This document shows, in pieces, positions 1 to 57,380 of a DNA stretch of 57,380 nt. The translations under genes and the position numbers were made by a program. The stretch lies in the UHGV virus genome UHGV-0150885; one strand, 5' to 3'. This DNA is from a virus. Numbering within the stretch: the first letter of the stretch is position 1; the number at the start of each line of letters is the position of its first letter. The notes beneath the pieces were generated by a model that saw only the letters and a program-made list of their open reading frames with translations, searched no databases and was not told where the DNA came from.

Positions 1-11
1 GATGTCTTAGG

Positions 12-45
12 GTCTCGTGGGCTCGGAGATGTGTATAAGAGACAG
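12..45. other. Illumina Nextera adapter (Tn5 mosaic end) - technical contaminant at contig end
   Basis: Exact match to GTCTCGTGGGCTCGG + AGATGTGTATAAGAGACAG (Nextera read-2 adapter with 19-bp ME). Confidence 0.9.
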
Positions 46-262
46 ATGTAATAATTTGTTATTAGATGAAAAAACACTTTTTTATTAATCAGTTATGGGC
101 AATTGAGGATGAAAAAAATTCTATTTACGTCACCCCTGATGAAATTTCTATAAGTATAGACGGCGATAACTTAAAGTTGCCATATTAGGAATATGGGAAA
201 GAACACGGTGCGCCGATTTTTTGCACTAAATAATTTACATTTTATGTTCAATAATTGATACT

Positions 263-470
263 AACATGTTGGATATTAAAGGTGAAATTATCACAACTGA
301 TGCGATGGGTTGCCAGAAAGATATTGCAGAGAAGATACAAAAACAGGGAGGTAATTATTTATTTGCTGTAAAAGGACATAAGGAGCGGATTAATAAAGCC
401 TTTGAGTGAAACTTCCGCTGAAAATTCAGATTAACCGCGTTCCATGCAAACAATTTTCAAATATTCATCA
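263..470 (+). pseudogene. ISAs1-family (H-repeat) transposase internal fragment, truncated at both ends and frameshifted
   Basis: Translation [38 protein letters not shown] matches conserved core of H-repeat/ISAs1 transposases; continues out of frame (KLPLKIQIN). Confidence 0.7.
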
Positions 471-486
471 ATAAATAAGGAGTTCC

Positions 487-953
487 ATGTTTATACGACC
501 AGTCAAACCTTCAGATGTTGAACCATTAATGGATATGCTGCTTGACAGGGATCAATTTGATCAAGATGGCCTTCATCATGTACAAAAAACACTAACACAT
601 TATTTCTCAGGTCAATCTGCCGATTTATGGTTTAGTGCAGAACACTTGGGACTGGCAGGGATTGCCTACTGTGCTTCTGAAATGATGACAAATGATGTCT
701 GAAATTTATTAATGCTCTGGATCAGTCCTTCCCATCAGCGCCAGGGAGTGAGACATCTGCTGATTAACGAAATAGAAAAGAGCTCACAATTAAACAGGCA
801 AGACTACTATTAGTAGAGACCGCCAGCCATATCGATTTTAGTGCCGCCCGCGCATTTTATACAAAACAGGGCTTTATCAATGAGGCGATAATACGCAATT
901 ACTATGATGTTGGTGAGGATAAATTAATCTTCACTAAAAATATGCAATCGTGA
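487..953 (+). pseudogene. GNAT-family N-acetyltransferase disrupted by at least two frameshifts
   Basis: 71-aa ORF then GNAT motif (WISPSHQRQGVRHLL) and C-terminal RAFYTKQGF in two other frames. Confidence 0.6.
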
Positions 954-1180
954 GATAAAATATGCTTTAACTCATATGGAAACATTGCTTAAACAACTTG
1001 GTTGCTGCATATGATTCTTTAGCCCGCGGTAACTCGCTTACCACTGGTAACAAACGTGCCAGCACCTAAATGATGCAACGTATTGAGCTTATCATCATCA
1101 AACTGCCAGCGGCCTTCGACAAATACCCGTGCGTCTGCCGCTGCTGATACCACTTCGCCAAAAAGGATCTCGCCTTGTTT

Positions 1181-1210
1181 ATTCGCGTTCATTCGCGTTC
1201 ATCCCTGTTC
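1181..1210. repeat. Tandem 10-bp direct repeats (ATTCGCGTTC x2 plus degenerate third) upstream of int; candidate arm/att-associated sites
   Basis: attcgcgttc attcgcgttc atccctgttc read directly. Confidence 0.5.
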
Positions 1211-1339
1211 ACTAATCCCTATCAAAAACAACAGCTTAGATTATTTTTTAGCCGTAGTGTGTCTTCTTACGTACATTGCTGTTAATATCCGTTTAACGAA
1301 AAGTGTGTACCAAAACGTGACCAAAACGAAGGGGGAAAC

Positions 1340-2533
1340 ATGTTGTCTGATACGAAATTACGAGCCATCGCCGGGAAGGCGTACACCGGGCCGGATGAAC
1401 TGGCGGACGCTGGCGGACTATCAGCCAGGGTAAGTGCGAAGGGGAAAATTACATTCCAGTACCGCTATCGTTTCAATGGTAAACCAGTGCGCTTGAAGCT
1501 GGGCGACTATGGCATCATGTCGCTAAAAGAAGCCCGCGCGGCGGTGGCAGAATGCAAGGAGATACTCGCGGAGGGGAAGAATCCGGCAACAGTATTGAAG
1601 CAGCGGATAGAAGGGGAGAAGGAGAAGAAGACGATCAGTGATGTGATTGATGATTATCTCTCAATGACCAACGTCAAAAAACTTGTTAACTACAGGGATA
1701 TTAAAAGTTTTCTACAACGCTATGTAGTGAAAGACTACGGTTTTTATATCGTTGACGATATAACGACGCGTCAATGGATGGATATATTTTCGAAGATAAC
1801 GGAGGCGGGCTACCCCGTACAGGCCGGAATAGTGTTAAAGCGAATGAAGATCGTAATTGATAACGCCATCAGGCGAGATATGGTTACAAGCCAGTCAATA
1901 AAAAATGTTCGCGTTATTGATATTGGAAACACGCCCGGCGTCGGTGAGCGGTATTTATCAACGGATGAAATTGTGGAGTTCTGGCGTGCCGTGGAAAGGT
2001 CGAGGATCTACAGCCTGCATAAGTACGCGCTTAAATTGCTGTTACTTACTGGTTGCCGTGTCATTGAATTGAGGGATGCAAAGAGATCGCATTTTGATTT
2101 AGACAATGGTGTGTGGACGGTCCCGGCTGAAATATCAAAAACCCGGCGACTGATTAGAAGGGGATTATCTGATTACGCCGTCTCTTTATTGCGTGAAATT
2201 ATGGCGGCGCATGATAAAGAGCACCTGTTACCCCCTGCGAGATCACAGGAAGATAAGCCAGCGTGTAAAACCGTAATCAAGAAAGCGGCGCTATCCGTTT
2301 ACAGCATAATGAATTGTGAGGCATGGTCATGTCATGACTTGCGCCGGACATGCCGCACTCATTTAGCAGCTATAGGAGTAGCACCGCACATAGCGGAGAA
2401 AGTATTAGGCCACGCCCTATCAGGCGTGTTAGCCGTTTATGATAAATATGACTACATTGATGAGCAAAAAGAAGCGATGAATAAGTGGGCTGATTATGTT
2501 TTATCCCTGGTTGAGATTAAGCCGCGCTCATGA
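1340..2533 (+). CDS. int: P4-type tyrosine integrase
   Basis: 397 aa; N-terminal arm-binding-like domain (LSDTKLRAIAGKAY...GKPVRLKLGDYGIMSLKEAR); C-terminal HDLRRT...H..Y catalytic motifs. Confidence 0.9.
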   Translation: MLSDTKLRAIAGKAYTGPDELADAGGLSARVSAKGKITFQYRYRFNGKPVRLKLGDYGIMSLKEARAAVAECKEILAEGKNPATVLKQRIEGEKEKKTISDVIDDYLSMTNVKKLVNYRDIKSFLQRYVVKDYGFYIVDDITTRQWMDIFSKITEAGYPVQAGIVLKRMKIVIDNAIRRDMVTSQSIKNVRVIDIGNTPGVGERYLSTDEIVEFWRAVERSRIYSLHKYALKLLLLTGCRVIELRDAKRSHFDLDNGVWTVPAEISKTRRLIRRGLSDYAVSLLREIMAAHDKEHLLPPARSQEDKPACKTVIKKAALSVYSIMNCEAWSCHDLRRTCRTHLAAIGVAPHIAEKVLGHALSGVLAVYDKYDYIDEQKEAMNKWADYVLSLVEIKPRS

Positions 2534-2736
2534 AAAAACCGCATAACGTCCTGATAGCGGTAAAGGTGGTTACATCCGGGGAAGGGGAGAGCAGCGGGCG
2601 CGGGGAATGGTGTTCCGCTGTTCTTCCACGCTTTACGCCACTTGTAAAACGTTCCCCGGCTAATGCCACCTAACATCTTACAGATATTTTCCGTCGTGAT
2701 TAGTATCGTCGTTTCCTTATCGCTGATCATATTCAT
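2494..2736 (-). CDS. xis: Excisionase/AlpA-like DNA-binding protein
   Basis: Start MNMISDK with GGGGA SD; motif ICKMLGGISRGTFYKWRK typical of AlpA/Xis HTH; adjacent and convergent to int. Confidence 0.6.
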   Translation of the reverse strand: MNMISDKETTILITTENICKMLGGISRGTFYKWRKAWKNSGTPFPAPAALPFPGCNHLYRYQDVMRFFHERGLISTRDKT

Positions 2737-3389
2737 TTCCCCGTGTATTCGACGTGTCCGATACATCCATCAATAATAGCTTGCGCCATGTTGCGATAAT
2801 CGTGTGAAAACTCATTGTCGCGGTTAAAATTAATTTCTTTTGCTGCGTCTTCACCGATAACCTTAGTGGCAAGTGCAAACGCAATTTCAGCCAGTATTTT
2901 TTCTTTCGGATCTACATACAACTTATGAGCGAAAGGCTTCCATTCCCCGGCTTGTTCAAAATCAGGCGCATCCATTTCTACAAAAAGAGCAAGGCGATCA
3001 CTTATATACTTGTATTTCAGAATAACATATTTCCGACCATCGACAGGATCTAGAAGCTCAAGCCATACTCCGCATGGCGGCTTTTCTCCTGCCATCCATT
3101 CCGTAACTTCTGGCGTATCGCAATCATGCCGCTCATCTTCGATTAATTCGTCAATGATTTCACTTTCTTTATTCATGCCATCATCATCTTTATTAGATAA
3201 ATTGGCATATTTATCAAACTTCCAGCTTGCCGCCATAACAGAATAAGTGCCGCGAGTATCAGCGCGGACACCAACTAAATAGCATGATCCAAAATTATAT
3301 TCTTCCCTGCATGTCGATACTTCGAACGATGGGTAGCATTCAGGGTTAGTGCGATGGCTAATTATACCGATTACTTTTGATTTATTCAT
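2733..3389 (-). CDS. Hypothetical protein (218 aa, acidic)
   Basis: ORF track; start chosen at ATG with GAGGA SD; no recognisable domain. Confidence 0.5.
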   Translation of the reverse strand: MNKSKVIGIISHRTNPECYPSFEVSTCREEYNFGSCYLVGVRADTRGTYSVMAASWKFDKYANLSNKDDDGMNKESEIIDELIEDERHDCDTPEVTEWMAGEKPPCGVWLELLDPVDGRKYVILKYKYISDRLALFVEMDAPDFEQAGEWKPFAHKLYVDPKEKILAEIAFALATKVIGEDAAKEINFNRDNEFSHDYRNMAQAIIDGCIGHVEYTGK

Positions 3390-3403
3390 TTGCTTATCCT
3401 CAG

Positions 3404-3580
3404 TCACGCCACGGTTACATTGTCAACCTTGATATAATATTCAGGGTTGTTTTCTATTTCAGATTTAAACTTAGAAAAACATTCACGCCATTCATTTGCT
3501 GGTCTACTAAAATAATAAACTGTATGGTTTTCTATTTTGTACAGGATACCAGTAACCTTAGCTTTGTAATAACTAACCAT
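3404..3580 (-). CDS. Small hypothetical protein (~57 aa)
   Basis: ATG overlapping ninB stop (TAATG); MVSYYKAKVTGILYKIENHTVYYFSRPANEWRECFSKF... Confidence 0.3.
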   Translation of the reverse strand: MVSYYKAKVTGILYKIENHTVYYFSRPANEWRECFSKFKSEIENNPEYYIKVDNVTVA

Positions 3581-4011
3581 TATTGCCCCCAGCGTTTTAT
3601 AAATTCCTCGTTTAATTTCGTATCACCTGACCACTGAACGCCATGCTCCGCGCCGAACGAATAAATCAATTCGATTAGTTCGCTGAATTCTGATTTACTC
3701 ATTCGACTGGTGGATGTTCCCAATACAACGAAGCCGGATTTATCCAGATTGGGGACGACGCCATATTTCTTAAGCCCGGCAGTAAATACTGCTTTCCAGT
3801 CTTCCGGCGACAGCTTCTTGCCGTACCAGTTAACCTGATCGCTAACATCGGTTAGTAGCGCCCATAACAACGCATTTTGACTCAGTGAGCGGGTTTTCTC
3901 CTGAATGGTAATTATCAGCGGGCTTTTGCTATCAGGCTGGATCTCCCTTATCTGCCTGATAGCATTTTCTTTCACGGCGTCGTTAACTATCTCAAATCTA
4001 ATTTGCCTCAT
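3580..4011 (-). CDS. ninB: NinB/Orf recombination protein
   Basis: 143 aa; near-colinear with lambda NinB (ITIQEKTRSLSQNALLWALLTDVSDQVNWYGKKLSPEDWK vs lambda VVTIQERNRSLDQNRKLWACLGDVSRQVEWHGRWLD). Confidence 0.85.
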   Translation of the reverse strand: MRQIRFEIVNDAVKENAIRQIREIQPDSKSPLIITIQEKTRSLSQNALLWALLTDVSDQVNWYGKKLSPEDWKAVFTAGLKKYGVVPNLDKSGFVVLGTSTSRMSKSEFSELIELIYSFGAEHGVQWSGDTKLNEEFIKRWGQ

Positions 4012-4205
4012 AATACACCGTTGCTATTTTTCCATTGTGCGCGCGCGTACATAATCGCCTGCAAAGAAATTAGCCGCGAGCTTGTCATAAAAGCGCCTTT
4101 TAAATATTCCATATCAACCGTAACAGGCATATCAGGATCACCGCGGCGCTTGTATTCCGCAATAGTGCTTAAATCCTCCACGGTCAATTCTAAATCCTTG
4201 TTCAT
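4008..4205 (-). CDS. Hypothetical protein (65 aa)
   Basis: ORF track; start overlaps downstream gene (operon coupling). Confidence 0.4.
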   Translation of the reverse strand: MNKDLELTVEDLSTIAEYKRRGDPDMPVTVDMEYLKGAFMTSSRLISLQAIMYARAQWKNSNGVL

Positions 4206-4214
4206 AACTCCCCC

Positions 4215-4421
4215 TTACACAATCCGCATTGTGTTTCTTAATTCCCCACGCAGCGCCCGCAACGCCTCACGAATTGGAACGAAAGCCCAGCTAAATCTTA
4301 CGTGTCTGTATTTGCGCATTAGCGGAGGTGTATAAACCATTGCGCCACAAGAATTGCATGGAAAACGGAAATGTGATTCATCAATGAATGTTTCAACTGA
4401 ATAAAAGATTACCCGTCTCAT
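4215..4421 (-). CDS. Hypothetical Cys-containing small protein (68 aa)
   Basis: ORF track; CNSCGAMVYTPP motif; coupled to neighbours. Confidence 0.4.
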   Translation of the reverse strand: MRRVIFYSVETFIDESHFRFPCNSCGAMVYTPPLMRKYRHVRFSWAFVPIREALRALRGELRNTMRIV

Positions 4422-4945
4422 AATTCTAACCCCGTTTCACCGTTAAGTTTTTCGATTTCAAATGCTGGTTTATCCGGTAACAAGCCGTTATTTTTCCGGT
4501 ATTCGTTCAGGCGGCTGTTAAATTCAAATACGATAGGACTTGAACAACCATAGAAGCGAGCTGATCTAAAAAAATATTTCCCGTCAAATTTATTGACAGT
4601 TAATAAATTTTCACTACCTAACATCTTTAAAACCCGACAGATTTTTCTCTGTTTTATTTCGAGTTTTAATTTCTTCTTAACATCCTCAGCAGAAAAATAA
4701 TCGCTACTATTCAGAAATAAAGGCATGATTTTTTTTATTGCCATTTCGCGCACTGACTTCAAGCAATATGATAACCGTGGTCCTCCCATTTCCACAGGAA
4801 TAATAGCGCCGTCAGAAACCATATCACGCAAACTGTTAACAATCTCGATTTCAGGACCTGGAATAGATTTAATGATTGTTGCTTCACCCGCGACAGTAGC
4901 ATCCTGTAAAAAATTCGCTATTTGTGTTTTATAAGTGGTTTTCAT
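4418..4945 (-). CDS. Hypothetical protein (~175 aa) in AT-rich segment
   Basis: Start MKTTYKTQ with GAGG SD; local A+T richness suggests acquired moron. Confidence 0.5.
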   Translation of the reverse strand: MKTTYKTQIANFLQDATVAGEATIIKSIPGPEIEIVNSLRDMVSDGAIIPVEMGGPRLSYCLKSVREMAIKKIMPLFLNSSDYFSAEDVKKKLKLEIKQRKICRVLKMLGSENLLTVNKFDGKYFFRSARFYGCSSPIVFEFNSRLNEYRKNNGLLPDKPAFEIEKLNGETGLEL

Positions 4946-5024
4946 TGTTTTTAGCCTCGATTTAAGCGCGAAAACAGCCACCAGAAAGCGGTCAGCTTTC
5001 CGGTAAGCCGTTTACTCAAGTTAA

Positions 5025-6446
5025 TTAAAAGGATGAGTTATTCTGGTTGTTTCGTGGGGAGAATCGGCTTGCCGCCGGACGTTGTTGCATTGACTGGATG
5101 CAAGCGGACGCCGCGCGGGCCTGGTCACATGGTAAGATATTGCCGTTGTCGTCAAACCGCTGGTAAACAGTGCCCGTTTTCCCGTGACGGTTTTTTGAAA
5201 CGATGATCTCCATATATTCGCGGGCAACAGATTGTTCGTTGTAGTAGCCATCACGGTAGACCATGATGATCCGGTCCGCATCTTGCTCCAGATTACCGGA
5301 ATCACGCAGATCAGAATTGTTCGGGCGCTTGTTCGGTCGTTCCTCAACGCGGCGGGATAATTGCGCCAGCGCCGCCACTGGTACGCGCAATTCCTTCGCC
5401 ATCATTTTCAATGACCGCGACAATTGCCCTACGGCAAGATCATGACGTTCGGCCTTAGCCAGCTTCATTAACCCGATGTAGTCAATCATTACCATTCCCA
5501 GGTTGGGATGGTCCTGTTTCATACGTTCGGTGGTGGCGCGTATTTCCTCGACCGTTAACTGCGATGCGTCAACAATCCATACGTCGAGATCGGCGAGGGC
5601 GCTCATACCCTGGGCGACGTGCGCCCACCCCTCATCGTCAAGTTTTACCGGATTACGCAAACAATCCGTTGATAAATTCCCCGCACCAGCGATGGCCCGC
5701 TCAGTTATTTGATCGAGCGACATTTCAAGCGTAAAGAGCAAAACACCGACACGATTTCCTTCGCCGCCAGGGTAAGGTCTCTCAGCCGCCGCGCGGGCAA
5801 TTGCCAACGCTAACGCCGATTTACCAGATCCCGGACGTCCGGCGATGAGCACTAAATCAGTGGCGTTAATGCCGCCTAACATTTCGTCGAGTGGGTCAAT
5901 CCCTGTTTTGATGTTGTCGGAGTTTACGCCGCATTCCATGCGCTTACTTAGCACTTCCGTGTATTCCTGCACCGCGTCGCGCAACAGCACCGGGAGGATT
6001 TCGCCTTTCGTTACTTTTAATTTTGAATACCGGGAATCAAAATCTTTCATCGTTTCCCTGACAACTTCAAGCGTACCCGTTTCCAGTTTGTAGCGAATAT
6101 CTTCTATCAGGTCCAACATTTGCCGCCGCTGGTGTTCTTCCTGCAATAATTCGGCATACCCTTTCAGGTTGGCAGCCGAAGGACACGATCGCGCCGTTTG
6201 CATCAGCGGTATGAAGTTTTCGTTACCGATTTCATCGCCAACCAATAACGCATCGATGAGATTTCTGTTTCTGGCTTGCGCCCGGATAATTTCGAACGCC
6301 CGTCTGTATAGCGGAATAGTGAAAACTTCTGGATCGAGTGTAGCAAGAACATCTTGCGCGTTAGGGGTAAGCCCGCCTAACAGAAGTCCACCAATAACCG
6401 CCGATTCCCTTTCTTGCCGCAATGAGTTTACTTGCTCAGTTATCAT
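5025..6446 (-). CDS. dnaB: Replicative DNA helicase, DnaB family
   Basis: 473 aa; Walker A GRPGSGKSALAL, DnaB N-terminal and RecA-like core motifs; strong GGAGG SD. Confidence 0.9.
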   Translation of the reverse strand: MITEQVNSLRQERESAVIGGLLLGGLTPNAQDVLATLDPEVFTIPLYRRAFEIIRAQARNRNLIDALLVGDEIGNENFIPLMQTARSCPSAANLKGYAELLQEEHQRRQMLDLIEDIRYKLETGTLEVVRETMKDFDSRYSKLKVTKGEILPVLLRDAVQEYTEVLSKRMECGVNSDNIKTGIDPLDEMLGGINATDLVLIAGRPGSGKSALALAIARAAAERPYPGGEGNRVGVLLFTLEMSLDQITERAIAGAGNLSTDCLRNPVKLDDEGWAHVAQGMSALADLDVWIVDASQLTVEEIRATTERMKQDHPNLGMVMIDYIGLMKLAKAERHDLAVGQLSRSLKMMAKELRVPVAALAQLSRRVEERPNKRPNNSDLRDSGNLEQDADRIIMVYRDGYYNEQSVAREYMEIIVSKNRHGKTGTVYQRFDDNGNILPCDQARAASACIQSMQQRPAASRFSPRNNQNNSSF

Positions 6447-6464
6447 TATGGCGTCGCCTCCGGT

Positions 6465-7583
6465 TTACAAAATGGAATATTCAGGGTAATAAACAAAGCG
6501 CCCGATTTCCCCATAATCCGGGCTGTAAATTATCACCGCCGCCAGCCGCCGCGACCGCCAACCGCCATTCGTTGAATAAGCGTCTTTACCCGCTAACGTG
6601 CCGTGGTGCTCAACGATCCCTAATGATGTTTCTACGACAGATTGATGATGCAGATGCCCCGTGTGAGCGTAAACCGCCGCCGACTTGCCGAAGTCCTCCC
6701 GCCAGTCAGAAACACAGGCAGCTAACAAATTTTCGGGTTTTTTGATGGTGTGCCCGTGATGATAAGCAAGGAATGTTTTACCGTACTGCGTGTGGTGGAC
6801 GATAGCAGGTGATACATCAACCGTTACGCGCGGTTCATCCTCGTAAAAAGCCGCCAGCGCCGCACGTAGCCAGATCATCCCCGACTGATCGTGATTGCCG
6901 GATAACACTTGTATCTCGACGTCCTTATGGTTTAACAACATTTTCCCCACCGCACGCCGGACCGACCGGATCGCCACATAAACAAGTTTTGCGTAGCGGC
7001 TATCCTGATCAAGAATATGCCCGCTTGTCGGTGTAACCGGGATCATCCCGTCAGAGTGAAGTAGATCGCCTCCGAGAAGCAAAACAGCCTTCTCAGACGT
7101 TGGTGCAGCGCCTACCGCGTAGTCGAAGAAGTCATTTAGCACGCGTTCGGCGATCCCGGTGTCGTAGCTTTCTCCGCATTCAGCTTTATGTGCAAGCGCC
7201 CCGATATGCAGATCGAATACCGGATAAAGGGCCAGGCTTTTTTGGAAATCAATTTCCGGCACTGGCACTACCTCCGCGCGTGGTATTTCTTCCGTGAATG
7301 CGTCGCAAGCCGCTTGCGTTAGCCTTTCCATTTCCTCACGGTCACGGGCCGTTTTAATCCAGCGCATGATTACATTGCCATCCTTATCAACGAGCAATGA
7401 TTCACCGTTAACACCGAAGCCAGGAGCGCGGCGCGTGGATATTAAACCGCGCTTAGCCAGCCGTGCGCCCAGGCGTTCGACGTTGCGTTTTGCCATTCCA
7501 TATTCTTCGGCTATTTGCTTGTAAGTCTTCCCCTTGTTGTACTCAGCGATCAGTTGCTCATCGCTGATCTTTCTCTGTGACAT
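6465..7583 (-). CDS. HTH domain + calcineurin-like metallophosphoesterase protein
   Basis: 372 aa; N-term YKQIAEEYGMAKRNVERL HTH; DLHIG, GGDLLHSDG, LSGNHD, GHLHH phosphoesterase motifs. Confidence 0.7.
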   Translation of the reverse strand: MSQRKISDEQLIAEYNKGKTYKQIAEEYGMAKRNVERLGARLAKRGLISTRRAPGFGVNGESLLVDKDGNVIMRWIKTARDREEMERLTQAACDAFTEEIPRAEVVPVPEIDFQKSLALYPVFDLHIGALAHKAECGESYDTGIAERVLNDFFDYAVGAAPTSEKAVLLLGGDLLHSDGMIPVTPTSGHILDQDSRYAKLVYVAIRSVRRAVGKMLLNHKDVEIQVLSGNHDQSGMIWLRAALAAFYEDEPRVTVDVSPAIVHHTQYGKTFLAYHHGHTIKKPENLLAACVSDWREDFGKSAAVYAHTGHLHHQSVVETSLGIVEHHGTLAGKDAYSTNGGWRSRRLAAVIIYSPDYGEIGRFVYYPEYSIL

Positions 7584-7616
7584 AACGTTATTTCCTCCGG
7601 TTTACGGAATGTATAC

Positions 7617-8387
7617 TCATTCAGAAAAAATAATATTCAATAACTCTTTAAATCTTGATTCATAAAAATGCGGCTGTGTTTCTCTCTGATTAGATGGGTT
7701 GGTTATATTTTTTCCGTATCGCAGACCATACACAGTTACATTCCAGAATCTTTTTTCTCCGCATTTTGCTTTACGATACTTGCGATCGACAATGCCTTTG
7801 CGTTCAAGGATTGGGTAAACTTCACGCGCAGTCATGCCAACGTTATTTTCTTCTAACAATGCTGTCAGTGATTTGGTCACGCGGCTTGATCCGTCCACAG
7901 CATCAGAAGGAGCGTCAATAGCGTAATGCGGAAGGATAGGAGGAATATTATATTCCTTCTCAATCTTCTGTAGCATACCTAACTTACCTGAATTACTCAT
8001 ATTCAGCATTCGGCCCGCCGTTTCAGCAAAAGCAAGAACATTACTGATCTGTGTGTTACCGTAATTTGGAACAGCATTTTGCCGGACTGCGTTTTCAAGT
8101 TCCTGCCAGCGGTCAACGATCCGCGCCGTAAGTTCAGGGCAAAGCTGTGCGACCACAATAATACTATCTCGCTTGCCTTCCTCCCCTTCAAAAACGTAAG
8201 CGTCCACGCCACGAATCAATCCTAAGTTATTGATTTTTCCGAAAACCTCAATTTGAGGAAGTCGGATAATCCCATTATTAGCAAGCGTCTCGATAGTGCG
8301 TTTTACGTTATCATGACGCTTACCAACCAACTCTGAAATTTCAATACTATTCATTTTAACGTTATCAAAAACCATTAATTCAGACAT
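7617..8387 (-). CDS. Rha-family phage regulatory protein/antirepressor
   Basis: Start MSELMVF with GGAG SD; N-terminal Rha/Bro-N-like domain (VFDNVKMNSIEISELVGKRHDNVKR). Confidence 0.7.
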   Translation of the reverse strand: MSELMVFDNVKMNSIEISELVGKRHDNVKRTIETLANNGIIRLPQIEVFGKINNLGLIRGVDAYVFEGEEGKRDSIIVVAQLCPELTARIVDRWQELENAVRQNAVPNYGNTQISNVLAFAETAGRMLNMSNSGKLGMLQKIEKEYNIPPILPHYAIDAPSDAVDGSSRVTKSLTALLEENNVGMTAREVYPILERKGIVDRKYRKAKCGEKRFWNVTVYGLRYGKNITNPSNQRETQPHFYESRFKELLNIIFSE

Positions 8388-8519
8388 TGTAATTTCTCCG
8401 TAAAACGCGCTACAACGCAAAAATCCCACCGCGTAACCCGTTTGCACAGGTTGCAGTGTCTTATTGCGTCAGAAACGCTATCAGGTGGCTAATTTTCGAT
8501 TTACAGACTGGTAGGTAGG

Positions 8520-8621
8520 TTATGGATTGACTAGAAGGAACAAACCGCCGAACAAGGCGACGTTAACAGCGATTGCCGCAGCGATGGCAAAAGCCAGGGC
8601 GAAAACGTGTTTACCGTCCAT
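8520..8621 (-). CDS. Tiny hydrophobic peptide (33 aa)
   Basis: MDGKHVFALAFAIAAAIAVNVALFGGLFLLVNP; AGAGAGG-like SD; below ORF-track cutoff. Confidence 0.25.
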   Translation of the reverse strand: MDGKHVFALAFAIAAAIAVNVALFGGLFLLVNP

Positions 8622-8745
8622 TTTAAAATCCTCTCTGTAACGCTCTCTGACGAGCTAATCGCAAAAAGGTAAGCAAGTGTAGCACCCAATGCGATTTAGC
8701 TCGCTGGTGAGCTTGTTTTGTGGGTAATTTTGGATTTTTGGTAAT

Positions 8746-9858
8746 TCATGATGGTATATGTTGGAAGTTACGCGTCTTGCGGAGCGTTTCCGGCTTCAAC
8801 AGAAAATCTATATCAGCCAGCCAGCCGCTTTCATTCTCACCGAAATAGAAGTTCGGCGCATCAGCTTTAAATTTCTGGAAGTAAGCAATAAAGCTGTCAA
8901 CGCTTTTGTCTTTCAGGTAGTCAGATAGCGAATGGATCTTACGTTCAATATCCCGATCCAGTTCGGCAGGTGGTAACAGGCCGTCAAACGTGCTGTTAAA
9001 TGCTTCCACCACGTCGGCAGCGTTTACAGTAGCTGACAGCTTGCGCCATTGTTCAGCATCAGCCAGATACCCATCAAACTTAGTTACCCGGCAAATGTTA
9101 ACAGGCTTAGGCACTCCACCACGGCTACGCCATTGCGTCAAAGCCCACTCAATTACTAATGTGATCTCATCCTCCGTGTATGCCTTACGTGTTTTTGTTT
9201 CTGTCAGTAGTTCGATGAATGGCTTAGTATCACGACATTTGCATCCTGCCTTTTCGTTGTAGAAAGCCAGGCAACGCAATGCAGATTCGCTTATCTGAAA
9301 GTCACCGTCCTGATTGACTTCTTTTCTTTTTATATTTTTCTTTTCTTCTTCTGTTTCTATTTCTTCTTCTACTTCTACTTCTAATCCATGGTTGTGCCAT
9401 GGTTGTGCCATGGCTGCATCATGGTTGTGCCATGGTTTTTCTTTTTCTGTATCTGGTGAATTATTTACTTCCACTAAAGGATTATCTAACTTTTTATTTT
9501 TTTTGACGTTTAGCCTTTTAATTGCCTCTCTAAATTCGCTTTTTGACGAAGCCATTGATTGATCAAGTCTTTTTGCTAACGACAGGCATCTTACAACGCC
9601 ATGTGAGCAGTCGAACAAGCCAACTTCGATGAAGTATCTCATCATTTCTTCTACACGTTTCGGACTTGATCCTACGTTCCGGGCAATGATTCTTGCATCG
9701 TGTTTTAGTTCGAATGTCAGATTATGTTGATCTACTTCGTAGGCTATTAACTCGATGCAATACCAATAAAGCCCGTATCCTTCCAGGCCATAATCAAGCA
9801 AAACGTTTTGAAGTTTTTCATCGCGGTTCGCATCGCTATCATGCTTAAACCACTTCAT
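8746..9858 (-). CDS. Replication initiation/replisome organiser protein (O-like)
   Basis: 370 aa; N-terminal WFKHDSDANRDEKLQNVLLDYGLEGYGLYWYCIEL replisome-organiser-like domain; iterons inside; upstream of helicase. Confidence 0.65.
   Translation of the reverse strand: MKWFKHDSDANRDEKLQNVLLDYGLEGYGLYWYCIELIAYEVDQHNLTFELKHDARIIARNVGSSPKRVEEMMRYFIEVGLFDCSHGVVRCLSLAKRLDQSMASSKSEFREAIKRLNVKKNKKLDNPLVEVNNSPDTEKEKPWHNHDAAMAQPWHNHGLEVEVEEEIETEEEKKNIKRKEVNQDGDFQISESALRCLAFYNEKAGCKCRDTKPFIELLTETKTRKAYTEDEITLVIEWALTQWRSRGGVPKPVNICRVTKFDGYLADAEQWRKLSATVNAADVVEAFNSTFDGLLPPAELDRDIERKIHSLSDYLKDKSVDSFIAYFQKFKADAPNFYFGENESGWLADIDFLLKPETLRKTRNFQHIPS
9387..9435. repeat. Iteron-like 11-bp tandem repeats (CATGGTTGTGC x4.5) with adjacent pyrimidine-rich tract; candidate origin inside initiator gene
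   Basis: catggttgtgc catggttgtgc catggctgcat catggttgtgc catgg; encodes MAQPWHNH repeats. Confidence 0.6.
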
Positions 9859-9860
9859 TT

Positions 9861-10115
9861 CTATTCCTCCGGCAGCATTACCAGGTAAACGTCATTTACC
9901 GGGTAAGGGTTACAAATAAATCCTTTGTGTGTTAATCCGTTGATAGCAAGTATCACCGTACTTACAGGAATTTCACACATTTTTGCGATTTCTTGGTGTG
10001 ATACCCTGGCGTGGCGGCGATTATCTGCCTTTTCAGCCAGAGCCATTAAGACAAGTTTTTGAATCGGGCTGTTAAGTTCCACTTTCCAAGCCTCATTCAT
10101 CATGTGCATACTCAT
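9861..10115 (-). CDS. HTH DNA-binding protein (Cro/CII-like regulator or O N-terminal-like)
   Basis: 84 aa; VSHQEIAKMCEIPVSTVILAINGL HTH; AGGAG SD; first gene of leftward operon. Confidence 0.55.
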   Translation of the reverse strand: MSMHMMNEAWKVELNSPIQKLVLMALAEKADNRRHARVSHQEIAKMCEIPVSTVILAINGLTHKGFICNPYPVNDVYLVMLPEE

Positions 10116-10223
10116 TGTGTTTCTCCTATGGTTAAAATGAACGCGCGGGCGGGTATCCCATTAGCATTAGGTAGCAGTGATTGACCGCTCAACAGATCCC
10201 GCCGTTGCGTGATATTTGTTTTT

Positions 10224-10255
10224 CGCTTCGCAGCGACACCAGGTTTTTAAAGAGC
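10224..10255 (-). promoter_or_regulatory. nutR-like site (boxA GCTCTTTAAAAA + boxB hairpin CGCTGCGAAGCG) on leftward transcript
   Basis: Reverse complement reads GCTCTTTAAAAACC...CGC-TGCGAA-GCG; same boxA as two + strand nut sites. Confidence 0.4.
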
Positions 10256-10335
10256 TTTTAAGGTATGCGCCTTTTTGTGCTATTCCCTCATCTTTTTTCT
10301 TGCGTCTTTGCAAGTCCGGCTTTACCTTGTCTGCA

Positions 10336-10363
10336 AGTTTACAGAATGGTGTTTTTCGGTCAA
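10336..10363 (-). promoter_or_regulatory. Candidate PR promoter (TTGACC -16- TAAACT) for leftward early operon
   Basis: Hexamers on - strand between cI start and first leftward gene. Confidence 0.4.
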
Positions 10364-10422
10364 GGCTTGAAAAATACATTTTGTGACTTGCATCAAACTT
10401 TTTAGGGCGATAGGGTAGCGAT

Positions 10423-11070
10423 ATGAAAACAAAATGGTATGACTTAGCAAAACAACTCATGCGGGCGCAAGGCATGAGCCAGGATTCATTGGCGGATCTC
10501 ATGGGGATCACAAAAGGCGGCTTATCTCACTGGCTGAATGGTCGCCGCGAGCCAAATCTTGAAGATATTGCGCGGATTATGCGGGCGCTTGGTCGTCGGC
10601 AGTTTACGGTCACTCATGACGGGATGGTTATCGATGATTCAGTTTCAAATACGTTGCCGGGAGCGCCGCCGCTCGACGTGGGACGTTATCCGGTTATTGA
10701 CTGGAAAGACGCAGGAAACTACATGGAAGAAGCAAAACGCGCATTACTACCACACGTTAACACGAGCGTGATTTGTTCGGATGATAGTTATTGGCTGGTC
10801 GCAAAAGGTGAGTCAATGAACGCACCGCAGGGATTAAGTATCCCGGCAGGGACGATGATACTTGTCGATCCGCACGCGCCAGCTATTGACGGCAAACTGG
10901 TTATAGCCCAACTGGAGGAAGGGCAAACGCCGACGTTTAAACAGTTAATCATTGATGGAGGTCAAAGGCTTTTACGTTCGCTTAATCCGCTGTACCCACC
11001 AATCCCGCTAAACCCTGAATCAAAAATTATTGGCGTGGTGGTGGATGCAAAGATCGTAAACCTGCCATAA
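10423..11070 (+). CDS. cI: CI-like repressor, HTH-XRE + LexA-like peptidase S24 domain
   Basis: 215 aa; N-term HTH (QDSLADLMGITKGGLSHWLNG); C-term S24 motifs (KGESM ... TFKQL). Confidence 0.85.
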   Translation: MKTKWYDLAKQLMRAQGMSQDSLADLMGITKGGLSHWLNGRREPNLEDIARIMRALGRRQFTVTHDGMVIDDSVSNTLPGAPPLDVGRYPVIDWKDAGNYMEEAKRALLPHVNTSVICSDDSYWLVAKGESMNAPQGLSIPAGTMILVDPHAPAIDGKLVIAQLEEGQTPTFKQLIIDGGQRLLRSLNPLYPPIPLNPESKIIGVVVDAKIVNLP

Positions 11071-11075
11071 ACATT

Positions 11076-11100
11076 AGCCGCCGGATGGCGGCTTTTCTTT
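11076..11100 (+). terminator. Rho-independent terminator after cI
   Basis: AGCCGCC-GGAT-GGCGGCT hairpin followed by TTTCTTT. Confidence 0.6.
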
Positions 11101-11180
11101 GCCCGGAAAGCACCAAAACGTAAACCGAAAACAGTTTTTATTGTTTGAATATCAATGAGATAGAAAATATTTTAAAAAAG

Positions 11181-11222
11181 TATACAAAATGGATTGACTC
11201 AACATATCACGGGGCGTATATT
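11181..11222 (+). promoter_or_regulatory. Candidate PL promoter: TATACAAAATGG box, -35 TTGACT, 17 bp, -10 TATATT
   Basis: Near-consensus sigma70 hexamers with 17-bp spacer upstream of nutL and N-like gene. Confidence 0.5.
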
Positions 11223-11267
11223 GCGAGTCAAAGGAGGGAAGGCAGTAGAAAAAAGGAAGTTTGAAAA

Positions 11268-11302
11268 TGCTCTTTAACAATCCGGTTGCACTGAAATGTG
11301 CA
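11268..11302 (+). promoter_or_regulatory. nutL-like site: boxA TGCTCTTTAACAA + boxB hairpin TGCAC-TGAAAT-GTGCA
   Basis: rrn-type boxA followed 7 nt later by 5-bp stem/6-nt loop hairpin, 30 bp upstream of N-like gene. Confidence 0.55.
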
Positions 11303-11332
11303 GACATAAATTTCAACTAAGGAAATAAGATT

Positions 11333-11623
11333 ATGAATGCGAAAATTACTTACGGTAACTGTGAGAGCAAACTTAACGCCCGCGCCCGCCGACGGATGAA
11401 ACGGGCAGCAGAGCAAGATGAAGGCCCGCACATACAGAAGGTTGATAGAGTGGAAAAAGCTATTCGCTTTGCAAATGAGGAAAAATGCGAACCAAATAGC
11501 GTTAAAGGACGTCGCAAGGGAGCAACAAAATGGTATCAGGAAAATGAAAGCGGCAACTACTTTCACGCAACGCAGCCGCGCCAGCTTGGGGAAAAACCCC
11601 TCGATAAAGTCCGATACCATTAA
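11333..11623 (+). CDS. N-like transcription antitermination protein
   Basis: 96 aa; N-terminal arginine-rich motif NARARRRMKRAAEQ like lambda/P22 N ARM; first gene after PL and nut. Confidence 0.6.
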   Translation: MNAKITYGNCESKLNARARRRMKRAAEQDEGPHIQKVDRVEKAIRFANEEKCEPNSVKGRRKGATKWYQENESGNYFHATQPRQLGEKPLDKVRYH

Positions 11624-11653
11624 TACATAACGTAAACAACAGGAGGTGACATT

Positions 11654-11776
11654 ATGGTTATCCAGGCGCTTCAATTCAAACTGGCGGTAGCGGAAATGCT
11701 TCACGATGCCGAAATGTGGAGCGCCGCGAATAAAGCCTTGTATGTGGTATTAACAGCGAAGGAGATTAAAGGGTGA
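11654..11776 (+). CDS. Small hypothetical protein (40 aa)
   Basis: Strong SD AGGAGGT 7 nt upstream; stop overlaps erf start (GTGA). Confidence 0.4.
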   Translation: MVIQALQFKLAVAEMLHDAEMWSAANKALYVVLTAKEIKG

Positions 11777-12414
11777 AAACAGAGCTACACAAGAAACTGT
11801 GGACGATTCAGCAGACGCTTAACGCGCCTAAGAATCAGCGTAATAACTTCGGGGGTTATAGCTATCGTTCAGCGGAGGATATTCTGGAAGCGGTTAAACC
11901 GCTACTTCAAAATGTCACACTAACGCTGAATGATGAAATTATCCTGATTGGTGAGCGTTATTACGTTAAAGCCACTGCGACATTAAGCGACGGCGAGGAC
12001 GCAATAGCGGTAACTGCTTACGCAAGGGAGGAAGAAAACAAGCGCGGTATGGATGCAAGCCAGCTAACAGGAGCAACATCAAGTTACGCGCGGAAATATG
12101 CCTTGAACGGTTTATTCTGCATAGACGACGCGAAAGACGCTGATACTGATGCTTATGCTAAACAGACAAATCAACAGCCACGCCAGCAGAAAAACCCGCC
12201 AAAACAACAACCGCAGCAGCAGAAAGCGCCACCAAATCCTGATGAAGTGTTAGCACGTTTCTGTGATGCGGCAGCGAAAGCGCCGGACGCGAACAAATTG
12301 CGCGAGATCTTCGGCAAGTGCTGGAAGCTACTGCCTAAAGATTCAGAACAACAACAAAAAGCGAAAGACGTTTATGACATTCGCTTAAAAGAGCTTAACG
12401 GGGAGATTAATTAA
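11773..12414 (+). CDS. erf: Erf-family single-strand annealing protein
   Basis: 213 aa; colinear with P22 Erf (NAPKNQ..YRSAEDILEAVKPLL, ERYYVKATAT, TGATSSYARKYALNGLF). Confidence 0.85.
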   Translation: MKTELHKKLWTIQQTLNAPKNQRNNFGGYSYRSAEDILEAVKPLLQNVTLTLNDEIILIGERYYVKATATLSDGEDAIAVTAYAREEENKRGMDASQLTGATSSYARKYALNGLFCIDDAKDADTDAYAKQTNQQPRQQKNPPKQQPQQQKAPPNPDEVLARFCDAAAKAPDANKLREIFGKCWKLLPKDSEQQQKAKDVYDIRLKELNGEIN

Positions 12415-12833
12415 TGAGTTTAAATTCAATCACGCTGGGCGGAAATATCGGAAACGACATGGAAATTCGCTACACGCAAAACGGAAAAGCGATTGGTAGT
12501 TTCTCGTTAGCTGTAACGAATGGCTACGGCGATAATAAGCGGACAATGTGGATCACTTGCCTGGTATTTGGTGAGCGTGCGGAAAAATTAGCGCCGCATA
12601 TCCGCAAGGGCGGAAAGATAGTGGTAAGCGGTCGCCTGGATGTTCGGCAATATGACCGGAACGACGGCACGAAGGGAACGGCTGTAGAAGTAGCGGTCAG
12701 TGAATTCGAATTCATGAACGTTAACCAGCAGGGCCAGCAGCAAGGCCAGCAGCAGAAAGCGCCGCCGCAGCAGCAGAATAATAACGGGAACAATCCTCCG
12801 CCGATGGACTTCGACGACGATATTCCTTTTTAG
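12414..12833 (+). CDS. ssb: Single-stranded DNA-binding protein
   Basis: 139 aa; OB-fold SSB motifs, Gln/Pro-rich tail ending DFDDDIPF. Confidence 0.85.
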   Translation: MSLNSITLGGNIGNDMEIRYTQNGKAIGSFSLAVTNGYGDNKRTMWITCLVFGERAEKLAPHIRKGGKIVVSGRLDVRQYDRNDGTKGTAVEVAVSEFEFMNVNQQGQQQGQQQKAPPQQQNNNGNNPPPMDFDDDIPF

Positions 12834-12849
12834 AATCAATAGGTTAGCG

Positions 12850-13128
12850 ATGGGTGATTATTTAAAACCGCCACCGCCGCCACGAACAAAAGAGCAAGTA
12901 TTAAAAGAAGCCCGCGATCAAATCGATCGGGGGCTTTTTTTATGTGGCACGGCAGCGGAACGAATGGCGAAAAGATTTAGTGACCTGTACGCAAAGCAAA
13001 TCTGGTTTGACAACTGGCAAGCGAGTTTTTACCCGCTGCAAAGAAAACCGGATATGCAGTGGCCTGAATATGTCGATCCACGTATGCGCAAATATCGCGG
13101 GCGTATGGGCCAGGTTATTAACGATTAA
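12850..13128 (+). CDS. Hypothetical protein (92 aa)
   Basis: ORF track; same-strand operon context. Confidence 0.5.
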   Translation: MGDYLKPPPPPRTKEQVLKEARDQIDRGLFLCGTAAERMAKRFSDLYAKQIWFDNWQASFYPLQRKPDMQWPEYVDPRMRKYRGRMGQVIND

Positions 13129-13140
13129 TGAGGTATCGAA

Positions 13141-13394
13141 TCATGACAGCTACAACATTAAGCGAAAATAACGGCAGAGGTTTTCAGAGGACTGCGGAAA
13201 GTCTTGATGATAGTGACGTCTTTATTGATTTCGGCGGCGGTAACTATGAATTCGAAACGTCTGCGGGGTGGGTGGATAAATGGCCTTTCCCTACTCGCCA
13301 GGAATTAAGTAACCGTAAATCATTTGGCGAAGACGCCGAACGTCTGGCGAATAATAAATGGCTTGATAAATTCATTGCGGAGGGTGGCAAATGA
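13141..13394 (+). CDS. Hypothetical protein (~84 aa)
   Basis: Start MTATTLSEN with GAGGTA SD. Confidence 0.5.
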
Positions 13395-13504
13395 ATCTCG
13401 CAAAAATTGCCGCATTGCTCGCGGCGGTAGCAGTGGCGGTGCTGTATCTCAGTGTTTCGCTTTATATCACGGTGGCGATCATCAAACTGATTACTAATAT
13501 GTGA
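13391..13504 (+). CDS. Tiny hydrophobic peptide (37 aa)
   Basis: MNLAKIAALLAAVAVAVLYLSVSLYITVAIIKLITNM; ATGA start/stop overlap with upstream gene. Confidence 0.4.
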   Translation: MNLAKIAALLAAVAVAVLYLSVSLYITVAIIKLITNM

Positions 13505-13512
13505 GGCCAATT

Positions 13513-13632
13513 ATGAAAGTCGGTAAGGATATTGTAAGGGTTGCGTTTTGCGTTATTTGCTTCCTGTTTACGGTTGTGTTTTGCGGCGCACTGGCGGCGG
13601 TGATTAGCTTTATTGGTAAGGGGTTAATGTGA
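13513..13632 (+). CDS. Tiny hydrophobic peptide (39 aa)
   Basis: MKVGKDIVRVAFCVICFLFTVVFCGALAAVISFIGKGLM; stop overlaps next ORF start. Confidence 0.4.
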   Translation: MKVGKDIVRVAFCVICFLFTVVFCGALAAVISFIGKGLM

Positions 13633-13904
13633 TGATGATTTGGGATGCAAAGGCGGGTGATCTCGTTGTTTTGCCTGCATATCGTAGTGATCCTGGCCTG
13701 GTCGTGCTGAATAAAACATGTAGCGATCTTGAACGACCGTTACTTGTTCAATATTTAGATGGCACGCTGATCGAGCCGCGCTACTTCGATAGTATCGTAC
13801 TAACGGCCCGCAATGTTCGTGTTAAGCCGTTCCGGGCTTATGTTGAAAACCACTGGCGGCGGTTGTTCGCTGGTCTAAATGGGATGTTCGGCGTATGGCT
13901 ATAA
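13629..13904 (+). CDS. Hypothetical protein (91 aa)
   Basis: ORF track; coupled to neighbours. Confidence 0.5.
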   Translation: MMMIWDAKAGDLVVLPAYRSDPGLVVLNKTCSDLERPLLVQYLDGTLIEPRYFDSIVLTARNVRVKPFRAYVENHWRRLFAGLNGMFGVWL

Positions 13905-14077
13905 AATTGGTGAAGGTTAAAGACCTGAAAGGCGGTGAGAAGATCCGCGCGTGGTGGGGATATGAATTTATTGCTACTGCCTTTTATTTCGGGCCAGGGG
14001 GTCAGGTAACAATATTCGATGAAGATTACGACGAGGTAGGCCAATGGCATCTTGAACAATATGTCGAGGTGTTATAA
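13895..14077 (+). CDS. Hypothetical protein (60 aa)
   Basis: ORF track. Confidence 0.45.
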   Translation: MAIKLVKVKDLKGGEKIRAWWGYEFIATAFYFGPGGQVTIFDEDYDEVGQWHLEQYVEVL

Positions 14078-14410
14078 ATGAAAATTAAATTCCACAAAGC
14101 GTATGACGCTAACACAAACAAGCTATCTCTATTCATTGAATTCGAACGCCGGATCGTGTGTGTGCCGTGGGCGCGTCGCTTCAATGATGCTGGCGGGCGG
14201 CGACAATTTGCGGTAGATATGCTGTTACGTGGCTGTGGCCTTATGCGTCCGCTATCTGATTTAAAACGAATGATGCCGGGATCGTTCGGTCAGATTGACG
14301 AAATGGAAATAAGCCCGGAAGAACTGAAACGGGAGCGTGATTTATTCCTTTCAAGCGAAGGAAACCCGTTCAATCCAGAAACTGAAATGAAATGGCATCA
14401 TCCACTATAA
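14078..14410 (+). CDS. Hypothetical protein (110 aa)
   Basis: ORF track. Confidence 0.5.
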   Translation: MKIKFHKAYDANTNKLSLFIEFERRIVCVPWARRFNDAGGRRQFAVDMLLRGCGLMRPLSDLKRMMPGSFGQIDEMEISPEELKRERDLFLSSEGNPFNPETEMKWHHPL

Positions 14411-14421
14411 GGATAAATATT

Positions 14422-15042
14422 ATGAACAATATCAAAACAGCTTATTCACTCGGCAGCGACGGCATGTTAATCACTCGCTACGCGGAGGACGCAAGTTTTC
14501 ATGAAGTGGAAACGAAGGATTATCACGAAGTATTAAAAGATATGAACGCTGGCGCGTATGACGCCGATTTAAACCTGGCGCTACAGATTGTTGATATTAT
14601 GATGGATGCATCAATCCGCGATTACGTTGATTTAAGCCTGGAAGAAAAAACAGATATTGCGCGTTATGTGTTCTGCCTTTCTTTTGTAAAACGCATGGAG
14701 GAAGAATTCGGACGCGTACCAGTACCGGAGGAAGTTGATCCGCTCGCGTTCGGAAGTGCTGTTATTTTCCCGTTAAGTAAGGATCAGTTCGGTAGTGCTT
14801 CACTGCATTGTATGCGCGAACTGATGAAAGGCATCTTTGAGGTTAAGATGTTACAGAAATTTGTTGAGGAAGGACACGAAGAAGTGAACGTTAAGGCGTT
14901 TATTCCGGTGCTTTACGGAAATTTCGTTGGCGATGATATGCGAGCTAATGAATTAGGCGTACAGGCGGCTATCGCTGTGCTTAATGATGCACGGAAAAAC
15001 GCACAGCCTATTCATGAGCCGGAAAAACGCGTACTTCATTAA
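14422..15042 (+). CDS. Hypothetical protein (~206 aa)
   Basis: ORF track; start MNNIKTAY. Confidence 0.55.
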   Translation: MNNIKTAYSLGSDGMLITRYAEDASFHEVETKDYHEVLKDMNAGAYDADLNLALQIVDIMMDASIRDYVDLSLEEKTDIARYVFCLSFVKRMEEEFGRVPVPEEVDPLAFGSAVIFPLSKDQFGSASLHCMRELMKGIFEVKMLQKFVEEGHEEVNVKAFIPVLYGNFVGDDMRANELGVQAAIAVLNDARKNAQPIHEPEKRVLH

Positions 15043-15141
15043 CAGCGTGATTGCGATCACATAAATATACATTTTGTCTTGTCCTGCTGTATCCGTTTTG
15101 TAAACTTAAATCGAAAGGTATACAGAACGGAGGGCGGGAAA

Positions 15142-15324
15142 ATGACAAACTTTGAACGTAACCACAAAAGCAAACTAAACCCGCACTTCATCATTGAGCG
15201 CACGTTAGGCGGACTATTCGCGATTCTGGTCCCGGCGGCGGCTGTAATGCTCGTTTACATGATCATTGACCTGATTATCAAAGCCTTCAACAACGGGATC
15301 TGTATGTACGCGGTTTGCTATTAG
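15142..15324 (+). CDS. Small membrane protein (60 aa)
   Basis: Start MTNFERN with GGAGGG SD; one TM helix (LGGLFAILVPAAAVMLVYMII). Confidence 0.45.
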   Translation: MTNFERNHKSKLNPHFIIERTLGGLFAILVPAAAVMLVYMIIDLIIKAFNNGICMYAVCY

Positions 15325-15328
15325 CGGG

Positions 15329-15553
15329 GTGGATATGGAAAACCAAATCATGCTGCATTGCGTAGAGGGTGGCGTAGGTCCGGGCGCTTACGTCGCCGGG
15401 CGGAAATATCCGGCAAACGAAGTGTTAAGCCACGAACAATGGCGGGAGGACGCTTATCACGTAACTGTATGGGGCGCGGAAGTCCAGGGTGTCGAGATGA
15501 TTGGTATCGAGCAATATCTTGGAAAATTCGATTATGGCTTACTGGAGGCGTGA
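15329..15553 (+). CDS. Hypothetical protein (74 aa)
   Basis: ORF track. Confidence 0.45.
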   Translation: MDMENQIMLHCVEGGVGPGAYVAGRKYPANEVLSHEQWREDAYHVTVWGAEVQGVEMIGIEQYLGKFDYGLLEA

Positions 15554-15555
15554 TT

Positions 15556-15654
15556 ATGTGGCTGATTGATTTAATCCTGGGTTGTTGGTTGTTCGCCCTG
15601 GTTGGCTTTGTTTGTTATTTCGCCTGGGAAGAAGGAAAACACAATGGACGCTGA
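15556..15654 (+). CDS. Tiny hydrophobic peptide (32 aa)
   Basis: MWLIDLILGCWLFALVGFVCYFAWEEGKHNGR; GGAGG SD. Confidence 0.35.
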   Translation: MWLIDLILGCWLFALVGFVCYFAWEEGKHNGR

Positions 15655-15733
15655 ATTGATGTTTATGGCTTGTTGCTGGGGGATCGTAATGGTCGGTTTG
15701 TTTCTCCGCTGGGTGATTGAAAAATATTTGTGA
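15644..15733 (+). CDS. Tiny hydrophobic peptide (29 aa)
   Basis: MDAELMFMACCWGIVMVGLFLRWVIEKYL; overlaps previous ORF end. Confidence 0.35.
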   Translation: MDAELMFMACCWGIVMVGLFLRWVIEKYL

Positions 15734-15741
15734 GGCTGAAT

Positions 15742-15936
15742 ATGAAAAAGGTTGGTGGCTATACATTACCGGACAACGCCAAATTAGCCGGGATTGGTTT
15801 TAGTGGCTGTTATTACTACAACAATATAGGCGATGTTTATTGCGTGCGCTTTGTCGATGGTGTACAGCATTTTCGCAGGCTACCAGATGTTGAATTGAGC
15901 AAACTTATCCGGGAGGTATCGTTACATGCGGTTTAA
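15742..15936 (+). CDS. Hypothetical protein (64 aa)
   Basis: ORF track; start MKKVGG with GAGG SD. Confidence 0.45.
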   Translation: MKKVGGYTLPDNAKLAGIGFSGCYYYNNIGDVYCVRFVDGVQHFRRLPDVELSKLIREVSLHAV

Positions 15937-16129
15937 ACATTACAGAGAATGGAAAATTCCAGAAGCAGCAACAAAGGCCGCACCTGGTAATTTTTCGGGC
16001 GTTTATTTTTACATGGATGGCAAATGGTATTTCGGCAGCAGGCCGGATCACTATTATCAGGAAATGTGTATGCCTCATGTGTGGGATATTAAAGAGCGCG
16101 TGAAAGGCGGGGTGATTGAGGACGTTTAA
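15926..16129 (+). CDS. Hypothetical protein (67 aa)
   Basis: ORF track. Confidence 0.45.
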   Translation: MRFKHYREWKIPEAATKAAPGNFSGVYFYMDGKWYFGSRPDHYYQEMCMPHVWDIKERVKGGVIEDV

Positions 16130-16366
16130 ATGTTAAGAGAACTGTTTCATTTCTTGGGGGCGTGGCTTTTAGCCGCGCTTTTTGTTTTCCTGGGGTGCAC
16201 TGTCATTATTGCTGTTTTGATTGTCGGTGCAATGTTTATCACATGGTCGCTTCCTGATATTCGACCGTGGGCGGAATTGTTTTTTGGTGTACGCGTGCTA
16301 ATCGCTTTTAGTGTTTTCATGGGTTTTTGTTGGGCTGCCGCACCTGATTGGGATGATCCGTGGTGA
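16130..16366 (+). CDS. Small membrane protein (78 aa, 2 TM helices)
   Basis: ORF track; hydrophobic throughout. Confidence 0.45.
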   Translation: MLRELFHFLGAWLLAALFVFLGCTVIIAVLIVGAMFITWSLPDIRPWAELFFGVRVLIAFSVFMGFCWAAAPDWDDPW

Positions 16367-16370
16367 TTAT

Positions 16371-16604
16371 ATGGCTTTATTCAACCTGTCAGAGCCGCAA
16401 TTTAACGCCGTTAAAACTGCTGCCCGCGCGGCGCTTTCTGCCTGCAAAGCGGAGGTAGAAAGAAACGGCTATAGCGATAAAGCCACGCGGCTGATACTCG
16501 ATAGGCATTATCGCAAGGTCGCCCCGCTAATCAGTATTGAGCGGTTTGTGTGGTTGGTGGGGTATTTAAACAACCGCTGGGGGACGGAACAGGATTATTT
16601 TTAA
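16371..16604 (+). CDS. Hypothetical protein (~77 aa)
   Basis: ORF track; start MALFNLSEPQ. Confidence 0.45.
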   Translation: MALFNLSEPQFNAVKTAARAALSACKAEVERNGYSDKATRLILDRHYRKVAPLISIERFVWLVGYLNNRWGTEQDYF

Positions 16605-16613
16605 GGGGGTATA

Positions 16614-17147
16614 ATGAAAAATGATTACGGCGGCAGCCACACGCCGAAGGAAATTAAGGATCTCTGGCAAACGCCGAAGCCCGTATTTAGAGGAATGGAT
16701 CGGGAATTCGAATTCGTCGCCGATGTGGCGGCAAACAAGGCAAACGCATTAGTTCCGCGATATATAACCGAAGAAATGAACACACTACATTATCCGTGGG
16801 GAGCGGTGGCGATGCCTGGTGAGTATGTCTGGATGAATCCACCATATTCTAATCCGGGGCCATTCGTTGATAAGGCGGCACTTGAGCACCATCAAAATCA
16901 TATCGGATGTGTAATGTTATTGCCCGCTGATATTTCTGTTAACTGGTTTATGAACGGCCTGGAAACGGCAAACGAATGTCGCTTGATCACGCGCGGGCGG
17001 CTGGCGTTTATTAATGCTGCGACTGGTAAGCCAGCGAGCGGGAACAATAAGGGTAGCTTGTTCTTGATCTGGCATCCACGATGCAGGCATGAATGTATTT
17101 TCACGCAGATAACACGTAAAGAGCTATATGCAAGAGGTGCAGAATAA
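16614..17147 (+). CDS. dam: Phage DNA N6-adenine methyltransferase (Dam-like)
   Basis: 177 aa; catalytic NPPY motif (WMNPPYS) and overall phage Dam-family layout. Confidence 0.8.
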   Translation: MKNDYGGSHTPKEIKDLWQTPKPVFRGMDREFEFVADVAANKANALVPRYITEEMNTLHYPWGAVAMPGEYVWMNPPYSNPGPFVDKAALEHHQNHIGCVMLLPADISVNWFMNGLETANECRLITRGRLAFINAATGKPASGNNKGSLFLIWHPRCRHECIFTQITRKELYARGAE

Positions 17148-17638
17148 TGACTAAGGCAGCAGATTTATTAAGACTCGCAGCGGAAACCATAGAGCAAAGA
17201 GGTAAGCAAAACGGCTACGACAAAAAAGAGGAAAAATCAGCGCCAAAAATAGCCACTATTTACAACGCTAAGAAGGGAGCCGATTTAACCCCGCTTGATG
17301 TATGGGATCTACTGATTTGCCTCAAAGAAGCGCGTTTAGGGGCCATTTTAAGCAACGGAACAGATCCGACAGACACGTTGATTGATTTGATTAGCTATAA
17401 CGCGCTAAAAGCAGAGCAAATATTAACGGATCGGGAGGAAGAACAAAGTAAGAAACAGGCTGTTTTTGATATGCCGTTAAATTGCGGCTGTAAAAAAACC
17501 TCGATACCAGGCGACCTGATCGCTAGTGGCGAAGTAATAATGAATGGTAGCCTCCAGCTTGGTAACGGCTGGCGGTTTAATAAAGAGGCTTTATTGTATT
17601 CACCGAAGGATCATAAAAATGAAAAGGGTGACAATTGA
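17147..17638 (+). CDS. Hypothetical protein; N-terminal domain resembles MazG-like/dNTP pyrophosphohydrolase-associated phage domain
   Basis: 163 aa; ETIEQRGKQNGYD...LTPLDVWDLLICLKEARL pattern; assignment from memory only. Confidence 0.5.
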   Translation: MTKAADLLRLAAETIEQRGKQNGYDKKEEKSAPKIATIYNAKKGADLTPLDVWDLLICLKEARLGAILSNGTDPTDTLIDLISYNALKAEQILTDREEEQSKKQAVFDMPLNCGCKKTSIPGDLIASGEVIMNGSLQLGNGWRFNKEALLYSPKDHKNEKGDN

Positions 17639-18122
17639 CAGGTTATTAGCCTGCGTTTATGTCGCCGTTTTTGTGATCATCAATCTTATTGTTAACCATT
17701 GCGGCCCGTGGGTAATTCCAGTCACCACGGTAGCCGCTGTGTGTGTCAATATGATGATCCGTGACTTCCTGTTATATGACGGCGGCCTGAAATGGTCGGC
17801 TACAACATGCGCTATAGCTGGCGCGATCACGGTGCTGATAAATTACGACGCCGGAATGGTGGCGATCGCGTCGTTTGTCGCGGTTGTTTCCGGTGCGCTT
17901 ATTTCTGGCGGCGTTTACCGGGTTTTACCTGGTGATTTCGATTCTAAACGCTGGCCTGCAAATATAGCGTCCGCCATTGGTGATGCGTTAATTTTTCCTA
18001 CGCTATCGTTTGTGGCATTTATGCCGGAAATATCAGCTATGCAATTCATCTCAAAAATGGCAGCGGTAACGGTGATTACTATCATCATGCGCCGCTATTT
18101 TACGTTTGAGGGCAGGAAATGA
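17619..18122 (+). CDS. Integral membrane protein (~167 aa, 4-5 TM helices)
   Basis: Start MKRVTIDR; multiple hydrophobic helices. Confidence 0.5.
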   Translation: MKRVTIDRLLACVYVAVFVIINLIVNHCGPWVIPVTTVAAVCVNMMIRDFLLYDGGLKWSATTCAIAGAITVLINYDAGMVAIASFVAVVSGALISGGVYRVLPGDFDSKRWPANIASAIGDALIFPTLSFVAFMPEISAMQFISKMAAVTVITIIMRRYFTFEGRK

Positions 18123-18883
18123 AAGGGCTTAGAAATTGGGTTGTGTGGTCGCTGTACGACGGCAGCGGGTACGCCGTTAAGGATTGGGCGGAAGCTGGAT
18201 ATAAGTGCTATTGCTTCAACTATGACGGCGCTAATCACGGCGATTACGAAGGCGTAAAAATCATTCATCCGAATATCGAATACGTTAACGTATGGATTGA
18301 CAGCCATTTCCTGGTAATGTTCTCCCCTGAATTGTCTGTTTATCCAGATCCTGACATTATCCTGGGCTTTCCTCCGTGCGACGATCTCGCGGTATCCGGC
18401 GCTCGCTGGTTTGCTGATAAGCGGAAGAAAGATCCTTACTTTCAGCAGAAAGCAGCGTACAACGCAAAGTTAGTAGAAATGCTGGCGAGTATGTATAACG
18501 TCCCGTGGATGGTGGAAAATCCGGTAGGCGCACTGTCAACGTTATGGCGTAAACCGGATTTTATCTTTAATCCGTGCGCTTACGGTGGCTACCTGCCGGA
18601 AGATGATAAACATCCTGCTTTCCCGGAATACATCGCCGACCGCGACGCCTACACGAAGAAAACATGTATCTGGTGTGGGAATGGATTTAAACAGCCGCTA
18701 TTCCGGCCTGTACCGATGCCGGATGAATGGGAAGATAGTAAGCAGCACGCGAAGTTGGGCGGAAAGTCGAAGCGCACTAAGATGATCCGCTCACTAACGC
18801 CGCGCGGCTTTGCCCGTGCTGTATTCCTGGCTAACGACCGGGCAATCACTCGCACTACGCTTAACCGTGTTTTACCGGATTGA
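18119..18883 (+). CDS. C5-cytosine methyltransferase-like protein, compact, with atypical PCD motif
   Basis: 254 aa; motif I-like LYDGSGYAVKDWAEAGY, motif IV-like GFPPCDDLAVSGA (PCQ to PCD), motif VI-like MVENPVGAL. Confidence 0.6.
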   Translation: MKGLRNWVVWSLYDGSGYAVKDWAEAGYKCYCFNYDGANHGDYEGVKIIHPNIEYVNVWIDSHFLVMFSPELSVYPDPDIILGFPPCDDLAVSGARWFADKRKKDPYFQQKAAYNAKLVEMLASMYNVPWMVENPVGALSTLWRKPDFIFNPCAYGGYLPEDDKHPAFPEYIADRDAYTKKTCIWCGNGFKQPLFRPVPMPDEWEDSKQHAKLGGKSKRTKMIRSLTPRGFARAVFLANDRAITRTTLNRVLPD

Positions 18884-18885
18884 TG

Positions 18886-18964
18886 TTTACAAAATGGCGT
18901 CATTGTGTGATGAGCGTCACATAATGGCGCTTTTCATCTTGTCCGGGCGTATCCATTTTGTATA
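18886..18964. promoter_or_regulatory. Regulatory region: inverted TTTACAAAATGG / CCATTTTGTATA boxes flanking a perfect CRP-consensus-like palindrome TGTGATGAGCGTCACA
   Basis: Palindrome at 18906-18921; boxes at 18886-18897 and 18953-18964. Confidence 0.4.
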
Positions 18965-18979
18965 CTGCAATCAAACGAA

Positions 18980-19013
18980 ATGCTCTTTAAAAACCTGGCC
19001 CCGCTGAAATGCG
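18980..19013 (+). promoter_or_regulatory. Second + strand nut-like site: boxA TGCTCTTTAAAAA + boxB hairpin CCGC-TGAAAT-GCGG
   Basis: Same boxA and identical loop TGAAAT as nutL; upstream of ninG-rusA-Q block. Confidence 0.5.
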
Positions 19014-19046
19014 GAAATATATCACCTGACAGAAGGAGAATAAATC

Positions 19047-19223
19047 ATGAACGATGATAGGTACGCGTGGCATGACGACTACGAGCGCGAATGCGTAATG
19101 CGGGCAATGTGCAATTTATGTAACCCCGACAAAGGAGATTGTAACGAGTGCAACAAATGCGTAGATCATTGGCTAAGGGCCGGAGCCGCCGCAAAGCCGA
19201 ACGAAATCGAATATCGAAAATAA
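19047..19223 (+). CDS. Small cysteine-rich protein (58 aa), NinF-like position
   Basis: GAAGGAG SD; CxxC pairs (CNLCNP..CNECNKC); immediately upstream of ninG. Confidence 0.45.
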   Translation: MNDDRYAWHDDYERECVMRAMCNLCNPDKGDCNECNKCVDHWLRAGAAAKPNEIEYRK

Positions 19224-19237
19224 TTGGGGTGGACTTT

Positions 19238-19843
19238 ATGCAAAACCCTAAAAAACCCATAAGACGCCGTTGCAAGTGCTGCGGCGTTTTTTTTGAGCCT
19301 AAATATCACAACCAGACGTGGTGCAGTGACGAATGCCTGGAAGAATTGAAATTTGACCAGCTATGCCGCGACCGTGAGAAGGCTATGAAGGCTATGGAAC
19401 GGAAGAAACGCCGTGATAGCCAGCGGGAAGAACGCAACCGGAAGCGTAAACAGTTAAATCCGCGTAGTTATTGGATCAAACAAGTTCAAAATGTATTCAA
19501 TGCCTATATCCGCGAACGTGATGCGCGGTTGCCGTGTATATCCTGCGGGACTTACTACGGTGAGCAATGCGGGTGGGATGCAGGCCACTACAGAACGGTT
19601 GCCGCCGCCGGACACCTTCGCTTTAACGAGGATAATTGCCATAAACAATGCAGGCACTGCAACCAGACATTAGACGGAAACATAGGAGGGTATCGCCCGG
19701 CACTGATTCGAAAAATTGGCCTCGCTAGGGTGGTAGCACTGGAGAACAACAACGATACGCATAAATGGACGATCGCAGAATGTAAGGAGTTAATAAACAT
19801 CTATCAGGCGAAATTGGACGCCTTAAGGAGAAAGGCAGCATGA
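19238..19843 (+). CDS. ninG: NinG/Rap recombination protein
   Basis: Colinear with lambda NinG (RRRCK..C..F.P....WCS.EC, PRSYWIKQ, LPCISCGT, WDAGHYRT, LRFNE, HKQC..CNQ, RWTI.ECK). Confidence 0.85.
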   Translation: MQNPKKPIRRRCKCCGVFFEPKYHNQTWCSDECLEELKFDQLCRDREKAMKAMERKKRRDSQREERNRKRKQLNPRSYWIKQVQNVFNAYIRERDARLPCISCGTYYGEQCGWDAGHYRTVAAAGHLRFNEDNCHKQCRHCNQTLDGNIGGYRPALIRKIGLARVVALENNNDTHKWTIAECKELINIYQAKLDALRRKAA

Positions 19844-20247
19844 ATGAATATACTTTTAGCCTGCCTTACCCGCCATCCAATAACCGCTATTACAGGCATT
19901 CGCGCGGTTTTCACTATATCAGCAAAGTGGGGAAGGAGTACCGGGAGCAAGTAAAAGACATTATCGAGCTATTGAATTTAAATATTAACCTATCTTGCCG
20001 ACTGGCAATCGCCATTTATGCCGCGCCGCCGGATAACCGGACCAGGGATCTCGATAATCTCCCTAAATGCCTTTTTGATAGCCTTACTTATGCCGGATTC
20101 TGGAAAGATGATGGACAAATCGACGCAATAAAAATTGTACGCTGCCGGAAGGTAAAAGGCGGGCGATTGTTTATTAAGGTACGCGAACGCGGCGACCTGC
20201 TACCGGATATTGACGAATACGCGACTAATATGTGGGGTGAGCAATGA
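19840..20247 (+). CDS. rusA: RusA Holliday-junction resolvase
   Basis: 135 aa; PPSNNRYYRH, RDLDNL.K...D.LT.AGFW.DD motifs match RusA. Confidence 0.9.
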   Translation: MNEYTFSLPYPPSNNRYYRHSRGFHYISKVGKEYREQVKDIIELLNLNINLSCRLAIAIYAAPPDNRTRDLDNLPKCLFDSLTYAGFWKDDGQIDAIKIVRCRKVKGGRLFIKVRERGDLLPDIDEYATNMWGEQ

Positions 20248-20426
20248 AAAACGAAATTAAAGATCTGCAAATAGATATTCAGCGTGAGGAACATGATTTA
20301 GAAACAATCCGACAAATCCAGGCTTTTCATATGCGCGAATTGCTTGCGCTAAAAGAGCTTGAGCGAAAGATGGTGCAATCCATTTCTGACCGTAAACACC
20401 TGGCGGCGCGTTACGGGGGTAAATAA
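20244..20426 (+). CDS. Hypothetical coiled-coil protein (60 aa)
   Basis: ORF track; coupled between rusA and Q. Confidence 0.45.
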   Translation: MKNEIKDLQIDIQREEHDLETIRQIQAFHMRELLALKELERKMVQSISDRKHLAARYGGK

Positions 20427-21148
20427 TGAATTTAGAATCCATTCTAAAATTCCACTTTCCTAAATCACCGCGATTGTCAGACGAAAGCCGGGGAACATCC
20501 CCGGATGCGCTTAATACGACGGATGCACTTACCGCCGCTGGTATGGCGCAATCGCGCGTAGAGCTTGGCTATAGCGCTTTTTTAGGGAAGATGGAACTAT
20601 CGCAAGCCGAAAAACACAAGGCCGTAGTATTGCTTACAGAGCGTTTAAGGGCTATGGCAAAAGATTACGAATACGTCATGGAGTTAAACGAGGATCAGCG
20701 CAATGGACTTATTATTCTTGTTGCCGTTTTCGCGTTTAGGGATTATTGCCAAAGCGCCGCTACGGAAAAAACTTGTATGGAGTGCGGCGGATATAAATTT
20801 ACGTTTGACGACTACGGGGAAAAACACCTTTGCAAAAAATGCAAGGGGCATGGGAAAGTTCGCAACCATTGTAAACAATGCAAAGGGCGCGGCGAGATAC
20901 CGGATAAAGCAGCCAGCAACGCGGCGGAAATGCCAGTTTTCAAAACGTGCCAGCACTGCGGCGGGCGTGGGTACTCACGTTTCCCGGTAGATCTTGTTCG
21001 GCAGGCGGTTAATCAGCTTGTTTTTCCGGTAAGCCGATCAACGTGGTGGAAAAAATATCGGGTTTTCTATGAGGACGCCATAGCGGAGCTATTCAAAGAG
21101 GAAGCCCGCGCGGAAAGCGAAATCAAGCGAGTGACACGGGGTGAATAA
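20426..21148 (+). CDS. Q: Late-gene antiterminator Q (phage 82/21 type)
   Basis: 240 aa; N-terminus LESILKFHFPKSPRLSDESRG like Q82 (LESVAKFHSPKSPMMSDSPRA); Cys-rich zinc-finger region. Confidence 0.85.
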   Translation: MNLESILKFHFPKSPRLSDESRGTSPDALNTTDALTAAGMAQSRVELGYSAFLGKMELSQAEKHKAVVLLTERLRAMAKDYEYVMELNEDQRNGLIILVAVFAFRDYCQSAATEKTCMECGGYKFTFDDYGEKHLCKKCKGHGKVRNHCKQCKGRGEIPDKAASNAAEMPVFKTCQHCGGRGYSRFPVDLVRQAVNQLVFPVSRSTWWKKYRVFYEDAIAELFKEEARAESEIKRVTRGE

Positions 21149-21348
21149 TGGATAAGCTGGAAATAAACGATCAGTTCGCTGTTATCTTGTTCGAAGATAA
21201 AACAGGCGGCGCATGGTGTAAGAAAGTCACTGGTACAGAAGCGCATTTAATTTTGAAAATAGCAAGCGCGTTACACGACGGCGAGTTACCTGCCATCCCT
21301 GTTAAGCCAGTCCATATTTACAAACGGGGTGACGATGATGAAGCCTAA
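21148..21348 (+). CDS. Hypothetical protein (66 aa)
   Basis: ORF track; first gene of tightly packed array downstream of Q. Confidence 0.45.
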   Translation: MDKLEINDQFAVILFEDKTGGAWCKKVTGTEAHLILKIASALHDGELPAIPVKPVHIYKRGDDDEA

Positions 21349-21607
21349 ATTAAAAGAACATCTTTTTGCAAAACTTGTTAATGACCTGACGTTATCAGCG
21401 CGGTTGTGTGGTGATACACAACAATTACGGGCGTGGATAGCAAGGGATTTGAAAAAATATATTGAGCCTGGCGGGCCGGGTGACGAAATGACGATGGACA
21501 AGGCCATCAAGCGCCGGACTGCTGAATGGTCAGTAAGTAATACCGGATTAACCGGATATATTGAAGGCTATAACGACTGTTTACAGGATCATAGCGATGG
21601 CAAGTAA
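21329..21607 (+). CDS. Hypothetical protein (92 aa)
   Basis: ORF track. Confidence 0.45.
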   Translation: MTMMKPKLKEHLFAKLVNDLTLSARLCGDTQQLRAWIARDLKKYIEPGGPGDEMTMDKAIKRRTAEWSVSNTGLTGYIEGYNDCLQDHSDGK

Positions 21608-21911
21608 AGATCTACATTTAAACCTGAAAGGAGAATACTTTTACGCCATCCGGGCGGGAAAGAAGGTGGAGGAATACCGGCTTTATAATGACTATTGGCG
21701 CAAGCGCCTGGAGGGGCGGGAATATGAACGCCTGATTATTAAGCTGGGGTATCCAGCCAGCCACGAAGCGCACCGGATCATAAACCTTCCTTATTTTGGG
21801 TATGAAGTGAAAATTATCACACATCCATTATTCGGCCCTGATCCGGTGAAAGTATTCGCAATTAAATGTGATGTGAATTGGATGTTAAGGTGGGGGAGCG
21901 ATGAAAAGTAA
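21597..21911 (+). CDS. Hypothetical protein, possible ASCH/PUA-like fold
   Basis: Start MASKDLHL; LKGEYFYAIRAGKKVEEYR resembles ASCH N-terminal strand pattern (weak). Confidence 0.4.
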   Translation: MASKDLHLNLKGEYFYAIRAGKKVEEYRLYNDYWRKRLEGREYERLIIKLGYPASHEAHRIINLPYFGYEVKIITHPLFGPDPVKVFAIKCDVNWMLRWGSDEK

Positions 21912-22113
21912 CCGTAAACGCCTGGTAAGGGCGTATGACAAAGCGTTAAAGGCTTTTGATGATCTGCGACACAATAAGCGCCAGCGCCGCAAGTGGGCGC
22001 GATTTTTTGTTAGTGAATGGCATGATGATGATTTCTTCCTGGAAGCGCGGCATATGACGCAGGAAGACGCCGACGCATTAGCTGATGATAACATTTACTA
22101 TATGATGTGGTGA
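21901..22113 (+). CDS. Hypothetical protein (70 aa)
   Basis: ORF track. Confidence 0.45.
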   Translation: MKSNRKRLVRAYDKALKAFDDLRHNKRQRRKWARFFVSEWHDDDFFLEARHMTQEDADALADDNIYYMMW

Positions 22114-22117
22114 TAAT

Positions 22118-22483
22118 ATGCAAATAATCATTGATTACCTTTGCCATGTATTCAATACAATTTTTGGCTTTTATCAACAACCATTTCTTAAAGAATGGGA
22201 TTCGATGCTAAACGATATTCTCGATAAAGGATTAATAATGGAGGTTGACGAGCTTACAATCAAATTTAATTATGAGGGTGAAATTTATCTAATTTGGGTC
22301 GGGAATAGATGGTATGCATACGGTCATATTTATTCAATTGGCGATAAATACATTAAAAGGGGTCAAGAATTCCGACCACGCTTCCGCACAATGCGCCGCC
22401 TGCATAACCTGCATATGAATCTCTTTGAAGACCAGGAAGCACGGGAATTATTTAAAATTTACGGAGGTAAATCATGGAGCTAA
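22118..22483 (+). CDS. Hypothetical protein (121 aa)
   Basis: ORF track. Confidence 0.45.
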   Translation: MQIIIDYLCHVFNTIFGFYQQPFLKEWDSMLNDILDKGLIMEVDELTIKFNYEGEIYLIWVGNRWYAYGHIYSIGDKYIKRGQEFRPRFRTMRRLHNLHMNLFEDQEARELFKIYGGKSWS

Positions 22484-22704
22484 AGATCTGGCGTGCTATC
22501 GACGTAGTTGACAATGAGTTAAGTATGTTTGCCACTGATGGAAAGCGCGTAGTGATCGCTACATGGACGCATAACCATGATGATATTGTTTTTCGTCGCA
22601 AAGCTGCGGAGTGGCTTTTCTCTGACGATGGCTACACGATGAACATCGCCCAGCTTGCCAGAATGAAAGATGAAATATTAACCGACAGCTACACAACTGC
22701 ATAG
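22474..22704 (+). CDS. Hypothetical protein (76 aa)
   Basis: ORF track. Confidence 0.45.
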   Translation: MELKIWRAIDVVDNELSMFATDGKRVVIATWTHNHDDIVFRRKAAEWLFSDDGYTMNIAQLARMKDEILTDSYTTA

Positions 22705-22708
22705 CGGG

Positions 22709-22948
22709 GTGAATATGCGTATCTATGAGCACAAGCGGGATAAAACCCGCTTTTTTGTTCGTGCTGGCGTGGCGTACCAGTATCACGACTGCGGGTATAT
22801 TGAGGCGCTTGCTTACGACCTGGATTTCGAGCAAGAAAAGGAGTGGTTTGATTTCAAGATTTACCGGAAGCGCAAACCGACGCACGACGAGCGCCACGCT
22901 ATCCGTGATTTTTTAATCAGCATTGACCGCTGGGAGGCAGAGGAATGA
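22709..22948 (+). CDS. Hypothetical protein (79 aa)
   Basis: ORF track. Confidence 0.45.
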   Translation: MNMRIYEHKRDKTRFFVRAGVAYQYHDCGYIEALAYDLDFEQEKEWFDFKIYRKRKPTHDERHAIRDFLISIDRWEAEE

Positions 22949-23238
22949 AAACGAAGAAAGCAGCAGATAAGAAAGCGTTGGTTATCGCCACAACGGATGT
23001 ATCGTTATTCACGAAGGGTGAAGAAATAGATCTTAAATTGCTTTTTGGTATGTTTGAACCACACGAAAAGCCGTGGTTTGTTCATGAAGATAAACAGGGA
23101 AATATGCGTGTCGTAGTGCCGGACAAAAACAGCGACATATTTTTTGCTATTCCAGATCCGTTACATGACGGTGAAATGTTGGCGGTATTGTTGATCGCTG
23201 ATGCTGTTACTTATAAGGGTAAAAAATATGAAAGTTAA
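22945..23238 (+). CDS. Hypothetical protein (97 aa)
   Basis: ORF track; overlapping stop/start. Confidence 0.45.
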   Translation: MKTKKAADKKALVIATTDVSLFTKGEEIDLKLLFGMFEPHEKPWFVHEDKQGNMRVVVPDKNSDIFFAIPDPLHDGEMLAVLLIADAVTYKGKKYES

Positions 23239-23455
23239 ATTCCTGCATGACCACGGATACCCATCATTAAAACGCGTAGTAGGGGAAGTGGTAGACGTAG
23301 TTCATTCTGATGATGTGACCTGCGTCATTATGGGTAAAGACCTCATCGCTCATGGTGCTGATGATCACTACATTAACCCGGCGTGGTCGTATACATTCAG
23401 CCTGGGGGATTTCGTAGGTGATAAGGGGCGCGGCCTGCAAGTAGTCGAGGGTTAA
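23228..23455 (+). CDS. Hypothetical protein (~75 aa)
   Basis: ORF track; start MKVKFLHD. Confidence 0.45.
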   Translation: MKVKFLHDHGYPSLKRVVGEVVDVVHSDDVTCVIMGKDLIAHGADDHYINPAWSYTFSLGDFVGDKGRGLQVVEG

Positions 23456-23459
23456 TATC

Positions 23460-23675
23460 ATGGACGTTTACGAGGATTTATACCTACAGACGAATACCCA
23501 CACCTTTTATTTTCTGAAAAACGGCGTCGTATGCCGCAGTGACGACGGGGTGATAATGAAGGAGTGGTTATTCAAGCGTAAAGACCTACTTGATGATCTG
23601 GTTTTTGCCGGGATATTCCGTAAACGTCCGGCTAACCTGGAAGAAGAAATGTTGATCGACGAGGTATTGAAATGA
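23460..23675 (+). CDS. Hypothetical protein (71 aa)
   Basis: ORF track. Confidence 0.45.
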   Translation: MDVYEDLYLQTNTHTFYFLKNGVVCRSDDGVIMKEWLFKRKDLLDDLVFAGIFRKRPANLEEEMLIDEVLK

Positions 23676-23923
23676 AAATGAAAGTGAATTATTTCAGAGC
23701 GAAAGATAAAGCAACAGGAAAGCGTGTGGCTATCCTGGTTAATGAAGCAAATTATATGTTTGTTCTCCAGCCGTGGTGCATGGCTGACTATAACGATGAT
23801 TATCGTCGTCACGCTGCGCGCGGCGCGGTCGGGATGAAAGGTTGGCAACCGCGCGACATGCTTAATTATTGCGACTGGAATCTGATAGCAAAATACACGG
23901 TCGATTATAAGGGAATATTCTGA
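23672..23923 (+). CDS. Hypothetical protein (83 aa)
   Basis: ORF track. Confidence 0.45.
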   Translation: MKMKVNYFRAKDKATGKRVAILVNEANYMFVLQPWCMADYNDDYRRHAARGAVGMKGWQPRDMLNYCDWNLIAKYTVDYKGIF

Positions 23924-24207
23924 TGGAAAGCTATTTTGATCGGATGTTTTGCCGCACAACTTGTAACGAATATAAATTTACCACGGGGCAGGCGTACACA
24001 ATTCACAGATTGCGCAATGCGACTACTGACCCGATGGTATTCGTTGCGAGTGATAACGAAGGGGTAATGTATCAGGTATTCTACTGCGGCGATCTTGATT
24101 ATGCACTGGTGAAAAACATTACCGGACAATGGTTAGCGCAATTTTCCAGATACCCGGCTGATGTTGATGTAAAAAATTATTTAAAGGTGGCTGATAATGC
24201 AGGTTAA
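23923..24207 (+). CDS. Small protein, member of tandem paralogue family (94 aa)
   Basis: Shares F-x-x-G-x-x-Y ... D-x-x-G-x-[WY]-x-[FY] pattern with next four ORFs. Confidence 0.5.
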   Translation: MESYFDRMFCRTTCNEYKFTTGQAYTIHRLRNATTDPMVFVASDNEGVMYQVFYCGDLDYALVKNITGQWLAQFSRYPADVDVKNYLKVADNAG

Positions 24208-24409
24208 ATGTTCATACTCAAGCAATGACAGCGTTTTCACGATTGGGCGAATTTATGACGTTCACATCGTTTATGGCAATGAAAATCACACAATGAATAA
24301 CTGCCTCGCCTTAATTGATAACCATGATGAGATCTGGATGTTCAGGCCAAGCTATCAGGGCGGCGAAATATCCGGCGTGGGTTTTGTTGCCAGCTTCGAA
24401 CGTTATTAA
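24197..24409 (+). CDS. Small protein, tandem paralogue family (70 aa)
   Basis: FTIGRIYDVHIVYG...IDNHDEIWMF. Confidence 0.5.
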   Translation: MQVKCSYSSNDSVFTIGRIYDVHIVYGNENHTMNNCLALIDNHDEIWMFRPSYQGGEISGVGFVASFERY

Positions 24410-24419
24410 AGGGGTAACC

Positions 24420-24671
24420 ATGAAACATTTATATTTTGAGGTAGTACAGACGCGCGATCGCGACATATTCGAAGAAGGAAAGATTTATTGCGGCGTTCAA
24501 ATCCACGGTGCACCGGGCGGTGAGGCGATGGCGATAACTGGCGATGATGATAAGGTTTATTTTGCTTATGTCACACGCTTTCCACACACTGACAAGGTTT
24601 ATTATCGCATCGTGCATGACTTCCAGGGCGTAGCTGTATTTTGTGACCGCGAAGGCAGTAAACCGGAATAG
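24420..24671 (+). CDS. Small protein, tandem paralogue family (~83 aa)
   Basis: FEEGKIYCGVQIHG...ITGDDDKVYFAY; AAAGGGG SD. Confidence 0.5.
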   Translation: MKHLYFEVVQTRDRDIFEEGKIYCGVQIHGAPGGEAMAITGDDDKVYFAYVTRFPHTDKVYYRIVHDFQGVAVFCDREGSKPE

Positions 24672-24680
24672 GTGGTTGTT

Positions 24681-24920
24681 ATGAGTCGGAATCACAGGTA
24701 TCAATGCACGTATTCACGATGCAGCGCGTTTTTTAAGAATGGCAAGATCTACGAAGTCAGCGCGGCATTGGTTGACGCGAAGGATCAGGAATATATCCAC
24801 GCCATTACTGACGACCAGGGCCAGCTATGGCGCTTTTATAAGATGGGGTGTGGCACGGCGCTTGTTTATGCGCGTACTGGTGGCGGCGCTTTTGCTGCAT
24901 TTTCGTATGTGGGGGTATGA
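24681..24920 (+). CDS. Small protein, tandem paralogue family (~79 aa)
   Basis: FKNGKIYEVSAALV...ITDDQGQLWRFY. Confidence 0.5.
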   Translation: MSRNHRYQCTYSRCSAFFKNGKIYEVSAALVDAKDQEYIHAITDDQGQLWRFYKMGCGTALVYARTGGGAFAAFSYVGV

Positions 24921-24922
24921 TA

Positions 24923-25141
24923 ATGACTATTTTAACGTGTCACGGATCTGATCTTGATTGTTTCGAGGACGGTTGCCAGTACGAAGCGGAAAAGCCAGGC
25001 GGATTACCGAAAAATCCGTTTTTAGTCGTCACAGATGCTTACGGTCACTTATGGTATGCAGCGCCCAGCAAGGCGCGTGGCTGGTGGCTGATTCAGAATG
25101 ACGATCGCGCGGTTGTAGTGGCCTTTAAGCAGGATGAATAA
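24923..25141 (+). CDS. Small protein, tandem paralogue family (~72 aa)
   Basis: FEDGCQYEAEKPG...VTDAYGHLWYA. Confidence 0.5.
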   Translation: MTILTCHGSDLDCFEDGCQYEAEKPGGLPKNPFLVVTDAYGHLWYAAPSKARGWWLIQNDDRAVVVAFKQDE

Positions 25142-25163
25142 AAGCGTGATCTACCCCGCAAAG

Positions 25164-25206
25164 TTTACAAAATGGCATTGTTCCGGCAGTGCCGTTTTGT
25201 TATATA
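25164..25206 (+). promoter_or_regulatory. Candidate late promoter PR' (TTTACAAAATGG box, -35 TTGTTC, 17 bp, -10 TATATA)
   Basis: Promoter-like hexamers about 175 bp upstream of tR'-like terminator and lysis genes. Confidence 0.45.
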
Positions 25207-25380
25207 TAAGTCAAGGAAAGACGGAAGGGGAGATAAGAAAATGAAACGCGAATATGTAAACACCATCAAAGGCATCGAAGCGGACCTGGCGCAAGGTTGG
25301 TGATTTGTAGCTATAAGCCGTGTTTGTATAGGTTAAACAAACGGATTAAAATATTTCCTAACAATGCGAAATTGTATTCA

Positions 25381-25405
25381 CCCGGCCCCGCGCCGGGTTT
25401 TTGCT
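25381..25405 (+). terminator. Rho-independent terminator (tR'-like) just upstream of holin
   Basis: CCCGGC-CCCGC-GCCGGG hairpin followed by TTTTTGCTTTG. Confidence 0.65.
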
Positions 25406-25420
25406 TTGTTGGGGGAATAA

Positions 25421-25633
25421 ATGATCGCCACGTTAATTACGCGAACAAGGGAGGCCGCAAGCTATGTAGCTGGTATTCTGACAACCATAATTGGCGGTTT
25501 ATCCCTGAATGACATAGCCGTGATAGTTGGTATCGGGTGCACGATAGGCACTTTCGCGGTTAACTGGTATTACAAGCGACAGGAGAATAAGCGGGAGCAG
25601 GAAAGGCACAACCTGGAGATGAAAAAATTATGA
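25421..25633 (+). CDS. Holin (two-TM, pinholin-like)
   Basis: 70 aa; two hydrophobic helices, charged C-tail; ATGA overlap with endolysin. Confidence 0.7.
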
Positions 25634-34169: not shown

Positions 34170-35219
34170 ATGTACTTTACTAAAGAAAATTTAGCCGCTA
34201 ATAGCCGCCTTCAAGCGCATTGGGCTGAACTGTGGGCGCAACGTAATATCTTCAACGTTCAGCATAACGCCATGATTGCAGCTAACAAAGCAAACATGAC
34301 CACTGAAATGTTGGCATGTAACGCCGTCGGCGGCTTCGAGAAAGAATTCTGGAAAGAAATCGATAACCAGATCATCGAACTGAACACCGAAGAAATCGGT
34401 ATCGAGATCGTCAACGACCTGATGGCTGTACAAACCGTACTGCCTATCGGTAAAACGCTGAAAATGTACAGCGTGGCTGGCGATATTAACGATGAGGTCG
34501 TAATGTCTATGGACGGTCAAGTTCCGCATGGCTTCGACCACACCGAATACGGTAGCGATGGCGACCCGATCCCGATGTTCGCAGCGGGTTACGGTGTTAA
34601 CTGGCGTCATGCCGCTGGCCTGAATACCGTAGGCATTGACCTTGCACTGGATAGCCAGCGCCTGAAACTGAAAAAATTCAACAAAGCACGCGTCGATTTT
34701 TATCTGAACGGCAATGAACGCATGGTTGTTGATGGTCATAAAGCAATGGGCCTGAAAAACCACAAAAACACTCAACAGCTTACTTTGACCATTGACCTGA
34801 CTACCGCAGGCTTTGAAGAGATTATCGATTTCTTCACCGTTGGTGAATTCGGTGTACTGGCCCGCAACAACTTCGTTGCTAAATACGATCGTCTGTGGGT
34901 ATCCCCGGAAATCATGGCTAACCTGGCACGTCCGCACATCGTTAACGGTGCTATCGTTGGTAGTGTTCTGGATATTATCAAACCGTTTGCCCCGGTTGGT
35001 GAAATTACTCAGACCTTCGCCCTGAAAGGCAACGAAATTCTCGGCTATCAACGCCGTAAAGATGTAGTTACCCCACTGATCGGTATGACTACTGGTGTAG
35101 TACCGCTGCCGCGTATGATGCCGACCGACAACTATAACTTCCGCATCATGTCAGCAGAAGGTTTACAAATCACTTCCGACATGCTGGGCCGTTCCGGTGT
35201 CGTTTACGGTCACGAATAA
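34170..35219 (+). CDS. Major capsid protein
   Basis: 349 aa; position after scaffold-like gene; followed by strong terminator; good SD. Confidence 0.65.
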   Translation: MYFTKENLAANSRLQAHWAELWAQRNIFNVQHNAMIAANKANMTTEMLACNAVGGFEKEFWKEIDNQIIELNTEEIGIEIVNDLMAVQTVLPIGKTLKMYSVAGDINDEVVMSMDGQVPHGFDHTEYGSDGDPIPMFAAGYGVNWRHAAGLNTVGIDLALDSQRLKLKKFNKARVDFYLNGNERMVVDGHKAMGLKNHKNTQQLTLTIDLTTAGFEEIIDFFTVGEFGVLARNNFVAKYDRLWVSPEIMANLARPHIVNGAIVGSVLDIIKPFAPVGEITQTFALKGNEILGYQRRKDVVTPLIGMTTGVVPLPRMMPTDNYNFRIMSAEGLQITSDMLGRSGVVYGHE

Positions 35220-35239
35220 TCTATCTGTTTCCTGTAACT

Positions 35240-35267
35240 CCCCGGCGCGATGCCGGGGATTTTTTTT
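35240..35267 (+). terminator. Strong Rho-independent terminator after major capsid gene
   Basis: CCCCGGC-GCGAT-GCCGGGG hairpin followed by T8. Confidence 0.7.
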
Positions 35268-35285
35268 GTATGTGGAGCAAACAAA

Positions 35286-35672
35286 ATGGTCACTACAGAA
35301 CAGGCGCGGGAATATCTTGAAAGCCAGGGTATTGACCTGCCAGACATTATCTTGTCTTTGATGGTGGAGCAGGCTAACAGCGTTAATGAATGCCTTGATG
35401 CCAATTATCCGGCCTCCACTGCAACATTGATCCAACTTTACCTGATTGGCCTGTTAGGACTCACGCAGGCGAATAAATACGTTTCCTCACACACAGGCCC
35501 GAACGGCGCAAGCCAGTCTTACCGCTACGTTGATTTCAATAAAAAATGGAAGGCAGCTTGCTCGTTGCTTCGCTCAATTGACAAACATAATTGCACAGCC
35601 GAACTAATCCCGGCAGATCCCGAAGCTACCGCGCACGCCGGACTATGGATTGGTAAAAGCGGGAGGATGTAA
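35286..35672 (+). CDS. Head-tail connector/completion protein (putative)
   Basis: 128 aa; position in head-tail joining block. Confidence 0.45.
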   Translation: MVTTEQAREYLESQGIDLPDIILSLMVEQANSVNECLDANYPASTATLIQLYLIGLLGLTQANKYVSSHTGPNGASQSYRYVDFNKKWKAACSLLRSIDKHNCTAELIPADPEATAHAGLWIGKSGRM

Positions 35673-35674
35673 CC

Positions 35675-35860
35675 ATGTGGAATGACCTAACGTTACCGAA
35701 TCCGGTATTACCGAAGCTGTTTACCCGCGTATGGGTGAAGACTGACACCGGGCGACAGGTGGCGGCCTACCTCAATGATGCTGGTCAGTGGGTAATTCTT
35801 TGCCCGCGCGTGGCGAAAACCCATCCAAAAATTGTTAAGTGGAGCTATGGTTATGAGTAA
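35675..35860 (+). CDS. Hypothetical structural-module protein (61 aa)
   Basis: ORF track. Confidence 0.4.
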   Translation: MWNDLTLPNPVLPKLFTRVWVKTDTGRQVAAYLNDAGQWVILCPRVAKTHPKIVKWSYGYE

Positions 35861-36221
35861 GATCGCGCGATTCAGCTACAAGGCATTAGCCACCATTTAC
35901 CCCGTGACGCATGACGACTGGACAAACTCCGATGTATACGGTGAGCCGTACCTGGTTAACTGTGCATGGGAGCGCACCGACGGCACAGCGACTGACTCAA
36001 ACGGCAACGAGGTTAGCAATACGATAACCGTGTTTACCGAACTGCTTTACAATATGCAGCCAGTACAGCGCCCGGAAAAAGGCTGGATGATTGCCACTGG
36101 CGACACTACTGATATTCTCGATCCGCTGGCGGCTGGGGCCAATATTATTACCGGAATTGTTGAATGGGACATGAGCATGTTTAACGACACACCGGATTAT
36201 AAAATTGTGACAGGGGGTTAA
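35853..36221 (+). CDS. Head-tail adaptor-like protein (putative)
   Basis: Start MSKIARF with GGAG SD; head-tail joining block. Confidence 0.45.
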   Translation: MSKIARFSYKALATIYPVTHDDWTNSDVYGEPYLVNCAWERTDGTATDSNGNEVSNTITVFTELLYNMQPVQRPEKGWMIATGDTTDILDPLAAGANIITGIVEWDMSMFNDTPDYKIVTGG

Positions 36222-36223
36222 TT

Positions 36224-36688
36224 ATGCCGATTAAGGGAGTGAAGCGCGTAAGGGAGCGATTGAAGCAGGAATTAAAGGAAATAACCGACAAGAAGACGCA
36301 TGAGGTTTTATGGCGTGTCGGTATGCTGGCTGGTGGCTTTGCTGCGAATATGACGCCAGTCGATACGGGTTTTTTAATCAACAGCCAGTTCCAATATATA
36401 GGCAAGACGGCGGAAGGCTTGCAATTGCGCCTGGGGTATACGGCCCGCTACGCCGAATGGGTGCATGATATGCCGGGCACATTAAAAGGCCAGCCGCGCG
36501 AAGATTTCGGTAAAACAAATAACCTTTCAGATTTCGGACCGAAACAGGTAATTAGTTTCGGCGGCGGTACTGGCAAGGATAAATATTGGGACCCAAACGC
36601 GGAGCCTGGATTTTTGCGTAAGGCATTCGAAGATCCTAACCACGCTGATGATATTTATAAAGAGATTGTAGAAGGTTACAAAGTATGA
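36224..36688 (+). CDS. HK97 gp10-like head-tail joining protein (putative)
   Basis: 154 aa; LAGGFAANMTPVDTGFLINS resembles gp10-family TG.L..S motif. Confidence 0.5.
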   Translation: MPIKGVKRVRERLKQELKEITDKKTHEVLWRVGMLAGGFAANMTPVDTGFLINSQFQYIGKTAEGLQLRLGYTARYAEWVHDMPGTLKGQPREDFGKTNNLSDFGPKQVISFGGGTGKDKYWDPNAEPGFLRKAFEDPNHADDIYKEIVEGYKV

Positions 36689-37071
36689 AGCGCAGCGAAG
36701 TCTACGACAATGTAAGGGATTGGATACAATCCCACGGATACGATGAGGGCTATATTTTGCAGGCCCGTTTCTGGAATGAGCGAAGTAATTCGAATAATGA
36801 CAGATACATCGTAATCCAACAGAACGGCGGCGCACCGGGAGAGGAAGCCATTACCCGCGACTATTTTCGCATACTGGTTATTTCTGCGCGTAATGACGCA
36901 AATATCAGTGAAGTGGAAGACCTGGCGGACGCCATCCGGCAAAGTATGTTAAGTGAATTTAAAACTGATAAAATTACACTCATGAAGCCAACAGGCGCTA
37001 TTCCGGTGATGCAGACAAGGGAAGGGCGCTTTATTTTCACAGTAGCTTTTCAGACCATCATATCTAGATAA
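36685..37071 (+). CDS. Tail completion/terminator-like protein (putative)
   Basis: 128 aa; immediately upstream of major tail protein. Confidence 0.45.
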   Translation: MKRSEVYDNVRDWIQSHGYDEGYILQARFWNERSNSNNDRYIVIQQNGGAPGEEAITRDYFRILVISARNDANISEVEDLADAIRQSMLSEFKTDKITLMKPTGAIPVMQTREGRFIFTVAFQTIISR

Positions 37072-37084
37072 GAGGTAAAATAAC

Positions 37085-37597
37085 ATGTCTCAAACTTGCG
37101 AAAAAGGCACATTTACAGGCCGCGACGTCGCGGTATTCTTCGCTATTGCTTGCCCGAATGCGAAGCCAGCCGATGAGGAATACCAGGCATTAGGCATGAT
37201 GCGCGGTAAAACGCTTTCCGTTGAATGGGAAACTGCCGACGCCACCGCTGATAAATCAGCAGATTACACAAAGGAATCAATGGTAACTTACAAATCTGTT
37301 ACCTTCTCCGGTGATGGCGTATCCCGTACCGAAGAAATCCATAACCAGAAGGCACTAAAACGTCACGTAATGACGCCAGGCGAGGCCACTGGTAATCAGC
37401 CGTATGTGTGGTTGAAAATTGTTTCCCCGCTTGATGTGACCGAAGGCCCATTTCTTTGCACCAGCTTTGAAGAGGAAAATCCTCACGATGATGTTTCTAC
37501 CTGGTCTATTGAATGTTCAAGCGCCGGACAAGTAGGCGTTGATGATCTTCCGGTAGAAGAAGACGCCGGAACAGAAGAAGAACAGCAAACCGAATAA
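37085..37597 (+). CDS. Major tail (tube) protein (putative)
   Basis: 170 aa; strong SD; followed by terminator; position before chaperone/tape measure. Confidence 0.55.
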   Translation: MSQTCEKGTFTGRDVAVFFAIACPNAKPADEEYQALGMMRGKTLSVEWETADATADKSADYTKESMVTYKSVTFSGDGVSRTEEIHNQKALKRHVMTPGEATGNQPYVWLKIVSPLDVTEGPFLCTSFEEENPHDDVSTWSIECSSAGQVGVDDLPVEEDAGTEEEQQTE

Positions 37598-37605
37598 CAT
37601 TTGAT

Positions 37606-37629
37606 GGGGCCATCCGGCCCCTTTCTTTT
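37606..37629 (+). terminator. Rho-independent terminator after major tail gene
   Basis: GGGGCC-ATCC-GGCCCC hairpin + TTTCTTTT. Confidence 0.6.
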
Positions 37630-37632
37630 AGG

Positions 37633-38319
37633 GTGATAATTATGATTCATGTTCGTACCGGACAATTTGCGGCGGTGGTGGATAATAAACGCTACGTGTT
37701 TAACCCCTGCTTCGCTGCAATGGCGAAAATTGGCGGCGATCGTGAGCTTGTCCAGTTATTCGCAACCATTCACGGTAGCAAGTATCCCTCCCGCCTGCCT
37801 AACGATCCAGACCTCCGTAATCGCATTCTGGCGCGGTGTTATGGTGAGATAGTGCAATCGTCCATCCATATCCTGAAATGTTGCTCTGACGACGATATAA
37901 CAGACCTGGTGGGCGAATGTCGATTTACTCCTGCGGGCAAGCTACGACAGAAACCCGGATTAATGCCAACCGAAGATATTATCACGCTGGCACAGCATTG
38001 CATGTACCACGGTCTAATCGGTGACGGGCCGGAAGAAGACGCCGGAGAGATCCCGGAAGGGGAATATAAGCCAGCCTTTAACGTGCTGGAATTCGTTTAT
38101 TCTGCCGTTGCTCACCTGGGATTATCTGAATCGGAAGCATGGGCCATGACCATGACCGGATATAGGGCCGCTGTACGCGCTAAAATGCCGCCAGACGCGA
38201 AAAACGAGAAAGCTAAACCAAACGTTCAGATAAATAAACAGGTTTATGACGAGCGAATGGAGGCCGCTAGAAAGGCACTGGAAAGAATGAAAAATCGCAG
38301 GCAGAAAAAAGCCCGGTAG
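37633..38319 (+). CDS. Tail assembly chaperone-like protein (putative)
   Basis: 228 aa; located between major tail and tape measure; Lys-rich C-terminus. Confidence 0.4.
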   Translation: MIIMIHVRTGQFAAVVDNKRYVFNPCFAAMAKIGGDRELVQLFATIHGSKYPSRLPNDPDLRNRILARCYGEIVQSSIHILKCCSDDDITDLVGECRFTPAGKLRQKPGLMPTEDIITLAQHCMYHGLIGDGPEEDAGEIPEGEYKPAFNVLEFVYSAVAHLGLSESEAWAMTMTGYRAAVRAKMPPDAKNEKAKPNVQINKQVYDERMEAARKALERMKNRRQKKAR

Positions 38320-38336
38320 ATCCGGGCGTTTTGTTT
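38305..38336. terminator. Bidirectional Rho-independent terminator between convergent genes
   Basis: A6-GCCCGG-TAGAT-CCGGGC-GTTTTGTTT. Confidence 0.6.
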
Positions 38337-38337
38337 A

Positions 38338-38691
38338 TTAGGCCGCGCCAGCGTTGATTCTGTTATGGATTGCGTGCCCCTTTATTTCTCCATGTCTGAA
38401 CACTTCCGCGACTTCGGGATCTTTATTTTCCGCTTTCAATGCTTCGTATTTTTCGTGTATTTTTCTTGCTTTAACTATTTCCTTGTCAAGAAATGGTATT
38501 AAGGCTTTTTGTTTACACGCCATGTCAAAAATAATTTCTTTATACCCCGTACCGTCACCGTGTCTTATGTCGTACAGGTGCGCGGCGTGAGCGCATTCAT
38601 AAATAGCCTTATCCATTTTATCGTCGGCGTGGGCGTTAAATGCAAAACCAACCAGCGCCACCATCATTACTACTTTCGCTAACCGTTTCAT
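38338..38691 (-). CDS. Secreted/periplasmic moron protein with signal peptide
   Basis: 117 aa; MKRLAKVVMMVALVGFAFNAHA signal peptide; reverse orientation inside tail operon. Confidence 0.55.
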   Translation of the reverse strand: MKRLAKVVMMVALVGFAFNAHADDKMDKAIYECAHAAHLYDIRHGDGTGYKEIIFDMACKQKALIPFLDKEIVKARKIHEKYEALKAENKDPEVAEVFRHGEIKGHAIHNRINAGAA

Positions 38692-38702
38692 AAAACACCC
38701 CG

Positions 38703-38927
38703 TTAAATATCAGCAATTTTTACAATGTTTTTGTCTTTAATGATTCTATTGCCGACTTGAAACCCTTTAACTAATCTCAACCAGGCTTCCTTTTGTGCTG
38801 GGTGATCAATGTGCTCCCATTCCTTGTTATTGTTTCTCCCGGCGTACACTTCGCCGTCGATGATTTTAAATTGTTCGCCTTTGTGGAAGCCACCAATTTT
38901 TTCATAGATACCATCATAACGTTTCAT
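38703..38927 (-). CDS. Moron protein (74 aa), hypothetical
   Basis: Same 5' translation-initiation sequence (GGGGTGTTTTATGAAACG) as downstream gene. Confidence 0.5.
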   Translation of the reverse strand: MKRYDGIYEKIGGFHKGEQFKIIDGEVYAGRNNNKEWEHIDHPAQKEAWLRLVKGFQVGNRIIKDKNIVKIADI

Positions 38928-38979
38928 AAAACACCCCCACTTAATTGTTTTGTTTAACTATCTTTTCCTTTGACTTCCT

Positions 38980-39021
38980 TATACAAAATGGAGTCGGTAA
39001 AGTAAAGCCATTTTGTATAAA
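38980..39021. promoter_or_regulatory. Palindromic divergent promoter unit: TATACAAAATGG -16- CCATTTTGTATA, with TATAAA/TATAAG -10 hexamers in both orientations
   Basis: Perfect 12-bp inverted repeat; each box sits 24 nt upstream of a -10-like hexamer on its strand. Confidence 0.45.
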
Positions 39022-39058
39022 ATAGAGGCACAGATCACATTTTGTATGAGGTTAAATC

Positions 39059-41401
39059 ATGGCTACCAGTTTAGGTACAATTTATTACGAGATCGACGCC
39101 AAAACAGGGCAACTCCTTGTCGTACAGCGACAGGCCGATCAGACATTCGACAGTATCGAGCGCGGCGCAAAACGTGCTGACCGCCAGGTTAATACACTGA
39201 AAACATCAATCAAAGCACTGACCAGGGTTATCCACCTGTTAGTCGCAGCGGAGGCCGTGCGCCAGTTTATTGACATGGCAGAGCAGGCAAAACAGCTACG
39301 CATAAAAATCAAAATGCTGACAGGTGACGCAGAAAGCGCAAACCGGGTTTTTGATGGCCTTAAATCTATCGCTCACCAGACCGGGCAAAGTATTAAAGAT
39401 ACAACCGACCTATGGCAAGGTTTAGCCATCTCATTAAAAAATACATCTGCCACCGAAGGGCAGATCCTTAATCTGGTAGGCACGCTTCAAAAAATGGGGG
39501 CGTTAGGCGGGGCATCAGCCGAACAAATGTCTAACTCCATGCGCCAATTCCGGCAGGCGGTTGACGGCGGCGTACTGCGTGCGGAAGAATTTAACAGTTT
39601 ACTGGAAAACACCCCAACCATCGTACAAACAATGGCAAAACAAATGGGGTTATCAATGGGCCAGTTCCGCGCCGAAATGCTGGAAGGTAAGATCACCGCT
39701 GAAAGAATGGTCAACGCTATCCAGGCGGCAACGAAAGAAACAAACGAGCAATTTGAACAACTCCCGCGCACGTCCGGCGTTGCGTTCAATTCGCTAAAAA
39801 TCGAAGTCATGGGACTGGTTGAAAAACTCGATGATCTATTAGGCGTGTCAGACAGAGTGGTCACTATCCTGGATAATACTGCCACTGGTGGACGATGGCT
39901 GGGCGAAAAAGTGAGTTTTGCAGCTAACTGCTTTAATACATTGAAGCGCGCTGGAGGTGAGTTTATCGACATGTTTGATGATGTTGCGGTTAAGGCTAAG
40001 GAGGTTGCCGACAAGATCATCGAAATGGTGACGCCAATTAAGGCAATGATGGATGCTTATAAGTGGGCGAAGGAATTGGTCGGAAAAAGCAAGGATGAAT
40101 ATAACAGCGATCCGTTCAAGAAATACGGTAAACGCTTAGGTTGGGCGATGTTAGCATGGGAAGACCATCAAGGAATGCTTAAACGCACAGAAGAAGCGCA
40201 GAAGGAAGAACAAGCCTCAAATAATGATGGCAGTATCACCGGATTTGACAAACCAGTTGGCAAGCCGAAAAAACAGAAGAAAGCGAAAAAATCAGACTAT
40301 GACCGCTTAGGCGATCAGGGTATCAGTGTTTCCGACCAGTACAACAAAGACGCCGCCGCCATGCGCAAAGCATTAAAGAGCGGCATGGCCATTGATGCTG
40401 CCTTCGCCCAGGGCAAAATCACGCTCCTTGAATACAAAGGCGCTATGAAGGGCATAAGAGAAGAAAGGGATCGCACGCTGGCTGGACTTGAAGCCGAAGC
40501 CTTGCAAGATAAATGGGATAACATGATTAATCCTATGGATAAACTCAAAGGGCAAGTAGATCCCATTCAGCAGGCGCAAAATGAATGGGCCATCCGTAAG
40601 CAAATGTTGTTAGATCTGAACGCCTCAGAGGCACAAATCCGGGCTGAACAACTCCAGCATGAGCAAACCATCGCCAACCTGAAGTGGGAACAATGGCAGG
40701 CGCAAAGCGATACTAACGCCCTAATAGGCGATTGCGTCAGCGGCTTAAAAGGCGGCATGAGCAACGCTATCACCGGATTATTGAACGGTACGCAATCCCT
40801 CAGTGAGATGTTTGCTAACCTGGGAAGCAATATACTCGGTACGGTGGGTAACAGGCTTGCCGACATTGCCGGGAACTGGATAGCCGATCAAATCATGATG
40901 GAAAGTCAGAGTAAGGCAACGCAAGCCAGCACCACGGCTGGCGCGGTAGCGGCGCAAGGTCAGATTGCAGCGGCAGCGGCCCCGGCGGCAGCGGCGACAG
41001 CGGCGTCAACTGGCGGTAGCTGGGCGGCGGCTGGCGCGGCGGCACTATCCGCGATCATGTCACTGGCGACGTCGATTTTCGGCGGCGGGCGCTACAACGG
41101 CGGCGCGGTTAACGGTGGCAATCTTTACAGGGTTGGTGAGCACGGTATACCAGAACTGTTTACTACCACTGGCGGGAAACAGTACATGATCCCCGGTGAA
41201 GGTGGGCGTGTTACACCAGGCCGCGACCTGGGCGGCAGCGGTGGCATCAACATGCCTGTCAGTATCACAGTTCAAACGACAAACGGTTTTAGTGATGATG
41301 ATAGCCGCAGACTTGAAGACACAATGAAGCGCGTAGCTATGAGTGTAGTCAGAGAACAAAGCACGCGTCCTGGCGGCATATTGCAACCACGCCGCAAATA
41401 A
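39059..41401 (+). CDS. H: Tail tape measure protein
   Basis: 780 aa; long helical protein with Gly/Ala-rich C-terminal segment; position before gpM. Confidence 0.85.
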   Translation: MATSLGTIYYEIDAKTGQLLVVQRQADQTFDSIERGAKRADRQVNTLKTSIKALTRVIHLLVAAEAVRQFIDMAEQAKQLRIKIKMLTGDAESANRVFDGLKSIAHQTGQSIKDTTDLWQGLAISLKNTSATEGQILNLVGTLQKMGALGGASAEQMSNSMRQFRQAVDGGVLRAEEFNSLLENTPTIVQTMAKQMGLSMGQFRAEMLEGKITAERMVNAIQAATKETNEQFEQLPRTSGVAFNSLKIEVMGLVEKLDDLLGVSDRVVTILDNTATGGRWLGEKVSFAANCFNTLKRAGGEFIDMFDDVAVKAKEVADKIIEMVTPIKAMMDAYKWAKELVGKSKDEYNSDPFKKYGKRLGWAMLAWEDHQGMLKRTEEAQKEEQASNNDGSITGFDKPVGKPKKQKKAKKSDYDRLGDQGISVSDQYNKDAAAMRKALKSGMAIDAAFAQGKITLLEYKGAMKGIREERDRTLAGLEAEALQDKWDNMINPMDKLKGQVDPIQQAQNEWAIRKQMLLDLNASEAQIRAEQLQHEQTIANLKWEQWQAQSDTNALIGDCVSGLKGGMSNAITGLLNGTQSLSEMFANLGSNILGTVGNRLADIAGNWIADQIMMESQSKATQASTTAGAVAAQGQIAAAAAPAAAATAASTGGSWAAAGAAALSAIMSLATSIFGGGRYNGGAVNGGNLYRVGEHGIPELFTTTGGKQYMIPGEGGRVTPGRDLGGSGGINMPVSITVQTTNGFSDDDSRRLEDTMKRVAMSVVREQSTRPGGILQPRRK

Positions 41402-41405
41402 ACAA

Positions 41406-41436
41406 AACCCCGGTACAATGCCGGGGTTATCTTTTA
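41406..41436. terminator. Bidirectional terminator after tape measure gene
   Basis: CCCCGG-TACAATG-CCGGGG hairpin + TTATCTTTTATT. Confidence 0.6.
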
Positions 41437-41616
41437 TTCAACTTCGTCGTTTTTAAATTCGTTGTTTACATAAAGCTGTAATGCTTTTATTAGTTCGGCG
41501 GCTTGCTTTTTGTCTATTACGATAAGTTCGCAGTCGCTTTCAAGCCATAATCTTTCGTCATACTCAATGCTAAGAGTGATTCGCCTACATTCTTCCGTTT
41601 CATTAATAATCATCAT
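41434..41616 (-). CDS. Moron protein (60 aa), hypothetical
   Basis: ORF track; last gene of reverse-oriented 3-gene cassette. Confidence 0.45.
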   Translation of the reverse strand: MMIINETEECRRITLSIEYDERLWLESDCELIVIDKKQAAELIKALQLYVNNEFKNDEVE

Positions 41617-41723
41617 TTACCCCTATAATCGACCATTCCGCGCGACATATCCCCTTCCGAAAATCACCTGCCAAATATTCCAGATCTCCCGCCATGTAAA
41701 TTTATCATCTTCCATATCCCACC

Positions 41724-41978
41724 TCACTTATGGCAACCGCGCACGCCGCATAATTCATTGTATTTGTGGTGTTCAACAATTAACCAAACCTTTAAGTCCT
41801 GACTGTAAAGCCGCCAGTCGGGGTTAATATCCATTTTGTAGCCGTATCCATCGCGTAATTTTTTGGGGTAGGCTTCTTTTCTCAGGAAAGCGTTTAATAA
41901 AGCCTTACCTTTTTTGATGATCCGGTCCTGTGCGTTTTTCTGTGCTTTCAGGTTTTTATCAATCGCTACCAGTTTCAT
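41724..41978 (-). CDS. Moron protein (84 aa), basic, hypothetical
   Basis: ORF track. Confidence 0.5.
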   Translation of the reverse strand: MKLVAIDKNLKAQKNAQDRIIKKGKALLNAFLRKEAYPKKLRDGYGYKMDINPDWRLYSQDLKVWLIVEHHKYNELCGVRGCHK

Positions 41979-41997
41979 AGCCCACCCCCATCATCCT

Positions 41998-42165
41998 TAG
42001 TTGACCGCTTTCAGGTAGAAATCCCGATATTCGTTTGCTTTCACGTTCATGTAGAACTGGCCCATTTTGAACGCATCATCGAAGCCTTTAACAATCGCTA
42101 CTTCTACTTGTTCGAATGCGTCGTTAAGCATTACGACTGCGTAGTGTTTATCGTTGCCTTTCATC
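41998..42165 (-). CDS. Moron protein (55 aa), hypothetical
   Basis: MKGNDKHYAVVMLNDAFEQVEVAIVKGFDDAFKMGQFYMNVKANEYRDFYLKAVN; strong SD AAGGAGG. Confidence 0.45.
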
Positions 42166-42205
42166 TTGGGCCTCCTTTGTTGGTACTGCTTTCTTCTTGC
42201 TTTCT

Positions 42206-42247
42206 ATATACATCTTGTTGCGTCCTGTGTGAAGCCATTTTGTAAAC
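42206..42247 (-). promoter_or_regulatory. Candidate promoter for reverse cassette 2 (TTTACAAAATGG box, 24 nt, -10 TATATA)
   Basis: Same box-to--10 spacing as the other promoter-family members. Confidence 0.45.
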
Positions 42248-42332
42248 TGGTTATAATTCTTGTGATGAATATCTCATTTTTCGCGTAGCAACGCGTAAAG
42301 ATGTACACAAAATGTAACTTATAGGGGGAAGT

Positions 42333-42686
42333 ATGCCGGAAGTGTTTACCTGGACGCCGCAGCGAAGCTACAGCGTAACCAGGGAGCCAAACGTATCGGT
42401 CGTCAAGCTGGGTGATGGTTATGAGCAACGCCAGGTTAAGGGGATTAATCCCTTGCTCGACGACTACAGCGTGGTTTTTAAAGGTTCGAGCGCCGGATGT
42501 GGTGACGCTGGCAATCCAGCGGTCCAGGCAGAGGCGTTTTTACGGGCGCGCGGCGCGGTCGAGGCGTTTTACTGGACACCATCAATGGATGGGGAGCAAA
42601 GGCTTTTTGTCTGCCGAAAATGGAACATGACGAAAGACGGCCCTGTATACACGCTAACCGCGACATTTGAACAAGTTATCAATTAA
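42333..42686 (+). CDS. M: Minor tail protein M
   Basis: 117 aa; colinear with lambda gpM (VKLGDGYEQRQ, FYWTP, ATFEQVIN vs lambda RFGDGYSQRA, FLWTPP, AEFEQVVN). Confidence 0.85.
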   Translation: MPEVFTWTPQRSYSVTREPNVSVVKLGDGYEQRQVKGINPLLDDYSVVFKGSSAGCGDAGNPAVQAEAFLRARGAVEAFYWTPSMDGEQRLFVCRKWNMTKDGPVYTLTATFEQVIN

Positions 42687-42695
42687 GGGGGCAAC

Positions 42696-42881
42696 ATGTA
42701 CGGGATGTGCGTTAAGACGGGCGATGAATCATTTACGCTATTCGAAGACTATCAGATCGATAACCTCACGGTAGTGAGTGACAAGGGCGACACCTGGTAT
42801 CTGCATGACTACGGCGACGGGTATGTGGGATGCAGATCATACGAAGGGAAGGAGTATTTATTTCTGATTGAGGGCGTTTAA
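42696..42881 (+). CDS. Hypothetical protein (61 aa)
   Basis: ORF track; SD AAGGGGG; inserted between M and L. Confidence 0.45.
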   Translation: MYGMCVKTGDESFTLFEDYQIDNLTVVSDKGDTWYLHDYGDGYVGCRSYEGKEYLFLIEGV

Positions 42882-42882
42882 T

Positions 42883-42969
42883 ATGCTGATTGATGGTTTA
42901 GTAATGGTATTCATTATCGCGGTAGGTATGGCTATTTTTTACGAAATCGATAGCCGGAACGACAAATAA
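42883..42969 (+). CDS. Tiny hydrophobic peptide (28 aa)
   Basis: MLIDGLVMVFIIAVGMAIFYEIDSRNDK. Confidence 0.35.
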   Translation: MLIDGLVMVFIIAVGMAIFYEIDSRNDK

Positions 42970-42976
42970 AATAACA

Positions 42977-42998
42977 CCCCGCCGGAGCGGGGTTTTTC
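42977..42998 (+). terminator. Rho-independent terminator
   Basis: CCCCGC-CGGA-GCGGGG + TTTTTCG. Confidence 0.6.
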
Positions 42999-43002
42999 GT
43001 GT

Positions 43003-43140
43003 TAGAAGTTCATGTGCATCAATCCCATTGGGTGAGCGTGTGCCATATTCTCAGCTATTGCGCACCAGTCCAAATCCGCAGCGTGTACGCCAAATACTAT
43101 CAATCCCATTGCTATTAGTGCTAAAACTTCGATTTTCATG
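43003..43140 (-). CDS. Small secreted peptide with signal sequence (45 aa)
   Basis: MKIEVLALIAMGLIVFGVHAADLDW... Confidence 0.35.
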
Positions 43141-43150
43141 ATTCACTCCG

Positions 43151-43231
43151 TTAATTCAGAAAGGCATAAACAATGGCGATTGCGCCAGCCACTACCAGAA
43201 CATTTTCAATTACTTCGTCCACTCTATTCAT
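43151..43231 (-). CDS. Tiny hydrophobic peptide (26 aa)
   Basis: MNRVDEVIENVLVVAGAIAIVYAFLN. Confidence 0.25.
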   Translation of the reverse strand: MNRVDEVIENVLVVAGAIAIVYAFLN

Positions 43232-43435
43232 TTAAGGCAACTCCACTTCGTTGAATGTAACAAGCACCCCTTGATTTTCTTTGTTAATGATTATGAAAGA
43301 ATTAATTGAGGGTAAGTATTTTTCTACTCGGTAAACATCGCCAATATCTAAGCTAAAATATTCTGTTAGCTCCTTATTGTTCCCCTTAGTAAAACCAGTA
43401 AACCTGACTGTTTCTTGCCCGTCGTACTTTAACAT
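43232..43435 (-). CDS. Moron protein (67 aa), hypothetical
   Basis: ORF track. Confidence 0.45.
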   Translation of the reverse strand: MLKYDGQETVRFTGFTKGNNKELTEYFSLDIGDVYRVEKYLPSINSFIIINKENQGVLVTFNEVELP

Positions 43436-43443
43436 ATGCGGTC

Positions 43444-43692
43444 CTACAGGTTATCACGCAGATAATTAACGCCCTTGTCAGTGACGAATGAATGATTAAC
43501 CTGGTTTTCATCCGTCATGATGATGAATAACTTTTCCTGCAAATATTTCGCTTTCGGGTACAGCGTTAAACAGACCTGGTACAAAATCCCGCGCTCAATC
43601 AGCAAATCAATAAATTCGTGCTCATGATAACCGATAAGGCGGGCGGCTTGTTTCAACGTGTATACATAGTCTCCGTGATTACGCCGCGCCAT
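43444..43692 (-). CDS. Moron protein (82 aa), possible DNA-binding
   Basis: ORF track; YTLKQAARLIGYHEHEFIDLLIERGIL HTH-like segment. Confidence 0.5.
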   Translation of the reverse strand: MARRNHGDYVYTLKQAARLIGYHEHEFIDLLIERGILYQVCLTLYPKAKYLQEKLFIIMTDENQVNHSFVTDKGVNYLRDNL

Positions 43693-43701
43693 ACTGCCAC
43701 C

Positions 43702-44052
43702 TTATTTATTGAAAGCGCCCAGGTTATCGATGCAGAAATCTTTTGCCGCTTTTTCGTATTCCTGTTTTGCTTTCGGGTCGTCTGCCGGGAAACCGTGCGC
43801 GTGTATTTCCGGGCAAGATTGATCCATAGAATCCGCAAGGTTTTCTTTAAAACAAGCATTGTTATCAATATCGTATTTCATATCTTCCACCTTTTCCGCT
43901 ATTTGTACTGGAGTGACCACATAGTCGCGGGCATTAGACCAACATCGCAGCAGTTCTCGCCCTTCCGTATGTGCTTTAACGTCTGTGTCATATAAACCTA
44001 TACATTCCCAATTGCACCGATCCGTAAACACTTCGAGCTTATATTTTTGCAT
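43702..44052 (-). CDS. Moron protein (~116 aa), Cys-containing, hypothetical
   Basis: ORF track, start chosen at MQKYKLEV; N-terminal extent uncertain. Confidence 0.45.
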   Translation of the reverse strand: MQKYKLEVFTDRCNWECIGLYDTDVKAHTEGRELLRCWSNARDYVVTPVQIAEKVEDMKYDIDNNACFKENLADSMDQSCPEIHAHGFPADDPKAKQEYEKAAKDFCIDNLGAFNK

Positions 44053-44270
44053 CCTACTGATCCCCGTTTTTAATCGGTTTAATCCGGTAGCCCAGGACGC
44101 GATCATCTTTTTCTGACAGGTCGAGAGCTGTTTCCAATGCGTCGCTGGGATTATCGAATTCAGCCTCAACATCACGCCCGCTACTCATAAACAAGGTTAG
44201 CCGCCATAGCTTATCGTTCATCCCGTACCCCTTTTATGCCGTTTTGTTAACTTCCCCTTCGTTTGAGTAA

Positions 44271-44309
44271 AATATACATATTGTAAAAATCGCGATCAAT
44301 CCATTTTGG
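44271..44309 (-). promoter_or_regulatory. Candidate promoter for reverse cassette 3 (CCAAAATGG box, -35 ATTGATC, 17 bp, -10 TATATT)
   Basis: Nearly identical architecture to candidate PL. Confidence 0.45.
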
Positions 44310-44353
44310 CGCGATTTAGCGTGACGCAGATCACAAAATCGAAAGGTGAGAAA

Positions 44354-45058
44354 ATGCGCAATATACCTACAGAGATGATTATTGATTCCGTCGATGCGGG
44401 AGTCGGCGCAATCATTGACTTGTTCGAACTGGACCTTACGCCCCTGGGAGGCGAGGTTATCCGCTTCCATTCCGGCGCGAACGGCTATTACGGCCCGGTT
44501 ATCTGGAAGGGCGTAGCTTACAACAGCTACCCGATCGAGGCGACAGGCTTCGAAATGAAAAACGAGGGTGTTTATTCACGGCCCCAAATGGCTGTAGCCA
44601 ACATTGAAGGGCTTATTACCGGAATGAACACCGATTACAACGACCTTCGGGGGATGAAGGTAACGCGCCGCCAGGTGGAGGTAAAATATCTGGATGCCAT
44701 TAACTTCCCTAATGGCAATCCCGATGCAGATCCATCTATTGAAGCGGTATCGGTTTACGTCATTGAAGCTATGAGCGAAGAAACCGCCGACCAGGTGCAA
44801 TATGAACTGGCAACGCCAATTGATGAAGATAAAGCCATTATCCCTGGCCGCACCATTCTTGCGGACGTTTGCCAGTGGCAATACAAAGGTGATGGATGTG
44901 GTTACGCTGGCGGGCCAGTTGCAACAGACAAAGACGTTCCGACTAATGATCCAACATTAGATCGGTGCAGCCACCGCTTGAGCGGTTGCCGTTTACGTTT
45001 CCCGCGCCCGGCGGCACTGCCAATCTCCTGTTTTCCGGGGTCCAGTAAGGTAGGTTAA
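44354..45058 (+). CDS. L: Minor tail protein L
   Basis: Colinear with lambda gpL (IDLTPLGGEV, PIEATGFEM, VTRRQV..YLDAINF, CQWQYKGDGCGYAG, CSHRLSGCRLRF). Confidence 0.9.
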   Translation: MRNIPTEMIIDSVDAGVGAIIDLFELDLTPLGGEVIRFHSGANGYYGPVIWKGVAYNSYPIEATGFEMKNEGVYSRPQMAVANIEGLITGMNTDYNDLRGMKVTRRQVEVKYLDAINFPNGNPDADPSIEAVSVYVIEAMSEETADQVQYELATPIDEDKAIIPGRTILADVCQWQYKGDGCGYAGGPVATDKDVPTNDPTLDRCSHRLSGCRLRFPRPAALPISCFPGSSKVG

Positions 45059-45060
45059 TC

Positions 45061-45792
45061 ATGGCGATGGAAGACAAAATGTTGCGTTATGCCGCCGCAC
45101 ACCCGCTTGAGGAAGTATGCGGACTGGTGATAGATGATGAATATTTTTTTTCGTGCGCTAACGTGTCTGAAACGCCGTACAACAGCTTTAAGATTTCGCC
45201 GGACGATTACATCAAAGCGGACGAATTGGGCGTTATAACCGCCGTTTTCCACTCCCACGTTGATGATATTCCGGTATTGTCGGCACGGGATCGACAACAG
45301 CAAGTTATTTCCGGGCTACCCTGGTTTTTGTGTTCCGGCGGCAGGATTAAAAGATTTCGCCCGGTGGCGCACCTGTTAGGCCGTAAGTTTGTGCACGGCG
45401 TAACGGATTGTTACACGCTTTTCCGGGATGCCTATCACCTTTGTGGTGTGGATCTACCGGACTTCGAGCGCCTTGATGGCTGGTGGTTGCGCGGTGAAAA
45501 CCTGTATTTAAAAAACTTGCCGCTAAACGGGTTTTTCCAGGTTGACGCGCAAAACATCCAGCCGGGTGATGTGATTATCAGGCAACCATTTAAAGGCGCG
45601 GACCCATGTCACGCGATGGTTTACCTGGGTGATAACACGGTTTTGCATCATGACCATGCCGGACTATTGAGCCGCCGCGAGCAAATGCGGCCCGCATATG
45701 TTCGACAAACGCATTCAATATGGAGATCTGATAAATGCTCAAATTTAGATTTACGGGCAATCTTCGAAGATATTTCAGCAAGGTGTGTTTAA
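45061..45792 (+). CDS. K: Tail assembly protein K (JAB/MPN + NlpC/P60-like)
   Basis: 243 aa; AAHPLEEVCGLV and HSHVD motifs as in lambda gpK. Confidence 0.85.
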   Translation: MAMEDKMLRYAAAHPLEEVCGLVIDDEYFFSCANVSETPYNSFKISPDDYIKADELGVITAVFHSHVDDIPVLSARDRQQQVISGLPWFLCSGGRIKRFRPVAHLLGRKFVHGVTDCYTLFRDAYHLCGVDLPDFERLDGWWLRGENLYLKNLPLNGFFQVDAQNIQPGDVIIRQPFKGADPCHAMVYLGDNTVLHHDHAGLLSRREQMRPAYVRQTHSIWRSDKCSNLDLRAIFEDISARCV

Positions 45793-46265
45793 ACGTCAAT
45801 ACACCTGCGCAGGGGCTTCGCTTATTGACCGCGCAGAATCAGGAATTTAAACGGGCGTTTTTAAGTACGCCATTACGGTTACGGATTGCCGGAAAGGATT
45901 ACGACGCGAAAACCGCGCCAGCCGCCGTTAATAATGAATATCCCGACGGAACAACAATTATTGTTGCGCCAGTGGTAGAAGGTGGTATTGCAGGGATTGG
46001 GGTGGTTGGCTGGCTGTTAATTGGCCTTTCCGTTGCGAGTATTGCGTTTTCAATTTTTATGGCCCGAAACATGAAAGTGAAAACATCAGCAGAAAGTGCG
46101 CAGGATAACAGCATTACAAACAACAGTTACACCAGTGTAGAAAACAGAGTAGGGCAAGGCCGACCCGTACCAATTTTACTTGGCGAAATGAAAATCGGGT
46201 CGAACGTTGGATCGTTGGGTATTGATACAACCAACAATAAAGACGCCTTAGACGTTGTAAGTTAA
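45735..46265 (+). CDS. I: Tail assembly protein I
   Basis: 176 aa; ubiquitin-like N-domain and Gly/Ala-rich hydrophobic C-terminal region as in lambda gpI; overlaps K end. Confidence 0.8.
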   Translation: MLKFRFTGNLRRYFSKVCLNVNTPAQGLRLLTAQNQEFKRAFLSTPLRLRIAGKDYDAKTAPAAVNNEYPDGTTIIVAPVVEGGIAGIGVVGWLLIGLSVASIAFSIFMARNMKVKTSAESAQDNSITNNSYTSVENRVGQGRPVPILLGEMKIGSNVGSLGIDTTNNKDALDVVS

Positions 46266-46277
46266 TAGGGGGTTATT

Positions 46278-49200
46278 ATGGGCGGCGGCGGTGGTAAAGC
46301 AAAAACACCAACATTAATAAACGACAATTTATTTCATAAGCAATTTTACCGGGTTCTGGATATATTGAGTGAAGGGCCGATTTACGGTCCGGTCAATACC
46401 GCTGCCCCGTTAAACTGCGTAATGCTTAATGACACACCTGTTACGGATGCCGTGGGTAATACCAGTATCCCAGGCGTTAGCGTCGCCTGGCGTCCGGGTA
46501 CTGCCGACCAGTCACCGATCAACGGCTTCAACGCCATTGAATCTACGGTAATGGTTAACGCGCAGGTGAAATATGACACGCCACTGGTAAGGACGGTATC
46601 AGATCCGAACGTGACGCGCGTCCGGTTGAATATTGGCGTGGATTCACTGGTGGAAAGTGACAGCGAATCAAACCAGCATGAAACATCAGTTTTTATGGCG
46701 ATTGATGTAAAACCATCATCATCATCAATCTGGTCGGCGATTAAGGCCGTGCAAATCGGTCCGGGTAAGATTAGCGGTGAATATCTGGAATCACACATCA
46801 TTGATGCGCCGGACGAAAAACCGTTCGATATTCGCGTTCGCCGCATAACACCTGACAGCACGGGCGATCTATTGCAGAATGATACCCGCTGGAATAGCTA
46901 CAGTGAAATTATCGACGATAACTTGTCTTATCCTCACACCGCTGTAGCGGGCGCGGTGATTGATCATGACCAGTATACCGACACGCCGACACGCACTTAT
47001 CACATGCGTGGCCTGATTGTTGATGTACCGGATAACTACGATCCGGAAACGCGCACTTATTCCGGTTTATGGCTGGGCGGGATGAAACAGGTGTACACCA
47101 ATAACCCAGCGTGGATCTTCCGGTATCTGGTTAAAAACGAGCGTTTTGGCCTTGCCCGCCATGCTGGTTATATTGACGTTGACGACGGCGCATTATACAC
47201 GCTTTCCCAATACTGCGATCAGTTGGTTGACGATGGTTATGGCGGCCTTGAGCCGCGCGTGACGCTTAATGCATACATTACGGAGCAAATGAGCGCCCGC
47301 GACTTACTGGACAACATTGCCGGAATGTTCCGGGGGATTGCGTTATGGGACGGTCAAACACTTACTGTAATGCTCGATGCACCGCAAGATCCGATTGCAA
47401 CCATCACAAACGCAAACGTCGTTGATGGTGCATTCACCCGTTCAAGCATTGCGCGTGCGGAATGTTACAACGCCGTGATTGTATCCTGGACTGATCCGGA
47501 AAACGGCTGGGAGCAATCAAAAGAGTATGTAGCGGATGATGAGCTAATCGCCCGCGATGGTTACAATGAAACCACACTGGAGGCGTTCGGCTGTACATCA
47601 CGCGGGCAAGCGTACCGCGCGGGCAAATGGCTGATAGAAACAGCAAAACGCGAGCCGTCGAAATTCACGTTTAAAATGGCCCGTGACGCGATTCACTTTA
47701 CACCAGGGGATATTATCGAGATTCTCGATAATAACCGTGCTGGCGCGCGTTTAGGCGGTCGTATCGTGGCGAATAACGGGAACGTGATAACGGTTGATAA
47801 GGTTGATAGCGAGTACATTACGGCAGGCGACACCATCAGCTTGCTCGATAGCGATGGTAAATTTAAAAAACACCAGATCACCGGAGTGAATGGAAACGAG
47901 ATCACCTTAGCGGCGGCCCCGGCATGGATTCGGAACGGTACTGTATTTGCTGTATCAACCGAAGCGGCAAAACCCGTTTTATGTCGAATCACTAGCGTAG
48001 CCGAAACCGAAAATAACAGCGTATACACCATTGAGGCCGCGCAGCACGATCCGAACAAGCAAGCGGTTGTCGATGAGGGCGCAATCTTTGAGGTTAACAG
48101 CGACACGCTGAATCACTTCCGTGTACCGAACATCGAAAACCTGAAAGTGATAAACATTGGATCGGAAACAGTTCAATGCCGCGCCACCTGGGAAACTCAA
48201 ACCACTACCCGCGCATTAACCTTTGAGATCCGCATTTATGACACCGACGGGCGCGTGGTGGCGAGCTACGAAACGCAAAATTACCGGTATGACTTTTTCG
48301 GCCTTGAGTGCGGTAATTATTCGCTTGGTATTCGTGGGCGCAATGACACCGGGATGAAGGGAGCGGAAACACTGGTAGATCTTATTGTTGGTGCGCCTGC
48401 CGCGCCGACTGGTGTTAATTGGGTGCCAGGTGTTTTTCAGGCGACTGTTTACCCGATCAGCAACAGCACGCTAACGACTGATACTACTTACGAATTCTAT
48501 TACGCTGGAGAAAACCAGATTACTGACTTCTCACTGGTAACAACATCAGCGCAATTTTCCGGGCGCGGCTATCAGTGGACTTTTGGCGGGATGGCAACGG
48601 GCCACACGTATTACGTTTACGTGCGCACAAAAAACGCTTTCGGCGTATCTGACTTTATCGAAGCCAGTGGTAAGCCGTCCGAAAACTTCGAAGAAATCAC
48701 GGATGCCGTGCTGAATGAAGTTATGGAGGGTGAGCAATTTCAGGACATGATTAAAGAAACCATCGACGAGGTAACAGGCGGCTTGATGGGCGATGTGGAA
48801 GAACTGAAACAAACCACGGTAGATATTGACCAGGCTGTTACCGATCTGAAAGAATCGACCGCAGACCTGGAAGAACGCGTGAAAAACAATGAGGATGGAA
48901 TTGGAGAACATGAAAGCCAGATCAACGAAATCAGCGTCGAGTTAACTGAACAGGAAAATGAACTAATCCAGACACGCGCCAGCCTGCAAAACGCAGCTAT
49001 TGCGCTTATGAATAACTCACTGGCTAACACCAGCACGCGCACCACGTTGACGGCACAGTATAAAAACCAGAAAGCAGAAACGAAGGCGGAGATTGAGCGC
49101 ATCGACACTGTGATCGCTACAGAGAAAGAAGCGACCGCGCAGGCGCTTACGACACTCGAAAGCAAGGTCAATGACGAAATCAGCGCCAACGTAACCGAAC

Positions 49201-50255
49201 TGCAACAAACCATTGCAACGCTTGAAAGTTCGACAAGCCAGTCGATCGAAAAATTAGAAAGCCAGGTCAACGAAGATATTCAGGCAAGCATAACGGAGAT
49301 TAACCAGACGATCACCGATCTGGAATCATCCACATCTGAATCTATTAGCAACCTTGAGGCTAAAGTAGATGGTGATATATCGTCAGCAATAAGCAACATG
49401 GAGCAAGCACTCGCTACCCACGAAAAAGCCAACGCTACGCAGTTTAATAGCCTGCAAAGTCAGATTGATGAGAATGAGGCTGCAATCACTGAAACTAATC
49501 AGACGATCGCAACCAATGAACAAGCAACCGCGCAGAAGCTGGAGCAACTACAGGCGCAAATAGACGACGATGTGGCGGCAGCTATTACCGAAATGCAATC
49601 CGCGCTTGCCACCCATGAACAAGCTAATGCTACTCAGTTTGCGGAAATTAGCGCATCGCTGGAAGCAAACGAGGCGTCGATCACGGAGTGGAGCGAAGCG
49701 TTTACAACCTATAAGGAATCGACCGCCACGCAGATTGAAAGTATTACGGCGTCAATCGAGGGGCAATCGGTATCAATTGAGGAAAATAAAACCGCCATCG
49801 CTGGCCTTGAAACCGACATGTCGGCAACGTGGAGCGTTAAGATCGCCGCAGACAACAACGGCATGAAATATTTTTCCGGGATCTCGCTTGGCTTGACTGG
49901 CAGCGGTACGAGTACGCAATCGCAATGTATTTTCCTTGCTGACCGCTTTGTATTAATGACAGCGGCAAACGGCACATATACAACGCCTTTCTATGTCACA
50001 AATGGTGCAATGTATGTGCGCGAAGCGTTTATTAAAGACGCCTCAATCACTAACGCGAAAATTGGATCTTACATCCAGTCAAATAACTATGTTTCCGGTA
50101 GTACTGGCTGGAAGCTGGATAAATCCGGTACATTCGAAAACTACGGATCAGTAAGCGGTGAAGGAGCGATGAAATGGACGAACACAACAATCTCTGTCAG
50201 AGATGGAAATAGCGTGTTACGCGTCCAGATTGGGCGAATTACCGGATCATGGTAA
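46278..50255 (+). CDS. J: Host specificity protein J (central tail fibre) with coiled-coil repeat insertion
   Basis: 1325 aa; long colinear blocks with lambda J (FGCTSRGQAYRAGKWLIETAK, RVRRITPDSTGDLLQNDTRWNSYSEIID). Confidence 0.95.
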   Translation: MGGGGGKAKTPTLINDNLFHKQFYRVLDILSEGPIYGPVNTAAPLNCVMLNDTPVTDAVGNTSIPGVSVAWRPGTADQSPINGFNAIESTVMVNAQVKYDTPLVRTVSDPNVTRVRLNIGVDSLVESDSESNQHETSVFMAIDVKPSSSSIWSAIKAVQIGPGKISGEYLESHIIDAPDEKPFDIRVRRITPDSTGDLLQNDTRWNSYSEIIDDNLSYPHTAVAGAVIDHDQYTDTPTRTYHMRGLIVDVPDNYDPETRTYSGLWLGGMKQVYTNNPAWIFRYLVKNERFGLARHAGYIDVDDGALYTLSQYCDQLVDDGYGGLEPRVTLNAYITEQMSARDLLDNIAGMFRGIALWDGQTLTVMLDAPQDPIATITNANVVDGAFTRSSIARAECYNAVIVSWTDPENGWEQSKEYVADDELIARDGYNETTLEAFGCTSRGQAYRAGKWLIETAKREPSKFTFKMARDAIHFTPGDIIEILDNNRAGARLGGRIVANNGNVITVDKVDSEYITAGDTISLLDSDGKFKKHQITGVNGNEITLAAAPAWIRNGTVFAVSTEAAKPVLCRITSVAETENNSVYTIEAAQHDPNKQAVVDEGAIFEVNSDTLNHFRVPNIENLKVINIGSETVQCRATWETQTTTRALTFEIRIYDTDGRVVASYETQNYRYDFFGLECGNYSLGIRGRNDTGMKGAETLVDLIVGAPAAPTGVNWVPGVFQATVYPISNSTLTTDTTYEFYYAGENQITDFSLVTTSAQFSGRGYQWTFGGMATGHTYYVYVRTKNAFGVSDFIEASGKPSENFEEITDAVLNEVMEGEQFQDMIKETIDEVTGGLMGDVEELKQTTVDIDQAVTDLKESTADLEERVKNNEDGIGEHESQINEISVELTEQENELIQTRASLQNAAIALMNNSLANTSTRTTLTAQYKNQKAETKAEIERIDTVIATEKEATAQALTTLESKVNDEISANVTELQQTIATLESSTSQSIEKLESQVNEDIQASITEINQTITDLESSTSESISNLEAKVDGDISSAISNMEQALATHEKANATQFNSLQSQIDENEAAITETNQTIATNEQATAQKLEQLQAQIDDDVAAAITEMQSALATHEQANATQFAEISASLEANEASITEWSEAFTTYKESTATQIESITASIEGQSVSIEENKTAIAGLETDMSATWSVKIAADNNGMKYFSGISLGLTGSGTSTQSQCIFLADRFVLMTAANGTYTTPFYVTNGAMYVREAFIKDASITNAKIGSYIQSNNYVSGSTGWKLDKSGTFENYGSVSGEGAMKWTNTTISVRDGNSVLRVQIGRITGSW

Positions 50256-50262
50256 AATCAAG

Positions 50263-50292
50263 GGGCCGACTTGTTCGGCCTCAGTTTTATTA
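50263..50292 (+). terminator. Rho-independent terminator after J
   Basis: GGGGCCGA-CTTGT-TCGGCCTC hairpin + AGTTTTATT. Confidence 0.6.
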
Positions 50293-50305
50293 AGGAGGTG
50301 AAATT

Positions 50306-50617
50306 ATGGCTACTTTCGGCATAGCGACCTGGGACGCCAACGGCAATCCTAATAACTATGGAATCAAACCTTCCGTCGTGGTTGGCTATATTTCCTTGTC
50401 TTCCGGGCAAGTATCCGGCACATATTCTTTTACCGTTCCAACCGGGTGCAAATTATCTTATGGCGTGGCGCTTGATTATGGTACAACATCGTCAACGCGC
50501 AGAAAGATTAGTATTTCCGGCGGCACTGTTTCCATTTCCTCAGCAGGGGATACGGTAGGGGCTGATATATGGCCCGCATCACAATGTGACCTGATTATTT
50601 TTACGGAGATTGCATAA
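50306..50617 (+). CDS. Hypothetical tail-region protein (103 aa), MATFG family
   Basis: ORF track; N-terminus MATFGIATWDANGN paralogous to next gene. Confidence 0.5.
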   Translation: MATFGIATWDANGNPNNYGIKPSVVVGYISLSSGQVSGTYSFTVPTGCKLSYGVALDYGTTSSTRRKISISGGTVSISSAGDTVGADIWPASQCDLIIFTEIA

Positions 50618-51216
50618 TGGCTACTTTTGGCGCTTATTTACGCCTGGATAATGGCAATATTTTTGTGACGCCGGATTCTACCCCGATGTGTTTATATTCG
50701 CGGGTGGCCTTAAATTCCAGCCAGCAACAAACGATCGCTGTACCCGACGGCAAGCCTGTAATGGTATTCATCAAAAACACCGACGACACCGCCACGGGGC
50801 TTGCTTATCGCGCATCATCATCTACGGTAGTGATCCCGCCTGGTAACGGGTATGCGTATATATTCAGCATCTTCCCGCCATCGCTGCCGAGATGGGGGAT
50901 GGCTATCTGGAACGCTTCCGGGGAATTGGTACTGACCAATGAATCAAAAATATTAACCGACCTTGTTACAGTAGGCACGGCGGGATCGAGCGGGGGGATT
51001 TATATCGATCAAACATTATCAGGATCTTATGCGGTAGTGCCTCAGATATTAGGGGCCGTTGTAGGTATGGGTTCTGCAACAATATATACAGAGGCATACT
51101 ACAACGGCAGCACTACACGAATTCGCGGAAAACAGGTTGGTAGCTTGCAGCAGGCTTACAGCTACATTAACCACGGGAACGCTATCACCGCCATTAAAAC
51201 CGACGCCTATGATTAA
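50617..51216 (+). CDS. Hypothetical tail-region protein (199 aa), MATFG family
   Basis: ORF track; N-terminus MATFGAYLRLDNGN. Confidence 0.5.
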   Translation: MATFGAYLRLDNGNIFVTPDSTPMCLYSRVALNSSQQQTIAVPDGKPVMVFIKNTDDTATGLAYRASSSTVVIPPGNGYAYIFSIFPPSLPRWGMAIWNASGELVLTNESKILTDLVTVGTAGSSGGIYIDQTLSGSYAVVPQILGAVVGMGSATIYTEAYYNGSTTRIRGKQVGSLQQAYSYINHGNAITAIKTDAYD

Positions 51217-51452
51217 TTCAGTTCCGGGCAATCCGTTTTCTTGAAGTGGTCAACGCTCACCCATTGGAAATTGAACGGATACCCGGCCTTAACCATTTTG
51301 TGACCGCCAACATCTGCAACGCCAAAGACTGCAACCGCATATTCATTACCGCCAGTTTGATAGATTGCTGTACATTCACGTTTTGGCATATCAGCACAAC
51401 CAACCAGACCAGCAACCATTGCAGCGATAGCGATATTTTTTAAACCTTTCAT
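51213..51452 (-). CDS. Small lipoprotein, Cor-like candidate
   Basis: MKGLKNIAIAAMVAGLVGC lipobox; GGAGGG SD; reverse-oriented between J and tail-fibre genes. Confidence 0.6.
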   Translation of the reverse strand: MKGLKNIAIAAMVAGLVGCADMPKRECTAIYQTGGNEYAVAVFGVADVGGHKMVKAGYPFNFQWVSVDHFKKTDCPELN

Positions 51453-51611
51453 TGTCTTACCCTCCGTTGTTTCGTTGGTTGTAGTATCCATAAACCGCAT
51501 TTTTACAACATTGATGTAAATCAACAAACACATTTTGTATAAACCAGAAATGTAACATAGATCACAAAATGGTAGAATTATTCCGTTAATTAACATAATG
51601 GAGTCATTGCA

Positions 51612-57380: not shown

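What the first reader, a model, noticed from the sequence alone, without database searches (positions are those of the whole stretch)
51213..51611. Reverse-oriented small lipoprotein between J and tail-fibre genes (Cor-like candidate)
A 79-aa lipoprotein (lipobox LVGC) with its own promoter is encoded on the opposite strand between J and the side tail fibre gene. That is the usual location and type of Cor-like superinfection-exclusion lipoproteins that block receptor-dependent phage entry.
Basis: partly seen in the sequence, partly recalled or inferred. Interest (0 to 1): 0.45.

Follow-up and report, generated by a model that had tools for sequence, protein, structure and literature searches.

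The report
Prophage Cor receptor-blocking lipoprotein gene
This is an ordinary cor gene: a small outer-membrane lipoprotein that an E. coli prophage most likely makes to shut the FhuA receptor against incoming phages, and standard annotation pipelines already recognise it.

Summary
The ORF is real. On the minus strand, 51213-51452 encodes a 79-aa prolipoprotein with a GGAGGG ribosome-binding site, lipobox LVGC and lipidated Cys19. It passes NCBI's curated equivalog model for "phage exclusion lipoprotein Cor" (54.6 bits, cut-off 31) and matches PHROG 1119 Cor (E 1.3e-23). It is 50% identical to T1 Cor, 64% to phage herni Cor and about 36% to N15 and HK022 Cor. It keeps the family's invariant Cys27, Cys75 and AGYPF motif. 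In relatives that encode the identical protein, all 13-15 nucleotide differences are silent. The AlphaFold model resembles T5 Llp bound to FhuA (PDB 8A60), though only weakly.

The gene sits in the complete published "cor cassette": J, a 103-aa protein, a 199-aa protein, then a convergent cor. T1 has the same order and orientation, and this cassette has been found in phages that use FhuA. The window is an E. coli prophage of the mEp021/mEpimmI group. In that group, the same slot carries other lipoproteins that have been shown to cause exclusion.

RefSeq already names a 97%-identical protein Cor. A cor promoter must exist because of the gene's orientation, but none was located. Novelty and interest are low.

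The parts
51213..51452 (-). cor coding sequence. It encodes a 79-aa prolipoprotein and a 61-aa mature protein (Cys19-Asn79).
   Evidence: ORF and translation. NCBIfam NF047972 at 54.6 bits against a cut-off of 31. PHROG 1119 at E 1.3e-23. Alignments A1 and A2. Silent-substitution pattern.
51396..51452 (-). Signal peptide (residues 1-18) and the lipobox Cys19 codon (51396-51398). The lipobox is LVGC and residue +2 is Ala, which predicts sorting to the outer membrane.
   Evidence: Read directly from the sequence. G18 is nearly invariant and C19 invariant across 81 family members. Outer-membrane sorting is inferred from the E. coli +2 rule (established knowledge).
51460..51465 (-). Shine-Dalgarno sequence GGAGGG, 7 nt upstream of the cor ATG.
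   Evidence: Sequence. Conserved as GGAGGG, GGAGGA or GGGGGG in the cor-type relatives.
51453..51611 (.). Divergent intergenic control region (32% GC) between cor and the tail-fibre gene. The 51510-51611 block is conserved in all mEp021-type phages, whichever lipoprotein follows it. The cor promoter must lie here but was not pinned down.
   Evidence: Alignment A3. Megablast matches to the mEp phages begin at 51510. GC content. No consensus promoter found. Weak candidates, plus a plus-strand extended -10 TGgTAGAAT at 51570-51578. Palindrome TTAATTAA at 51586-51593.
50617..51216 (+). 199-aa 'membrane associated protein' (phrog_425), the second accessory gene of the cor cassette. Its stop codon overlaps the cor stop codon (TTAA, 51213-51216).
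   Evidence: PHROG 425 at E 2.5e-49. 51% identical to herni gp76, 47% to T1 gp31 and 45% to N15 gp23. Cassette described in PMC13164509.
50306..50617 (+). 103-aa 'outer membrane protein' (phrog_557), the first accessory gene of the cor cassette. It is a candidate receptor-binding accessory protein.
   Evidence: PHROG 557 at E 2.7e-28. 54% identical to N15 gp22, 50% to herni gp75 and 46% to T1 gp32. No significant similarity to the BtuB-type allele of FritzSarasin.
46278..50255 (+). Tail-tip protein J (1325 aa). It is a mosaic. Residues 1-850 are 86% identical to mEp021 and mEp554 J. The last 100 residues (49953-50252) are of the T1/HK022/N15 type and end in IGRITGSW, without the C-terminal extension seen in mEp021 and mEp554.
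   Evidence: Pfam and PHROG domains. Segment-wise BLASTP.
50262..50282 (.). GC-rich hairpin flanked by T-runs on both strands, just after J. It looks like a bidirectional terminator, and it is the first strong stop a cor transcript would meet.
   Evidence: Terminator scan.

Best explanation
The gene is a cor gene, a member of the Cor family of phage superinfection-exclusion lipoproteins. It is carried by an E. coli prophage of the mEp021/mEpimmI group.

Inferred mechanism:
1. The 79-aa precursor is exported. It is lipidated on Cys19 and cleaved by signal peptidase II. [quoted passage not shown]
2. The 61-aa mature domain is a small beta-barrel. Its two ends are probably tied together by a Cys27-Cys75 disulfide.
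3. This domain binds the periplasmic face of the TonB-dependent transporter FhuA and holds it in a state that phage receptor-binding proteins cannot use. T5 Llp has been shown structurally to act this way.
4. A lysogen would therefore resist phages that enter through FhuA, such as T1, phi80, HK022, N15, T5 and the prophage's own kind. Progeny released at lysis would not be wasted on cell debris.

The gene belongs to a four-part mobile host-recognition module made of the J C-terminus, the 103-aa protein, the 199-aa protein and cor. In this phage lineage the module has replaced the OmpA-specific or LamB-specific J tip and its matching lipoprotein. This predicts that the phage itself uses FhuA.

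What is shown: family membership, lipoprotein features, gene context, purifying selection and fold similarity. What is inferred: lipidation, localisation, the FhuA target, the allosteric mode of blocking, and expression from the repressed prophage.
For: Family membership:
- NCBIfam equivalog at 54.6 bits against a cut-off of 31, and PHROG 1119 at E 1.3e-23.
- tblastn finds 212 phage records, and many of the listed best matches are annotated Cor or super-infection exclusion protein.
- Identity is 50% to T1 Cor, 64% to herni Cor and about 36% to N15 and HK022 Cor.
- C19, C27, C75, G57, P59 and F70 are invariant in 81 homologues.

Real gene: 13-15 nucleotide differences are all silent in loci encoding the identical protein, and there are 14 synonymous against 2 non-synonymous codon changes versus Ecol_244.

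Context:
- The order J, phrog_557, phrog_425, cor is the same as in T1, herni and N15. In T1 and herni cor is also convergent.
- The complete three-gene cassette has been reported only with FhuA-using phages (PMC13164509).
- PeterMerian, whose Cor is 62.7% identical, uses FhuA experimentally (Maffei 2021 supplementary table).
- The BtuB-type allele of FritzSarasin is unrelated in the mature lipoprotein and in the small accessory protein.

Fold:
- The AF2 model has about 90 pLDDT over the mature domain.
- Foldseek places T5 Llp from the FhuA-Llp crystal structure at rank 2 (8a60_B: prob 1.00, TM 0.57, rmsd 2.8 A over 51 columns, 25% identity).
- The BFVD hits after a Cor protein include lipoproteins and receptor-blocking proteins of T5-like phages.
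- Both mature proteins are about 61 aa. The cysteines fall at mature positions 9 and 57 here, against the Cys11-Cys58 disulfide of Llp.

Lineage precedent: in mEp021 and mEp010 the lipoprotein in the same slot excludes phages that use the same receptor as the host phage (PMC11893012).
Against: - No experiment exists for this protein or its clade.
- The Foldseek match to Llp is statistically weak (E 0.039) and sits among Tudor and chromo-domain barrels.
- Direct Cor-FhuA binding has not been shown experimentally for any Cor. It rests on homology to Llp and on an AF3 model in PMC13164509. A 2026 preprint states that the Cor mechanism is still not elucidated.
- Cor-like lipoproteins also accompany phages that use BtuB, so the family alone does not fix the target.
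- The J C-terminus does not identify the receptor. It is 56% identical even to the J of a BtuB phage.
- No recognisable sigma-70 promoter was found for cor.
- There is no Pfam or PADLOC match.
Confidence: 0.8

Rival explanations
1. It is a Cor-family exclusion lipoprotein, but it blocks an outer-membrane receptor other than FhuA, for example BtuB or another TonB-dependent transporter. The phage would use that receptor too.
For: Cor/Llp-like lipoproteins occur in BtuB-using Markadamsvirinae and in one Tempevirinae species (PMC13164509). The protein is only 50% identical to T1 Cor and about 36% to N15 and HK022 Cor. The J terminus does not identify the receptor.
Against: The complete three-gene cassette, including the phrog_557 protein, has so far been found only with FhuA users. 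All three proteins are 45-64% identical to FhuA-type alleles. Against the BtuB-type allele of FritzSarasin the 199-aa protein is only 23% identical, and the 103-aa protein and the mature lipoprotein show no significant similarity. The closest relative with a tested receptor, PeterMerian, uses FhuA.
Confidence: 0.1
2. Cor does exclude FhuA-dependent phages, but not by the Llp-like route of binding the periplasmic face of FhuA directly. It acts instead through other outer-membrane proteins, or at a step after adsorption.
For: [quoted passage not shown] The 2026 Llp preprint says the molecular mechanism of Cor is not yet elucidated.
Against: Shared fold, size and cysteine pattern with Llp. An AF3 Cor-FhuA model with ipTM 0.84 at the Llp site has been reported for KanT1 Cor. 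Cor is reported to inactivate FhuA functions in general (Uc-Mass 2004, as cited).
Confidence: 0.08
3. It is a small lipoprotein with an unrelated role, such as an o-spanin-like lysis component or a virion-associated protein, or it is a spurious antisense ORF.
For: Short ORFs are common in this window on both strands. Outer-membrane spanin subunits are also small lipoproteins (established knowledge).
Against: The curated Cor model is passed with a margin. The gene is nowhere near a lysis cassette. All nucleotide differences are silent in four other loci. The gene is called on 21 contigs in the same context. It has a strong Shine-Dalgarno sequence.
Confidence: 0.02

Closest known systems
Cor of coliphage T1 (ST30) and of T1-like Drexlerviridae and Dhillonvirus phages such as herni and PeterMerian
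   Same: 50% identity to T1 Cor and 60-64% to the Cor of herni, PeterMerian and Dhillonvirus phages. Same length class, lipobox, two conserved cysteines and AGYPF motif. Same cassette order (J, phrog_557, phrog_425, cor) and the same convergent, reversed orientation.
   Different: The carrier here is a temperate, integrating E. coli prophage of the mEp021/mEpimmI group, not a virulent T1-like phage. The protein has a 4-residue C-terminal extension (PELN) and two extra residues in the signal peptide. Downstream lies a tail-fibre gene rather than recombination genes.
Cor of the temperate phages N15 (gene 24), HK022 (gp27), phi80 and mEp167
   Same: Same family (about 36% identity to N15 and HK022 Cor). 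In N15 the same three-gene cassette follows J; the HK022 record lists only J and Cor. These phages are temperate and use FhuA, and HK022 Cor is annotated as a phage-exclusion moron product.
   Different: In N15 and HK022 cor is on the same strand as J. Those proteins have a 3-residue insertion before the first mature cysteine. Sequence divergence is larger than to the T1 clade.
Llp of phage T5 (PDB 8A60, FhuA-Llp complex)
   Same: A lipoprotein whose mature form is 61 aa, with a small beta-barrel fold and a disulfide tying the termini. It is encoded next to the receptor-binding gene and blocks FhuA from the periplasmic side.
   Different: Only about 25% identity in the structural alignment, and no hit in a sequence search of the PDB. 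The Foldseek E-value is 0.039. T5 uses a dedicated receptor-binding protein (pb5) and has no phrog_557 or phrog_425 genes.
Lpp exclusion lipoproteins of mEpimmI phages (type A of mEp021, type C of mEp010 and mEp554)
   Same: Same phage lineage (81-85% nucleotide identity). Same slot and reversed orientation between J and the tail-fibre gene, behind the same conserved intergenic block. Types A and C are experimentally shown to exclude phages that share the host phage's receptor.
   Different: The mature domains are unrelated in sequence. Those lipoproteins pair with OmpA or LamB and with a J protein carrying a C-terminal extension. They lack the 103-aa and 199-aa accessory genes.
Rtp45 of phage Rtp (LptD-directed exclusion lipoprotein, PDB 9RPS)
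   Same: A small periplasmic-side exclusion lipoprotein encoded in the variable receptor-binding locus downstream of J in small siphophages.
   Different: It targets LptDE by steric displacement of loops. It did not appear among the top 50 structural matches to the model.

Membership tests
Cor phage exclusion lipoprotein (NCBIfam NF047972 / PHROG 1119) | Whole-protein match to the curated family profile above its cut-off | tested here: met
   NF047972 equivalog: 54.6 bits against a cut-off of 31, E 7.8e-15, covering residues 7-75. PHROG 1119: E 1.3e-23.
Cor phage exclusion lipoprotein (NCBIfam NF047972 / PHROG 1119) | N-terminal lipoprotein signal peptide with a lipobox and an invariant Cys | tested here: met
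   The sequence reads MKGLKNIAIAAMVAGLVG|C, with lipobox LVGC. C19 is invariant and G18 nearly invariant in 81 homologues.
Cor phage exclusion lipoprotein (NCBIfam NF047972 / PHROG 1119) | Conserved mature-domain signature: two cysteines near the ends and the AGYPF motif | tested here: met
   C27, C75, G57, P59 and F70 are invariant. A56, Y58 and F60 are at least 90% conserved.
Cor phage exclusion lipoprotein (NCBIfam NF047972 / PHROG 1119) | Location in the cor cassette, downstream of J and of the phrog_557 and phrog_425 genes | tested here: met
   The cassette is defined in PMC13164509.
Cor phage exclusion lipoprotein (NCBIfam NF047972 / PHROG 1119) | Excludes FhuA-dependent phages and inactivates FhuA functions when expressed | not testable with these tools
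   This needs plating assays and ferrichrome, albomycin or colicin M assays. It is supported only indirectly, by the FhuA usage of the closest relative with a tested receptor.
Cor phage exclusion lipoprotein (NCBIfam NF047972 / PHROG 1119) | Lipidation and outer-membrane localisation | not testable with these tools
   Predicted from the lipobox and from Ala at +2 (no Asp retention signal). Testing needs globomycin, palmitate labelling or fractionation.
Llp/Cor structural superfamily (T5 Llp, PDB 8A60 chain B) | Small beta-barrel fold that superposes on Llp | tested here: inconclusive
   Llp ranks second among PDB hits (prob 1.00, TM 0.57 normalised to Llp, rmsd 2.8 A over 51 columns), but E is 0.039 and Tudor-like barrels score similarly. 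BFVD hits include T5-like lipoproteins at E 0.004-0.01.
Llp/Cor structural superfamily (T5 Llp, PDB 8A60 chain B) | Intramolecular disulfide linking the N- and C-terminal regions of the mature protein | not testable with these tools
   Invariant cysteines lie at mature positions 9 and 57, against Cys11-Cys58 in Llp. The bond itself was not examined.
mEpimmI Lpp exclusion lipoproteins, types A and C | Sequence similarity of the mature domain | tested here: not met
   BLASTP of the mature parts gives no significant match (E 0.076 and 4.3). Only the signal peptides resemble each other.
mEpimmI Lpp exclusion lipoproteins, types A and C | Reverse-oriented lipoprotein gene in the slot between J and the tail fibre, behind the conserved intergenic block | tested here: met
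   The position is the same but the protein family is different.

The most novel reading that the evidence does not exclude
This Cor clade is confined, as far as seen here, to mEpimmI-type E. coli prophages, and is only 50% identical to T1 Cor. Together with its matching 103-aa and 199-aa proteins, it could be directed at a receptor other than FhuA, or could act on FhuA differently from Llp. That would define a new receptor and exclusion pair in a prophage group common in the gut. In that group, the conserved 100-nt intergenic block would serve as the junction at which receptor and exclusion modules are swapped.
Probability: 0.1. Interest if true: 0.4.

Novelty: already known. Interest (0 to 1): 0.12.

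Why it matters
The finding has practical rather than conceptual value. It predicts that lysogens of this prophage resist T1, phi80, T5 and other phages that enter through FhuA, and may have altered FhuA-dependent uptake. It also predicts that the prophage itself uses FhuA. That would add a third, untested receptor type to the mEpimmI group, where OmpA and LamB have been shown experimentally. The locus also illustrates that the receptor-recognition and exclusion genes move together as a module between virulent T1-like phages and unrelated temperate phages. None of this opens a new question. The gene family, its position and its likely mechanism are all already described.

Tried and rejected
Searches that gave nothing for the 79-aa protein or the locus:
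- Pfam: no family for the lipoprotein.
- PADLOC defence models: no hit.
- Sequence search of the PDB: no hit at E up to 10.
- Rfam on 50200-51800: no RNA family.
- Inverted-repeat search: only a TTAATTAA palindrome and one 10-nt pair.

Promoter. The consensus scan found no sigma-70 site in the cor upstream spacer. A relaxed scan written here gave only weak cor-strand candidates, TTGTTG-17-TGtAAAAAT and TCTACC-16-TGtTACATT. Neither is well conserved across relatives, so I do not claim a mapped promoter.

The 127-aa reading of the ORF (ATG at 51596) was rejected. It has no Shine-Dalgarno sequence, it would place the signal peptide internally, and it overlaps a non-coding block conserved in phages with unrelated lipoproteins. 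In mEp554 the same block is annotated as a 39-aa ORF in what looks like an artefact.

Using the J C-terminus to predict the receptor was rejected. The last 100 aa are 63-64% identical to FhuA phages but still 56% identical to the BtuB phage FritzSarasin.

An internal-repeat relationship between the 103-aa protein and the two halves of the 199-aa protein gave only E of about 0.1, so it is left as a hint.

A single-sequence homologue search returned only 8 proteins because of the word index. A profile search was needed to reach the family.

Full report
**What is in the sequence**

The minus strand carries an ORF whose stop codon is at 51213-51215. The mechanical ORF list extends it to an ATG at 51596 (127 aa). 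The 79-aa form is the correct one, for four reasons:
- It begins with a textbook lipoprotein signal peptide: MKGLKNIAIAAMVAGLVG|C, with lipobox L16-V17-G18-C19.
- Homologues are mostly 72-81 aa and share this Met1.
- The upstream extension overlaps a non-coding block that is conserved in phages carrying unrelated genes at this position.
- Gene callers chose the 79-aa form on 21 public contigs.

The stop codon overlaps the stop codon of the convergent 199-aa ORF by 4 nt (TTAA, 51213-51216).

**Is it more than chance?**

Yes. This window holds dozens of spurious ORFs of 40-170 aa, so length alone proves nothing. The substitution pattern is what shows a real gene. Four independent loci encode the identical protein with 13-15 nucleotide differences from the window, and every one of those differences is silent. 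Against the E. coli Ecol_244 prophage there are 14 synonymous and 2 non-synonymous codon differences. This is a protein-coding gene under purifying selection.

**What it is**

- The protein scores 54.6 bits against the NCBIfam equivalog NF047972, "phage exclusion lipoprotein Cor", whose curated cut-off is 31.
- It matches PHROG 1119, "Cor superinfection exclusion protein", at E 1.3e-23.
- tblastn finds it in 212 phage records, and many of the listed best matches are annotated Cor or super-infection exclusion protein. The best are 60-64% identical and come from Drexlerviridae and Dhillonvirus phages.
- Pairwise identity is 64% to herni Cor, 50% to T1 Cor and about 36% to N15 and HK022 Cor.
- A profile search returned 313 family members across the Enterobacteriaceae. 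In an 81-sequence alignment C19, C27, C75, G57, P59 and F70 are invariant and the AGYPF motif is nearly so.
- Pfam, PADLOC and a sequence search of the PDB gave nothing.

**Fold**

The AlphaFold2 model built on that alignment has a mean pLDDT of 81.9. The mature domain is at about 90 and is all-beta. Foldseek against the PDB places T5 Llp, taken from the FhuA-Llp crystal structure (8a60_B), at rank 2. The match has prob 1.00, TM 0.57 normalised to Llp, rmsd 2.8 A over 51 columns and 25% identity. The E-value is only 0.039, and Tudor and chromo-domain barrels score similarly.

Against BFVD the best hit is a Dhillonvirus Cor (E 1.4e-8). The next four are lipoproteins and "receptor-blocking" proteins of T5-like phages.

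The mature protein is 61 aa, with cysteines at mature positions 9 and 57. Mature Llp is also about 61 aa, and its Cys11-Cys58 disulfide ties the termini together (PMC9586334). This agrees with published statements that Cor and Llp share one fold. I rate this structural test as consistent but not decisive.

**Surroundings**

The window is an E. coli prophage. Positions 46-1165 are 99.8% identical to the E. coli chromosome in the yddH/ISAs1 region. An ORF follows at 1340-2533 that I take, by position only, to be the integrase. The rest of the window is 81-85% identical in nucleotide sequence to the mEp021/mEpimmI phages.

J (46278-50255, 1325 aa) is a mosaic:

| J segment | Closest relatives | Identity |
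|---|---|---|
| Residues 1-850 | mEp021 and mEp554 J | 86% |
| Last 100 residues | T1, HK022, N15 and herni J C-termini | 63-64% |

The window's J ends in IGRITGSW, as T1's does. The mEp021 and mEp554 J proteins continue past that point into extra C-terminal extensions.

Two plus-strand genes lie between J and cor. The 103-aa protein matches phrog_557 and is 46-54% identical to T1 gp32 and N15 gp22. The 199-aa protein matches phrog_425 and is 45-51% identical to T1 gp31, N15 gp23 and herni gp76.

The order J, phrog_557, phrog_425, cor is exactly that of T1, herni and N15. In T1 and herni cor is also on the opposite strand, whereas in N15 and HK022 it is co-directional.

**What the literature says about this module**

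Maffei et al. 2021 matched allelic variants of the locus downstream of J, together with their matching exclusion proteins, to each known receptor of the small siphophages. The KanT1 paper calls cor plus the two upstream genes the "cor cassette". It reports the complete cassette only in FhuA-using phages: T1, HK022, N15, ES18, phi80 and ten BASEL phages. It also notes Cor-like proteins without the full cassette in BtuB users.

I checked this link in two ways:
- PeterMerian (Bas05), whose Cor is 62.7% identical to the window's, has FhuA as its experimentally determined terminal receptor.
- The BtuB-type locus of FritzSarasin (Bas04) has three reverse-strand genes. Its lipoprotein resembles the window's Cor only in the signal peptide. 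Its small accessory protein shows no significant similarity to the 103-aa protein, and its larger one is 23% identical to the 199-aa protein.

The same comparison showed that the J terminus cannot be used to predict the receptor, because it is still 56% identical in the BtuB phage. The FhuA prediction therefore rests on Cor and the two accessory proteins, not on J.

**The slot within the phage lineage**

In mEp021 the same position holds a reverse-oriented 72-aa lipoprotein (gp81, type A). In mEp554 it holds an 82-aa lipoprotein (type C). The mEpimmI paper showed that type A excludes the OmpA-dependent phages mEp021 and mEp515. Type C excludes LamB-dependent phages, including lambda (PMC11893012). 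The mature domains of those two lipoproteins are unrelated to the window's Cor.

The intergenic block 51510-51611 is conserved in all these phages whichever lipoprotein follows it, and the sequences diverge immediately after it.

The Ecol_244 and UMNK88 prophages, both in that paper's dataset, carry the cor cassette at 85-88% nucleotide identity, and PGAP names the gene cor in both. The Cor-type allele is therefore already present in the published mEpimmI set. However, the text never calls it Cor or links it to FhuA, and it was not tested there.

Four of 5,426 complete E. coli genomes carry the cassette. Loci with the identical Cor have J proteins of 1179-1325 aa and downstream fibres of 853-1593 aa. 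Cor, the 103-aa protein and the 197/199-aa protein stay together while their neighbours recombine.

**Promoter**

Both neighbouring genes are on the other strand, so cor must have its own promoter. The 159-nt spacer upstream is 32% GC. The consensus scan found no sigma-70 site there, and my relaxed scan gave only weak cor-strand candidates that are not well conserved.

The clearest element in the block points the other way. It is an extended -10, TGgTAGAAT (51570-51578), 34 nt upstream of the tail-fibre ATG.

No terminator separates cor from the 199-aa gene. The first strong hairpin on the cor strand is the bidirectional one at 50262-50282, just after J.

**Mechanism**

Shown here: family membership, lipoprotein signals, the cassette context, purifying selection, and a fold compatible with Llp.

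Inferred from established lipoprotein biology: export, lipidation at Cys19, cleavage by signal peptidase II, and Lol-dependent sorting to the outer membrane because residue +2 is Ala.

[quoted passage not shown] This has been shown structurally for T5 Llp and modelled for KanT1 Cor.

The literature itself says the Cor mechanism has not been elucidated experimentally. One study points to a role for other outer-membrane proteins (its title is cited). I keep that as a rival view of the mechanism.

**Verdict**

This is a recognisable cor gene in a recognisable cor cassette, and RefSeq already names a 97%-identical protein Cor. Only two things go slightly beyond routine annotation. One is the prediction that this mEpimmI-type prophage uses FhuA. 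The other is the clear view of a J-tip, accessory-protein and cor module swapped into a lineage that otherwise carries OmpA or LamB modules. Interest is low.

Noticed in passing
window 51510-51611: This roughly 100-nt AT-rich block is conserved (83-89% identity) in all mEp021-type phages and prophages, whichever lipoprotein gene follows it. It contains an invariant TTAATTAA palindrome (51586-51593). It also has a plus-strand extended -10, TGgTAGAAT (51570-51578), 34 nt before the tail-fibre ATG. It may be a shared divergent control region and a recombination joint.
   Followed up: partly
window 50306-50617 and 50617-51216: The two cassette proteins annotated 'outer membrane' and 'membrane associated' have no visible signal peptide or hydrophobic N-terminus. 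Both start with MATFG. The 103-aa protein shows weak similarity to both halves of the 199-aa protein (E about 0.1; phrog_557 also weakly hits residues 93-125 of the larger one). They may be tail-tip receptor-binding accessory proteins rather than membrane proteins.
   Followed up: partly
window 46278-50255 (J), especially about 48830-49670: J is a mosaic. Its N-terminal 850 aa are of the mEp021 type, and its last 100 aa are of the T1/HK022 type. In between is a coiled-coil repeat tract that hits Apolipoprotein-like profiles. The length of J varies (1179-1325 aa) between loci carrying the identical Cor.
   Followed up: partly
window 51612-55589, and L005-L012: The tail-fibre gene downstream of cor (1325 aa, with a Laminin_G_3 C-terminal domain) is replaced by quite different fibres (853-1593 aa, several with a Peptidase_S74 domain) in loci that carry the identical Cor. 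The fibre module therefore recombines independently of the cor cassette.
   Followed up: partly
window 1-2533: Positions 46-1165 are E. coli chromosome (yddH/ISAs1 region, 99.8% identity). The prophage appears to start near 1166, with an ORF at 1340-2533 that may be the integrase (not checked). The attachment site was not mapped.
   Followed up: partly
L002 7039-7155 (mEp554_112); database proteins P0001 and P0002: The 39-aa ORF annotated in mEp554, and the 106-aa and 127-aa database versions of this Cor, all read through the conserved non-coding block. They look like gene-calling artefacts.
   Followed up: yes
window 50262-50282: A GC-rich hairpin with T-runs on both strands sits directly after J. 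It looks like a bidirectional terminator. A cor transcript would run antisense through the 199-aa and 103-aa genes before reaching it.
   Followed up: no
window 55878-57380: A second fibre-like ORF (at least 500 aa) ends at the last base of the window, with no stop codon in view. Equivalent 500-aa genes in related loci carry a Peptidase_S74 domain.
   Followed up: no
L016 19881-21045 (phage FritzSarasin, a BtuB user): The BtuB-type locus after J has three reverse-strand genes, including an 89-aa lipoprotein (LTGC lipobox). That lipoprotein is unrelated to Cor in its mature part, while the J terminus remains 56% identical to the window's. The J terminus therefore seems to be a common docking platform rather than the determinant of receptor choice.
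   Followed up: yes
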